Shown here: in pieces, positions 1-64,000 of the stretch
Layout: the number at the start of each line of letters is the position of its first letter
Position numbering within the stretch: the stretch's first letter is position 1
Assembly: GCA_008690995.1 (NCBI GenBank)
Contig: VRMN01000015.1
Coordinates: 186,001 to 250,000, forward strand
DNA length: 64,000 nucleotides
Source of the DNA: Porphyridium purpureum
Taxonomy: Eukaryota
Direction of reading: 5' to 3'
Translations under genes and position numbers: made by a program
The notes under the pieces: model-generated
What the model saw: only the letters and a program-made list of their open reading frames with translations
Database searches by the model: none
Told to the model about the DNA's origin: nothing

Positions 1-446
1 CACGCGATTTGTCGCGGCTTGATCGCCGCCCAGAATACTGCGCACTTCCCGAAGCTTATTTTCGTTACCCGTCACAAACGTCACGGTCAAGTCGGCGCCG
101 GACGCGGCCATCGTCGCCCAAGTGCTGCGCGCGCAACGTGGACGCGCGAAACGGCGGGCACGAAAACGCCACGTCGGCGTGCGGTGCGCGCGACGCGAAA
201 GAAGCCCTGGCGGTAATACGAATGCGGCAAAATCGTGTGAGTGACCGGGCATTCTGTTCCTGAACGAGGATCCGCGGTTTTCCCTCGCACCGCTTCAAAG
301 TATGCAACTGAACTTAGCTGGTGCATTGGAGCCGAACCTACCGGGTTCTGGCGCGAGCCAATTCACCGGGACGCATGGGCAGGACGCCGCCTAGCCGTAT
401 CGAGCTTTCACCTGCGGGCGCGAGCCGCCACCTGCAACGAACTTTA

Positions 447-797
447 TTAATGAGCGTACTTAAAATGAATCAGGTCATCGACGAACGCCGAGCTGACGGG
501 CACGCCATGCTTCTCACAAATTTCCTTGATCTGCTTTGCGTCGGCTGCCTTTTGCTCCGGCGTGGCGCCCATTTTCTTCGCCATTTTCTTCAAGAGCTCG
601 CGCTCCTCCTTCTGAAAGTAGACCGCCTCCTGCGCGTGCTCCTTGTCCTCCCACGAGCGGCCCAACCCCCCCGACGCAATCTCGCCCGACAGTCCGCACC
701 GCGAGACGTACCCCACACTCCCCACGCCAGCGACTCTACTCCAAGCGCTGAGTCCGCGACCCCACCCAACTCTGGCCACGCTCATGCTCACCGCCAT
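447..797 (-). CDS. Mitochondrial F1Fo-ATPase inhibitor protein (IF1/IATP family)
   Basis: ATG at 797 follows a purine-rich leader. An Arg/Ser/Gly-rich presequence is followed by GGLGRSWEDKEHAQEAVYFQKEERELLKKM, which resembles the IF1 inhibitory segment (kE.A.E..YF...e.e.l..l). Confidence 0.7.
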   Translation of the reverse strand: MAVSMSVARVGWGRGLSAWSRVAGVGSVGYVSRCGLSGEIASGGLGRSWEDKEHAQEAVYFQKEERELLKKMAKKMGATPEQKAADAKQIKEICEKHGVPVSSAFVDDLIHFKYAH

Positions 798-1861
798 CTT
801 CTCCTTCTCTCCTCTTCCGTCCCTTCCGCCTCTCCTCTCTCTCCTACCTCCTCTCTCCCCCCCACAACCAACACCGAAAAACTTTATAGCGTCATCTTCG
901 CCCCTACACAAAATCAGCGCCTTCTTCTCACACTCCCACCTGGCACGATCCTTTGCTCACCAAAATCACAAAACAACCCAGATTTACTAGGACAGCGCCC
1001 AGCCGGGTAGAGGAGGTACAGCCAAAATCCAACAGAGTACAGCGATGTACAGCGGCATGTACAGTCTTGTACAGTGAGGTGTACTGTGGGAATTGGCGCA
1101 CAATCGGTTCAGCTGGACGGTGGGCGTGCGAGCTGAAATCTGGCGCTGCGTGTTGATGCGCTACGCGGCAGCTGCACGCACGAAGGGGATTACGTCTCGT
1201 GTAGGATGTAGCACTTTTTCCCAGGCTGGCATGTGCTCCCGCGCGCACGACCACTGTGGTCGAGTGATCGGCGTCGAGCTTGATGTGCGGGGTATGTATG
1301 ACTATCGATGCGCGGCTTTGGGTTCAGTCAGGCGCCCGTCACGCTCTTTGATCGTGGCAGCGGCCAGCATTGGCACAGTTCTTGGCCAAGCTTCCTTGCG
1401 GGAGACCGGTCTTCGGGCAGCGGTTTTGCCGTGGAACAAGCCGCTGCTGTGCGCGCGCATTTCGCCACGCTGGCTGCACCGACGCCGACGCGACTGCGGC
1501 TGTTTCCTCGCGACCGCGCCATGCGTCATGAGCAAACCCGCGCGCGCGTGCCTCTGCATAGCCAGCGCCGCGTGCTGGCTCCATGCACCGCGTTCCTCAC
1601 TCATCCAGCAAGCCACAAACTGCGACGACGCCACGCCGTCTGATGGCAGACTTGGGATTCCGTGTTGACATTTGCATTCAGTAGCAGCAGGCGCTCGAGG
1701 GGTCATCGCGGGGTCATCGCAAGTCACGACGCACAAGCATCACGAAATCGGTGCGTTTTGATGGAGACGTGCGCTGTACCCAACACCACAACTGTACCTT
1801 CACCACCGATTTTTAGATGTTCGCGGGCCGGCGCGGTGGCACGTACAGTATACTGTACTTT

Positions 1862-1912
1862 CTAGGGTTTCGGTTTTGAGAGGATGATTAGGGTTAGGGT
1901 TTAGGGTTTAGG
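1862..1912 (+). repeat. Interstitial telomere-like / telo-box tract (TTAGGG/TTTAGGG units) upstream of MDH
   Basis: ctagggtttc at 1862 and ttagggttagggtttagggtttaggg at ~1887-1912, about 155 bp before the MDH ATG. Confidence 0.8.
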
Positions 1913-2067
1913 GGGAAGTTTGGATTTTTGGATTTTTGGATTTTGGAGGCGGTGGCGGTGGCGATGCTGTCGGTAGCGGGGAAGGGCGAGTGGGAGAGAG
2001 CAGGCGAAGGAGAGAAGGAGAGAAGGACAGGAGAGAGAGGGAGGGAGAGAGAAGAGCAGAGAGCAAG

Positions 2068-3075
2068 ATGGACGGCATGGATATTGGGTCGAAGGGGGTG
2101 GTGCGAGTGGTGGTCACGGGAGCGGCCGGGCAGATTGGGTACTCGCTGGTGCCGCTGATTGCGGGCGGCAAGATGCTTGGGCCCGGCGTCAAGGTGGAGC
2201 TGAGGCTGGTCGAGATCCCGCCGGCCATGGGCGCGCTCGAGGGCGTCAAGATGGAGCTCGAGGACTGCGCGTTCCCGCTGCTCGATAAGGTCGTGTGCAC
2301 CTCCGACGCCGCAGAGGCTTTTGTCGACGTCGATATCTGCATCCTCGTCGGCGCGTTCCCGCGAAAGGCAGGCATGGAGAGGAAGGATCTGCTCGCAAAG
2401 AACGCAGCCATCTTCAAGGCGCAGGGCGAGGCTCTCAATAGCGTCGCCAGCCCAAATGTCAAGGTCGTCGTCGTTGGGAACCCGGCAAACACAAACGCAC
2501 TCATCCTGTCCACCTTTGCGCCAAACGTGCCCAAGTCGAACATCACCGCGCTCACACGACTCGATCACAACCGTCTCAAGGCAATGGTGGCCCTCAAGCT
2601 GGACAAGAACGTGACCTACGTCGATGGCGCCGTCATCTGGGGCAACCACTCGGCCACCCAATTCCCTGACGTGCTCAACTGCAAAGTGGACGGAATTTCG
2701 GATCCGATCCGGGAAGCGGTCGGCGGCGAGGCATACTTGCGTGACGAGCTCATTCCAAAGATCCAGAAGCGCGGCGCGGCGATCATTGCGGCGCGCGGTC
2801 TGTCGTCCGCTATGAGCGCAGCGAACGCCATCTGCGATCACATGAACGATTGGCTGCACGGCACAGGCGACAAGTACGTATCTATGGCCGTCTTTGCAGA
2901 CGGAAGCTACGGCATCAGTGAAGGAATTGTCTACTCAATGCCCGTGCGTACCATGAAGGGCGGCTCGTATGAAATTGTGCAGGGCCTCACTGTAGATGCG
3001 TTCAGCCAAGAATACATGAAGGCGACTGAGGCAGAGCTGCGCGCGGAGCGCGAGGACGCGCTTTCAATTCTCTAA
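2068..3075 (+). CDS. MDH1: Cytosolic NAD-malate dehydrogenase
   Basis: Motifs [58 protein letters not shown] and [13 protein letters not shown] at 2068; the upstream TTG extension is a low-complexity purine-rich leader. Confidence 0.96.
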
Positions 3076-3341
3076 TCTCGGAATTGCGCTACGCATGCGA
3101 GAACGGCATGACATGCCTGTGTCGACAATATGCCGGACTCTTTTTGAATTTCTTTTTTGTGAAATGTGGTGTGGAAGGAGCGAGTGAGTGCTCTGCATGA
3201 TGTGCTATCACACTAAAAGCCCCGCGCACAGATCATGAGGGTTGAAAGTATGCGAGCCGTAACACAAACAAGAGATGAGAAAAAAACTTAATAAAAGTAC
3301 GGCGTATTTACATTTTCGAGCAGGAGCAGCTTGCGGCCTTC

Positions 3342-5192
3342 TCACTCTCCATCTTCATGAGCATTCCATTGACGCCCCGTCTTGCGCTTGTCGAAGAACA
3401 AGACGCCCTCTAAACGCAGATATTCCGCCAGCGTTCGAAACGACACGTCCAGAGGCCGCTGTGGCGCTTCGCGCAGCTGGTCTCTCAGCAAACCAAGGTC
3501 CACCATCCCGCCACCCGCGATTTGTTCGTAGACGCGCGCAAGTTCACTCAAAGTCTGCGATATACAACGTTGCTTGTATTCCGAGCAGATTCCGTTCAAG
3601 CGCGCCACAGACCCCTCATTCGCACAGTCGACGGCAGAGGGCGCCACTTCATCACCATCGGACGGCGAGCACTGTGTCAATATGAGTTCGTGCCTCTCCT
3701 CGTCGCTCGGCACATCAAAGCCGTACGAGTCGGTTTCAAGGGGGAGTGGAAGCGTGCTTGGAAACAAGGGTCTTTCTGGACTACTGGTCGTTCTTTCTTC
3801 TTCTTGTTCCAGCAGGTTATCATGCTCGTCCCTGCTTTCACTGTCAAAGAGACGCGAACGCAGTGCAACCTCAGAGTTCTCTGGAGAATCGACGTTGAAC
3901 TCGCGGATGTGGTTGATAGGACTTCGAGCTCGCTTGTTGATTAGCCCTCGGCAAAATGCTGGTGTACGAAGCAAATCATCTTCGTCCTCGCTGCTCATGC
4001 CTTCAACACGCCTTTTTGCGAGCGTGTGCTGATTGGAATCGACATGTGCGGTGCACGGATGCACCACATGCTGTTCGCACGAATTGTCCAGGTCAATCAC
4101 TTCGTCGCCCCGGTGTGCGTTGAGTCCAGTTTGCGCAACCTGTGGCTTCTTCATTGCGCCGCTCAGATGCGCAAATCCATCTGCAACTCGGCGACCGACT
4201 TTGGGAGAGCAGTTGAATGGCTGCGTGAGAGAAACGAATACCAATTCGTCATCACTACTTGGAGCTGCGTCTCCAGCATCTGTCGACAGGGCTTCTTCCA
4301 AATGTAAGTCCACAGGATCTTGGACACTTGCTTGTTTGCTCCGTTGCATTGCCGTTTGCAGGAGGAGCATGGATGGGCGCGCATCGAGAATTCTTTTGCG
4401 GGCGGCCTTTGGCAGCTTCATCGAATCCAAAAGCTGTTCAAACTCTGGCAAACAGTGCATGAGCTCGCGCGCGTGTCGATGCAAGCTGAACTGAGCCATA
4501 TATCGACCAAGACCGAGCGCGCAGAGCCATGCATTCAGCACACGGTCGCCTTGCGTACTCTTGTCGTGCTGCGCCTTTGCACGTCGCATTTCTTCCATCA
4601 AACGCCCGGGTCGACTCGCTGCCGTGTTGTCATTAGCGTCCAGGCATAAGTTCACGTGCTGCATCCGCATCTCGAATGGCATGTTTTCCAAACTCAGCCC
4701 ACACACAATACATTCAGCAATACTTTCTCCCGCCTGAGCCTCATCTGAACTACTTGCGCTTTGGCCAAGCGACCGCTCTTCCAACCGCTCATTCTCACAC
4801 GACAGCACGTGCGCCTGCCGATGCCGCGGCGCAAAAAGATCGAGCGACATGCTGCAGAACGGACACTCAACGCGCGGCATGCCAGCCGCGGCAACGGTGT
4901 CTGCGTTCATCCCTTTTCGCTCAGGCGACATGCTCCCACTTGAAGCACCAGATTTCAAAATGGTTAAACGCGCCGAGTTCGTTTCAATTCTCTCCCCTAG
5001 AGGTACAGTTCTAGCTGTACTATGTTGGCTACTCATGCGCGTCTGTGCACAAAACGACGTGTGGTGGTGTCTGCCATGCGAGTCGGCGTTTCGGTTTGGT
5101 GTGGAGAGTTTGCGACACAAGGCGCGGGTTGTGGTCGCGTGTAGAACGACGGTGACGGTCTTGCGGGGAAGCAGGCGCGCATATGTGCTCAT
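3342..5192 (-). CDS. SLX4-like structure-specific endonuclease scaffold (two UBZ-type zinc fingers, SAM-like domain, C-terminal SLX1-binding-like domain)
   Basis: UBZ-like motifs CPFC..HVLSC and CIVC..HVNLCLD; SAM-like LNAWLCALGLGRYMAQF; C-terminal VYEQIA..VDLGLLRDQL..VSFRTLAEYLRLEGVLFF resembles the SLX4 conserved C-terminal domain. The true start may be a downstream ATG. Confidence 0.6.
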   Translation of the reverse strand: MSTYARLLPRKTVTVVLHATTTRALCRKLSTPNRNADSHGRHHHTSFCAQTRMSSQHSTARTVPLGERIETNSARLTILKSGASSGSMSPERKGMNADTVAAAGMPRVECPFCSMSLDLFAPRHRQAHVLSCENERLEERSLGQSASSSDEAQAGESIAECIVCGLSLENMPFEMRMQHVNLCLDANDNTAASRPGRLMEEMRRAKAQHDKSTQGDRVLNAWLCALGLGRYMAQFSLHRHARELMHCLPEFEQLLDSMKLPKAARKRILDARPSMLLLQTAMQRSKQASVQDPVDLHLEEALSTDAGDAAPSSDDELVFVSLTQPFNCSPKVGRRVADGFAHLSGAMKKPQVAQTGLNAHRGDEVIDLDNSCEQHVVHPCTAHVDSNQHTLAKRRVEGMSSEDEDDLLRTPAFCRGLINKRARSPINHIREFNVDSPENSEVALRSRLFDSESRDEHDNLLEQEEERTTSSPERPLFPSTLPLPLETDSYGFDVPSDEERHELILTQCSPSDGDEVAPSAVDCANEGSVARLNGICSEYKQRCISQTLSELARVYEQIAGGGMVDLGLLRDQLREAPQRPLDVSFRTLAEYLRLEGVLFFDKRKTGRQWNAHEDGE

Positions 5193-5394
5193 GGGCGCGT
5201 CGTCCCCGCGAACATAAAGCGGCGGATAATTTGGGCGAGCCTCGGGGCAGCGGAAACCACGCGTGCTCCGTGAGGAGAGTTATTGTTTGTTTGCCCACCG
5301 CGTTGTAGCAGGGTAAGTAAAGCGTGCTTGTGTTTTTGATGCTTCGAGATTGGCTCCTTGCTTTGCGATAGCACCAGTTGGCTTTTTAACGTAC

Positions 5395-5730
5395 ACCGTC
5401 ACACAGCTCTTCTCCCTTTATTACAGGTTTTTCTTCTTCTTCTTGTCGATTGACGGTTGCCTCTCTTTATTTTTCTCAATCTAGTCGTCCAACTCGACGC
5501 GGACTGTACGCCGACTTCGCTGAAGGAAAAGTTACGCAGGTTTGAAAATCCTCTGCTGGTCGACCACTTCACGACCCCTCAACTAATCGCGCAAAAAAGG
5601 GCTAGACAAAAAACTTGTACAAAAATATGCGATGTTGATTGAGGAGGCGCATTTGTCAACGGGCGCCGCGTCCTCTTTCTTGTCAGTACTTGGCGCCGCT
5701 CGTCTCGAGTCATGTTTGGCTTTAACAGTG
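5395..5730 (+). repeat. Dispersed repeat, copy A (homologous to 12560-12920)
   Basis: Shared blocks ttcttcttc..attgacggttgc, gccgacttcgct, cgcaggtttgaaaa.cctctgct, ccacttcacgacc, aaaaaacttgta, gggcgccgcgtcct and cttgtcag.acttggcgc.gctcgtct. Confidence 0.85.
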
Positions 5731-6899
5731 CATTCGACAGAGAACAGATGTGTACGAAAATTTTGTCAGGAGTTTTGATTTTGGTAAGGATTGCGAGCTA
5801 CATTTGCAAAGTATGGTTTCAGACAAAGCACTGCGCATCACGAAATGAGTCATCTGTGGCAAGAATGCGACGCATTTACGCGGCATCTTGGGAAATGGTG
5901 CGAGCATTCGTGTGCTGCGCTCGAGTTCCGCTTCTTGGGGCTCGTTCGCGCCGAGCAGACTCGCTAGAGCAAGAAAGGTATAAAACTCAAGGCATGGACG
6001 GCCAAATTCGCGAAGCGAGCAAATAAAAGCAGGCAAGGAGGTTGCGAAGTTCGCTAGTGGTTATCTAGTTAGTAGACGTAGTGTGAAGTAGCCACAATAT
6101 TCACCATCAAAGACGTGCTTTGTTTCCTTCCGTATCCGTGTGAAAATGATGGCCGGTAGGAGCTGCACCCCGTCCGAGGGATTGCGTCTCGGAGCGTGTG
6201 GTAGTAGCGGGGGACGCGCAAGCCCCCAGCGCGGGGAAACGCGCCCCCAATCTGTGGCAGTTTCGGAGGACAAAGCCCACGTCGTGTGGGCGCGCAGCTC
6301 AATCCGACCGGTGGCTGCAAACGCGCACCGCATCTTGTGGCCATCTTTTGCGGAGGGGCGCCGCGGCGTCGTTGGTGCACCGCGCTTCTGGCGAAGCATT
6401 GGTACTTAATGCCGCACGATGAAGCTGGCAGGCTTCTGCGGCCCCAGATCCATAGAGCCACGGTTGAAGTTGTTGTGTCTGATAAAAGGACCTTCATTGT
6501 TATTCTCATACTCTCTGTCTCCGTCATGGCTCTATTCTACTCGCCCGAATCCGCTGCGGCACTAACCTCGCAAGAATTTGTCAATTATTTATTTAATGAT
6601 TGACTGGATACGGTCTTCACTGTACCCAGATGACCCTCAACACATCTATAGAAGGTTCCATCGAGGGCTTCATACAGCTAGAGAAGGATAAGAGCGCCGA
6701 TTGACGGCGAGCGAGAAGAGAAGGCAAGACTTTAGTCTAGTGATAAGGGTTTGAAGACCACATCATCATCTGTCACCCCGACTCCAAAATATCGAACAGG
6801 AACTTTCCGTCACGCAACCAGCAGTCGCGTGCGTTTCGTGCTGTCACTCTGTAAAGGTGGTGCAGCGCATAAATTGAACCATTGAGAAGCTACCGGCCG

Positions 6900-9800
6900 A
6901 AGGGGAAATCGAAAAGAATAAGGTGCAGCGGCGGTGACTGGAAGAACATGTACCACCGCTAGGGTGACAGTAAACGAGGATATAAGCAGAGGGTTCGCAA
7001 CCAGCGAGAGCAAGTCGCGGCAGAATGAGCTGGATGCGGAGGAGCTGTCATGGAGCCGGTCTGTTCGGTGGCTGACGCTGTCAGGCGACCGGTGTGAGGG
7101 TACGGAGGTATTCTTTTCGTGAGGACTGGTGCGAGTTGATGCCAAGCTCGATAGCGGTATGTGCCTATCGCGGATGGGACCGGAGCTATTCCGTGAGCTC
7201 AAGGGCGAGGCTGGAGGAATCCAGCCCGCACTCATGCCTCTGGCACCCGACGGAAGGGCAATGAAAAGACGTTCAGTTAATGTGACGAAAATAAACCTTA
7301 ACAGGAAGTGCTCTCCTGAGCAGCTGCAGATCATGCCTGGGCTGGTCTCGAGACCTTTGCTAGGACAAGAACTTCTCTATCGCAACCAAAGGAATATCGA
7401 TTGGTACCCGGGCCGTGTTACATTCATCACCGTTAAAAGAAAGAATCGGATCCCTTCTAGCGTGCGGCCATACCTACATCCAGTGTTGCCACTTGACGAG
7501 ATGCCAGAGGAATGATCGGAGCATGAGCTCACCAGAGAAAGATTCCAGACTCTTGACCTCAATGCATTTGGGTCGCTCGAAAAGCGCGTACGCCGTATTC
7601 TTCCTGAGAATATAGACTTGATCCTCCGGAACGAAATAATTGAAGGAAAAGTATGCCGAGTGCGGCTCAGACCGAGAGCGGTGATGGTAGATGCACCAAG
7701 AAGGCGCAAATCCCAGAAGAATTCGGAGGTTGAGGAGAAAGAAACTTGAAAGCCCATAGAAAGAAAACCATCGAAGAATGCACGCGAGGCGAATGGGGGC
7801 CTGCAAGAGCATTCGTATTCAAAACGTTTGGCACCCTCCTAATGTCGACTGTCTTTCGTGGCTAGAATAAGGATAAAGAGAAAGAGGTGTGATCGTTCAG
7901 AGACCTACACGAGGTTTTGGAGCTCCTTGCGAGGGAAGCTTAGGATCATCTTTGTATTTAAAGGACAGTTTCTTTGCCATCGTGCTCGACACGGAGTCAC
8001 AGGCTCTGACAGCTATGAAGGCAAAAATGGGGCTGTACCAGTACAAGAAGCGTCCGCAGGTTCTTGTCACAAGTGCTTTTACCACGCAACGAGCTACCGA
8101 CCGTCGAAGGGGATTTCAAGGAGAAGCGGCGAGTTTTCTGAGCGATATTCATGTGGCATCGCCGATGCTCGAGGCGCATATTGCGGTAACAGAGAGAGCG
8201 TCAATCTCTTGTCAGGCTCATGCAGCAATACTGAATGTTTCGGCGTGCCACATTGGTAAGGAAAATGTCGAAGCGTTAGCTGACGATGTGAGATTCGGAA
8301 AGATTCGCCTAAGCAAGAAGCATGCGAAAGCTGCCTAGAAACTACGAAAGCTGACTAGCGCAGCGACATTCGTCCGCATTCTCGGATCGGCGAGCCGAAT
8401 TGAAGGTCTTGTCTCGAGCTTATCGTAGGTTTTGAGTTACTCTAGATGCAACGAAAAGAGGCGGAATCGATACACTCCGTTATAATCTCGGATCTCGATT
8501 ATTGCTGGAACATCAAATATTGGTACGGCGCGAGCTAAAGCAGCGATTGATAAGCACGCAGGGACTGGTGCCGCTCGCGCACGGAAACGTAAACGCCCAG
8601 TCACGGACGCCTCACAGATGGATTGCGGCAGGGTACTTGGGCAAGAGGAAGCGGTTGGGACTCTGGAAACCAATTGATTTCTTTTCCCGGTCGTTACGCG
8701 GTGCGGAGCTGAACTATCCCGTAGGCGACGAGGAACCGCGGCCGTCATCCATGCAACGAGTAAATTAAGGCATTTCAAGCACGGATCGAATTTAATCGTC
8801 ATGACAGATTCTCAAGCATTGATATGGCTACTGATTCGAATCCCACGAGGCGGCCGGTAAGATGTTATTAGGAGCTCCAAGATGCAGACCTCCAGGTAGA
8901 ATATTGACCCGGGCCTCAGATGCAGGCAGCGGACAGTCTCTTGAGAGACTCGGAAGATCAGTAGATGACCTGGAAGTACTCATCGCATTGCCGATCGTGC
9001 TTGAGTTCATGATGGAATAGAAGGCAAGTCGTGCGGAGCTAGGAGAAAAGTTGAATTGGAAGGTCTTTTTTTGTTTTCTTTTTTGTATGATCACTGGATG
9101 ACTCTTCTCAAAAGCAATAACTTTGCAAGTTTGTGCAGCGATGAGTGCTGCGCTTTAGATGATGCAGCTCTCGAAGCTCATTTCGCTGTCCGATCGCCTG
9201 AGCGCGCACATGAATTTCTTCGCAAGGTCCGTCTTCGTGTTCAATGTGAATATCAGTCTTTATCCATCATCGACCTGTTCGCTATTGCTACTCGATATCT
9301 GAATGTCACGACAGATCCCAACGACATTTTACCAATGCTCCTGGTATTCGGAACCATTCCTAGGATCGCGGTTTATCTTGGCATTGCTCAGCATGATTGG
9401 TGAGAACTGCAGGAGACGAGACTCTGTGCCAAATATATCGCAAGAAATCAATACTGGAAAAAGTTTTGGACGAATCTAGCTTTCTCGTGCAAGATATTAT
9501 TGATTATCACCGTTTCCACGGCAGGATGACCCAGTTCGTCCTGGATTCGGCGTTCTTGTGCGCTACGAACGTGCATACGAGTACGCTGGGCCATGTTTTT
9601 CTTGCTTCCATAGACGGCACGGACGTGTAGGTTGCAATACCCAGCCAGATCCCTGGTCATGGCGGTCGCGTACATTTGATAAAATACCATATTGCCAATA
9701 TCAAACTGTATCGTTCTACAAGTACGACGAACTCTGTCCCTAAAAGTGACGCGCCATTTACCGCTGCGCCAGCTTTATGCACGGAAAATGATAAGGACAA

Positions 9801-11300
9801 TTTCATGACATCTCGCCGGAAGGAAAGTGCAGGCTTGATTGATCAAAGAACTTTCATTCGATGCTCACAGCCTCCACGAGGTGCAACTGTGCCTAAAGTA
9901 CGATTTGTCGACACCATTTAACAAGACGGCAATGAAAAATCTCGACTAGTTGTATAAGGCTAGCGTTTCGCACATCGTCACGGGACAAAAACTGCTCTTT
10001 GTGCGCCAGCTCTTTCGCAATTGATGTTTTGTGGTCTCGTCTCGGTTGCAATCATCCGCCAAGAAACGTGAAGGTATCGAGTTCTAGCGCAGGAGTATGT
10101 GAAGAGCGGCTCTGATCTACATCGACTAGTATATGTACGACTGTCTCCGGATTAATTGCGCCTGTTCCAGCTTACCGGTAAACCAGATTTGGTTCGGACA
10201 CAATATCTTCTGGTGCGACGAGCGTTGTAAGGTCTTCGCGACAGTGGTACCGTTAGGACTGCGACCTCACGTAGGTATCTTAAGGACCACGGTTCTAGAC
10301 GCGCTGCTCCGGATCTGCATCCATACCGACTTCTCGCGCAAAATGCACCGCCTCATGGAGCACTGGGTGGACTCGTCGATGAGGTGATCGGTTTTGGTCA
10401 TACCATGTTCTGTGGACGAGAAGGACGGGTCGCAAACACCTCTAAACACAAAGGTTTGCACCAAACACCATTCCCTTCCTACGGATATGCAGTAATACAG
10501 CATCAACAAGAGAAAGCAGTAAAGATCCATCATACTGCCTATGTGAAACAGTATCTTTCGAATCTCTGCCAACTTTCCGATTTCGAAAGCTTTCGTTCGC
10601 TGCAAGGCAAACTTGCCTATTTTGCGAATGGTACGCGACCCGACTTTCTCGGCAGCGCCAATATTCAATGACAAGTTAAAGCGACATACTTTGACGACAC
10701 TGCCACCAAGCGTCTTTCAAGAATCTCTTACTTCGTCAATCGCCAAGGCCGCAAACTTTTATATCTCCCGCTCGACGCAAGCCGTCTTCATTTACGTGTC
10801 TATGCTAATGCCTCATGTGGCACACATCAGGACGGCGGATCACAACTGGGCATCGCCATCTTTCTGGGCGATCACACGGATCGAGGTCATTTCCTTCATG
10901 CCGTATCAAACCAGTCACGATACTTTGTCACATCTTTTCTGAGTGCAGAACTACTCGTATTATGCTAAGCATATGACCATACTCAAGCAATCCAAGCAGA
11001 ACTGCATGCTTTTCAAATTCACGCGAAGCTTGTGCTGTACACAGACTCAAAGCATATATTTGATGCACGAACGTATGGAACGACCTTGTTTGAAAAGTGC
11101 ATGATGGTACGGCTCATGTCACTCCGCGAAGGAGCCAAAGGCTTATCTATCACCGAACTTCTCCGCACCTCTGGCAATCGCAATACTGCCGATACACAAA
11201 CAGAATACAAACTGACTCGTCGACCTTGGACATTTGTGCAAGCGAAAGGTCGTCTCTTCGATACATGTGAGGAGCGTCTGTACTAAATTGACGACAAGAA
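6900..11300 (+). mobile_element. Heavily decayed Ty1/Copia-type retrotransposon
   Basis: Broken pol motifs in several frames: KVRFVDTI*QDGNEKSRLVV (RT start, ~9890-9955), YFANGTRPDF (~10620), LRVYANAS..GGSQLG (RNaseH, ~10790), LYTDSKHIFD (~11035) and RNTAD. The 5' boundary is uncertain. Confidence 0.7.
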
Positions 11301-12559
11301 GAAACCCAGGTAGCAAGAAGAATGCTTTTATGTAACATCAATGCATGCTTATTTCTCCGCCATTGCTCCAAAAACAGAGTGAGTCAAATGTCAGAACCAC
11401 GTACCTCCAAGTGCATACATCCGACTGTCAGAACCCAATCAGCAACATCGAGGCGCATGGACAGAGCGTCTTTACCTTGGTGCCACTAAAGCTTGACCTA
11501 AAAGCGTCGACACGAGGTCTCCCAACAATGCTGTGGGCGGCTGGAAGCGCAACAACAGATATAATGTATAATAGAGCGCGTCAGGTCTAAGGACCGTCGT
11601 CTTGACAGCAAAAAAGGATTCAATGATCGTGCGGAGATTCAAGTGAATGCATCCTTGCATTTGGAAGGCCGTGGCTACATGTCATGATTGACCTCCTCCA
11701 CTGCAACGATCTAACGACACTTTCCACTGTGATCCTACTGCACCCACAAACTCTGGTTGAAACCGGGCTCTATATTTATTCTCAGGGCGTATAAACGGCA
11801 GAGTGGTGCTAGAGCTAGGGCTAGGATAAATATATGAGGGCCCCCGCAAACGGTGGCCAGAGAAGAGTAAAACGGAGGGCAGACGGGGTCAGTGGAATTG
11901 GGGCTATGTTCTCTTTCGACGGAGCTGAGGAAGAAGGGCGGACGTAAGGGCTGGGGCAGCCTATTGCGCGGCATGTAGAAATGAGTCATCGAGAGGGATT
12001 CCGAGCCGGCTGCCTTGTTCAGCTCCCGTGCGCACTTGTGCACTCTTTGGAGCACAACACGCGAAGTTCGCTGTAAAAGCAGCGACCTAGCTCGGTAGGA
12101 TCGACACTCAGGATTTGCACATGGAGCGGAATGTTTTCCTGTACTTTGTCTTCTCCTCCTGATTAGCTACTCCTCACTTGTACAACCTCGTCTAGCACTG
12201 CTGATTTCAAAGAAGTTCCTCTCGAGAGGCTGACCGTCATATCCGCAGTGTCTAGCAAGTTATTAAGCTGGGTTTCGCGAAAGGACGCGGGTTCGAAGCA
12301 GTGGCGATTTCAAAGGCGCGCTCATAGGGTCGCTGCGCCTGAAAGAGGAGCCGCGGCACGGGCGCGAATAGCCGAACCTTTGCAGCACGCGCAAACATAA
12401 AAGGTGGCAGCTCTCGAGTCGTTCAGTCCGAAGCGGAAGAAATAGTGTAGATAAGTTAAGAAAATTAAGATTTGCTGCGGGTAAAACGCCTTGAGTTTTT
12501 CCTCCCTCTTTCCTCCACTCCGGGTACAGTTTAATCTGTACCTGGGTTTTGCTGCCAAT

Positions 12560-12920
12560 TACCGTCACGCAGCAATTCTTCCTTCTCAAAGGTTCTTCTT
12601 CTTCTTCAATTGACGGTTGCTCTCTTTTTACTTTTTTCCAATCTAGCCATCATACATGACACTTTATAGAATGCCGACTTCGCTCGAGGAAAAAACCCGC
12701 AGGTTTGAAAAACCTCTGCTTGTCGGCCACTTCACGACCATTTAACCGGTCGTGCAACAAAAGGATTCCATAAAAAACTTGTAAAATCAATTATGCTGCC
12801 CATTTAGGGGTAGCGTTGGCCAAGGGGCGCCGCGTCCTGTTTCTTATCGGTACTTGGTGTCGCGCCCTCTTTCTTGTCAGCACTTGGCGCAGCTCGTCTT
12901 GAGCCACCTGCTTTGACCGT
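12560..12920 (+). repeat. Dispersed repeat, copy B (homologous to 5395-5730)
   Basis: Same blocks as copy A in the same orientation. Has an internal ~30-bp duplication at ~12831-12890 and is followed by (gaccgtgcatgc) x~3. Confidence 0.85.
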
Positions 12921-14378
12921 GCATGCGACCGTGCATGCGACCGTGCACATTGGCAAGGTAAAAGAGTTTTACGCTGAAAGCCATCGTTCTTAAATTTCCG
13001 CTGTAAACGGACATTTAGGACAGGACAAACGGACCATCGCGATCACCACTTCGTCCAGCAGTAACCAAGCATAACGACAAGCATGCACGTATTTAATGAT
13101 GCAGAGAAGGCTGCGGAGAAGACACGTCGTGGATGAAGGGGAAGTGGAAAGTCTATGAGACTCCCTGTCCGTAAGCCGCGATTTAGAAAGTGAGTCGCAG
13201 TCGAGGAAATGAGCCACGGCTGTGGCTGTAAGCCACAGGTAACACTTTCTGCCGCATGTAAGGGGCTTCTGCCGTGGTCGGGAACAAACCAACTATATGG
13301 CAACCTCTATGACGCCTTGCTACTCTTTAGCTCGGCAAACAATTTAGACTGGATGTTTTCCGCCGGGTCAATTCCTGACGCCCTCGTAATCGCTAGTCGC
13401 TCTCGACAAGCGGTGTCTTTTTCATTTATTTTCTTACCACGTAATTCTTGCACGAGGTGGTCACTGTGCGCCCGGCTGCTGTGTATTGATGCCCGCAGAC
13501 GTGAACGAGCCCATGCGGCCCGAAACGCGCCCGCGTCTGGCGAAAGCGCACGTACGACACGACTTACCTCTTGGCACCCTCTGCCTTGGTAAACAAGTGT
13601 TCGGTCACTGACAGTTCTGGTCGGCTTTTATAACACACTTCCTTCTTGAAATTGCAGTTCTTGTTAGAAGATGCAAATGTAAACGCTATTTCTGTTGCGG
13701 TCCCGCAATAAAGGATGAAAGTCAAGGCCCCGCAAGGATTCGCACGCTACGCGAGAGTACCTGTCCGTAAACAATCTCTTCAAGGGCACTCCTACCAACT
13801 CCCTGCAATTCACAATCAGCAGCAACCCCTACCCGAGCGGCTGAATCCAAAACTTGCTAACGCGAGTTTCGTTGCCAAAGATCATTGCTGTTTTACTTTT
13901 GCAGTCTATTGATCCTAGTTTAACAACAGGGCCTTTGATAGGCCAGTTCTATTGCTCCAATTACCCCTCGAGGAAGACTGCCTAGCAAGAATTTGCCGCC
14001 GCGCGCCCCGTCACAAGTCCGCTCTTACGTGTCCGTCCCGTCTGCATAGCGCAAGCGAGCCCGCGACCATTCGACTTCAGCAGCGGCCCCACCCGTTTAG
14101 ACCTAGACCCTTCCAGGCAACATGCGTTTCCGCTGGGTCATGACGGCTCTCGTGCCGTCGCCCGCTTGTGCAGCCCACGTCAAGCTGTCCTGCAACATCG
14201 TGTCCGAACGCTGCACAACAAACCGCCACTTCCGGTGATTCCTTATGGAGTAAGGACATCGCGACGAAAAAGGTGGGCCGTACGAAAAAGGAGGCCGCAA
14301 AGTTACTTGCGTATGGTGAGGAGTGACGACGGCAGGGAAAAACGTGGGGTTTGTCGGGGGCGGCGTGAGAAGGACGGG

Positions 14379-14696
14379 ATGGCGCACGCGCAAGACGGGG
14401 AGCCGCAACTGGTGTTTGAGCCGCACCACAAGCGCGCATGGCGGGAGACGCTGGAGCGCGACCTCAAGGTGGAGGTGCTGCGCGGCACGCCAGGGCTCAG
14501 CTGGTGGGAGTACGCCGTGGGCATGCTCCAGCTGCTCTACTTCCGCTGGTCTGTCGCAACGGCCATTTTCATGTTGTATCCGCGCGAGGTCGTGGTCGTC
14601 AACTCGATCTACCTGTGCGTCCTCTTGGCGTCGCTCTACGCCCTGGGCCGCTCCATCGCCGCTTACTTCGCCGCCCGGACTTTCGCCGCGGGATGA
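14379..14696 (+). CDS. Small regulatory subunit of serine palmitoyltransferase (ssSPT/SPTSS family)
   Basis: LLYFRWSVATAIFMLYPREVVVVNSIYLCVLLASLY matches the ssSPT pattern Y..Y...T..YML.P.E...fNS followed by a hydrophobic helix. Confidence 0.75.
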   Translation: MAHAQDGEPQLVFEPHHKRAWRETLERDLKVEVLRGTPGLSWWEYAVGMLQLLYFRWSVATAIFMLYPREVVVVNSIYLCVLLASLYALGRSIAAYFAARTFAAG

Positions 14697-14871
14697 GGCG
14701 CGTGCATAATGCGTGGTCAGCGAGAAGAAAGCATTGCTGCGCGCAGTCTGGATCCAGAGCGTTCCTGCTCGGCTCCGAAAGAAGGAAGACCGATAAACTG
14801 CTTCATGTCATGTGACAGCACGCGGAGGCAGTTCAGTGCGAGCATGCTCGCCCAAGCTCCACATGCAAGTG

Positions 14872-15769
14872 GTCCGGCTCTGACGATGGGGACAGGGAGA
14901 CGCCAGGCACGGGCGGCACGAGGAAGAGGAGGCGCCGCTCCTGGGTGCACGAGTACTTCCAGCAGGATGAAAGGACCGCGGACTGGATTTGCAGACTGTG
15001 CATGGACCTCCAGGCGCGCGGCGAGGAAATCCATGACACCAAGGTCGCGCGGTACGCCGCCACCACCAGCACGTCGTCCATGGCGAGGCACCTGATATGC
15101 AAGCACAAAGTGTCCGGGCCGAACGGCGCCCCAGCCAGGTGGGCACAGTACATGATGGACGAGCCGCACCAGGAGCGCGTGGCCGTCGTGATTGCTGCCG
15201 GCTCGGCCGGAGCGGCGCCGGGTGCTGCCACAGCGCCGTCGTCGGCTGAGGACGGCAGTGGGCTGATTCAGGTCGTGACAGAAAGATCTGCAGCGACCAC
15301 ATTTCCTACGCACCCCGCCGAGACGCGCGCCCTTACCATGCCGCCACTGCCCAAGCCGCCCGTCATTCCAAAAGTGCCGCTCAAAATTGCGAAGCAAAAA
15401 CGGCCGCCGTTTGACGCGTCCGCAGGTGCGTTGCTGGTGATTGACGTGCAGAACTACTGCGCGGCGCCCGGTCGCGGGCTGAACGCGGGCAAGACAGCGG
15501 AAAATGATCCGTATTGGTTCCAGGCCATCGACAACATGAACGCGAATATTCGAGAGTTGTTGAGTGCGTTTAGGAAAAAGAAGTGCGAGGTGATTTATAC
15601 GGTGATCGAGAGTCTGACCAAGGACGGGCGCGACATGTCGCTCGACTACAAGCTGTCCGGCTTCCATGTTCCGCCAGGCAGCTCGGACGTGGAGATCCTG
15701 GTGGAGTGTCGCCCATGGCGCGAAACACCGAGGCGCGACCTGAACTTGGCACTGCAGCGCGACTCGTGA
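14872..15769 (+). pseudogene. Truncated inverted duplicate of the BED-isochorismatase gene
   Basis: 14872-15709 is the reverse complement of 19121-19957. It lacks the N-terminus and the catalytic Lys/Cys half, and runs into unrelated sequence to a stop at 15769. Confidence 0.9.
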
Positions 15770-16079
15770 AAGCGAAACTGGGACAAGATCTTCTCGGGCA
15801 CAGTGCTGCTTGCGCATTTTCGCTGGTCGGACATGACAACGGCGTTTGTATTATATTCCTGCTAGATGGTGGTGGACTATTCGATCTACGTGTGGGTCTC
15901 GATGGGGTTACTCTTTTTGAATCGCGCGGTCCATCTTTGAATTCTTTGCTGTCCGATTTCGCGTGACTGAATGATATTTCGTATCTGGCCATGCGCAAGG
16001 GGACAAATATTTGAGAGCGGCATTGATTCAGCGGTTTGCCGCGCGGCTTTGCGAAAAAGCGTCTTCGCACCTCTTTTTC

Positions 16080-17384
16080 TTACGTCGTGGCACGCGGAGG
16101 TCCTCCTGAGTGCGCCTGTGAGCCCCAGCTCCACATCCAAGGAACCACCGCTTGAGGTCGATCCAAGAACTCGTACTTGTCGTTGTAGAAAGAGGTGCTT
16201 GTTCCTCGCCATTCCGCGCCACTTTTGAAGGACGCGATCTGGATTTGGGCTGTACGCTTCAAGCGCTCGGTTTCGTACGCACGCAAACACTCCTGCACGA
16301 GGTGCGAATTATCAGGACTCGCGTTTACAAGCATTTGCGAGAGAACTGCGGCGTCTTCTAGGGCAAGGCACGCACCCTGACCATACGAAGGAAGCACGGC
16401 GTGCATCGAATCGCCCAGAAGCGTGGCTTGTGGGAACGTGCCTGTCCAAGACGCTTCAAAGGTTGGTTTTCGTGACAGGTTTCGGCTCACATACAAATCC
16501 CCTGGTGCCGTTGCATGTAGTAACGTGCGCATCATCTGCTTGTCCGAGTCCGAACCCGTAATGAGCGCTACAAGTGCATCGCGCGCGGCTGCATCGGAGC
16601 ACTCCTCAGGCACTTTCCATACCTCAGTGCCGAGCTTCTTGAGCAGGAGGTCGTGGTCCATTACAATCGCCCAGTACATCTGATCCTGCCCCACATCCAT
16701 GAAGGCAACAGAAAGCCCATCCTCACCGACGAGTCTCTTGATCACTGCCGCGCCCTCGGGGCAATATGTTGCCAGCTGTGGGTGCGCGCGTGAGCTGATA
16801 ACGGCGCGGAAAACCACACGCCCGGCGTCGATAATATCATCCGAAAGTTCCGATCTGTTGGCCATCGCAGGGGATCGCGGTTCAAGCAAAGCACGGGTAG
16901 AGCTTCGGATGCCGTCAGCACCAACCAGCAGATCCACTTCTACAATTTGTTGTGCGCTCCTACCTGCCTTTCCTTCAAACCTGACCTTGCACTTGCCGTC
17001 GTTACCGCCTTCAATGCCTGTAATGGCCCGGTCATAGACTACGCGACCAGCCGGCACGCGCTGCAAGAGCGCATCACGCAAGTCTCTCCAGGCCACCATA
17101 ACTGCACGCGCGTCTTCCGGAAACTGTTGTGGTACGGTGCGCTCGCCCACGAGCACTACTTTCTGCTCCGCACCGACTGCTTTTCCGTCCTTCTCCAACT
17201 CAACTTGCAATTGCCGCAGTGCGCGAATACCGTTCGGCCACAGCACCATCCCGGTGCCACTCTCTGCCGGCCCACGCCGGCGCTCATACACACGCACATC
17301 GAACTTGTCCGGATGCCGACACAACGACGAGGCCAGAGCCAGTCCACCAATACCACCGCCCACGACCGCTACCTTCAACAACAT
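16080..17384 (-). CDS. FAD-dependent aromatic monooxygenase (class A flavoprotein; salicylate hydroxylase / zeaxanthin epoxidase-like family)
   Basis: All three fingerprints present: VAVVGGGIGGL, LLVGADGIRS and LLGDSMHAVLPSYGQGACLALEDA. An upstream exon is possible. Confidence 0.9.
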   Translation of the reverse strand: MLLKVAVVGGGIGGLALASSLCRHPDKFDVRVYERRRGPAESGTGMVLWPNGIRALRQLQVELEKDGKAVGAEQKVVLVGERTVPQQFPEDARAVMVAWRDLRDALLQRVPAGRVVYDRAITGIEGGNDGKCKVRFEGKAGRSAQQIVEVDLLVGADGIRSSTRALLEPRSPAMANRSELSDDIIDAGRVVFRAVISSRAHPQLATYCPEGAAVIKRLVGEDGLSVAFMDVGQDQMYWAIVMDHDLLLKKLGTEVWKVPEECSDAAARDALVALITGSDSDKQMMRTLLHATAPGDLYVSRNLSRKPTFEASWTGTFPQATLLGDSMHAVLPSYGQGACLALEDAAVLSQMLVNASPDNSHLVQECLRAYETERLKRTAQIQIASFKSGAEWRGTSTSFYNDKYEFLDRPQAVVPWMWSWGSQAHSGGPPRATT

Positions 17385-18613
17385 GATCAACCACGTGCCT
17401 GACCGCAGGAAACGCTCACTGGTGTTTGATACGTCGCTACGGAAGATCCAACGCTGCGCCGCATTCGCGAGCGCACGCCGCTCTTGTCGAGATGCTCCCT
17501 TACAGAGACCGCTATTTGCTGTGTGAGCAAGCTGGAGTCACTTGTGTAAAATTACCTCGGCTGTTCAGAGCGCGTTGGAAGCAGCTCTTGCATCCGTAAA
17601 AATACGTCGGAGCGAGATGCCAACCGCACATTGAATTCGCATGTGTGCAGATTCTAGATGAATCTCGTACACTTCTATGGCATCGTTCTGCAGTTCTCAC
17701 TCGCCCGCCACGTGCATCTACATAGCAGCCTGCGCTCTACATGTAGTCCGAGGCCTCGCTCGAGAAAAAGAAAGGAATAAGGCAACAAAGTCGATGAAGA
17801 AAGTCTTCTTTTTCTGAATGACCGAGTCGACCATCTATCCACACTCCTGCTCAACTTCATCCGAGACAGGCAAAGGAAACAGGTCTCTCGGATTGCGTCG
17901 TCGTCCCTCGCAGCCGCACGTCCGACAGCGGACGAACAGAGTCCTTGTTCATATGGCGAAGAAGACGAGAGGTACCCGACTGGGCAAGGTTTCGTGATAA
18001 ATGTTCACTCGCAGCCACGGAGCCGTCCAAGGCGGAGAAATTGAGCCAAGCACCTCTGGCTTCTGGATGAAGCCGTGTGCTGAATTCCGGAGTCGGCGTC
18101 GCCAGATTGAGCAGGTTTCCGGAATCGTAGACTTTCCGTTCCCTAAGTTGGCAACCCGAGACGAACGGAGACGAACATTTTAGTGCCTTGCGACCCAATA
18201 AGCACTCCTCGCAAGCAGCCGCAAGTGACATGTGGCAGCAATGCGTCCAGAATCTTCACCTGTCGCGCCGCACCCCTCCGAAAGAAGCAAATATCACAGA
18301 GACATTGCAAACTGCCTGATGAGCAAACCTCCCTGACCAAGATTGTACGTGAGGGCCTCACGTGAAGAATGTAAACGGCTCGCGAAGCGTTCTGGATGAG
18401 AAAAAGTGTCTGACAGCCGAAGCTCACGAGCTGCTTATGTCATTTTCGTCGTGACGGGTCCCACAATTGATGCGCATCTGGTCGTTTTTCGAATCTTTCC
18501 CAGCACGCTCCAGAAGATAAGGCGACTCACCTGCCGCTTCACAAGGATGCGTGTTCTTCCCAGGAACCGGCTCTTTGTTCGCAGTCTTTCAAGCCGCATC
18601 TGGGTAGAAGTAC

Positions 18614-18615
18614 GT

Positions 18616-18654
<39 letters not shown>

Positions 18655-18670
18655 AGAGAGAGAGAGTGTG
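18614..18670. repeat. (GT)n/(GA)n microsatellite
   Basis: A gtgtgt... tract followed by gagaga.... Confidence 0.95.
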
Positions 18671-18819
18671 TTTAAGCGTACGAGTATCAGTCCATATTTA
18701 GATCGACATCGCCGGAGCGTAATTTAGTCCGGCCTGCTTTTCGATACTTTCTCACTAGCTTTTCGTCATGGGTTAGGAACGCCGCAGGTGTCTGCGGATC
18801 ACCTGAGCAGCTGCTCCCT

Positions 18820-20145
18820 TCAGGACTCGAGCTGCTCCAAAAGCTCGGCGGTTGTGCACACTTGGCCAAAGCCTCGGAGAGTGTTCTCGGCGGCCGCCTG
18901 CTTCGACTTGGAGTGCGCAGCCGTAGCGTCTGCGACGAGCGTGCAGTAATAACCGCGATCAGCGGCATCTCGCATTATACCCTCCACGCACTGGTTGGTG
19001 ACCACACCGGTCAGTGCAAGGTGCGAAACACCCAGGTTCCGAAGCACATAATCAATGTTTGTCGAGTTGAAGGCACTGTGAGACGTCTTGCGAAGCACCA
19101 GCTCGTCGTCGATCGGCGCAACACTCGCCAGGATCTCCGCGTCCGAGCTGCCTGGCGGAACATGGAAGCCGGACAGCTTGTAGTCGAGCGACATGTCGCG
19201 CCCGTCCTTGGTCAGACTCTCGATCACCGTGTAAATCACCTCGCACTTCTTTTTCCTAAACGCACTCAACAACTCTCGAATATTCGCGTTCATGTTGTCG
19301 ATGGCCTGGAACCAATACGGATCATTTTCTGCTGTCTTGCCCGCGTTCAGCCCGCGACCGGGCGCCGCGCAGTAGTTCTGCACGTCAATCACCAGCAACG
19401 CACCTGCGGACGCGTCAAACGGCGGCCGTTTTTGCTTCGCAATTTTGAGCGGCACTTTTGGAATGACGGGCGGCTTGGGCAGTGGCGGCATGGTAAGGGC
19501 GCGCGTCTCGGCGGGGTGCGTAGGAAATGTGGTCGCTGCAGATCTTTCTGTCACGACCTGAATCAGCCCACTGCCGTCCTCAGCCGACGACGGCGCTGTG
19601 GCAGCACCCGGCGCCGCTCCGGCCGAGCCGGCAGCAATCACGACGGCCACGCGCTCCTGGTGCGGCTCGTCCATCATGTACTGCGCCCACCTGGCTGGGG
19701 CGCCGTTCGGCCCGGACACTTTGTGCTTGCATATCAGGTGCCTCGCCATGGACGACGTGCTGGTGGTGGCGGCGTACCGCGCGACCTTGGTGTCATGGAT
19801 TTCCTCGCCGCGCGCCTGGAGGTCCATGCACAGTCTGCAAATCCAGTCCGCGGTCCTTTCATCCTGCTGGAAGTACTCGTGCACCCAGGAGCGGCGCCTC
19901 CTCTTCCTCGTGCCGCCCGTGCCTGGCGTCTCCTTGTCCATCTCGTCCGAGCCGGACATCTGCTGCGGATCGTCCTCCGCATCCCGGAGCTTTTCCTCCT
20001 TGTCCTTTGCGTCGTCCTGCGCAGCGCCGCCCTCCTGCTCCTCCTCCACGACCGGGCCCTCCTTCTTCATCCCCACTTCCTGCTCGCCACCAGACCCTTC
20101 CTCGCCCCCGTCGCCACCTCGACGACGCCCCTTCCTCTGAATCAT
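18820..20145 (-). CDS. BED zinc finger fused to an isochorismatase-family cysteine hydrolase
   Basis: BED: RRRRSWVHEYF..ICRLC..TSTSSMARHLICKH. Hydrolase triad: LLVIDVQN (Asp), VLRKTSHSAF (Lys) and GVVTNQCVEGIMRDAADRGY (Cys). One uninterrupted 441-aa ORF. Confidence 0.88.
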   Translation of the reverse strand: MIQRKGRRRGGDGGEEGSGGEQEVGMKKEGPVVEEEQEGGAAQDDAKDKEEKLRDAEDDPQQMSGSDEMDKETPGTGGTRKRRRRSWVHEYFQQDERTADWICRLCMDLQARGEEIHDTKVARYAATTSTSSMARHLICKHKVSGPNGAPARWAQYMMDEPHQERVAVVIAAGSAGAAPGAATAPSSAEDGSGLIQVVTERSAATTFPTHPAETRALTMPPLPKPPVIPKVPLKIAKQKRPPFDASAGALLVIDVQNYCAAPGRGLNAGKTAENDPYWFQAIDNMNANIRELLSAFRKKKCEVIYTVIESLTKDGRDMSLDYKLSGFHVPPGSSDAEILASVAPIDDELVLRKTSHSAFNSTNIDYVLRNLGVSHLALTGVVTNQCVEGIMRDAADRGYYCTLVADATAAHSKSKQAAAENTLRGFGQVCTTAELLEQLES

Positions 20146-20921
20146 TGCGCCACAAGCCCGTCAATAAATACCCGACCGATACCCACTCGCACCTCTGCAC
20201 CCACCCACACACCCCCACACCGCACCGCCGAAACTCCTCTCCAACTCTGCAAGTATATCTCTCTGCGACAACTCGTCGACGCACGCCACATCCACTCACA
20301 CACACACACACACACACACCCAACACACTCTTGCCCTTCCTCTCTCCCTGCTCTCTCCGTTCCCTCTCCCTTCTCCAAACCGCGCGCCTTTTTTCCCTTC
20401 CTTCCCGGCGCAAACCAACAAACCAAATAAACCAAATAAACCAACAAACCAACAAACCAAACAAACCAAAAAAAAGCGCGCGCCGTTTGTGCGAGAAATC
20501 ACAAACCCGCGCCGAAAAATGATCGCTCGGCTCGCGGCGCGTGCGCTCAACCGGCGCCGCTGCCGCTGGCGCTGCTGCGTGCGTGCACACGCGCGTTTTG
20601 CGCGCGCTCGCCGCTTCCGGCGCAAACGGGTTATCGGTTACTCGCCGCTTGCTATAACATTGAGCGATCTGCACTAGGACGGAGGGCTGGGCGCACAAAG
20701 CGGTTCAACGACCAGGTGGGTTACACGGTCTGACGGTTTGGGTAGTGTACAGCGATGGGTACACGTGGGCGATGTAGAGGTGTGTGGGGGTGTCTATGTG
20801 GATGGCATCAGTTTGATAGAGGAATGGAACGGGGGTAGTAAAACGGCGGTGGTTTAGTATATGTGGCTGTGCGGGAGGTGTACAGGTGGGTGTTCGGTGG
20901 AGGGGACGGGTGTAGGGTTTT

Positions 20922-23096
20922 TCAGGGTGCGGGTGGTGGGGGTAGTGCAGAGAAGATGCAGAGCGTGGTGGTGGGTTGGTTGTGGTGGGGCTGGAGCTCC
21001 TGAAGCATGACGAGAGCGAGCCATGCCGCGTCTGGGCCCCAGCACACCGCGTGCGTGGTGTGTCGCGTCGAGATAGGTACCATGCCTGGGCGTCCGCCGG
21101 GTGTTGCGCTGCTGCTATCGCTACTGTGACTGCTGCTGCTGCTTGCGGTAGGTTTGGTCGCGGCGGGCTCTAAAGTCCTCAGGTTAAGCTTACAAAGGGC
21201 GCGGAGCTTCTTGCGGTGCGCAATTTCAAGCAGCACGGCGCTCGAGTCAAACACATTCGCCACGTACACGCCGGCATCGTCCAGGCAGAATGCGCGTCCG
21301 CGCGCTCGCGTGCCGGCGGGATCCATGTGGCCAGTCCACTCGGCTGTATCGCCCTTCCTGCCGTTAGCACCGCCGCCGGCGCCATGATTATCATGATTCG
21401 GTGCTTCATCCCATGTCCACTCGTTCTGGCACTTGATTTTGCGCAAGTCCAACAGCTGCACTCCACGCGTGGTCGACACAACACACTGATACCCGTTCTC
21501 CGAAAACTGCATCGTCCGCAGCGTGCCGCTCGCCGAGCCTGACTTTGACACAGATATGCATGCTATTTCTTCGAGCATGGACACGTCCCAGAGACGCAGT
21601 GTGTCGTCGTCGCATCCGAACCCAAGAAGTTTTCCATCCGGGTGAAACGATACGCTCACATACTTGACATTCTCTTTCTGACACAACTTGGCAACTCGAC
21701 GCGCTGGCTCGGACGCACGCATTAGCCACAATGTGCAGTGCCCTTTCACATCCACGACAGCAAGCAGCTCATTCGTCGGATTGACGGCCAAGTCACACAC
21801 CGGACCTTGGCTCGCGTTGGGTATGGACCTGTGGGACGTCACGCCCAGGTCATTACTGTCATTCCTTTGCGCGGAGAGCTGCAAGAAGACAACCGAACCG
21901 TTCGAAAGGCCAATCATGAGCTGACTGCGGGAAAGTACGTGCGACGCCATACTGGACACGCTCGCGCCGTCTGACCATACATCGATAGATCGATGAAAGG
22001 CACCTAGCTCGACCTGTTCGAGATGTTGCGCGTCCACCAGATAAACTTGGATCTTTCCTGCGCACACGCTGCTTCCTAGCGCGATGTATACATTGTGACC
22101 CACCACAATCTGAGCACTGAAATCATATCTTCCTGGAATGTCCGCTTTGGCGGACGGCGCAAATGCTGTCACGTGATCGGCCCGCGTGAGCGAGTCGGGA
22201 AGCTTCCTGGCGCGGCGAGCTTCCATGAGTTCGTCATGTTTGATCGAAATACTGTTAAGAAGCGCCTCGGGCAGTGTTGCGATTTGGCTGGGCTCAATCC
22301 CCGCATCCTCTGTGTGCATCCCTTGTGGCTGCAATTGCGGTGAAGGCAATGCTTCTTCGTGCTCTTGTTCTTGAGCATCTGATCGCTCTGCAGGCATCTT
22401 TCCTAGTTCACGTTCTGGACGTTCCGGTGACACACCCGGCGGAGACCGTGGCATAAAGGCAGGTTTTTTGTTAAATGGTCCTTCTTGCTGCACAGAGCCC
22501 AGTGGAGCATCACGCTCTAGCTTGCGCTTTTCTCCCAGGCTTCCATTCGAGTTTGCGTTCAGCGCGAGAGGAGCTTGAGGCACGTCGCCTCGGAGCAATG
22601 CGTCTCGCGCAGCGAGCGCGTTGTCGCGCTCCCTGACAAGTCTGGCGATCACGCGCAGCGCGGCGTCCTTTTCAAACAGTGCGGTAGCAAGTTGCTTTTG
22701 CAGCATATCGAGCTGCTCCCTGTGCGCATGGGCTTCCAGCATCATCGCGTCCCATTCAGACTGGAGCGTTCTTAGAAGCTGCGGCAGCGATCCGCTCGCC
22801 ACGGTTCTCGGCGGGACCACCGATGGCACCATCAGTTCTGCATACGGCTCTTGCTGCTGCTGATACGGATGCTGATGATGATTTTCGTCCGACCCGCCCG
22901 CATGACCTATGCCACTCGACGAGCTCGACTGTCGGACTGCAATTAGCTCGCTAGTCTCCATGCGCTCGTTCGTGTGCGGACACAGCCCGCCAGACGCCGC
23001 CAGGTGCTTCATGATAAGGCGCTTCTCGTAAACATGTCCCGTGCGCTTGGACACCACGGGCTCCTGCGTCAGCGCCCCGCTGATTGAGCAGAACAT
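20922..23096 (-). CDS. PRP19: Pre-mRNA-processing factor 19 (U-box, coiled coil, WD40)
   Basis: U-box MFCSISG..PVVSKRTGHVYEKRLI; SLPQLLRTLQSEWDAMMLE..LATALFEKDAALRVIARL; WD40 motifs FHPDGKLLG, LRLWDV and FSENGY. Confidence 0.95.
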   Translation of the reverse strand: MFCSISGALTQEPVVSKRTGHVYEKRLIMKHLAASGGLCPHTNERMETSELIAVRQSSSSSGIGHAGGSDENHHQHPYQQQQEPYAELMVPSVVPPRTVASGSLPQLLRTLQSEWDAMMLEAHAHREQLDMLQKQLATALFEKDAALRVIARLVRERDNALAARDALLRGDVPQAPLALNANSNGSLGEKRKLERDAPLGSVQQEGPFNKKPAFMPRSPPGVSPERPERELGKMPAERSDAQEQEHEEALPSPQLQPQGMHTEDAGIEPSQIATLPEALLNSISIKHDELMEARRARKLPDSLTRADHVTAFAPSAKADIPGRYDFSAQIVVGHNVYIALGSSVCAGKIQVYLVDAQHLEQVELGAFHRSIDVWSDGASVSSMASHVLSRSQLMIGLSNGSVVFLQLSAQRNDSNDLGVTSHRSIPNASQGPVCDLAVNPTNELLAVVDVKGHCTLWLMRASEPARRVAKLCQKENVKYVSVSFHPDGKLLGFGCDDDTLRLWDVSMLEEIACISVSKSGSASGTLRTMQFSENGYQCVVSTTRGVQLLDLRKIKCQNEWTWDEAPNHDNHGAGGGANGRKGDTAEWTGHMDPAGTRARGRAFCLDDAGVYVANVFDSSAVLLEIAHRKKLRALCKLNLRTLEPAATKPTASSSSSHSSDSSSATPGGRPGMVPISTRHTTHAVCWGPDAAWLALVMLQELQPHHNQPTTTLCIFSALPPPPAP

Positions 23097-23182
23097 CGTA
23101 ACGATTCCTCTCGCCCGCACACACGAAACGTTGCGCGGCCTGCGTCGTTTCGTGCTTCACAAGCGAGCGCGAACAAGTCTCG

Positions 23183-26062
23183 ATGGAAGTAGACGGCTCT
23201 AGCGATGTTGAAGTGGTGAGTGAGTCGCTGGTGAACGCAACACGCCGGCGCAATCGGCCGCGGGAAGCTCAAAATGTGCGACGTACCGGGAAAAGGCGAA
23301 GTACCAGGCGAACGCCATCCCCTGCGCGCTACCTACATGCGATGCAGCCGCACGGCACAGGCTCTGGGCCTACGGGAGGAGCTGCTCAAGGCGTGCTCCC
23401 AGCGTCGGTGGAACCCAACCGCACTCAGCAGGGAAGGAACGTGGATGTTTTGTTTCTAAACGGCGAGAACCACATGCCGACTCTTGCTGAGCAGAACAAA
23501 CACCCTGCAAACAAAGCCGTCCAACCGGTCCTAGCGAGAAACGCGAGGGGGAGAAACGTGCAAGACGAGCTGATTGGCTTCTCCACTCCCTTTCGTAGTT
23601 CTCAGCTTGGTGCGGGCAGTTCTTTTATCCCTGTCGAACGGCGCGTCTCGTCGCCAGTATCGCAACACTTGAAATCTGATTCTGCGATCCTCAGCGACAG
23701 GACGCTTGGCGAGCAGACGGATGCTCCAAGCGGAGATGTCACGAAGGACGCACATCTGGAATGCGATCGCGCTTTTCTTAATCGCGTGTCACATAAACCT
23801 GCTGTTCCTGAACAGGCACCCAAGCCAGAGGCAATGCAGACGGCAACTCCGATGGCACAGAAAGTCGAGACGACGTTCTCATTCAAGGAAGTCCAGTGGG
23901 TGCATGTGACGAAGCACGGCATTCTGTGTCTGCATTGTATGGCACTTTCGCGAAATGGCCTCATACCAGACGAAGCAGTTCTCCGTATCCTCCATGTATG
24001 CGCACAACGACAACAAAAAGTGGTGCACGATGATCAACTTGTGGAACTAGACAAGCACAGGCGGGCAGCCTGCATGCGTTTGTACGGAGTTGAGTGCATA
24101 CCTCTTACTGTGCAGCAAGAGTTCAATGATAACATCAGAGACGTCATCTCTTTAGAACAAGACCCTACTGTGCGGCTCAGAATCCCGGGCTTTTATCCGC
24201 CGATTCACGCCTGTGACACCAACGTGGGAGCCAAATTCAGTCATCAGGCTCGCAGCGAATGTACTCAGGCCGACCTGGATGCAGTGCCGGACGCGCCCAC
24301 ATTTTACCCGTCGGAAGCAGAGTTTGCCGATCCCGCCAAGTACCTAACTCTAGTGAGCGCACTTGCCAAACAGTTCGGCATTTGCAAAATTGTGCCACCG
24401 GACTCATGGCACAGGCGCAAAGGAGCGAGCAAAGTGTCGCGGGAGTGGAACATCAAAACCTGTATTCAACCGATTCATGAGCTTATGCACCGCGATGAAA
24501 AGAAAAATAACACCTTTGGGTACGAGGAGAGCGAGATGTGCACGGTGCGCAAGTTCGAAGAAGCTGCCAATGTGTATCAGCAGCTGTTCCTTCAGCAGCA
24601 TTATTCGAGCAAATGTAGTGGGTCTGGCACGATGCCCGAATCGCCGTCATCGCCGCACTCACCACGTTCGCGCGTGGCTCAAAACTTCGGAGAGCAGCTG
24701 GCGTTCTACGAGAAAAAGTATTGGGATATCGTTTCGGGCGCACCGTCTTCTCTTTGGCCGACACAGCCCCAACCAATGTACACATTGTACGCCAACGACA
24801 TGGACTCCAACACCGTGTACGACGTGAATTTAGAGTATGGCGGCCCGCGTCCAAGGAGTGACCCATGGAACTTGAATACGTTGTCTCAGTCGAACCGAAT
24901 GCTTCTGTCCTTCATTGCAAGATTCTGTACAGATGTGAATCTAAGTGGCGTCGCGCAGCCGTGGATTTATTTCGGCATGCTCTTCTCGACCTTTTGCTGG
25001 CATACGGAAGATAACTACTTATTCAGTATCAACTGCTTGCATGAAGGAAGCAGCAAGTTTTGGTACGGTGTGCCTGGCTGGGGGCCTCAGCAACCAGAGC
25101 TTGCGTTTGAACGCGCATTTTACTCGGTACATAGTCAGAAGGCGAAGCACGATCATGCGAACATTCTTTACGACTTGCGTACCATGATTAGTCCTGCACA
25201 GTTGCGTGAGCACAACGTGCCTGTGTATCGACTGGTGCAACACGCTGGTGAAATTGTGGTCACACTCCCGCACGCGTATCATTCTGGATTTTCGACGGGC
25301 TTCAATTGCGCCGAGGCCGTCAACTTTGCCTTGCCCTGCTGGTTTGTTTACGGTGTGCGAAGTGAAACGCGATACAAGAAATGGCGAAAAGAGCCCGTCT
25401 TTAGCACGCAGCTGCTGATGTACCTTGCATTTCGAGCCAACGGTGATGCTGCGCTGAGAGACATGATGATCTCGAAGACGGAGCTGACGTATATTCAGGA
25501 CCAATTTGCCTGTGTCATCGAGAACGAAAGAGTGCAGCGCGCAGAGTGCCGAAAGCTTGGGCTCGTGTCACGATCAGAGCACCTGATTCAGGATGACGCG
25601 GTGAACCGCGTATGCATGCATTGCCAACAACCGTGTGACTTTAGTGCAGTCCGAATCGTCCTTCCAATAAGCGATGATAGTGACAGCGGTGCGAGTAGCT
25701 CGCGTGTGGGTAAGAGTACAACCACGTCGCGGGCTTCCTATTTATGTCTGGAACATGCGCTCCGTTTTCGAGATTTCGAAGGCGAAGGTGAGCTCGCCGA
25801 GTACGTCACTTTACAGGAGCTCGAAAGTGTTCTCGTGCGAATGCGCACGTACGTTGCCGATGCGCGTCCTCCGCTCACGGTGGGAGCCAGGACTTTTAGC
25901 CACAACGGTGTCCTTGGCGTCACACCCAAGTCGGATCGCGTGTGTCTTGCATGCGTATCTTCAGCGGCAGGGACTGATGTTAGAGGGAAAATTACGGACC
26001 CACCCTGGGAGTCTTCCTTTGGGGTGCAGGAACTTCTGCGAGAAGTTCTTGAGAGACCATAA
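23183..26062 (+). CDS. JmjN/JmjC histone lysine demethylase, KDM5/JARID-like, with partial C5HC2 finger
   Basis: JmjN: APTFYPSEAEFADP..FGICKIVPP. JmjC: PWIYFGMLFSTFCWHTED..YHSGFSTGFNCAEAVNFA, with the H-x-E...H iron ligands intact. Finger: CMHCQQPC...CLEH. Confidence 0.93.
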   Translation: MEVDGSSDVEVVSESLVNATRRRNRPREAQNVRRTGKRRSTRRTPSPARYLHAMQPHGTGSGPTGGAAQGVLPASVEPNRTQQGRNVDVLFLNGENHMPTLAEQNKHPANKAVQPVLARNARGRNVQDELIGFSTPFRSSQLGAGSSFIPVERRVSSPVSQHLKSDSAILSDRTLGEQTDAPSGDVTKDAHLECDRAFLNRVSHKPAVPEQAPKPEAMQTATPMAQKVETTFSFKEVQWVHVTKHGILCLHCMALSRNGLIPDEAVLRILHVCAQRQQKVVHDDQLVELDKHRRAACMRLYGVECIPLTVQQEFNDNIRDVISLEQDPTVRLRIPGFYPPIHACDTNVGAKFSHQARSECTQADLDAVPDAPTFYPSEAEFADPAKYLTLVSALAKQFGICKIVPPDSWHRRKGASKVSREWNIKTCIQPIHELMHRDEKKNNTFGYEESEMCTVRKFEEAANVYQQLFLQQHYSSKCSGSGTMPESPSSPHSPRSRVAQNFGEQLAFYEKKYWDIVSGAPSSLWPTQPQPMYTLYANDMDSNTVYDVNLEYGGPRPRSDPWNLNTLSQSNRMLLSFIARFCTDVNLSGVAQPWIYFGMLFSTFCWHTEDNYLFSINCLHEGSSKFWYGVPGWGPQQPELAFERAFYSVHSQKAKHDHANILYDLRTMISPAQLREHNVPVYRLVQHAGEIVVTLPHAYHSGFSTGFNCAEAVNFALPCWFVYGVRSETRYKKWRKEPVFSTQLLMYLAFRANGDAALRDMMISKTELTYIQDQFACVIENERVQRAECRKLGLVSRSEHLIQDDAVNRVCMHCQQPCDFSAVRIVLPISDDSDSGASSSRVGKSTTTSRASYLCLEHALRFRDFEGEGELAEYVTLQELESVLVRMRTYVADARPPLTVGARTFSHNGVLGVTPKSDRVCLACVSSAAGTDVRGKITDPPWESSFGVQELLREVLERP

Positions 26063-27499
26063 TTGGCTTGCGGTGGTCGCGAGTCAGAACCTGACAGTGG
26101 TGAGGTGTTGTAGTACATTAAGAATGGTTGATGGAATGGGCGGCGTACGCGTGGCGTGGTGCAAAGAAATTACCGCCCAGACGCGCAAAAGCAGGCCATT
26201 CGATTTGGGTGACAAGATTGCGTGCAGGCTTTTTGCATCTGAGCAGCGCGCATCGGCTAGACGTACCGGCCTCGCAAGAATCACTCGCAGGTACCTGCGC
26301 ACGGTCCTTGAAATGGGCACGGCCACATCCGGCTGTCGCGTTCGGCTTTGTTCGGGGAATGTTGTGCGCGAAACTCCCTGGACTGCAGAACGAAAAGTCG
26401 CCGACTTTGTCTGGGCGAGATCGAACATCCGCGCACGGCGGAAAAGCAGACACATGTGGGGCGCCAAGTCGCTGCATCTTGGCCAGGTGCGCGGGATTTA
26501 ATGTATTTCATCATCTCGTCGCGGCGCTTCCAGGGATTGCAACTTCGTCCGCTCCGTCTCTCGCTCATGCGGTTTCTGAATATTGCAATTGTAGGGAACG
26601 GCGTGTTTTGACTGTTCCCCAATCCCTTGTGGATGTTTCGAAATGTGAGGGGAGAAGAAGGGAACGGTCTTTCTGTGTCGGCTGCGCTAGAGGGAACTTC
26701 GGGGAAAGAGCCCAGGTAAGGCGCGGGAAGTTGGAGAAGGTGCCTGACGGGAGAACAAAGGGAAGGGCATACGCTGCACAGCACAACGTATCGGGTGGGA
26801 ACGAAGAGCGCAGCGGAGGGGGAAAGAGGGAAGGGAGAGAAGAAGCGAAGAGGAGTCAGGATCCCTCTACGGAAAAGAAAGGGTAAACACCGTGTCACCT
26901 CTCCGTTTCATTTTCTGCACCGAATGGCACCCCGGCGTAACTGTGTACTCGTCATTCGAATTCGATCTGCGTAATGTCGTGAGTGCGACTCGGTGGTGGA
27001 AATCAAGCGTCTACTTTTCCAAAGGATTGGTCCGAACTTCTGAAGTTTCGTCACACTTTGGCAACGGCGAAAACAGACCCATCAAGTTCGGAAAGTAGTT
27101 GGCGACGGTGTTTGACGAATCCGTGGGATCGTGAGGTTAAACGATTAGATAGCGTGATAGTTGAGCCATATTCTAAATAAAATGTTATGCCTATATATTC
27201 TTGGACACTGAACAGACAATGCTTGTATTTTTATCGTGTCAGCCGAAGGCGACTGCAGGAATCGAAACTTGCCAGTAGAGAAGCATGCGCCAGTACGTCA
27301 GCTGCTTGATTCTATGCTTTGGGAAATTCTGTGCCTCACCACTGGACTAAGCTATTGCAATGTCTGTAAAAATGGTCGAAGATGAAATCTACTGGCCGCG
27401 TCCTAGACAAAGGATTAGCATTGAAAGCATATACTACGAGAGTTGAGCGGCATGAGGCGCATAAACAAGTTTGACGTCAGGGATTCAATACTGGTTCGA

Positions 27500-28250
27500 A
27501 AGTTAGTCGGAGAAAGGTGCCTCGGTAGTTCTATAAAATAGTTTCAGATTTGACGAGGAAAACAGACTGGCCTTTAAGCATTCTCGCCCGATATATGTAG
27601 ACGAGACGGAAGACACTGCCATGAGAAGACATCTTGGCGATTTCAGATGCCTCTCGCCGTGTTGTTTTAGATTCCATGAATCCCAAATTTCATTGTTGTT
27701 CGGTCCTATTTTCGACATGTCCCTTAACATCATTCTTTCAGGGGTAAGCAACAAACATGTTCCCGCTCTACGCTAAGCTTCCTTGCGTGCGACATAAGAA
27801 TAATGTTAACAATCGCAGTCCTCTGAGCTCACGCTATGCGAATAGCATCATCCGACATGAACCTGCCTGTGTACCGATCGGGTACTGAAATCAAAAATGG
27901 CAGAGTATTAATTCATCTTTGTCTTCGAACGTGTTGACGATTCCATCGCTGATTTATGGACATCATGACGGGTAAGACGCACGGCACCCACGATTTCAAG
28001 GGAAGCGCCAATGGACTGGGGCTGCTACATCACAGAGACATTCTGAGGTGAAAGTAAGTCACGTCAGACTAAAAGGACATGGTACTTGTGAGTATGGAAT
28101 TGATTTTATGGAGCGCGTCGCTTGGGGCAGCGGATATGCCCTTTTTCTATCAAGCACCAACACTACCTGGGTGTCTTAAGGCTGGTGACCAGCACATGTT
28201 TTCTACGTCAATCGTCTTGTATTCGTCTTCCGGCATCCGCAATCCCGAAC
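27500..28250 (-). mobile_element. Possible decayed hAT transposase remnant
   Basis: EIWDSWNLKQ..RCLLMAVSSVSSTYIGRECLKAS weakly resembles the hAT dimerisation domain, and KTIDVENMCWS resembles DV.TRWnS. Very degenerate. Confidence 0.3.
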
Positions 28251-29842
28251 GTTCTGCAGGTAGCAGCTCAAATTAAACACGACATGGCCATCTCCAGCCT
28301 TCTTTGGAAAGCCTTGAAAAACAGCCCACAGTAGTCTACACCCGGCCAACTGCTGTCCTTCGGATTGATACGGTCAAATTGTCAAAGCTTGTGCTTGTCT
28401 TGATTTTGAGGTTTACTTCATCCTTTCTGCCTTGAACCTTTCATACCTAGGCCTGGCTTTTCTCGCTTACTGCAGTTCTACATTGAAGTTTTAGTACTCT
28501 CTTGTCATGATCGCTCATGAACACCGGCTTTTCCCGCTTGCCCTGTCTACCGTTTTGCGGTTTATCACTTTGTCGGGCAGCTGATAAACCGCAACGCTTC
28601 GCATCCTTTTGCCAGGTCGCGGTCCTCCGCGAGTCACGACGTTACTTGCCCCTGCCCCACAGCCGCGCAGCCATGGAGCCCGAAACCATACTCCAATCCT
28701 GCTGGCCCCATTGGCCCTTCTTGTTTTGCAAGCTAGCTTCCGCGCCGTCAACGATGCGATTCAGTCCCTTACGTAATCCCGCTTTGGAATCCTTGCTCTG
28801 TAGACGGTGGCCAGAAAAAAGGACAAGGGAGCGCCGGTAGGATTGTGGTGTAGGTCCTCCTTTGGTAGGGCCGAGTAGGGTGCGGCGCCACGAAGAGGGC
28901 TGCGGATTGCGCGGCATGCATAATGTGTACTTTTTTGTGACCTGTTCTGCTCAAGAACACGCGTGAGCCGGTATGTCCTATGCTAGTATATAAAGCCTGG
29001 CGATCACGGCAGCAATCCTTCGACATGACTGTCATTCGACATCATTCATTCTTCATTATGCGACTTCAGAGGAGCATTGTTAAAATCAAAATTTGAAACC
29101 AGGAATGATGCTGCGGAACAATACGTGGACGAACCAGAGTGGTTGTACGTCAGGAATCGCTTTCAAATTTGACGCCCAGAAATTTATTTTCGTTCACCGA
29201 TTTTACACTCCAAATGATGTTTATTACGTCACTGGCCCGTGATGAAGCAGCCGACGAGACGATCCTAGCAAGGAAAGAAGAAGCATGCGAGCAACTCCTC
29301 GCTCACATGATAACAAAGGAGTTTGAATGATGAGCTACTTCTTAGTGCCCAATACTTTACCCAGCGTACTCGGTACTATTTCAGATGTTGCGAGAGAAAC
29401 TAGGATTGAGTGTAAAGTCGGAGTGTGCGGAAGCAGCTTTCCAGTCATCGTGCGCATTGCGTCTTAGCTGTTGAGTGCCACGCAGCATGAAACGGAAAGA
29501 TGGTAATTTTTACCCTTTTTTCCGAAACAGAGATGAGAGCAGCGTCAATGACCGTGTACCACGAGCCCAGAACAAAAGCTATTTTGAAAATCTATTCTGG
29601 GTGCATAATCCTAGATCACGTAGATTAGGAGTAGGAGTGATGACTTACACGATGTCGAAACTGCACTCTTCGTGTTGAGGTACAAACACACGTGTAAGTC
29701 ATCACTACCCAACCCGTTGCTGATCTTTCTCTCTCCCTCTGTGGCTTGACCACGTGTGCACGAATGCGTAACTGCGATAAGTGGACGGTGAAGTTTGTCC
29801 AAGGACACAAACACACGCAGAGGGAGAGAGAAGAAAAAGCGC

Positions 29843-30100
29843 TCGCGCGCGCGCGAAGACACACACGCGCACACACACGCGCACACACACGCACGCACGA
29901 GCACACACGAGCACACACGAGCACGCACGAGCACGCACGAGCACGCACAAGCACACACGAGCACACACGAGCACGCACGAGCACGCACGAGTACGCAAAA
30001 GAATGTGTACGCGAACGGACACGCGCACGGACACGCGCACGGACACGCGCACGGACACGCGCACGGACACGCGCACGCACACGCGCACGCAGACACACAA
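29843..30100. repeat. Compound tandem repeat: 10-mers (gcacacacga/gcacgcacga) then 12-mers (acggacacgcgc)
   Basis: About ten 10-bp units at ~29890-29995 and about five 12-bp units at ~30015-30075. Confidence 0.93.
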
Positions 30101-30493
30101 ATTCGAAGAAGCATACGTCCATGTATCAACTCAGACGCCCAGGCTCACACAAGCAAACAGACGCACCAGTGGACACGCGCTTGCATGCACATACTCGCCT
30201 GCTTGCATCCATGCTGGGTTAGACTCGTAGGCTGGGATCTTTCGCTCGCGCTCGCAAGCAAGCAACCACACAGTCACCCGCTGTCGGAACGTACCCATGC
30301 GCACACGCATGCGCACAAGCTCGAGTACACAGGCTTCGTCCGTTGCTCCCCAATCACCAATCGTTCGTCATACCCCAGACTGAGTAGATTGCTTGCATCT
30401 CTTTATGGAAAGCACCGAGACCATGAAGTCGCCAACGGCTGGACATCGACAAGCGCAAGGAACCTGGGTTCTTGTTCTTGTCCAGTTCCCAGT

Positions 30494-33474
30494 CTATCTT
30501 CCCACCAAAAACACTCTCCAAACGGTTGTTTCTCTGGGTGATACCGGCCTTTTTCTGCTGATGGGCGAGACCCACATTGCCGAAATAAGTTTCATTTTTT
30601 CGTCACATGACGGAAACATGGTTTCGCCCTCTTGGTACTCCTGCGTGCACTCCGGTGATATAACGTCATGATACTTGTCCATGATCTCTTTAGGCTCGAG
30701 CCGTTTGCGCATGTGGCCATGAAGCGCACTGCCGGGCGCGAATTTCACCGCGCAAGTTTGAGGCAGTACGTGTGATGCCTTTCTCCCTTTCAAATTAGAC
30801 TTGACAGGCTTCGCGTCTGAGATCCAGGAACTTTGGCACATGGGCGCGGGTACACGCGAATCTGTCCAACCATACTGAGCTGCAGCATTTTTTAACGGTG
30901 ACGCGCTGTGCAATGGTAGTCCCCGCGCAGCGAAAGATTCAGAAGATGGTGACCTCGCCGCGGGCCCGCCACTCCTTCCGTAGCCTGCAGGAACCGGCGC
31001 CGGGGAGCGAGGAGACACGGGCGACATGCGGATCGGCGTTGTAGACCTACTGATTCCCAACGCTGCGATGATCCCGTTCGAATGTGATGAAGCCGTGGCG
31101 TTGGTAAATGCAGGCATTTCTGCAGACAGCGGAGTTACACGTGCATTTGCACCTGCACCGGCCTCGTTCACGGTTTTGGGCCCTGCGGTAGCAAGGTTTG
31201 CAGACCTTGCACCACGAGCAAAGCCTGATGGACCTGCATCGAAGCCCGGCTCCGAGCTTGCAGCGAAAGGTCTTGTGCTTCCAGAACGTGAAGCCGCGGT
31301 CGGGGTACCAGTGCGCTGAGAATGTGGAGGCCCAGCAAAATGTATTCTGTCGACAGGCTGAGCACGAGATCGTACATCAGAAGGAGAAACTGGTGAGACA
31401 AAGACGGACCCTGGGACAACCCAAGCTCCTGAGCCATGCCCAGTGTCACCGTGGCGGCGGCGTCCTGAAATGCCGTCTGCAATCCCGGCCGATCCTGGCT
31501 GATATGCTGCAGCATAATCGCTGTCTTCTTCGTCTTCGTCGTCGTCGTCATCGTCGTCGTCAATGTCCGGAAATGATTTCCTCCAGGTGTCAATGAACTG
31601 GACAAATTTGTTCTCCAGCCCTTTCCAATCGCCTTGATCCCTTCGCCCACGAAAATCTCGCCAAATCTTTTTTATTAAATTATCAAAGGTGACTGCGCCC
31701 GGCGGAGCTGCACTGCCGAAATTCCCAGCCCGTGAATGAAGTTGAGCGCGAGGTGCGCAAAGTGCGCACTTTGAAATTTCAGTTTTCCTTTCATCGGATG
31801 GGGCTTTCCCTTATTCCTGTCGTCCGCAAAGTACAATTTCTTAAGCATGGTCGAGAGCAGACTGTAGTCCCCAAGCGCCGCGACGATTTTCGGCAAATTC
31901 AGCGGGCGGCGGCGATTCTGCACGGAGACCGTTTTTGTGGCGATCTTCACTTGAAGTGGATGCACAATCACCTGTGCGCACCAAATGTACGCCGGCCCGT
32001 ATCGCACAATCTTCTTGAGCTGCTCGATATCCTCATGAATTCGATCATCGTCAGAAAACGCTACATTCGCCCAATTTTCCAGATCCGAGTAAAAAATCTC
32101 AATGTCTGCATTCGATCTCCGCAGAGTCTTAACATCTTTCACACATTTCCATTTGGTGACCTTTGGTGGAGAATCGTCTGTCTCTCCGCTTGTACGCTCG
32201 GCCACGCCGCCCCCGTTGCTGCGCTTGGCTGCGCTGCTCCCGTTGCTGCGCTCAGCCATGCCGCTCCCGTTGCTGCGCTCGGCCACGCCACTCCCGTTGC
32301 TGCGCTCGGCCACGCCACTCCCGTTGCTGCGCTCTGGCGCTTCAACTCCTGCTCGGACGCGCAGATTCCCGTCGTAGGCATCACTATAAGTAAGTGGCTC
32401 TGATGTCGCCTCCCTGCGCATCACCTTTGGCACGCCTGAACTTTCGATACTTATGTCAAACTCAGAGCACGACCGCTTCTTCAGTGCCGCGTCTGGCTCA
32501 TCTGTCACGACAGTCTCAGTCGCCGGCTGCGACATGGAACTCGAGCCTTGCGCCTCTAGACTTTCAACACTGGGCTTGTCATTTCTACTGTGCACGTTTT
32601 CCTGACTTGTGCAAGGAGGCTGTACTGACGAGTCGTCCTGCGCTGGCAGCGTGGGACATACAACCTGCATTTGATGAACTGGCGACCCTGCCGATGTACT
32701 TGGTATGCTTGGTGCCGCCTGCACAGTCTGTGGACGCTGCGGTGAGGAAGTCAACTCGAACGGCAGCGGCGGCTGCTCACTGCGTCCGTCTCGCTCTGGC
32801 GTCACGGGTGCCGTACTGAGTGCTACCGCCGCCGGCTCCGACTGCAGGCTGAGCGCAACGTGCTCTCGCTTGACACGCTTTACTCTGGGCTCCAAGTCCT
32901 CTGACTCATCACGCCGAGCCGGCTGTTGTTCCTGCGGTTCCGTCGAAATGCTGGACACGTGCTGGGTGTGTTTGCGCTGCCGTTCAGTTACACGTGTGAG
33001 TACGCCGGCAAGCTCGAGAAATCCGGCGTCGTGTGCAATGTCTGACGCAGTCATGCCTGCTGCATTCCACATATTTACATTTGCCCCTCGCTCCAGAAGG
33101 GCATTTGCCACATCGATGCGACCCTTTGCGGCAGCAACCATGAGCGCGTTGCTGTGCCCAATGGCGCAGGCGTCTAGTTCAGCACCGGCGTCCACCAGGG
33201 CGACCGCAATATCTACAAAGCCTCTGGAGGCAGCATACATCAGCGCCGTCATTTGCGCCGCGCCACGCGCGTTCACGTCTGCACCCAGCCTCACCAAAAC
33301 ATCCACCACATCCGCAAACCCACGCGAGGCCGCAATCGTCAACGCCGAAGCGCGCACGCATCCATCCACCAACGCGTCCACGTCCACGCTTCCCGCACGC
33401 ACTAGTGCCTCGACGGCCGCTACATCTCGCGCTACCACCGCATCCCGCAGCTCTTTCCCAGCCTCTCCATACAT
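30494..33474 (-). CDS. Ankyrin-repeat protein, probably spliced or frameshifted near 31700 into a second open frame
   Basis: N-terminal ANK repeats (ALTIAASRG, TALMYAASRG, ALMVAAAKG, TASDIA). The first ORF stops at 31675, but another frame is stop-free from 31810 to 30494 and reads LENKFVQFIDTWRKSFPDIDDDDDDDDEDEED. Confidence 0.7.
32195..32335 (-). repeat. 27-bp coding minisatellite (ERSNGSGVA x5)
   Basis: Five in-frame 9-aa units in the ankyrin protein. Confidence 0.92.
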
Positions 33475-34919
33475 CCTTCTCCCCTCTCCTTCCTCCCTTC
33501 CAGTACTTCCCTCCTTCCCCCGCTTCTCGCTCCATCCCGTCAACTTTTTTCGGTCCCTTCTTCTCCTTTTCATATCAAAACTCGCTTGGTTACCAGAAAC
33601 TTCGATTTCGACCCACGTGTTCTGTGGAATAGTCGCGCTGTACGCAAAGTACAGTGGACTTGGACTCCTTGTTAGACGGGCAAGGCGACGGCTGGAGAGC
33701 TGGAGAGAGGCCCCGGAGATGTGTGGCTACTTCCACCGCTTGCGGCGCGCCTTTGGTACGCAGGTCGACCGTCTACCGTCGTCGACGCCATGTCGGCGTT
33801 TCCGCGATAGCATATTTACCCGTCGGCTCCCGCCGAACAAAAAGCGTTGCGCCATGTTTCCGGAGGCCAAAGTAAGTTGGTCTTCGAAGGTTAAAGGCAT
33901 AGATTCGATTGAGCTTATGCTATGATTTTCATCTCGCCACCCACGGTGCACCTACGAAAGAAGGAAGTGATCTGCTGCTCATACCGCATGGGCCTTTTCC
34001 AATCTGCTTCGGTATCTGGAGAAATATGGAGAACTTTGGCGATGTTGCCGATCCTAAAAAGGTGGGTCGATAAATGAAGCGGACTTCGCATAAGATTCTT
34101 CAATGCGCGCACCAATGCGCAAGGAACTTGGGCACAGTAGCTGGCTCGGAGCACCTCCCGATGACTCAACTCTGCAGCCACGGCCTTCGACAAACACGAA
34201 TGTATCCACATTTATCTTGGCACGATTATTTTCTCCTTCTGCGTTTTTGGACAATGGTCCTCAGACCTGACGCGCTGTTTTCACTTTGAACATGCTATTG
34301 GGCTGGTGGTCGTCAACAATAGTGCCAGAAGACCGTATCTCGACTTTTTCAGTTCATTTGAGGAAACACCAAAGGCGCTCTGCGCATACTCCGTGACATT
34401 GCTGACCAGTGTTTTGAGTGATGCATGGATGCATTTAGAAGAACGTGGTTCCGACAGGTGAAATATGCACTCGCAGTGTACCAGTGAAACGGAGGTGCAG
34501 ACGGCTGTTGACAGTCGTCTGCTGTGTGTTCACTGGCGTTCGACGCCAAGCGCTGGAACGCTGGCCACGAGCGGCCGCTAGCCGCTCGGTGCACTCCCGG
34601 AGTCGCGGAGGGTGACATACAAATGAAAAATAGCAAAAGCCGTCGCCTCACCAGTAAAAAAACTTTAAGCGCCAACTGAGAGGAGTGAGCCTTCTTTCTT
34701 TCGTCCCCGAGGGTACTGAGAGATTTTGTTTGGTAGATCAAAAATGTTCGTACACCACCCCAGCGAAGCACATTTCCTCACATGAAAACACAATTCACGA
34801 AAGCAGTCTGTCGGCTGCGCGGGGCGGGAAGTTGAGCATGAGGATCGGAGCACGAAGGATACCGCGCGCAGGGAGTGAGGGCGCCACGATGACCTGGCAC
34901 GGAAGAGGATCTGCCTCCG

Positions 34920-37250
34920 TTGAGTTTTGTATCGAAGAGAGCAACAATTGTAGACGATATGCTCGCGTGGTTTGACGCACTCAAGTTGCACGTCCTCCAC
35001 GAGCTCGGAACGCTGTCGATGCTCTTCGACTTGAGTGAATGCGGGCTGACGGTTGAGGACACAGCGGGAGCAGCCTTCGCAGACCTGCGTGTGGACGTGA
35101 GCCCAATAGATGGGGTCAGAGCGGCTATGGTCTCGTTCATGGAGCGAGAGAAAGCCAAGATCGCTTTGCAGGCGGTATACTGCAAGATCGAAGAGCTCGC
35201 AGAAAAGCACCTGCGGATCTTCGGACTCGTGATGGGGCAGCTTCGTGCAGAATCAAAGGCGGCGTTGCGAGCCACGCCTGGGTTCGCTGAACTTGACAAA
35301 GACAGGAAGGACACCAAGAAGCACCTTCTGCTAGCCGTGGAGATGCACCTGACGCGTGGATCGAGAAACAAGCTGGTGAACTAGCAGTATGCCCGTAATC
35401 AGTAAGAAGAGCTTCGAATCCAGCCACGCGAATCAGTTATCAAGTTCCGAGCTCGCTTCGATGCGGCGGTAACGACGATGAAGGTTGACCGAGAAACAAC
35501 CGGAGACAACGCAAGGATTACGGCGGACTTTGTGCGCAGGATGGAAATGAGCGGTAAGTACCGTGAGACCGTCGTGAGCTTGCACAACAGCAAGGCCACG
35601 ATAGATACTCTCGATCAGGTGGTGCAACAGGTCACCTGGCTCCGCTTGACTGTCGTAAAGCGTAAAGTTGGCTTGACGTACAATGCTGCTGGTGCCTGAG
35701 ACAAAGCGACGGATGGTCACGGAAGACTCACCGACGAGGATGAGTCCGACATAAACGGTGAAGAAGAACCTCGTGCGCAGAGGAAGGCGCGAAAGTGCTG
35801 GGAGTGCGGAAAGACTGGCCACGTGCGCTGAAACTGGGCAAAGAAGCGGGACAAGCTCATAGACGAGCTGAGGAAGCAGGTCGAGATGCTCAAGAAGAAG
35901 AATGCTGCACGCGAGCGCTCTGGTTTGACCAAAAAAGCGGTGGCCACCGACGAGAGCGATGCGAGCTCGGTGGAAATGTCGAATGAAGACAGTGAGTGAG
36001 GGCGCGGCGCGCCGAGGAATCGTACTCGGTGCGCGCACTCAATAGTGACGGACACGACATTCGCGGAAGGAGAGATTGGCTTGGACACATGTTCAAATGA
36101 GCACGTGTTCCGGGACCTTTGACAAGTTGAAAACGTGAGGCGCGCTGATCACACGTTGCTGCTGAGCGGTATCAATGAAGGGGTCGAGGTCAGGATCTCA
36201 AAGATTGGGGACACACAATATGGAGAAGTGTATGTGTTGAGGAAAGTGAGTGGAAATGTCTTATCGCTGGGAAAGTTGCGCGCGCAGGGACATCCAGTGG
36301 CTTACACTAAGCACCTCAACGAGTTCAGGTTGCAGTTAGATAAAGAGACTGTTTTGTTTATCATGCGCCCCGACTTTGTGTAGACATCCAAGGCCAGACA
36401 TACAGACCAGGACACGCGACACTCCACTACTCTTGTCACTGGGACTGTTGCCGGAAGAGAATCTAAGTTCACACCGCGGGAAGTGGCCAGTGCCACGGCG
36501 GCCAGGGACTTGGCAAAGAGGTCGGCATACCCGTCAGCAAAGAACCTAAAGCACGCCATACGGACAGGCGCAGTCGTGCGTGCGCAAGTTAGCGTACGTG
36601 ATGTCGACATGGCCAAAGTCATCTGGGGCCCGATGGAGGAAGCCGTCAAGAGCAAGACCATGGAAAACACGTCGAACAACATCCCGGAGACACGCAGGAG
36701 TATGTTCAGCAAGTATGCGACGCTGCACCATGGCCTGATGTTTGTGAATGGTCAAGAGTTTCTTGTCTCCGTGTGCAAGCCCTTTCGGTACATTATAAAC
36801 AGGTGTCTAGTGGACAAGACAAGCGTAGAGCTGAAGAGAGCTATTGCACTGCAAGTATCAGAGCTTCGAGGGCATGGAATTTGAGTCGCATACATGCACT
36901 CAGACCCGGAGAGTAGGATCAAGGTACTGGAAACTTGGATAAAGGCCAGCAGCGTGATTCCGGACTTGGTGGTTGCGGGCGAGTCCGTGCATTCTCTTGA
37001 GTCAGTCATCTGGCTCATCAAGGAGCGTATGATAGCAAAGCGAAGTGGGTTGCCTCACCCCTTCGCTGCACTCTTATGCTCCCTTTTTGCCCAAATACTG
37101 CGTGCAAAGAATCAATGGAACACAAAGCACGGCTTTATGTGCAAAAAGCGAAACCTTGAGCTCGCCGTACGAGCAAGTGATAGATCGTAGCCTCGGAGCC
37201 AAGGAGCTTGGTCTACCATTAGGAGGCAATTTTCCAGCTCACTAGAAATT
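34920..37250 (+). mobile_element. Decayed Copia-type retrotransposon gag-protease-integrase (CoDi-like signature)
   Basis: Zinc knuckle KCWECGKTGH (~35795), protease-like IGLDTCSNEHVF (~36075), ARDLAKRSAYPS..VSVRDVDMAKVIWGP and LMFVNGQEFL. Multiple stops and frameshifts. Confidence 0.75.
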
Positions 37251-38299
37251 TGGACGAAAACTAGCGCCGCGTGGCATGAATTGCAGAGACTTTCATCCAG
37301 TGCTGAATCTCAAAGGCGCATGGCCATTCTGCCATCTGGACACACTGCAAGCAAGGAAGCGACAGGGTGTGAGACAATAATCTTTCCCAGCAGAGTTGTT
37401 CGGGCGTATGATGAATGAAGGTCGACGTCTTTTCACGGGAAGCACATAGGGATTTGCTACTGTTTTGTGCACGATAGTCAGACGCCGAGAAGCTACGATC
37501 GTGTTTTGCCTATCAGACGAACTAGCGACAGATTTGTTCAAAATACTCATGTAACATTTGATGTCTAGAAGGCTGCGAGACAGTGTTGGTGCATAAATCG
37601 GATGCAGAGCAAGAACCGGGAGCGATGTGGATGCAAAAGAAGCGCCGGCGACAAACCAAAGAGTGCGTGGAGAAGTGCGATGAAAAACTGTACAACTTCA
37701 TTCTTCTGACCAGGCAGAGATGCAGACTACTTTGCACACTTACCTTTCTGCTTTCTCTGACGCTCGTCGCAGTGCGCGAAAAGGTTGCTGTGAGCGGGCA
37801 CGTGTCGCCCATATATACTTTGGAGCCGCGACAGTCTTGGTAGAAAAGAAAAATGGTAAGAGCCGTCGTTTGATAAGTAGACATGGTCTTTGACACGGTT
37901 GGAAGCACTGAAACCTGTGAAAATTATCCGGGAAGAATAAAGTGTTTGTCTGCCCATGTTGTTCAGGCTCTCATGGGTCCGGCGACGGGCAAATAAATAC
38001 AATATTCGTTGAAGAATTTAGTGGCGCGGATACCTATCGCTGAACAACGTTCTAAGAAGGCAAGATTAGCTCGTACAGGCGGGAGCGCCCAATCTGCTGA
38101 GCTTTCTGACTCTTTCATGGTAGAGGTGTCACGTTCAGTGCTTGAAAACATCGACTCCACTCACTTTAGAAGATGCCTTCAGTAACAACATGTTGTACTT
38201 CCTCGCCTGCTTGTCGAAAAAGATTCCATGGTTTCAACGTACCACTGACCAAATGTGCTTGAGAGCAACTTTAACTTGGTCCTTCCTCTTCCCGTACAC

Positions 38300-39900
38300 A
38301 AGAGGAAAACGAGACAAAGCCCGCGAACGTAGCGGTGGCGTGGGTGGGCTCGGCGCCGACACGCACTGTGGTTACTGAGAACTTGCGTCCGCGCTCCATT
38401 CTCGGAACTGGTATGATGCTTAACGCTGTCCGTACCCGCATAAGAATCCCGTCGATATGTTGAGTTTTGATTAAACGCGATTGAGGAGTTGTGAGTGCGT
38501 TCAGTGAAGGAACAGACGCGTGTCGCAAGCAGTATTCAAGTACATTGATGCGAAATGCTGAAACCCATTCGAGTGAAAGTACTTGGACTGTGCGGGAGGG
38601 CGCTAGCTTTACGCACTGAATCTCATTAGAACACCACTCGAGCTGGACTCAGCTGGAGTAGATCTCGAATAACCCGCTCTTATTCTTGCACGATGCCTCT
38701 GCAGCGCGCACAACATGAGGCAAGGAAGAAGTCGCTAATCTGCTCCACGCACTTCTTCGCCAAGACGCTGTGAAGATGGAGCTAAGCGAAAGCCGACCCT
38801 CGAATAGAATATCATTGGAAATCATACTCCTCACCATGCATGATCCCAGAGAACGCGTGCCAACTGGCGCTTAGGTGGGCGTGATTTTCGTGGAAATATT
38901 GAGCACGGGACACTTTGGAGACCTTGTGGCATACTGTAAAAATAGTGGCCTGCCCGCGCTAGCCGTCAAACAGGCATCCCAACTCATGGCAGATGTTCAG
39001 TTCAAACGGGCCACGAGGCCAGCAAACACACCATGCCGGACCGCAGTCGTCAGCTTGAAGAAAGAAGAGTCTCGTGTTGGACAATTGCATGATTATCGCA
39101 GTGGATATCGCCACTGGATTTGCCAGGATGACAGAATGGTATTCATTTCCGAGTTTCAACGCAACGCGCGGAATCGCTGCAGGTCTGCATCACTCCAAAC
39201 CAATGCAATGGTACGTTTAACGCAGCGTACACACTACCAATGACCTCACACGGCAAAGTCGACGAGCACGTCTCCGCTGGAGGGTTTGACAAGCGAGCCC
39301 AGCCGACTCGGAAGTGCAGATAAGGTCGGGCGCTCAAAAACATTTTATTCTTTGGCGATGACGATAGAGGTATCGATGCGATCATGAATGAGTGCATATA
39401 GCACAGCAAAAGTCGGCTTCGCATATTTTGCCGAACGAGCCAGCTTCTCAAAGCCACAGTCTCAACAAAGGCTATACGCTTGGCAACGAAAGACATTCCT
39501 TCTTTAGGACGCTGGCATCTAATGCAACGAAGCATAAGCATCATCGACAACGGCTTGAAGGCTCCGATAAGAAGCTTCCTAAATCGTCGAGGCAGATTCA
39601 TCACATAGTCAGCTCCTAGTTCTGTGGCCCGCTTGCTACGCATGCAACCCACAGCACAACTTAACGCTTTCCATAATTTTGATTGCTGATTGGAGGCATT
39701 CAGGTGAAGTACAATGGTCTACTTGGAAAGGTCACGGTATCCTCGATAAGATGCAGGTTTATTTGCCACCGACGATTTGGCTTCCGATATTGCAAAGCTT
39801 CCTGCGAGCGGGTTATCTTTACTACCTCGGAGTGAGAGTTTGAAGGACTGGGGACGTAACATGCAAGTCATTTCGTTCCACCATTTGCAAGCGTCTATCA
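38300..39900 (-). mobile_element. Probable very old retrotransposon pol remnant
   Basis: No long ORF, lower GC, and faint RT-like fragments (KMFLSAR, RPKEGM, LWL*EAG). Weak evidence. Confidence 0.25.
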
Positions 39901-40235
39901 CTCCTCTCTGTTTTGTAAAGCGGCGTTTTTGACCGACAAATAAGTACATACTTCCAGCATGCTTTGGAGAATGTCCAGAATCCACACTCAAGCTGGATGC
40001 GCGAAGACTCGCGCGACGAGACAAGCGAGCTAATCACACCCACCGTCATCCAGCGTGTCACGCATGCCACGCAGCGGAGCATCCTCATCGCCTTCGATGC
40101 CGTCCAAGCTGAAACATTCGGCGTATCCACGAGAACCAACTGGTTAGGGTTTCTAGCTCAGCCGAAACATTGAGTCGTGGAAGGGAAGAGGAGAAGACTT
40201 TAGACAGTGACGCGCACAAGTGGTGGGCGATTCGC

Positions 40236-41924
40236 ATGGCAGCGAGAGAGTTCGATGCGCGCGCGGTCGCGCGCAAGGTGGTGGCATACCCTGTGTATGT
40301 GAGCGTATGGGTGCGCGAGCTTGCGCTGCTCGTGGTGTGTGGCGGTGGCGGCGAGCTCAAGACGGGGATTCCGAATTGCGTTGACGTATTTGCGCTCGAG
40401 CGAGTTACGGTCAATGGTGATGCTCGGTCTTCCGAGACCATTTCCACGGCCGATGCGGCGGCACGGCGCGCCACGAAAGAAAATCGTGCGCATGATCTTG
40501 CGAAGACAGCACCGGCAAGCGAGCGGGACGAAGCAAGTAGCATGAGGAGCGATGTACTTCAGGACGCACCTGCTGTCGCTGTCGATTCTCAAAAGCGTAC
40601 TGGTAGAGCGACCGCGGTGGATGCCTTTGAGATGTTTCTCAAGTGCCGCGTCGAGCTGGACGACATGCCAGTCACTATGCATTACTTGAATCACAGCCGC
40701 GACGCTCCAAATTCCGTCACGCTGGTCGTGGCCGGGCGCGAGTTCTGCGTAGTTTACTCGCTCGATCGTGGTGGCGTTCTCACTAAGGCAAGTGCGCCGT
40801 GGTCATCTGCGGATGATTTCGGAGCACGGCTACGCGAAGAAAAATGTGCATGTGTGCGTCTCGTCGCGTTGGCGCAGACTCCGGCGAGGACAAGTAAGAA
40901 AGACGATGTCTCAACTTCGGGTTCGCTTGTGTCATCCATTTCGGAAACAGCTGTCGTGGGCGTGGCCACGCGTTCAAGAGTGAAGGAGATGAAACTGGCC
41001 GAGGCTGCCCGTACACCAACAGAATCGGAACCAGACTCTCACGCTCAAGCCGAGACAGAGGGCCAAGTGCTCCTGGCCACGCGTTCAGGCATGATTCATC
41101 TCATCAACGGCCTGTCCGGAAAGGCAGAACGCTCGCTAGCTGTTGTTGACTCGGGCAAGCCGGTGATTCAAATGGACATGAGTATGGACAAACATCGATT
41201 TGTTTGCTGCATCGTTCAAGGCATTCGAGGCGCAGCATCTTTTACGTGCATCGTGATGGACTTGGACCGTCCCGACTACAAGCTGGAAATCTTGCCAGCT
41301 GCGCGCGCAGCGTCAGGCTCGAACGTGAAGGCAAACATGGCCGTGCGCTGTTGCCGTTTTCATCCGGTCCGAGCTGACGTACTAATCCTTGGAGAAGCGT
41401 CGCCGAAAATGGGCAGCTATTTGTCTGTGTGGCGGTATGCGCGCGACACGGGATCATTTGAACTATTGTGCTACCAAAAGGTGCTATCAAATCCGGTCAC
41501 CGCCGTGGAGCTAAACGGGAATGGCAGCCTCATCTTCGTGGGTAGCGCCGAAGGAACAGTGGCAGTGCTTTCACTGCACTTCTCTTCGCTGGAAACAGGA
41601 GAAAAAGTCGCACCTATTAGTCAGAAATCGATGAACAGGAAGATCCCTGCAAAATTGCGAGCGGAGCTCGTGCCGGCGTGGTCGACAGAACAGCCCCCGT
41701 CCTTATTTGCCGGAAGGAAACGGCGCACTACACTCCACCAGCTACCTGTATCGACGGGATGCTTTGTGCTCGACGATACACACCTCTTGACCGGATCACC
41801 TGACTCAGTGCTCATGTTGCTAGACCTGGGTATGCGCGTCGCCCAAGACTTCGATGTGCAAACGATAGTGCTGATTTCAGTGTTTCTGCTGGTTCTTGCG
41901 ATCTTGTTAGGGCTGCTGCACTAA
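40236..41924 (+). CDS. SEC12: SEC12/PREB-like Sar1 guanine nucleotide exchange factor (WD40, C-terminal TM anchor)
   Basis: YPVY...LLVVCGGGGELKTGIPN is the Sec12 K-loop signature. Also RCCRF, LHQLPVS and a terminal hydrophobic helix. Confidence 0.85.
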   Translation: MAAREFDARAVARKVVAYPVYVSVWVRELALLVVCGGGGELKTGIPNCVDVFALERVTVNGDARSSETISTADAAARRATKENRAHDLAKTAPASERDEASSMRSDVLQDAPAVAVDSQKRTGRATAVDAFEMFLKCRVELDDMPVTMHYLNHSRDAPNSVTLVVAGREFCVVYSLDRGGVLTKASAPWSSADDFGARLREEKCACVRLVALAQTPARTSKKDDVSTSGSLVSSISETAVVGVATRSRVKEMKLAEAARTPTESEPDSHAQAETEGQVLLATRSGMIHLINGLSGKAERSLAVVDSGKPVIQMDMSMDKHRFVCCIVQGIRGAASFTCIVMDLDRPDYKLEILPAARAASGSNVKANMAVRCCRFHPVRADVLILGEASPKMGSYLSVWRYARDTGSFELLCYQKVLSNPVTAVELNGNGSLIFVGSAEGTVAVLSLHFSSLETGEKVAPISQKSMNRKIPAKLRAELVPAWSTEQPPSLFAGRKRRTTLHQLPVSTGCFVLDDTHLLTGSPDSVLMLLDLGMRVAQDFDVQTIVLISVFLLVLAILLGLLH

Positions 41925-42045
41925 GATGCAGCCAAAGTAGGGCATGACGGCCGTTCGCGAAGAGGTGAAGAGAGGTAGGAAGAAAGAGGTGAGCCCCATA
42001 CCCGGAAAGCGCTATTTATTTTAATCTGTATTCCTTCTGCTTAGT

Positions 42046-43044
42046 TTAGAATCGGCTGCTTCCGTCGCGGCTCATCTCGACAACCAGACAGAGCGCACCG
42101 TCTTCGCCTTGTGCAACAACGCTCAAATCAAGGGCACCCTCAAGTTCTGCCGCCTCATGCTGCTTCAGCACGGCTGATGCTGCGCTGGCAGTATTTTGGA
42201 TCGCAACACTTCCTCGCACTTGCAAAAAGTATGCCTGCCGGTCGTCTTCAATACGAAGAGGCACACTGCACCCTGATTCAACTTGCGCGACAAAGACATT
42301 GGCGTCCTGGTTAATTTGTACTGGCGTTGCTGCGTCTTTTCGCTCCACGTCGCTCACAAGATGCTGCCATGTATTCGGTGCCCAATTGCACTTGTCGCCG
42401 CGCATGGAGCCATAATTCGGCTCAAGACCCGAGCGCCTTGGTACGATCCACATCTGAATGAATCGCAATGGCTCCTCCGGGCTCATATTGCGCTCCGCGT
42501 GAACCACGCCTGTTCCCGCAGTCATGAACTGGATCGAGTTGGGCCCGAGCGTTTCGGCAGTGCCCATCGAGTCTTGGTGCGTGAGCTCGCCGTCCACGAC
42601 AAAGGTGCAGATCTCCATGTTGCGGTGCGGATGGCTGCCGAATCCACGCGCCGGCTGCACAAGATCATCGTTCATGACACGCAGAACGCCAAAGTTCGAG
42701 TTGCTTCGGCTCATGTATTCGGCAAAGCTAAAGTGGAAACGGCTTTTGAGCCAGTTTGCATTCGTCCAGCGCGGGTTACTGCTCATATTTTCGTTCGAAG
42801 GATTTCCAAAATACATTGGGTTTGGCTCGGATACGTACAACATATCCTCGGCCACTTTGCGCACATTTCCGCTATTCTGACTCGGCGCCATCATTCGCAC
42901 TGCCCGATGCAACGGCAAGACCCTCACGCCGCGCCTCTGCCTCGCCACCGACCTGCTTCCCAGAAAGCCAAACTCCGACCACTCCGCACGCGCAACCTTA
43001 CGAGCTGGACGTGTCACCCACCGAACACCTGGCGCCACAAACAT
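42046..43044 (-). CDS. Pirin family (YhhW-like) bicupin with probable plastid transit peptide
   Basis: SRFHFSFAEY, FGVLRVMNDD, GFGSHPHRNMEI, HQDSMG, MTAGTGVVHAE and FIQMW. The N-terminus is MFVAP plus an Arg-rich extension. Confidence 0.93.
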   Translation of the reverse strand: MFVAPGVRWVTRPARKVARAEWSEFGFLGSRSVARQRRGVRVLPLHRAVRMMAPSQNSGNVRKVAEDMLYVSEPNPMYFGNPSNENMSSNPRWTNANWLKSRFHFSFAEYMSRSNSNFGVLRVMNDDLVQPARGFGSHPHRNMEICTFVVDGELTHQDSMGTAETLGPNSIQFMTAGTGVVHAERNMSPEEPLRFIQMWIVPRRSGLEPNYGSMRGDKCNWAPNTWQHLVSDVERKDAATPVQINQDANVFVAQVESGCSVPLRIEDDRQAYFLQVRGSVAIQNTASAASAVLKQHEAAELEGALDLSVVAQGEDGALCLVVEMSRDGSSRF

Positions 43045-43857
43045 CTGCTACTCCACACTCCTTCGACTGTGCCTGTCTGCGTCTCCACGCAGCGTGTCTC
43101 CTCCTTTATATCCACGCGAAACCGTCCTGACGCCTCTGCCAAACTGTCACATGCAAACGCTGGATTCCGTCTGTTTTCTCTTTTCTCTCTCTCGCAACGA
43201 ACCGACAAACGGTTGAACAAACCACCAAGCCACCCACTACGCTCCAATGTGTCTCGACAGGTCAACAGCAAGCCACCGCGCGAGAAATGCCAGCACGCGC
43301 GGTGCGTCGTCACGCACGCGTACGCGCAGCACACAGACACAAAGCGGCGTCCTGTCCACAGCAGCGGCTCACGCGTCGCCTGCCACCCGACTTTCCGCGA
43401 GCTCCCGCGCGCGCGCACGCGCATTTTCGACGCCAGCCGGGTTTCTCCCGAACTGTACCTTGTCCAGAATGAATATGGTACAGTTAGGATTAGGGTAGAT
43501 TAGGGTAGCGCGTGGTGCGTCTGGCTGCAGCAGCAGCTGCTGCGCGCCGCTGCCCCTTCGCCCGCCGCAGCGCGCGTGCGTGAGGTGGCTGCCGCAGTGG
43601 CGGCGGCCTGTGTGTCTCGGTCGGTGTGCGAGACCCTTCGCTGAGATCAGCCTCCCGCTGAAATGATCTGCGCCACGTGAAGCATGCCGTGCGGTCATTT
43701 TTGTTTCTGGTTCGCGCGGCTTCGAGTCACTTGTTGATCTCGCAGATCTTCTTCCACTGGACGCGGGCGTTTTGACGAGTCGAAGGAAGGATTTGCGGGA
43801 CGGCGTTGCTGCAGGAGACAGAGCTGAGGACGTGCAGCGCGTCAGCTCCAGTGCGCG

Positions 43858-44745
43858 ATGGCGGCATTTGTGGGGAGTTCAGTGGATGTGCGCGGTTTAC
43901 GTGTTTCCGGCGTGCACCGACGCGGATCGATTCTGGTGTGTCGCGAGATATGTGGCGTAAACCGGAACGTGGCACCCCGTGGATACTTGAGCATGGTATC
44001 GATGGAGGCGGGATCTGACGCAGGCATCGCGGACAGTCGTTGCTCGCGCAGACAGCTGTTGAGTGGCGTGGCTGGTGCCGTGCTGGCTGCGGCGGTCTCG
44101 GCGCATACAGACGGCACGGGATTCGTTGGTCTGGCAGCGCCTGCCGTGGATGATACGACCAAGGCCGTCAAAATGCTCAGTTCGCTGGGCGTTCCTGCGC
44201 CAAAGGTACCGGGCGGCTTCACTCTTCTGTTCAAGCAGCTGCGCAGTGATGTCGCGCTGGCGTTTGTGCACCCGAGTGCGTGGTTGGTGAACGAGGAGTT
44301 CGAGCTGGAGGTGGACCGGCCGCGATTGGAAAAGTCGCGCCCAAAGAGCATGGCTGCAATTCGATCTGCAGATTTCCGCAGGGCTGAGGAAGTAGGTGTG
44401 TTCGTGCAACCCGTCCCCGCGGGCGTCAAAAGCGTGACTGACATGGATTGGAAGCAGCTCGCGCGTCTGGTCGTCGGGGAAGAGGCCGTTGACCTCAAAC
44501 TGGTAAAAAGGGAAGCTCCGCCAGGCGTGGAAAGTAGCCAGCGCGTTTTCTACGAGTTCCGCTTTGTCACTGTCACAGATGCGGCGTATGCTTTTGAGCG
44601 CCACGGCGCGCTGACAGCAGAAATCCTCGACGGTACGCTGTATGTATTCGCCGGTCAGGCCAACGACCCGAGATGGAAAAAGTCGACTGGAGCACAGATC
44701 CTCACGAGCGTGCAATCATTCACGCTGGCCAAAAGCCTCAAGTGA
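43858..44745 (+). CDS. PsbP-domain thylakoid lumen protein
   Basis: MAAFV transit peptide and twin-arginine signal SRRQLLSGVAGAVLAAAVSAH. AFVHPSAW and FYEFRF..ERH..DGTLYVFAGQANDPRWKK..VQSF match the PsbP fold. Confidence 0.85.
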   Translation: MAAFVGSSVDVRGLRVSGVHRRGSILVCREICGVNRNVAPRGYLSMVSMEAGSDAGIADSRCSRRQLLSGVAGAVLAAAVSAHTDGTGFVGLAAPAVDDTTKAVKMLSSLGVPAPKVPGGFTLLFKQLRSDVALAFVHPSAWLVNEEFELEVDRPRLEKSRPKSMAAIRSADFRRAEEVGVFVQPVPAGVKSVTDMDWKQLARLVVGEEAVDLKLVKREAPPGVESSQRVFYEFRFVTVTDAAYAFERHGALTAEILDGTLYVFAGQANDPRWKKSTGAQILTSVQSFTLAKSLK

Positions 44746-44957
44746 GGATACGGTGCGTAGTTTCAAATAGATGCGGCCGTTGGAGTGATGCCTTCGGGGC
44801 AACTGAAGCATCCTGCAGATAATGTGCACGCATGGTACGGCATTCAGACCAGCATTTGCTTTCATTTTTGAACTTCCTTATTCCCGCTGCTTTATCCTAT
44901 AAAATTTTCACATGCGCCCGGCTCAGGCGACTCCAAACGTTCAGCGGCCTCCATACA

Positions 44958-46643
44958 TTAGTTTTGCACCAGATTCTCCGAGTTCCATTGCATCACATGT
45001 TTGTGCACAGCGGGGCGATCGAACAGAACGTGGCTCCGCGAAATCGTTCGATTGAGCACCTGGGCGCCCGCGATTCCGTGCGTACTGGCTCCGCCACTCG
45101 CTCGCGTGAGTTGTTCGTGCTCGCTTTCGTCGTACAGGTGCGACACTCCAGATTCGTACACGCCAACGTGATAGCCGTTCGTCCATGCCTCCAGACACAG
45201 CATGCAGTCGTGGTAAATATTGTGCTCATAGCTGGTCGCCAGCAACACATCAAACCCATTCAGCTCCGAGAATACCGAGGTGCGCACGAACCACAACGGG
45301 CGCATATGTGCACACTCGACGTACATGAAAGGCAGATCTACATCGGGGTGACCGTACGCTATCTTCCTAAACTCTTGCGAAGATGATGATTGAGTGTTAC
45401 CGCCGCCAATCCGTGCCGATACTTCGGTACTACCGCCGTCTGTACGGCCTTTCATCCAATGGTTTCCAGCCCTTTTTGGCTCATCACCGCTCAAGGGATC
45501 GAGTGGAAAACTACTACTGCTGCCAAACACGCGCTCGTCGCCCACACGCGACGACGAATAGTCCCAGAGCGAGCCGGTCGTACCACTGAGCACACCGAGT
45601 AGCGGATCGAACAAAAAGAGGCGGTGCGCCTGCAGAATCCAGTCGACCTCGTAGAGCGACGGCAGCACGGCATCAGAATGCAGGATTGCGGTGAGCGGTG
45701 CTTCGACGAGCCTCATGGCGCGGTTGATCGCGCGGATCTCGCGCAACCCATTGAAACGCAGCATGGTGAGGCTGGCATACCGTGAGCTCAATTTCATGAG
45801 GCCTAGCAGCGCGTCGTCAAGCCCAATGCTGCCGTGGCTCGAGCCTTTGGCCACGTGTGCCATATCCAAGCACAATATGATCTGTGCGCGCGTCTTCAGC
45901 TGCTGCATGTGCCGCACAAGGGTCTTGACAAGGTCCTCAAGGTGCGTGGCTTGTACTACGTGCGAGTCCGGTGTGTAAATGACGAACGCCAGCCCATACG
46001 CATACTTATCCGTCGCACCGAGGTGCTTCCGGTCGTCGCCGCCTGAGGCAGCCGCCCGCACACTCATTTGCAGAGATGAAGAGCCAGGCTCGCCCATCCT
46101 TCGCTTGACGCGCGCGGAACTGATACTTTCAGACTCTGAGAGTCGCCTGGCGGTATCAACCAGCGCGCTCATGCTCGAATCGACCAGAATACGCATGCGC
46201 TCGCTGCCGGGGTCCTCCTGTGGTATTGGGTGCGGACACGCACAATGGATCCGGCCATCATCACCGTACACGTACATCTGCGCGTCGCCCAATGCCGAAG
46301 TGTACGCTCTGGCGGCGCCAGGATTCGGACTCCTCGACACGCGCAGCGTCGAGGCGATGAACAGCACTGAAATCGAGACGCACAGCGTCCATACCGTGTA
46401 AACCAGTAGCACTTTGCCCTTGGACAACGACGACAACGAGGCCGAACCCGAGCCAGAGCCGGAGCCCGGCCCTGCCGACGCCAGAGATCCTCCAGATGCC
46501 TGCAGGCCGCCACTATTCATCGCCGACACGTGCAGTTCCTTGTCCTTATCTCTGGGAGTTGTCACAGCTCCATTGTCCAACCCACCACCACCGCCGCCCG
46601 ACGCTCCAGCTGTTCCTGTCCGTTGGCCAGCAGAACTGATCAT
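44958..46643 (-). CDS. Type II membrane glycosyltransferase (GT-A fold, GT2-like)
   Basis: Single TM segment (VLLVYTVWTLCVSISVLFIA), IILCLD, EIRAINRAM, ILHSDAV, PLWFVRTSVFSELNGFD and D..LCLEAW..GYHVG. Confidence 0.7.
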   Translation of the reverse strand: MISSAGQRTGTAGASGGGGGGLDNGAVTTPRDKDKELHVSAMNSGGLQASGGSLASAGPGSGSGSGSASLSSLSKGKVLLVYTVWTLCVSISVLFIASTLRVSRSPNPGAARAYTSALGDAQMYVYGDDGRIHCACPHPIPQEDPGSERMRILVDSSMSALVDTARRLSESESISSARVKRRMGEPGSSSLQMSVRAAASGGDDRKHLGATDKYAYGLAFVIYTPDSHVVQATHLEDLVKTLVRHMQQLKTRAQIILCLDMAHVAKGSSHGSIGLDDALLGLMKLSSRYASLTMLRFNGLREIRAINRAMRLVEAPLTAILHSDAVLPSLYEVDWILQAHRLFLFDPLLGVLSGTTGSLWDYSSSRVGDERVFGSSSSFPLDPLSGDEPKRAGNHWMKGRTDGGSTEVSARIGGGNTQSSSSQEFRKIAYGHPDVDLPFMYVECAHMRPLWFVRTSVFSELNGFDVLLATSYEHNIYHDCMLCLEAWTNGYHVGVYESGVSHLYDESEHEQLTRASGGASTHGIAGAQVLNRTISRSHVLFDRPAVHKHVMQWNSENLVQN

Positions 46644-47558
46644 GCTCACCTACATACAATCTCCGACTCGACCAGCACTGGCGCGCTCTCGTTCGGCCTC
46701 GTGTCGCTTGTCCCCTCGGGTCGTCGCACTGTGTCCGTGCCACTGCGGCCTTTTCGATCCGACAAGCATCGCTCGGAAAGTACAGCGAGAACTGTACTTC
46801 GGACATCAAAAACCATTGTCTGTGGCCGAGAGGGAGACGGAACAGCCAGGAGCCGCCTCATCCGCGTCCGTCCCCTCCAGTCGTCTCGCTCCAATCCCAC
46901 GCACCGCAGAATTCCCGCAAGCCAGAGTTTTTAACCAAACCAACACTGCTTTACTCCACGAGTCTCTGACTCTCTTTCCGACGCTCGAACCAAGAGTCTT
47001 TCAAACAGTTTCGCATTTCTATACCCGCCTGCGCCCAAACATCTCCGTGCTGTCTCACGTCGTGGTGCCGACGAATACTCGCATTCATTCTCGCTCAATT
47101 TGCGCCCCAGCGCGTCGCGCATCCTCTTCAGCCGCTTGTTCTGTCTCACATGCATCTTCCTGTTCCAACTCCCTCTGCCGCTTCGGGAAGGTGCGCTCGT
47201 ATTATGTCAAATACATGATAATAGCGCTCAGCACAAGTGCATCAGGCCTTAGTTAATGCCAGCGGTGTTGGCAAAGTAGCATTGCATCGGAAAGACTGGG
47301 GGGTAGAGTTGTTGTTTGTTTGGTTACGAGTAAAGGTCTTTTACGAGACTCGTGCATTAGGGAAGATAGACGCAGCGGGAGGCGCGATTACTCTCCCCTA
47401 CACCGCCCCATCGACCAGCACCACATCCGGGAGGACTGATCGCTTTAGACCCGGGCGGGGACAGCTCTCACAAACCGGTTCAACTTGACATTTCGAAATT
47501 GTCACTTGTGTATCGAGTGGGGGGTTTCCACGCAAGCCGCTCGACGTCGCTAGATAGG

Positions 47559-48340
47559 ATGGCGTCCGGGACGAGATCTCAACGTGAGGGGCAAAGGCGC
47601 ACAGGTGGCGATGAGGCCGAAACGCAATTGAATCCTTGGGATAACATCAAGTCTGCGAACACGGACATGCAAGAATTGCTCGATCTCTGTAACGCGAGCA
47701 CAAACGACGAGATGGAGCTGATGATGGTAGATGCTGTTATGACCCTTAAAAGGCTCGAAACATTCGGTCTTGCGTGCCCGCTTGTGTGCCAAAAGTATTG
47801 TCGTGCGCGTGCACTACCAAACTTCGACGCAGGAACTAGAATCGAGAAGTCGTTCCAACTTTACTGTCCGGATGGAAAGCGTGAAGATACGGCTTTGAAG
47901 TTGGGCCACGATCACGCGGAAGTCAGCCCACGAACTGCCGATTCGAGCAATAGCAAGGTTTCCCAGTTCATTCGTCTCTTCCCCACCGAGCAGCAATTCG
48001 ACGGACACGAAACAGGCATTCCCTATTCCGCCTGGAGCCGTAAGGTGACGTATGTTATGAGGCTGTTAAATATTGATGGAAATACAGCGGCCAAAGCCTT
48101 GCCGTTGATCCTCAAAGGCTCAGCGGAATCGTTCTTATCAGCGAGCAAGCTGGGCAGGCTCCGGCCGCTACTCGACCTCCTGAAGAAAGAATTCGACGCC
48201 GAGGAAACGCGGATGATGCGTATGCTAGAGCTGCGAATGAAGAACTTTTCCGTCTATCAAAAGCGGGGAGTAGACATAATGTCTGCTTTTGCCGACCTCG
48301 TTGCAGACATGACCGACACGGCGACGCGAGTGGGCACCGT
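47559..48340 (+). mobile_element. Retrotransposon gag-like fragment
   Basis: QFDG..YSAWSRKV..AKALPLILKGSAESF..LDLLKKEF resembles a retrotransposon capsid. It is truncated and followed by LTR-like promoter sequence. Confidence 0.5.
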
Positions 48341-48414
48341 TCGACCCCAGTCACCTAGAACGGTTCGGTTAATCCGAAACCGGTAAGCCGTTCAACTGGT
48401 AGACCGTTTAACCG

Positions 48415-48529
48415 TTTCTAGAAGCTTCTAGAGGTTCCAGAACCTTCTAGACGTGCGCAGAATTGTCAATGATTTGCATTGTCATTTCTCTTGGTGCCTT
48501 GCTGTCCCTGGCGGCGATAAGAGTATAAA
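48415..48529 (+). promoter_or_regulatory. Tandem heat-shock-element-like arrays plus TATA box
   Basis: TTCtaGAAgcTTCtaGA and TTCcaGAAccTTCtaGA at 48416-48451; TATAAA at 48524-48529. Confidence 0.6.
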
Positions 48530-49424
48530 GAGGCGACAAGCCTGCTCGGACTAGCCGGTCAGGTCTTGCTCGGAGAGAGAAGAGGGAAGGATAGTAACAG
48601 TGAAGAGACCCACGGTAAAACACTCACATACACAGCTGAAAAAATTCGTGCTGGTGGTTTGGTGCGACGGGTCGCGGTTGTCGCTGCATAGCCACACACG
48701 TGCCACGGCGCCGGGGTCCGCCACTTTTCGACGGGCCTGTAGCAGGAGCAAGATCTGGTAGAAAGACATTCTTACGGTCGAGTAAAACGGAAAGCCTCTA
48801 TTCTGGTCACCTGCTCGTGTTTTCGCTGACATCATCGGCTTTGTCTACAAGCTTGGTCTTACCGCGGCGCCTACCTCTCCAGACACACAGGTGCGTAAGC
48901 ACAGCACTTCACCACTGCCACAGACACTACCATTTAGGCTTGAAGCAGAAAGATATAGATAGAGGAAATTGAGCGGTTGCTTTTTGTTGTCTGGTTGGTC
49001 TAGTCCATCCGCAGAAGACTTCATTTTTTGAAGAGTAGCAGTAAAGACGGCTGAGCTCCGCGTGGAAGACTGTGAAAGATTTTGTCTGTCACAAACGGAG
49101 CTTCCTTCATTACTTTCTCTCTCCTCCTCTACCTCTTCTCTTCTCCTTCCTAGCCTTTTTTCTTTGTTCAGCTGGTGCTGGCTCTGTTTAATACCCGCCT
49201 TCCGGCACCCAAACGGCTTGCATGGCGCGTTCAGCCCTCAGAATAACCCAATCCGATAACCCTCAAGATAACTCAGCTGTACATCGCAGTACACCTAACA
49301 ACTGTACGTTAAGTAAAGTACGCACAAATAAGATAGGACCCCGCCTACTTTCTTCCGACTTCATAGTCAATTCGATGGTTTTACTATGTAAGGTAGCCTT
49401 TTCCAACTTTGGTACAGTAAGACG

Positions 49425-49772
49425 CGTGATAGAGTCACAGAAATGAACGTGGGGGTCGAGGTCCAACACTGGTAAGGGGAGACAGCAAACCGAAATCCAC
49501 AGCCGAGAAGACAAGACCAAAAGGGTATCCACGAGTAACCTCCTTTAATCCGCGCCCTAATCTCCTCTGACTAAAAGCCAACTAAGCACGTCGACGGCGA
49601 CGCGAAAGGGTGCTGGTTGTATACCCGTGCGGCGCCATGGACGGCCGCCGTCGCCGCCCATATTGGTGCAGTGTGGGCACAGATTGAGGCTGCTGGCTGC
49701 TCACTCATCTGCAGCAGTACGACGGAACTGGACGCCCGCTCGATACTGGAGTACAGCTTGACCCCATTCACG
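49425..49772 (-). repeat. 3' LTR
   Basis: cgtgatagagtc...ccccattcacg; 9 substitutions versus 54845-55192 by my count. Confidence 0.95.
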
Positions 49773-49783
49773 CGCCCTCTCAA
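49773..49783 (-). other. Polypurine tract
   Basis: Minus strand TTGAGAGGGCG abuts the 3' LTR and resembles the Copia TTGAGGGGGAG tract. Confidence 0.75.
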
Positions 49784-49947
49784 GCTTAATCCATATCGAG
49801 CGCAGGCTAAAAGAGATTCATATCACAAGCCCCCAACAAGGGGGTATATAGCTAGGACTAGCCATACCATCATCATATCCATAACGGGTTGGTTTCACCA
49901 TACCCGAACAATCATAAGAGGGCGAATTGGTGCTCCGCCCTCACAAC

Positions 49948-52900
49948 CTAACACGACTCCGTGGCCGAAGGGGAAAGAAGGGATGACGAGAGGCCCCACG
50001 CGCACGCATGGCCGCGGAATACATCGGCGCTCACTGGCTTCGTGAGCGGGTCAGCCATATTGCCCCGTGTGGGCACGTGGTCAACGGTCACGAGTGCTTC
50101 ACGGTAAAGCTCGTGAAGCCAAGCCAGACAAAGTTTCTGGGTCTTGCTCGCATGGATCAGCCCTGGACTGAATCCCTTCATCACCGCGCCAAGCGCGGTC
50201 TCATTATCGCAGCGGATAGTGGCGCGCGGCCATCCCCGGCCCACATCCTCCAGGAAAAGTGCGATGGGAAACAGCGCGTTTTGCACTGCGCCATGGAGCG
50301 CCACCAGCTCTGCTTCGGCTGTCGAGGTCGCAACGCGCCTCTGACGTCTACTGGACCACTCGACAAGGTGAAGGGTATCACCGGACACCAAGAATAAAGC
50401 AGTACCGCTGGTTGAGCGACCGGGATCCAAATCGGAATCCACATAACAATGGATCATTATCTGAGCATTCTCCGCTTGCGGCACCGGATAGCGCAAGCGC
50501 ACATCTGCGTGTTTGTACAAGTACGCGAGGACCTCGCTGAGTGCGCGATCTGCATCAGCCGACCAGCGATCTGTGTGACGCGCAATCATTGCCACTGCGT
50601 GTGCGACATCGGGGCGGGTGGTCCTGGCGAGCCACATGAGCTTGCCCAGGCATGAGCGCACCTCAGACGAGCAAGAATTTGCTTCTTCGCTCGTCTCGAC
50701 TCGGGATGAAAGTGGTGTTGCCCTTGCGCGCCCACCTTTGTGGGCCGCAGTGATGTACCTGGCAAATTCGCAGCTATCAAAAATCCACGCGCCCTCCTCG
50801 CGGTACACATTCACGCCGAGGTAGCGGATTGGTTTTGCGCGCGTGCTTTCCGAGATGAGCTGCGCGCTCTTAGTGATGTTGAACATTCTTACTAGCTCAC
50901 GCATTGCCTCGCTCACCGAGTGTGTAGTGCCAAGGATGGCACCATCGTCCACGTAAAGGACGAGCAAAGTAAGCACGCCATTTCGTCTGCGCCAGTAAAT
51001 GTTCTTGTCCGAAGCCGACTCTTTCCAGTGTGCGGCACATAACTTTTCGCGAGCATAAGCCGAATAATCGAATCCCGCTCTGGGCAATCCGTAAAGTGCC
51101 ATCGGTATTGGCACGACGGGGTTTGGAATCGAAGAAATTTTCCGCATATCAGCTCGCGGCAACACAGAATCCAAGAACGGCATCAAGGATTTGAAGTACG
51201 CAAAGGTCGGACTTCCGAGTAACGGTGCATGTACATATGCAGCATCGACGTCAAAGAACATCGCATCTGCGGCCTCACCATGAGTATGGAGCGCAATCGA
51301 CACCGCAGCACGAATGCTCGAAAGGCCCGGAGGCCGGTCAAACTGCGGCACTTCGGGCGGGGCGCGCCGGCCTGTTGCATCAGTGATGTGGCACCCTTGT
51401 GCCACAACGCGGCACTTCAGCGCGCGATGCTCGGGAGGCATCTCACTGTTCTTAATAGCCATGATTGGCTTCAAGTTCACAAAGCGTGCTTGCTTTGCGC
51501 GTGCAGCCTCGTGCTTGCTGACCACCTTATGAAACGGCAGAGCGCCGCTTCCTATAAGTGTCTGCATCTCCTTCTGAAACGCAATGCGGCCTGGCTTTGT
51601 GTGCGCGTGATTGGCAAATGCCACGATCTCAGCTACACCAAGTTCTACAACGTCACCGCTGCAGCTTGCGGTGCGCCCATGTTGAGCGCCATGCCCTTCC
51701 TCCGTCGGCTCCTGCTGCGCCAGCTGCGCCACGCCTAACACCATCTGCATAGCGCGCGTGTTCCCGGTCTTGATGCCGCGCCGATGCTCTTTGAGACCCA
51801 TGGCGCGCTCGCCGAGTAGGCCCATGGCTGCCGCATGAGATCGCAAATCCTTGCTTCCAATGCCGCGCAGTGGCTCACCTCCGCTTTCACCGATCAAGGA
51901 CCAATTAGGCCCGTGCTTTTCGCATCCTGCGCTGAGCGCGTTGTTCATATCTGCGCTCCAGACGCGGCGTTCCTTCTTCCTCTGCGGCGGCGAAACAAGA
52001 ACAACCTCGTTGTCTTCTTGCTGGGCTTCAGCGCTTTTATCACCGGGCAGACTTGACTGAGTATGCTCCGATGATCTATCGCCCTCGGATTCGTGCATGC
52101 TGTCCCGCTCCGGCATTACCCGAGCCATTACACCCTCTTCAGATGGGCGCTCCTTCTTGGGAAATTCGTTTGCTGATAAAGACCACTCTCTTACCCACCT
52201 CGCCGTTGTGGGCCGGAGGTCGGCGTAGGGTGCGGCAAGAAGGTTAAGGGGTGTTCGCGTTGTTGTTGGGGTTGGCATGCGTATGCCGATGACGAGTGCC
52301 AATGTGCCCGGTGAATCGTACTTTGTGTGCTCGGGCGCCAAGACGTACACGCCGCAGCCGAACGGCGGAAGCTCACGGTTCCAAGCGAACCCGTAGCGAG
52401 CCTCATACGGCGTCTTGCCGTCAGCGCCCTCCCACTTGACGTTGCGGGCAGCTGCCCAGTACTGAGCCACAAATGCGAACCACGGCGAATCGAGTCCGGC
52501 GGCGGCAATGCGTGAACGCCCGCGTTCAAGTCACGATGCATTCTTTCGTGGATGGCATGCGTATTGGGACGGTGTGGGAGCATGATTTCGTGGGCTACCA
52601 GGTTACCTTTCAGGGCTGTCTCGAAAGCGCCTTGAAACTCTCCTCCATCATCGGTCTTGACAAGACGCGGCCAGCCGCGTCCGCGCTGTATCTCGATCAG
52701 CGCCATCAACGTGCTCTCAGATGTTTTGTTCGCAAGCGGCGCGACTACCAACCAAGCGGTTGCCGCATCACGGTGGGTCATAAGCCAACGTGTTCCACAT
52801 ATGCCCGTCTCGGTTGGATCAACTAAGTCGACCGATACAACATCGTTAAATCCCTCGAATTGGGAATTTTCCTTCTTACGCGGCGCGCGAAGTACTTTCA

Positions 52901-54536
52901 ACTTCGCCGCCTGACAGGCATCACAACTTGCTTTGGCGGGCATGTGCAGCACTCCGTGCTCATCTTCTGGCACCTCTTCGTTAGCGCGCGGTGCGTGCGC
53001 CTTATGCCCGCTTGCGACGGCACACTCAAATGGTTTCTCCGGCTCATCTGCCGGTGCTTCAATTGCGGCAGCTGGCCCAGGAATACTTTTCCCAGCAACT
53101 TGAATTTTCAATTCATGTGCATGTAGCCAGTCCAAGCCGAGAATTAACTCATGATGCCCTTGATGCACCCACGCATTTGTGCTCTCATCAGTCGCGCCGG
53201 GCGCGACGAGCAGGAATGAGGCTTTGCCATGAATTGGCTCACTGCGCCCATCGGCCAATCGGATGCGTGGCCCGTTCGCTCCGCACTTCGTGTACGGCAC
53301 TCACAAGCGGCGACACAAAGCTTGCGAGATGAAGGTTGCGGTGGCGCCAGTATCAACAATGGCCCGAGCCTTGTGCCCGTTGACGAATACTGGCAGTCGA
53401 ATTAGATCCGAAGCGCCGCTGACGGCGCTGGTTCCAATCTCGTACTCGGCCACACCCAGCTCTTGCGTGCAATCTGCGGCCCAGTGGCCGCGTCTTCCGC
53501 AGTTGCGATAAGTATCAGCACCGAGATGATTGCCTATTGGCGGCCCACGGTTTCCCTTTGATTGCGCCTTCGGCACGTTCTTGCCTTTGTTGTTTCGTCG
53601 GCCATACCTCCGACGCGGCCCTTCAGCCGTCCCAAGATCCATCGGCGCGATGCCATCGTTGGAGAAGGCGGACGCGTGGACGCTCTGCCGATACACGGCA
53701 TCAATTGCCAGTGCCGCTCGGAGTGCCTCATGGTAGTCGGCGGGCTGCTTCAACAGCACTTGCACTTAGATCTTTGCCTGCAAACCGCGCACGAAGCGAT
53801 CGAGACGTTCCGGATCGCTGACGGACGGAAGGCGAAGTAGGCAATTACCGAAATCGTTTGCGTACTCATGCACGCTTCGATTGCGGTGCACGTAGGCAGC
53901 GAGTCGGTCACGAGCGATCTGACTTCAAGCAATGGGTTCAAATTCCCTCTTAAAGACGCCAATGAAGCGGTCGAACCTGATCGGTTTCGGTTCCAGCACG
54001 GACCACCATAGCCTCGCGGCTCCGTGAAAGAAAGATGCGGCTACACGCACACATTTCAGCTCCGCGTCGTCATCCCATGTACGACCGGCAAGCTGGTATT
54101 CCTCTCTCAACTGTGAGAAGATGCGATCGTTCGCGGCGTCGCACCACGACGCGACCACAAGTGCGTCGCGTTCTCCGAGGAAAGCGGGCATGGGAGCGTG
54201 CTTGACTTGAGACGTCGCGTCAACGCGCGAGTATGCGTCATTGCGCACGCGGTGCAATTCAGCGGCGAGCGCTGCGCGCTCTTCCTGCACCTGTCCAATG
54301 AGTTCCTCGCGCATGCGCGAAAACTCTTGAGACATGGCCTGTCGCATGAGCTCAATATCGCTCTGCGCGGCAGCCATCGTCGGCTGATGATGCTGCTGTG
54401 CAGCTGCCTGCGCAGCCAGCTCGGCCTGCATGGCCTGCATGGCCTGCATGGCCTGCATGGCCTGCTGCTGCTGGCGAGCTAGCGCCGCGTTGCGCTCTTG
54501 CTCCAGCCGGGTGGGGGTCCTATGACCTGACTCCAT
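49948..54536 (-). pseudogene. gag-pol polyprotein with three in-frame stops (53925, 53766, 53301) and one frameshift (~52508)
   Basis: Gag AASFFHGAARLWW..FKREFEP; knuckle (Y)RNCGRRGHWAADC; PR AIVDTGATATFIS..LILGLDWL; INT H..LHMP..SCDAC, VSVDLV, KTDDGGEF, HERMHR; RT KCRVVAQG, DVDAAY, ALYGL, LYVDD; RH YVDSD, STAEAE, CDNE, NMADPLTK. Confidence 0.93.
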
Positions 54537-54830
54537 GTGGGAGTAACTTCTGCTTTGTGCCTACTACACGAGCCTACGTGCGATCGTTCCTTTGCAACGA
54601 GCCTCTCGTTCTAATTGCACGCTACAAGCCTCTTGCTCGTACGTCTGTTTGTGCGCGCCGTGCCTTCTTGCACGCGTCACTCAACGATCACCGGTGCGGC
54701 GAGCTCCTCGCTCGAGCCGTCTTTGCGCAACTGTCGCGTTCGCGCTGTGCCTCGCACACGCCGTCGCTGTTGTTCGCTTCACGCCGTGCCCTTGCACGCG
54801 TTACTTTGTTGCAGCTGTGTTGTTAGCGAC

Positions 54831-54844
54831 CTAGGCTCATAACC
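54831..54844 (-). other. Primer-binding site complementary to the initiator tRNA-Met anticodon arm (half-tRNA type)
   Basis: Minus strand GGTTATGAGCCTAG immediately follows the 5' LTR, as in copia/Ty5-type elements. Confidence 0.85.
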
Positions 54845-55192
54845 CGTGATAGAGTCACAGAAATGAACGTGGGGGACGAGGTCCAACACTGGTAAGGGGA
54901 GACAGCAAACCGAAATCCACTGCCGAGAAGACAAGACCAAAAGGGTATCCACGAGTAACCTCCTTTAATCCGCGCCCTAATCTCCTCTGACTAAAAGCCA
55001 ACTAAGCACGTCGGCGGCGACGCGAAAGGGTGCTGGTTATACACCCGTGCGGCGACATGGACGGCCGCCGTCGCCGCCCATATTGGTGCAGTGTGGGCAC
55101 AGATTGAGGCTGCTGGCTGCTCACTCATCTGCAGCAGTACGACGGAACTGAACGCCCGTTCGATACTGGAGTACAGCTTGACCCCCTTCACG
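54845..55192 (-). repeat. 5' LTR
   Basis: cgtgatagagtc...cccccttcacg, same length as the other LTR. Confidence 0.95.
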
Positions 55193-55315
55193 AGAAGCGC
55201 GCGCAAAAAGGTTAGGACCATGGAAGAAGATCGGCGAAAATCCGGAGCTGGGCGTGGACAGGTAGCACAGAGTTTGACTCCAGTGCAAGCGCATTGTCGG
55301 CACAGCCGCTCAGCT

Positions 55316-56330
55316 ACCATTGGGCGCAAAAACGGGCTTTCGGAGCGCGAAAAAGGGTCCATTTTGGCCGTGAAGGCAGCCGGTGACAGTCTGCACGCAA
55401 TATCGGGCAAGGTAAAGCGCTCCCGCAACGTCATTCGCCGCTATTTGGCAGATCTTGATGCCTACGGCTTGAACTACGTTTCGGACAACTCATTGAAGCT
55501 CATGCCGGCCGTTGTCAAGAGAATCACAAATGTTGCAAGGTCGAGACAGTTTTCTACATCACGCCAGATGGCGAAGAATCTGCGCCTGCGCGGGGCAAAG
55601 AACATCGAATCGTTGGCATAAATCCGGAAAGCCACGCATCAGGAGTTTGCCTTCCGCCGGATGCCAAAGAATCCGCCTTTGGCAGTGGAACGTAAGCGCA
55701 AAAGATTGGACTGGGCCAGAGCGCATATGGCGTTTGGCGAGAAGTGGAAGAAAGGTGTCTCTACGGACGAAAAGAAGTTCAATCTGGACGGCCTGGATGG
55801 ATTCCATGCCACATGGATGGATAAGACGAAAGTCCCTTTTGCTTGCTGGTCTCGTCATAGTGGTGGTGGGAGCCTCATGGTTTGGGGTGCAATTTCAAGC
55901 CGTGGAAAACTGTGCCTTCACTTTGTTGAAGGCACGGTGACTGCTGACAAGCACGTGCGCACGCCGCAGGACAAAGAGCTCTCTCCGAAATGCCGAGCTG
56001 CTCTGGGCAATGACTTCATTTGGATGCATGACAACTTGAAGCCACACACTGCAAACTTGAAAGCAAACATTTTCCGAGCGCAGAACGTTAATCTTATTCA
56101 GTGGCCTGCGTACTCACCAGACTGAAACATCATTGAGAATGTCTGGGGCATTCTTGCTCGGAAGGTTTTCGAGGGTGGAAGACAATATACGACCGTGAAC
56201 GGACTGAGGAGCGCTGTTCTTGCTGCATGATACACCATCGAGCAGGCTACCATTGACAACCTGTATTTGTCTGTAGACGATCACGTGTGGGAATGTGCGC
56301 GCCGCGATGGTGGATATGTGCAGGGTAATC
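55316..56330 (+). pseudogene. Tc3-like transposase, disrupted
   Basis: HTH GRKNGLSEREKGSI..KVKRSRNVIRRYL; RLDWAR; STDEKKFNLDG; GGGSLMVWGAIS; HDN..PH..WPAYSPD*NIIENVW (D34E spacing). Frameshift at ~55600 and stops at 56123 and ~56228. Confidence 0.92.
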
Positions 56331-59300
56331 CGAGTCAGTTTCGCTTTCGTCTTGCTTCGTAATTGCTCGGGCAAAGTGTGGATTCCTATCCTTTTCGACC
56401 CCCTGTTTGGTCACTTTCCCTCTCCCTTCTTCCGTACCTTGTCCTTTTCATAGTAAAAAACTGTCTTTTTCATATGAATTTCTAAAATTGATTAAAATAT
56501 GGTGGGGGGTTCTATCCATTCTGGTCGCACTTTACACTCAGTAACTGTACCTGTCCATACTCGCTTTACTGAGGCCTGCATCAGGTCGCACGCGACAAAA
56601 GAAGAGAAAGAGAGCAGGGAGAGACGGATGAGTTGAATGAAAGAGGACGAAAGAAGCCCGGTTTGTGCCAGACACAAACCACGATCGTGGATAATTTTGA
56701 TTCCTAGCCCGCGTTTGAAGCGCTTGTCGGGTTCAGACCGCCTGTGAACGCGACATTCGCTATTTTACATGTAGAAGAAGATTTGCTCGCAAGCCAAAGG
56801 GACAAGGTACGGAAGACGTCATCGACGACGTCGTCGATCGTGCCAAGATCATGCAGCTCACGGAAGGACTCGTCTGATTCACCGAATGAAGCGCCCACGC
56901 AATCGCTCGAATTCTCGTCACTTCGCCGAAAATCTTGGAGTCCACGTACACGCGTGCGTACGTGTGTGCGTGCAAGCGTGCGTTCGTTTGTGCGTGCATG
57001 TTTGTGTATCTTCAGCATGCGGCGTTCGGATTCTTGACATGAAGCGCCAAAATATGGGCTTTCGTTGTGTTTTGTAAGCTTTGGTGTGCGTATCAAACAA
57101 ACAGAGCGGACACGCAAGCAGTGCGACTGAAACGGATAGGTCAGAATCAGCGTTTGCGTGAAGTCATGAGAGCCGGGAACCGAAATGATGTGCGCGAGAC
57201 GGCCATTGCCGAAAACGTACAGAAATCTGAAACCAAAACCGCTGAAGGTCCTATACCAAGCAAAAACGCCTCGCGCGCTTCGTCTTATGATCGACTTTCT
57301 TTCCTGTACCTCTAAATTAGAAGCGCTGCCTCCTGCTGCGCCACAACAAGTCATCAGGACAGCAAGTGAACGGCCCGGGGTGCGTTTGAGCCGATCCTTA
57401 CAAATGGCTTCCATTGTGACAAAACACCCGATTTTGTTTGCTGATGAACGTGGCGCCGCACATCGTACTTTCGTAAGGGGTTGCGCTCGTGGCGTCCGCT
57501 TGCGGGCCCATAACATTCCATGTCCGCCACAGAATATCTTTGCGCGTTTGACTGGGAAAGCGTGGCGACTTCCTGACATGGACCAATGCCCCTAAAGGTC
57601 CTTGCGCCTGCGGCCCTTTAATTGTGAGCAACTGACTCCCGTGCCTCCTGTATCGTGATCTTTTCAAAATCTTATCAGACACTATGAAGAAATCGCTGTG
57701 CGCATCGACAACGAGGCCACCAGCGCGTCTGTCCCTGTCATCAGGACGCCTTGACCCGTTGGGCCGGATAACGACATGCAAAGGGGACGACAGGATTGCT
57801 CCACGGGAACGATGCGGAAGGGGGCATGACCCCTCACTTCCACGCGGGCGACGCCGTAACATGGCTATGCCCTCTCATTTGCAACGATGAGCTTTGTGGC
57901 GGCTCTATGTATTGGGCAGCCGTCGTGTACTCAGTAACGCGACTCCGCAAGTAAATAGGTCCAAGCAAGTTGTTTCCAAGTTGAGGGAAAGGATGAACTG
58001 CGACAGTTTCCTTGACACCACGGCGGCTTCCTTATAAAGGGCACAAGCGGCAATTTTCGAACCGCTTCATTATTTGGCCGAAATTGTTACCTCATATCAC
58101 GTTTACAACAATTGGCAGAGGATTCGTGATTCAGACTGGGTGAGAGACATTACGTGGTTACTAATTTAAATAGCAGATCAATGTTCATGGCAGAATGCCG
58201 AGTCCATCGCCAATTGTGAGAACCTGTAGTCTAAAACCCTGAAGGGCAAGACAGGTAAGTGTACTTGAGACAGAAGGACCCTTTCAAAGCCTTTGCAAGC
58301 CATGTGGAGACGCAAGATTCAGGTTTCAGAATTGTTACTGGCATCGTAAGTTTCTAGAGATGCCTGCTTTAGTCGCGTGTGAGTCAATTAAAACTAAACT
58401 ACACGGATTAAAACTGAAAAAGCCAAAACATCGAATAACAAAATTAGCAAACTTTGAGCTACTTTACCGCCGCATTGAAGTCTATGTAACGATCCACCCC
58501 TTTTGTCCACCTGCAGCTTTTTTCTAATCGCCTCTTTAATCTTTTTGTTACAGTCTAAAGTCTATTCTAATGGGCACTGTACCACTCGGTACAGTGCATC
58601 GGCCCCCAAAATAACTGGGCGGTCCGGTTAGCTTTAGGGTCTAGTTGTAGGGTATTTAAGCTCTGCCGCTTCACGGCGGGGATTGGAGAAAGAGAGCGAG
58701 AGACAGAAGAGGAGAGAGAGTAAAAGACGTTGGTTTTGAACGCTTGGGGTCTGGGACACGAGCGGACGATTGGGGTAACCCAAATCGTGGCATCTAGGCT
58801 GTACCACTCGCTCGCTGCGCAAAGTCAATCAAACGGTTGACGATAGTCATGAGGCTAGTGAATCTGACGAATCAATACAGCTGAAGTGCATTCCGTCCGC
58901 CTCATAGCTTTAATCGCAATGTGAATAGGTTTGCGCAGGCCAGACCATATTGAGTGGGACACAGACGGCAAGGTATGCATTTACTGATGCCAAAAAGGTG
59001 AATGTCGACGGGCAAGATGGTTTCCACAGAACAGGGCCCGAGCTTGAAAGAGACGTTGAAGTCCTCGCGACACTCCGACGGTAGCACATGTTCAACTGGG
59101 GCGCCGTCTTCGCGAAAGCAAAGGCTTGCCGTGATCTCATGAACTGGACGTTAGCGGTTCAAATGTATTCTTCTTTGGTTCATCATGATGGTGTGCGAGT
59201 TTGATTTTGTTTATGTTTAGCTGAGACACGATGCAAATGATTGCACACCAGTCTTCTGCTAAGGCACTTCATATGCCATAGAGAAATTGAATTTCCAGAC

Positions 59301-60702
59301 CGACCATTGTCTTCGCCGTCGTTCAATGTCATCGTTAACCTCTGGGGGGATGCTAGTGCACAGTTTGACAAGCGTGTATGGCAGCGTCTGACTGTGCGGC
59401 AACTCTGGACGCCATCAGACTTGGTTGGTCGACTTTGGAAACGCCTACGCGAGCGAATTTGTATGTGTCGTCGTGACGACTCACCGTGCACGTGTGCTTT
59501 CAGCTATGTCTCACGACTGTCCATTATTTCAAGCTCCTGTCTCCAATAGAAATAGCGCGCCCCATGCCTCCGGGGATCACACGCAGTGGAAGAAGGTGTC
59601 AACGACTGATGTCCTATTTTCGGATCAGGAAGTCCCGAAGCACCCAGAAGACGCCATTTCTGACGAGTTGGAAGATTCGCTTACGGTGTAACTCCGAACA
59701 GACTCGAATCTCCGCTTCGTTTTCCCTTTTTGGGTCCCTATTATGTCTTTTTACGGTGAACAAGTGCACATAGCGAGTGGCCCCGATGCTTACATGAGTT
59801 TCTCCTTTATTGTGCCTTTCCCGTCTTCTCTGGCGCTACGGCTATATAAGCGCTGGAGACAGCACCATTGTTTAGTTTATTTTGCCTCCCTCTTTCAGCC
59901 AAGGGGAGCAATCAACCAGCATAAAACACGTTCATTGAGGAAACCAAGCAGACTTTCGCGTACCAATTCCCGCTTTTGTCCGCCACGCGCATACCAGCGC
60001 CTTCTGCCTTTTCCCCTGGCAAAATGACAAAGGGATACCGCAAGCAGAATCCGTACAAGGCTATCAGCGCTCAGCCTCGCTCAGAAGGTAAGATAAGAAT
60101 CAATAAAGCGTGCGACAGAAATCTTACGGTAAAGTTTAAAGTGCGAAAGAGAGGACAACCGGGACCGCGCAGGAACACCACGGAGCCCATGACCAGACGG
60201 TCCTCGGCCCCATAGTTTCACACCCACGCCCTTGAAGATATTTTCCGGGACGCGATCCCGACTATTGCGACAGTACTCGTCTATGCCGATGCGTATGTTC
60301 GAGCATGCATGTGCTTCAGGCAAACACGTAGACGAAAGCCATAAGCGATTCTGAACTTGCGTGATTGAGCAATGTCCGGACAGCGAGTGTGTGTCCGGTC
60401 TGGCCTTTCACCATGCCGCGCTTGGACATGACCTCGAGTCTTTTCAAGTAGAATGGAATACTTCATGAGCAAAGCGTAAACACGAGTTCCGTTCTCAATC
60501 CCTGCTGGTTGCTTTTGCGGTCGGGAAGATGAAGACCGGGACGTCGGGGTTACGATACTGAATGAAGTCACAGTGCCCATGTGGTCAAAGATCAACATTT
60601 TACACGTGCGAAAGACGATGTAGCGATGATGGGTGGCGAGACTCGCCGGCGAAGCAAGCCAAATCGGGGACGGTACTGATTTCGATTTCGCAGCGCGCCT
60701 TC

Positions 60703-63592
60703 TCAATGAGCAAGCATTTGAACGAGCTCGTCGAGGAAAGAGAGCAGCTCAGCATCGCTCATGCTATCCATATCTGCATCTTTGAAGCGATGCAGCATGC
60801 GCAAGACGCTTACGCAATGAGACCGGACACGTTTACCCGCGTCACGACAGCCAATATTATTGTGCAGGCGCAGGCTTGTCTCAATGTCGGCTGCGCGTCG
60901 CACAACTTGCCGGGGTAGGCCAAATTGGGACGCCAGTGAAATAGCTAGGCTGCTTTCGAGCTGCTCGGTCATGGCGACACGCTTGGCACGGTACAGAAAG
61001 ACCGTGTGGTCCTCGTCGCCCTGCGGCTCGGCGGTCTGCATGTGGAAATGGTGCAGGCGCGAACTCACCGGGAGGTGAGGCAGCAATTCGCTCATGTGCG
61101 TGCTACAGAGCAGCAACGGCGCGCCTCGATCATCCGGGGCAAAATGCAGCACGTATTCGATCAGCGCATGATTGAGCGCAAGAGCATCCGTGTGAATGGT
61201 ACCCTTGCCAAATTCGTCAAACACAATGAGTGAGCGGGGCGATGCACGGAACAAGGCCTGCGCAACCTGCGCACAATCAGCTGAAAACGAGCTCTGGTCA
61301 TCTGCACAACTCTCAAAGCCGCGCATCTGCACAAAAAGCTCAAAGAAAATCGGGAGCCGTGCACAACGCGCGGGCACAAAGCAACCAATCTGTGCTAGGT
61401 ACACTATCAGGAGCGTTTGTTTCATGAACACGCTCTTGCCACTGAAGTTGGGTCCCGTAATAACACCCACATGACCTGTGTGCATGCTCAGACTGTTTGG
61501 AATAAAGCCCGGGACTAAGCATTCTGTGATTGGGTGCACGCCGTCCTCATACTCGAGCTTGAGCGGAGCGTCTGAACGCAAAGGCACGATCTCGCTCAAG
61601 TCTGGGCGCGTCCATTGCCGCTCGCGGCACACTTTGGCAAGACTCATGAGGCAATCAAGCTCGGCCAGGTTCCACGCACTATTGAGCAAAGCCTCGAAAT
61701 ACGGCACGATTTCGCGCTGCATAAGCGCAATCTTCGCCTTTTCCACGTCGCACAGCTCTGAAAATATATCCCCCAGCTCGTCATCCAACTGGCGCATGCG
61801 TGCGGTCTTGTAGTACTCGTGCTCGTCGGAAGCAAAGAGCAAATCCATGTCCAAACCGAGTGCAGCGGCCTCCTTGCTTAGGTCGCGGCCAGCGGGCGCA
61901 AGGGCGCGCTTGCGAACTACGACAAGGTAGCCAATTTGTGGATAGTACGCGCAATACATGCGCGGTATGTTTAGACCACGTGCTACCAATGCCTGCATTT
62001 CCTCGAGCGCAATTTCTGTCAGGGCGCCGTCTAGCCCTTCGTACACCTTGCGCAAATCGTCCAGCGTTTCGCACGCGCCGCTACGCACCACCAGCCGCTT
62101 GTCTCGGCCGCTGAGTGTAACGTCCACAACCGCTTCAAAGCTGCGAATGATTTGAAGCACCGCATTTGAGTCACTCGGTGAGTCGATGAGGTGGTCTGCA
62201 TGTTGAGTTTCCGGTGCCGAATCGACATGTCTGTCAAACAGCAGCGAGTGGATGCCAGCCGTCAGGGCGATTCCTGTACCACTTTGCGTGTGCTGCTGCT
62301 GAAGTTGCTGGACACCCGAACCGAGCAAGTTCCGTAGGGTCTGGCGGAGATTGTACGCAGCTTTAGCGCAGGCATACATATGCAACCAATCGTTCGTGCT
62401 CGCTTGGTGTTCACGGGCGCGGCGCACCGCGCCGGGAATGTTCTTGAGCATTTTTAGACTGTCGCGAAGTGCTTCAAATGGTGCAGGCTCAACGCCCATC
62501 AAGAGCTGGACCGTCGAGTGACGCCTCACGAGTTGTGCATGGTCCGTGAGCGGGCAGCGCATCCACTCGCGAAGTACTTGCGCACCAAGGGCTGACTTTG
62601 TACAGTCCAGAATACCACAAAGCGACACGCTTTCCTTGGCGCGGCCCAAGCCGCCCAGCTGCGGGTGTGACTCGGAGCCAAAGATATTTAGCAAGGAAAA
62701 CACCTGAGGAGGTATAAGCACCGCGCCATCGAGCTGCAGCGGAAGCACGCGAGCAACTCCGAGCGCCGGATTGGACATGCCCATGCTCGCCTCACCATCT
62801 GCTGCAAGTGCAGCGCTTCGTGCCAGCCACAACATCAGTCCACCCACTGCTCGCACTGACACGGCATACGAAGGCTCCGCCAAAATGCTCAAGAGGCACT
62901 CACTGCCGGCGTCAGGACTACCTGCGGCAGCAGACATGGTTTGTTTCTGATGCGCAAGCGCCCGCGCCGCAGCGCTCGCAGATGCAGTGGAAAAGGAAGC
63001 ATTTGCAGTAAAGAGAATCGGTGAGCGATCACCACGGTCTGCGTCGCCTTCATCTAAGTTAAACGGCTCCGCGAAGGCGTCATCTTGCGGATTCTCCACC
63101 GTCCTCGACCGAGCTACCACTTTGAGGCCGTCGCGGACCGCGTCCATCAGTGTTTTGTTATTCTGATGAGTGAGAAAAGGAGGAGACAGTCCGGCGAAAC
63201 GTATTTCGGTCAGCATTAAACATCACTCCTTTCGAAGCGGTCGGACAGTGCCATGCAGTCCTGTCTTGGACCAAGCATTCCGCTCAACGGCAAAAAAGCC
63301 AGGACCAGTCATGGTTTTCTGCTTTTCGCTTTGTCAGACGAGGAGGCAAGCGTACCTTGAGCGCAGCTGGGAGCAAAACTGCTGCCACACCGGTCTGCAC
63401 AATGGATGCAGACACGGCCGTGTACACACGGTCCACGGCAGTCTGCATAAATGCGAGCTCGCGCCGAGCATCGCGCCATACGGCCAGCCCCACCGCGTCC
63501 TTGCTCACCACGCACGCCATAATATCCCGCGAATGCTCTGCATGCTCTTCTTGTGCCAGCGGTGCACCACCGCGCGCACCGTCCGCATCCAT
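60703..63592 (-). CDS. MSH5: MutS homolog 5, two exons (63592-63356 and 63162-60703)
   Basis: SLLNIFGSESHP, YYPQIGYL, YYKTARMRQLDDELGDI, ITGPNFSGKSVFMKQ, SSFSAD, DEFGKGT and STH. Phase-0 intron GTACGC...GCTGAC...pyrimidine tract...CAG at 63355-63163. Confidence 0.92.
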
Positions 63593-64000
63593 TCTCCTCC
63601 CGCTCCTCTTCCCCTTCCGCAAGCTCGTCGACGATCAGCGCGGTTCGCGCCAAGCACTTGGACGCGACGTCTCGACGCGCCTGACGCGTGCATGTCGGAT
63701 GGGCATGGCGCGGAGAGCCTGTGCTGTGCGCGTGATCGCGCTGCTAGCGGTGCTGGTGGGCGCGCGATCATGTGTGCTGGCAGATACTCCGCCAAACCAT
63801 CGCAGATGGGGACTGTGGCGGCCGCGGCTCATCGCGGGTGTGCGCAGTAATGTGCGTGACTCGGCTATGTTTGGGATAGGATGGCAGGGCGAAGGCGCCG
63901 TGCGGAGCGCGCTGCGCATGTGCGCGGACGATGGCAGTAATGGCGTCCAGTTCGGATACGTCCGGCACGATGGTCGTGCGTACGCACAGCAAGTTATCGT

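Follow-up and report, generated by a model that had tools for sequence, protein, structure and literature searches.

What does a Myb-like domain do inside the polyprotein of an LTR retrotransposon? The question is raised by a stretch of 64,000 nucleotides of Porphyridium purpureum DNA (contig VRMN01000015.1, positions 186,001 to 250,000 of the forward strand), which we call the window and to whose own numbering all positions refer. A preliminary description, made from the letters alone, had pointed to a peptide at 51822-51978, C-terminal to an integrase, that follows the single-repeat Myb pattern of TRF/telobox proteins, and had suggested a captured module that targets integration. Translation of the minus strand bears out the peptide, which is recovered with one K added in front, as well as its place: the coding segment lies inside an 860-codon open frame (49948-52530), between the C-terminal part of the integrase and the reverse transcriptase (RT).

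The element that hosts this segment runs over 5,768 bp of the minus strand, from 55192 to 49425, with its parts in Copia order. They are given here in that order, followed by the features at the insertion site.

54845..55192, minus strand: 5' LTR, 348 bp, with ends CG...CG and not TG...CA; termini defined from the target duplication and from the empty paralog
54834..54844, minus strand: primer-binding site GGTTATGAGCC, directly after the 5' LTR and presumably of the internal (half) initiator-tRNA type
53469..54536, minus strand: Ty3/Gypsy-type Gag carrying a single CCHC knuckle; interrupted by two in-frame stops in the window copy
53124..53400, minus strand: aspartic protease, DTGAT at 53354-53340 (gag-asp_proteas, E 9.8e-7); one in-frame stop in the window copy
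52150..52958, minus strand: integrase, recognised by motifs, with HHCC finger, DDE core and C-terminal beta part; frame break near 52506-52530
51970..52149, minus strand: linker 1, acidic, 50-92 aa between families; 2 of 94 columns invariant, 56 gapped
51826..51969, minus strand: Myb domain, 48 aa, three predicted helices with a basic arm in front; 14 of 48 columns invariant, no gap column
51775..51825, minus strand: Myb extension, 17 residues, the best conserved part of the region; 12 of 17 invariant in four families
51640..51774, minus strand: linker 2, 24-45 aa between families; 4 of 46 columns invariant, 23 gapped
50809..51639, minus strand: a very divergent Copia-type RT with YVDD at 50955 (RVT_2, E 0.0023)
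49948..50454, minus strand: RNase H and end of Pol, with YVDSD, DNETA and ADPLTK motifs
49773..49783, minus strand: polypurine tract, directly before the 3' LTR
49425..49772, minus strand: 3' LTR, unlike the 5' LTR at 9 of 348 positions
49420..49424, no strand: target-site duplication AGACG, 5 bp; partner AGAAG at 55193-55197 with one mismatch; supported by the empty paralog
49412..49419, plus strand: the 8-mer GTACAGTA, which abuts the target duplication and also a second insertion; a lead only

Contigs of the empty paralog of the insertion site, found in the public runs X4 and X7, confirm both the target duplication and the CG...CG ends of the two 348-bp LTRs (54845-55192 and 49425-49772, 9 mismatches). 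The LTRs, the 5-bp target duplication, the order of protease, integrase, RT and RNase H, and the Copia-type RT are all those of Ty1/Copia elements. The termini, CG...CG instead of TG...CA, are not, and neither are the Gag and the protease, which match Ty3/Gypsy-type Pfam models; in the intact relative P0010, the Gag is matched by Retrotrans_gag (E 9.9e-13), Ty3_capsid (E 5.4e-6) and zf-CCHC, and the integrase by an IS481-family transposase model (E 8e-11). The element is a Copia-order LTR retrotransposon with Ty3/Gypsy-type Gag and protease.

The window copy is decayed, a circumstance that the preliminary description did not mention. Three in-frame stops interrupt it, two in Gag (53925-53927 and 53766-53768) and one in the protease (53301-53303), and the frame breaks in the integrase core near 52506-52530. 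The 96%-identical relatives of this copy are named Copia proteins of P. purpureum, and P0010 is an unbroken ORF of 1,521 aa, from which the window copy differs at 3 of the 65 residues of the Myb and its extension. In an RNA run, 385 reads from about one fifth of the run fall on the element; they are 3'-biased, thin over the Myb and, if the library is stranded, mostly in sense orientation. At the 40 listed variant sites the majority of the reads carry letters other than those of the window, so they come from sister copies or from another strain.

The identity of the segment as a Myb domain is supported from several sides. Taken alone, the 52-aa segment is matched by the Pfam model Myb_DNA-binding at E 0.014, over helices 1-2 only and below the curated cut-off, and its single match in the PDB is Tbf1 of the S. 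pombe type (8x6d, E 0.012). The sister family P0004, 44% identical to the window family over 998 columns, reaches E 3.3e-5 over positions 1-43 of the 46 of the same model, with 24.3 bits against a cut-off of 24.4, and P0020 and P0021 give E 0.0076 and 0.036. A profile built from four element segments, with host Mybs excluded, finds 15 PDB sequences at E<=1, of which Tbf1 is the best (E 5e-5); 14 are named Myb, TRF, Tbf1 or Terfa, including c-Myb and its relatives and a SHAQKYF-family chain (6nvz, positions 3-52, E 0.083), and the remaining one, RSC8, is second best (E 7.6e-4) and aligns in its Myb/SANT-like stretch. The first and second Trp of the Myb core are retained and the third is an invariant Ala, as in Tbf1. 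NCBIfam gave no match to a Myb model in seven element proteins. Since the domain sits just below the Pfam cut-off, standard annotation misses it, and it may be under-counted elsewhere.

The predicted fold agrees. An AlphaFold2 model, calculated from a 9-row alignment of element proteins, has three helices (residues 15-28, 32-38 and 48-58) with a pLDDT of 84-86 over residues 11-60; the extension, at the cut end of the model, has a low pLDDT. The best six rows of a Foldseek search are all Myb domains of Tbf1, TRF1 or TRF2 (probability 0.91-0.99, E 0.37-0.88), with no match for the Myb model at E <= 0.001. With VIA-align, Tbf1 gives Z 7.1 (rmsd 3.5 over 64) and TRF1 Z 7.0 (rmsd 2.3 over 50), values to be read with the reserve that Z < 8 is common among small helical domains and that no fold match is strong on its own scale; other Myb classes follow at most 1 Z unit behind, and SANT domains are also in the fold lists. 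A structure search of the Atlas with P0004 returned ten Myb clusters, several of them TRB/TRF-like and all below the naming bar. The model is thus a predicted three-helix bundle with a helix-turn-helix, for which Myb/SANT domains top both fold lists, and its nearest predicted fold is that of the telomere-protein Mybs, with the other Myb classes within 1 Z unit. We consider the segment to be confirmed as a Myb domain, as each score is modest, yet sequence, profile and fold concur; the Pfam and Tbf1 matches and the telomere Mybs in both fold comparisons point to the single-repeat TRF/telobox pattern, as had been recognised from the letters.

Is this domain under constraint? An alignment of the four families P0010, P0021, P0004 and P0020, which are 41-64% identical, allowed constraint to be measured at the protein level. 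The Myb and its extension have 26 invariant columns of 65 and not one gap column, and both linkers together 6 of 140, with 79 gap columns; the RT has 96 of 277 and the RNase H 57 of 140. As judged from this alignment, the Myb is shown to be as conserved as the RT, between loose linkers, and its presence and constraint in intact families answer the doubt, raised with the initial proposal, that it might be absent or unconstrained there. The extent of the segment needs correction: the Myb is present where it had been placed, but the conserved unit is longer, with 17 further residues that reach to 51775. These residues, the extension, are Gly-rich and the most conserved part. That the domain resembles a Myb by chance only, or is what remains of a captured host gene and has no function, as the weak Pfam score of the window copy and its absence in P0027 and P0028 could suggest, is highly improbable in view of a gap-free stretch conserved like the RT across families 41-64% identical while the linkers scatter, and of sequence and fold searches that both give Myb.

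In our opinion, the conserved, predicted Myb behind this Copia integrase is likely retained on the integrase, likely binds host DNA and biases insertion, a reading to which we give a probability of roughly one half. The protease would cut between the Myb and the RT, leaving the Myb as a tail of the integrase. As TRF-type Mybs do, the domain would place helix 3 in the major groove of the DNA and its basic arm in the minor groove; the replacement of the residues that read the repeat suggests that the sequence bound would not be that of telomeres. Tethering at the bound sites would then steer integration in the manner of the chromodomain, of the targeting domains of Ty1 and Ty5 and of the Tal1 tail. 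As to its origin, the Myb would derive from a host single-Myb protein and would have been added behind an older zinc cluster.

The preference for DNA as the ligand comes from the residues at the putative interface. Helix 3 has invariant K49, R52 and S53 (model numbering), which we take to face the major groove by TRF1 numbering, having placed them via structural alignment to TRF1. A basic residue three positions before the first Trp is retained in the four families, presumably in the place of the minor-groove arginine of TRF1. For helix 3 the net charge, counted from the sequence in the four families, is +2 to +3, and for arm and Myb together it is +4 to +7. An acidic surface and the lack of a basic recognition helix are typical of SANT domains that bind histones; by its charge the present domain does not have this character. 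Because of the invariant basic helix 3, the kept arm residue and the net basic domain, binding to DNA is favoured over binding to histones, so that of the two ligands first proposed the histone tail becomes the less favoured. A relation to the telo-box, which had also been raised, is doubtful, because the Asp and the last Arg of the Tbf1 type are replaced (helix 3 is VRSKAQ or LRSHAA in the element families and LKDKAR in Tbf1, and thus lacks the K-D-x-x-R pattern) and there is no TTAGGG within 500 bp on either side of the window insertion. The likeness of helix 3 to the SHAQKY class is borne out: 6nvz matches the profile weakly but over nearly its whole length, and helices 1-2 are Tbf1/TRF-like. 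Only SHA or SKAQ is present, not the SHAQKYF motif itself. By its residues, the putative DNA-binding domain is a telomere-protein Myb frame with a SHAQKYF-like helix 3, and a full member of neither group.

The same evidence bears on an alternative in which the domain is SANT-like and holds the integration complex to a protein, be it a histone tail or a chromatin or telomere protein of the host. SANT domains do occur in the fold lists, the profile search puts RSC8 in second place, conservation is highest in the Gly-rich extension, and CW fingers, which are histone readers, occupy the same slot in two relatives. Moreover, Ty1 and Ty5 have targeting tails with protein partners (PMC7459421; PMC7175516). 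The best matches in both sequence and fold are DNA-binding telomere Mybs, however, and the invariant K and R of helix 3 in a net basic domain also speak for DNA; we consider a protein tether unlikely.

If the Myb reads DNA, this DNA might be sought at the insertion sites. Three sites are seen, two of them known from one side each (loose ends in public runs). The window copy lies about 115 bp inside a decayed DNA element, which we take from its motifs to be Tc1/mariner-like. At two of the three sites, that of the window and the X1/X4 site (one study), GTACAGTA directly adjoins the 5-bp target, and the X7 site is without it on the visible side. For this 8-mer the background is about 1e-5 per position, and the window contains it three times. 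It stands beside the target duplication, but it was picked afterwards and from three sites, and we treat it as a lead only. An explanation of the 8-mer sites as the terminal inverted repeat of the Tc1/mariner-like element was rejected for the window, where the insertion lies some 115 bp inside that element, whose ends are likely near 49304 and 56550. Only tentatively, then, we propose that the integrase has been made sequence-guided by a captured telomere-type Myb with a re-tuned helix 3, that copies come to lie beside GTACAGTA, and that this would be an independent design of the R2 kind. A sequence-guided integrase would be a natural model for retargeting DDE integrases.

The DNA that is read could also be the element's own. 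In this alternative the Myb binds the LTR ends or the promoter and aids assembly, end processing or expression, with no targeting of the host; the unusual CG...CG termini could need an extra end-reading module, and the LTR contains a single TTAGGG and, near its outer end, a single GTACAG. One hexamer per 348 bp is nonetheless within chance, given 49 GTACAG and 16 TTAGGG in the 64-kb window, and the other LTR end varies between copies at four of its nine terminal bases, which makes binding to the element's own DNA look rather improbable.

The distribution of the domain among relatives provides a further view. Among the 150 relatives listed by a search with P0004, 74 were scanned with Pfam. Among 168 proteins, the four-row profile recognises in addition P0115 (iE 5e-23), P0029 and P0051 (about 3e-5), P0038 (0.0016), P0037 (0.012) and a frame-broken piece in P0050; an iterated profile was not taken as proof, being circular for the ten rows that seeded it. 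In a 24-row tree of RT and RNase H, the window family falls in a clade of nine rows with support 100/100, and all of these but P0027 (eight of nine) are named P. purpureum. Seven of the nine have the Myb by the four-row profile or Pfam, P0026 has it weakly (Pfam E 0.19) and P0027 is without it. The same Myb subfamily is present outside the clade in P0038 (iE 1.6e-6), whose sister P0028 has no Myb. P0037 (Pfam Myb match at E 0.0066) and P0074 have a Myb-like stretch that we do not count in this subfamily, as the main-clade profile gives 4.6 and 1.7 bits and the best shuffled sequence 4.0. In a 63-row tree no Myb was found in the 48 rows outside a 15-row group, 38 of which have at least 150 residues before the RT. 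The RT tree rejects a single origin of all Myb-labelled rows (p-AU 0.00014 with 11 rows, for a group chosen post hoc), so that losses, swaps or repeated capture have to be assumed.

The Myb is, by these comparisons, a lineage trait that spans families about 40% identical, with a patchy occurrence and so far named from one species only. The lack of the domain in P0027 and P0028, which belong to the same RT group, makes it dispensable for the lineage and weakens the targeting reading. Two metagenome scans, with P0004 and P0037 as queries, found no relative. No host donor was found when the four-row profile was used on 7,996 scored candidates: it recovered the five clusters of P. purpureum and, at E 2, a single fungal Myb protein, which is weak evidence of absence.

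As the rows that bear the Myb span different integrase types, the domain may travel with the RT, and this leads to the alternative that it sits on the N-terminus of the RT and grips the template or the cDNA in reverse transcription. Linker 2 is shorter than linker 1, as one would expect of such an RT accessory, and Myb-like stretches accompany related RTs with different integrases. P0074 argues otherwise: it has a standard Copia integrase and a Myb-like stretch at 552-603, followed by an RRSER motif at 660, so that about 90 residues and this motif, which usually ends Copia integrase tails, separate the stretch from the RT. Comparable accessory domains are, besides, described on the integrase side in the available text of PMC2774666. 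An RT accessory is in our view very unlikely.

Targeting by a Myb retained on the integrase finds its context in what else stands at this position. Behind the integrase, 36 of 173 proteins, drawn from named, MMETSP and metagenome sources, have a predicted and undescribed zinc cluster of the form CxxC-CxxC-H-C-C-C, for which Pfam gives no match and which is modelled with a pLDDT of 86-95. In a two-domain model of cluster and Myb, the Myb half is misaligned and only the zinc-cluster half is usable; this model had no Foldseek match, VIA-align matched its helical half only (Z <= 2.5) and the Atlas search returned no named family, a null result that does not establish a new fold for the cluster. 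P0026 has the full cluster and then a weak Myb, P0051 and P0029 have a degenerate cluster and then a Myb, and the window family, P0004, P0020 and P0021 have the Myb without the cluster. The simplest reading would be that the zinc cluster came first, that the Myb was added and that the cluster was lost afterwards in the window family. The families form a series of zinc cluster only, cluster plus Myb, Myb only and neither; the Myb beside or in place of an older cluster had gone unremarked in the preliminary description. CW fingers fill the slot in two of the 74 Pfam-scanned relatives (P0070, E 1.1e-5; P0065, E 9.3e-4), and these scans (74 of 150 relatives) found no chromodomain. Relatives carry other reader domains at this position, and the slot behind the integrase behaves like an exchangeable position for putative readers.

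How does this architecture compare with known systems? Myb modules occur in other mobile elements: TRAS elements have a Myb-like region and PIF/Harbinger transposons a Myb protein. We found no literature on a Myb in the Pol of an LTR element, in a search whose coverage leaves most subscription journals and the Repbase reports outside, nor any on these Porphyridium elements, in line with the initial impression that the architecture is new to described Copia families. The available parts of PMC5445492, PMC12477314, PMC6356271 and bioRxiv 10.64898/2026.05.21.726589 hold nothing bearing on a Myb in LTR Pol, and that of PMC2868851 concerns engineered TRF1 fusions only. The CoDi-A Copia elements of diatoms have a chromodomain at the integrase C-terminus (PMC2774666, available text, in which the word 'myb' is absent). 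Like them and the Ty3/Gypsy chromoviruses, the present element has a presumably captured host domain at the integrase C-terminus, and it shares the Copia order with CoDi-A; the captured domain is a chromodomain in those and a Myb here. The tails of Ty1, Ty5 and Tal1/EVD lie in the same region of Copia Pol and, in the available parts of the respective sources, set or decide the insertion target (PMC7459421; PMC7175516; PMC11735389), but in them the work is done by short motifs, which recognise chromatin or attach to host proteins, and not by a folded DNA-binding domain.

As for the domain itself, the telobox Mybs (Tbf1, 8x6d and 8ynu; TRF1, 1w0t; TRF2; plant TRB/TRFL) are its best sequence and fold matches and share the basic arm and the long loop before helix 3, and Tbf1 also the Ala at the third aromatic position. 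In contrast to them, the Asp and Arg of Tbf1 KDKAR are replaced by Ser and Gln/Ala, the extension is its own, and identity is only 23-30%. The SHAQKYF single Mybs (6nvz) resemble it in helix 3 (RSHA or RSKAQ) and in a full-length, weak profile match, but helices 1-2 of the element are nearer to Tbf1 and the KYF end is missing.

A similar design is that of the R2 non-LTR elements, which have a zinc finger and a Myb, the Myb being essential for recognition of the target DNA in the available text of PMC11204384; here, P0026 and P0051 also have a zinc cluster and then a Myb. R2 differs in being non-LTR, in its N-terminal fingers of the C2H2 type and in its nicking endonuclease, whereas in the present elements the module trails a DDE integrase and has another zinc pattern; the likeness meant here is one of design. 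LTR elements are otherwise known to aim by reading chromatin or through short motifs with affinity for host proteins; if our reading is true, direct reading of host DNA by a folded domain of the transcription-factor type would be a different route of aiming for them, and a small, gene-dense genome is a setting where aiming the insertion pays. The Myb domain of this element is real, conserved and, within LTR elements, apparently undescribed; it combines in a new way a slot already known with a domain that R2 also has.

The decayed Copia-order element of the window combines modules of two kinds: at 53124–54536 a Gag and a protease of Ty3/Gypsy type are fused to an integrase-RT-RNase H of Copia order. 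This combination is common to four relatives (P0021, P0026, P0032, and P0050), whereas in P0074, which belongs to the same RT group, the protease and the integrase are both standard Copia. The difference suggests that modules have been swapped.

Many elements of the lineage (36 proteins) carry, C-terminal to the integrase, a CxxC-CxxC-H-C-C-C cluster that is missing from the window's copy, for example:

P0026, 953–992: CxxC-CxxC-H-C-C-C cluster
P0027, 326–367: CxxC-CxxC-H-C-C-C cluster

Eight of its residues are likely metal ligands, and modelling predicts the local fold with confidence. No match to the cluster was found in Pfam, nor in a structure search with a two-domain model.

LTRs usually have TG...CA termini. 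Those of the window's copy are CG...CG (49425–49433 and 54845–54853; 49772 and 55192). Other copies share the CG start, and their LTR end before the primer site is a different 9-mer with TG as its last letters; neither type is TG...CA.

The insertion lies within a Tc1/mariner-like transposon that has itself decayed and whose inverted ends are degenerate (about 49304–56550), and another model, P0006, joins the RT of this Copia family to a Tc3-like transposase. Other repeats and frames were observed in the window:

47370–48386: open frame of 338 codons, by eye weakly like retrotransposon Gag, with no Pfam match, adjoining further repeat-like DNA up to 49300
14872–15701 and 19128–19957: inverted duplication (830 bp, 99% identical) covering part of a gene whose domains resemble, by eye, a BED finger and isochorismatase
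5510–5712 and 12673–12906: two direct repeats with a spacing of about 7,164 bp and a similarity of 69–86%, which may be the old LTRs of a different element
1843–1868: palindrome of the already-met GTACAGTA word, adjoined by a telo-box-like TAGGGTTT, a short way upstream of a malate dehydrogenase-like ORF

Distant relatives also carry 2OG-Fe(II) oxygenase, cold-shock, CCCH finger, DUF488, and AAA_28 domains, part of which may be gene-model fusions. The extra-domain stretches are:

P0094, 1262–1415
P0091, 1432–1494
P0085, 733–830
P0152, 702–730
P0090, 34–147
P0052, 1213–1375

Two further distant Copia relatives have CW-type zinc fingers, which are histone readers, placed between integrase and RT:

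P0070, 1265–1306: CW-type zinc finger
P0065, 333–362: CW-type zinc finger
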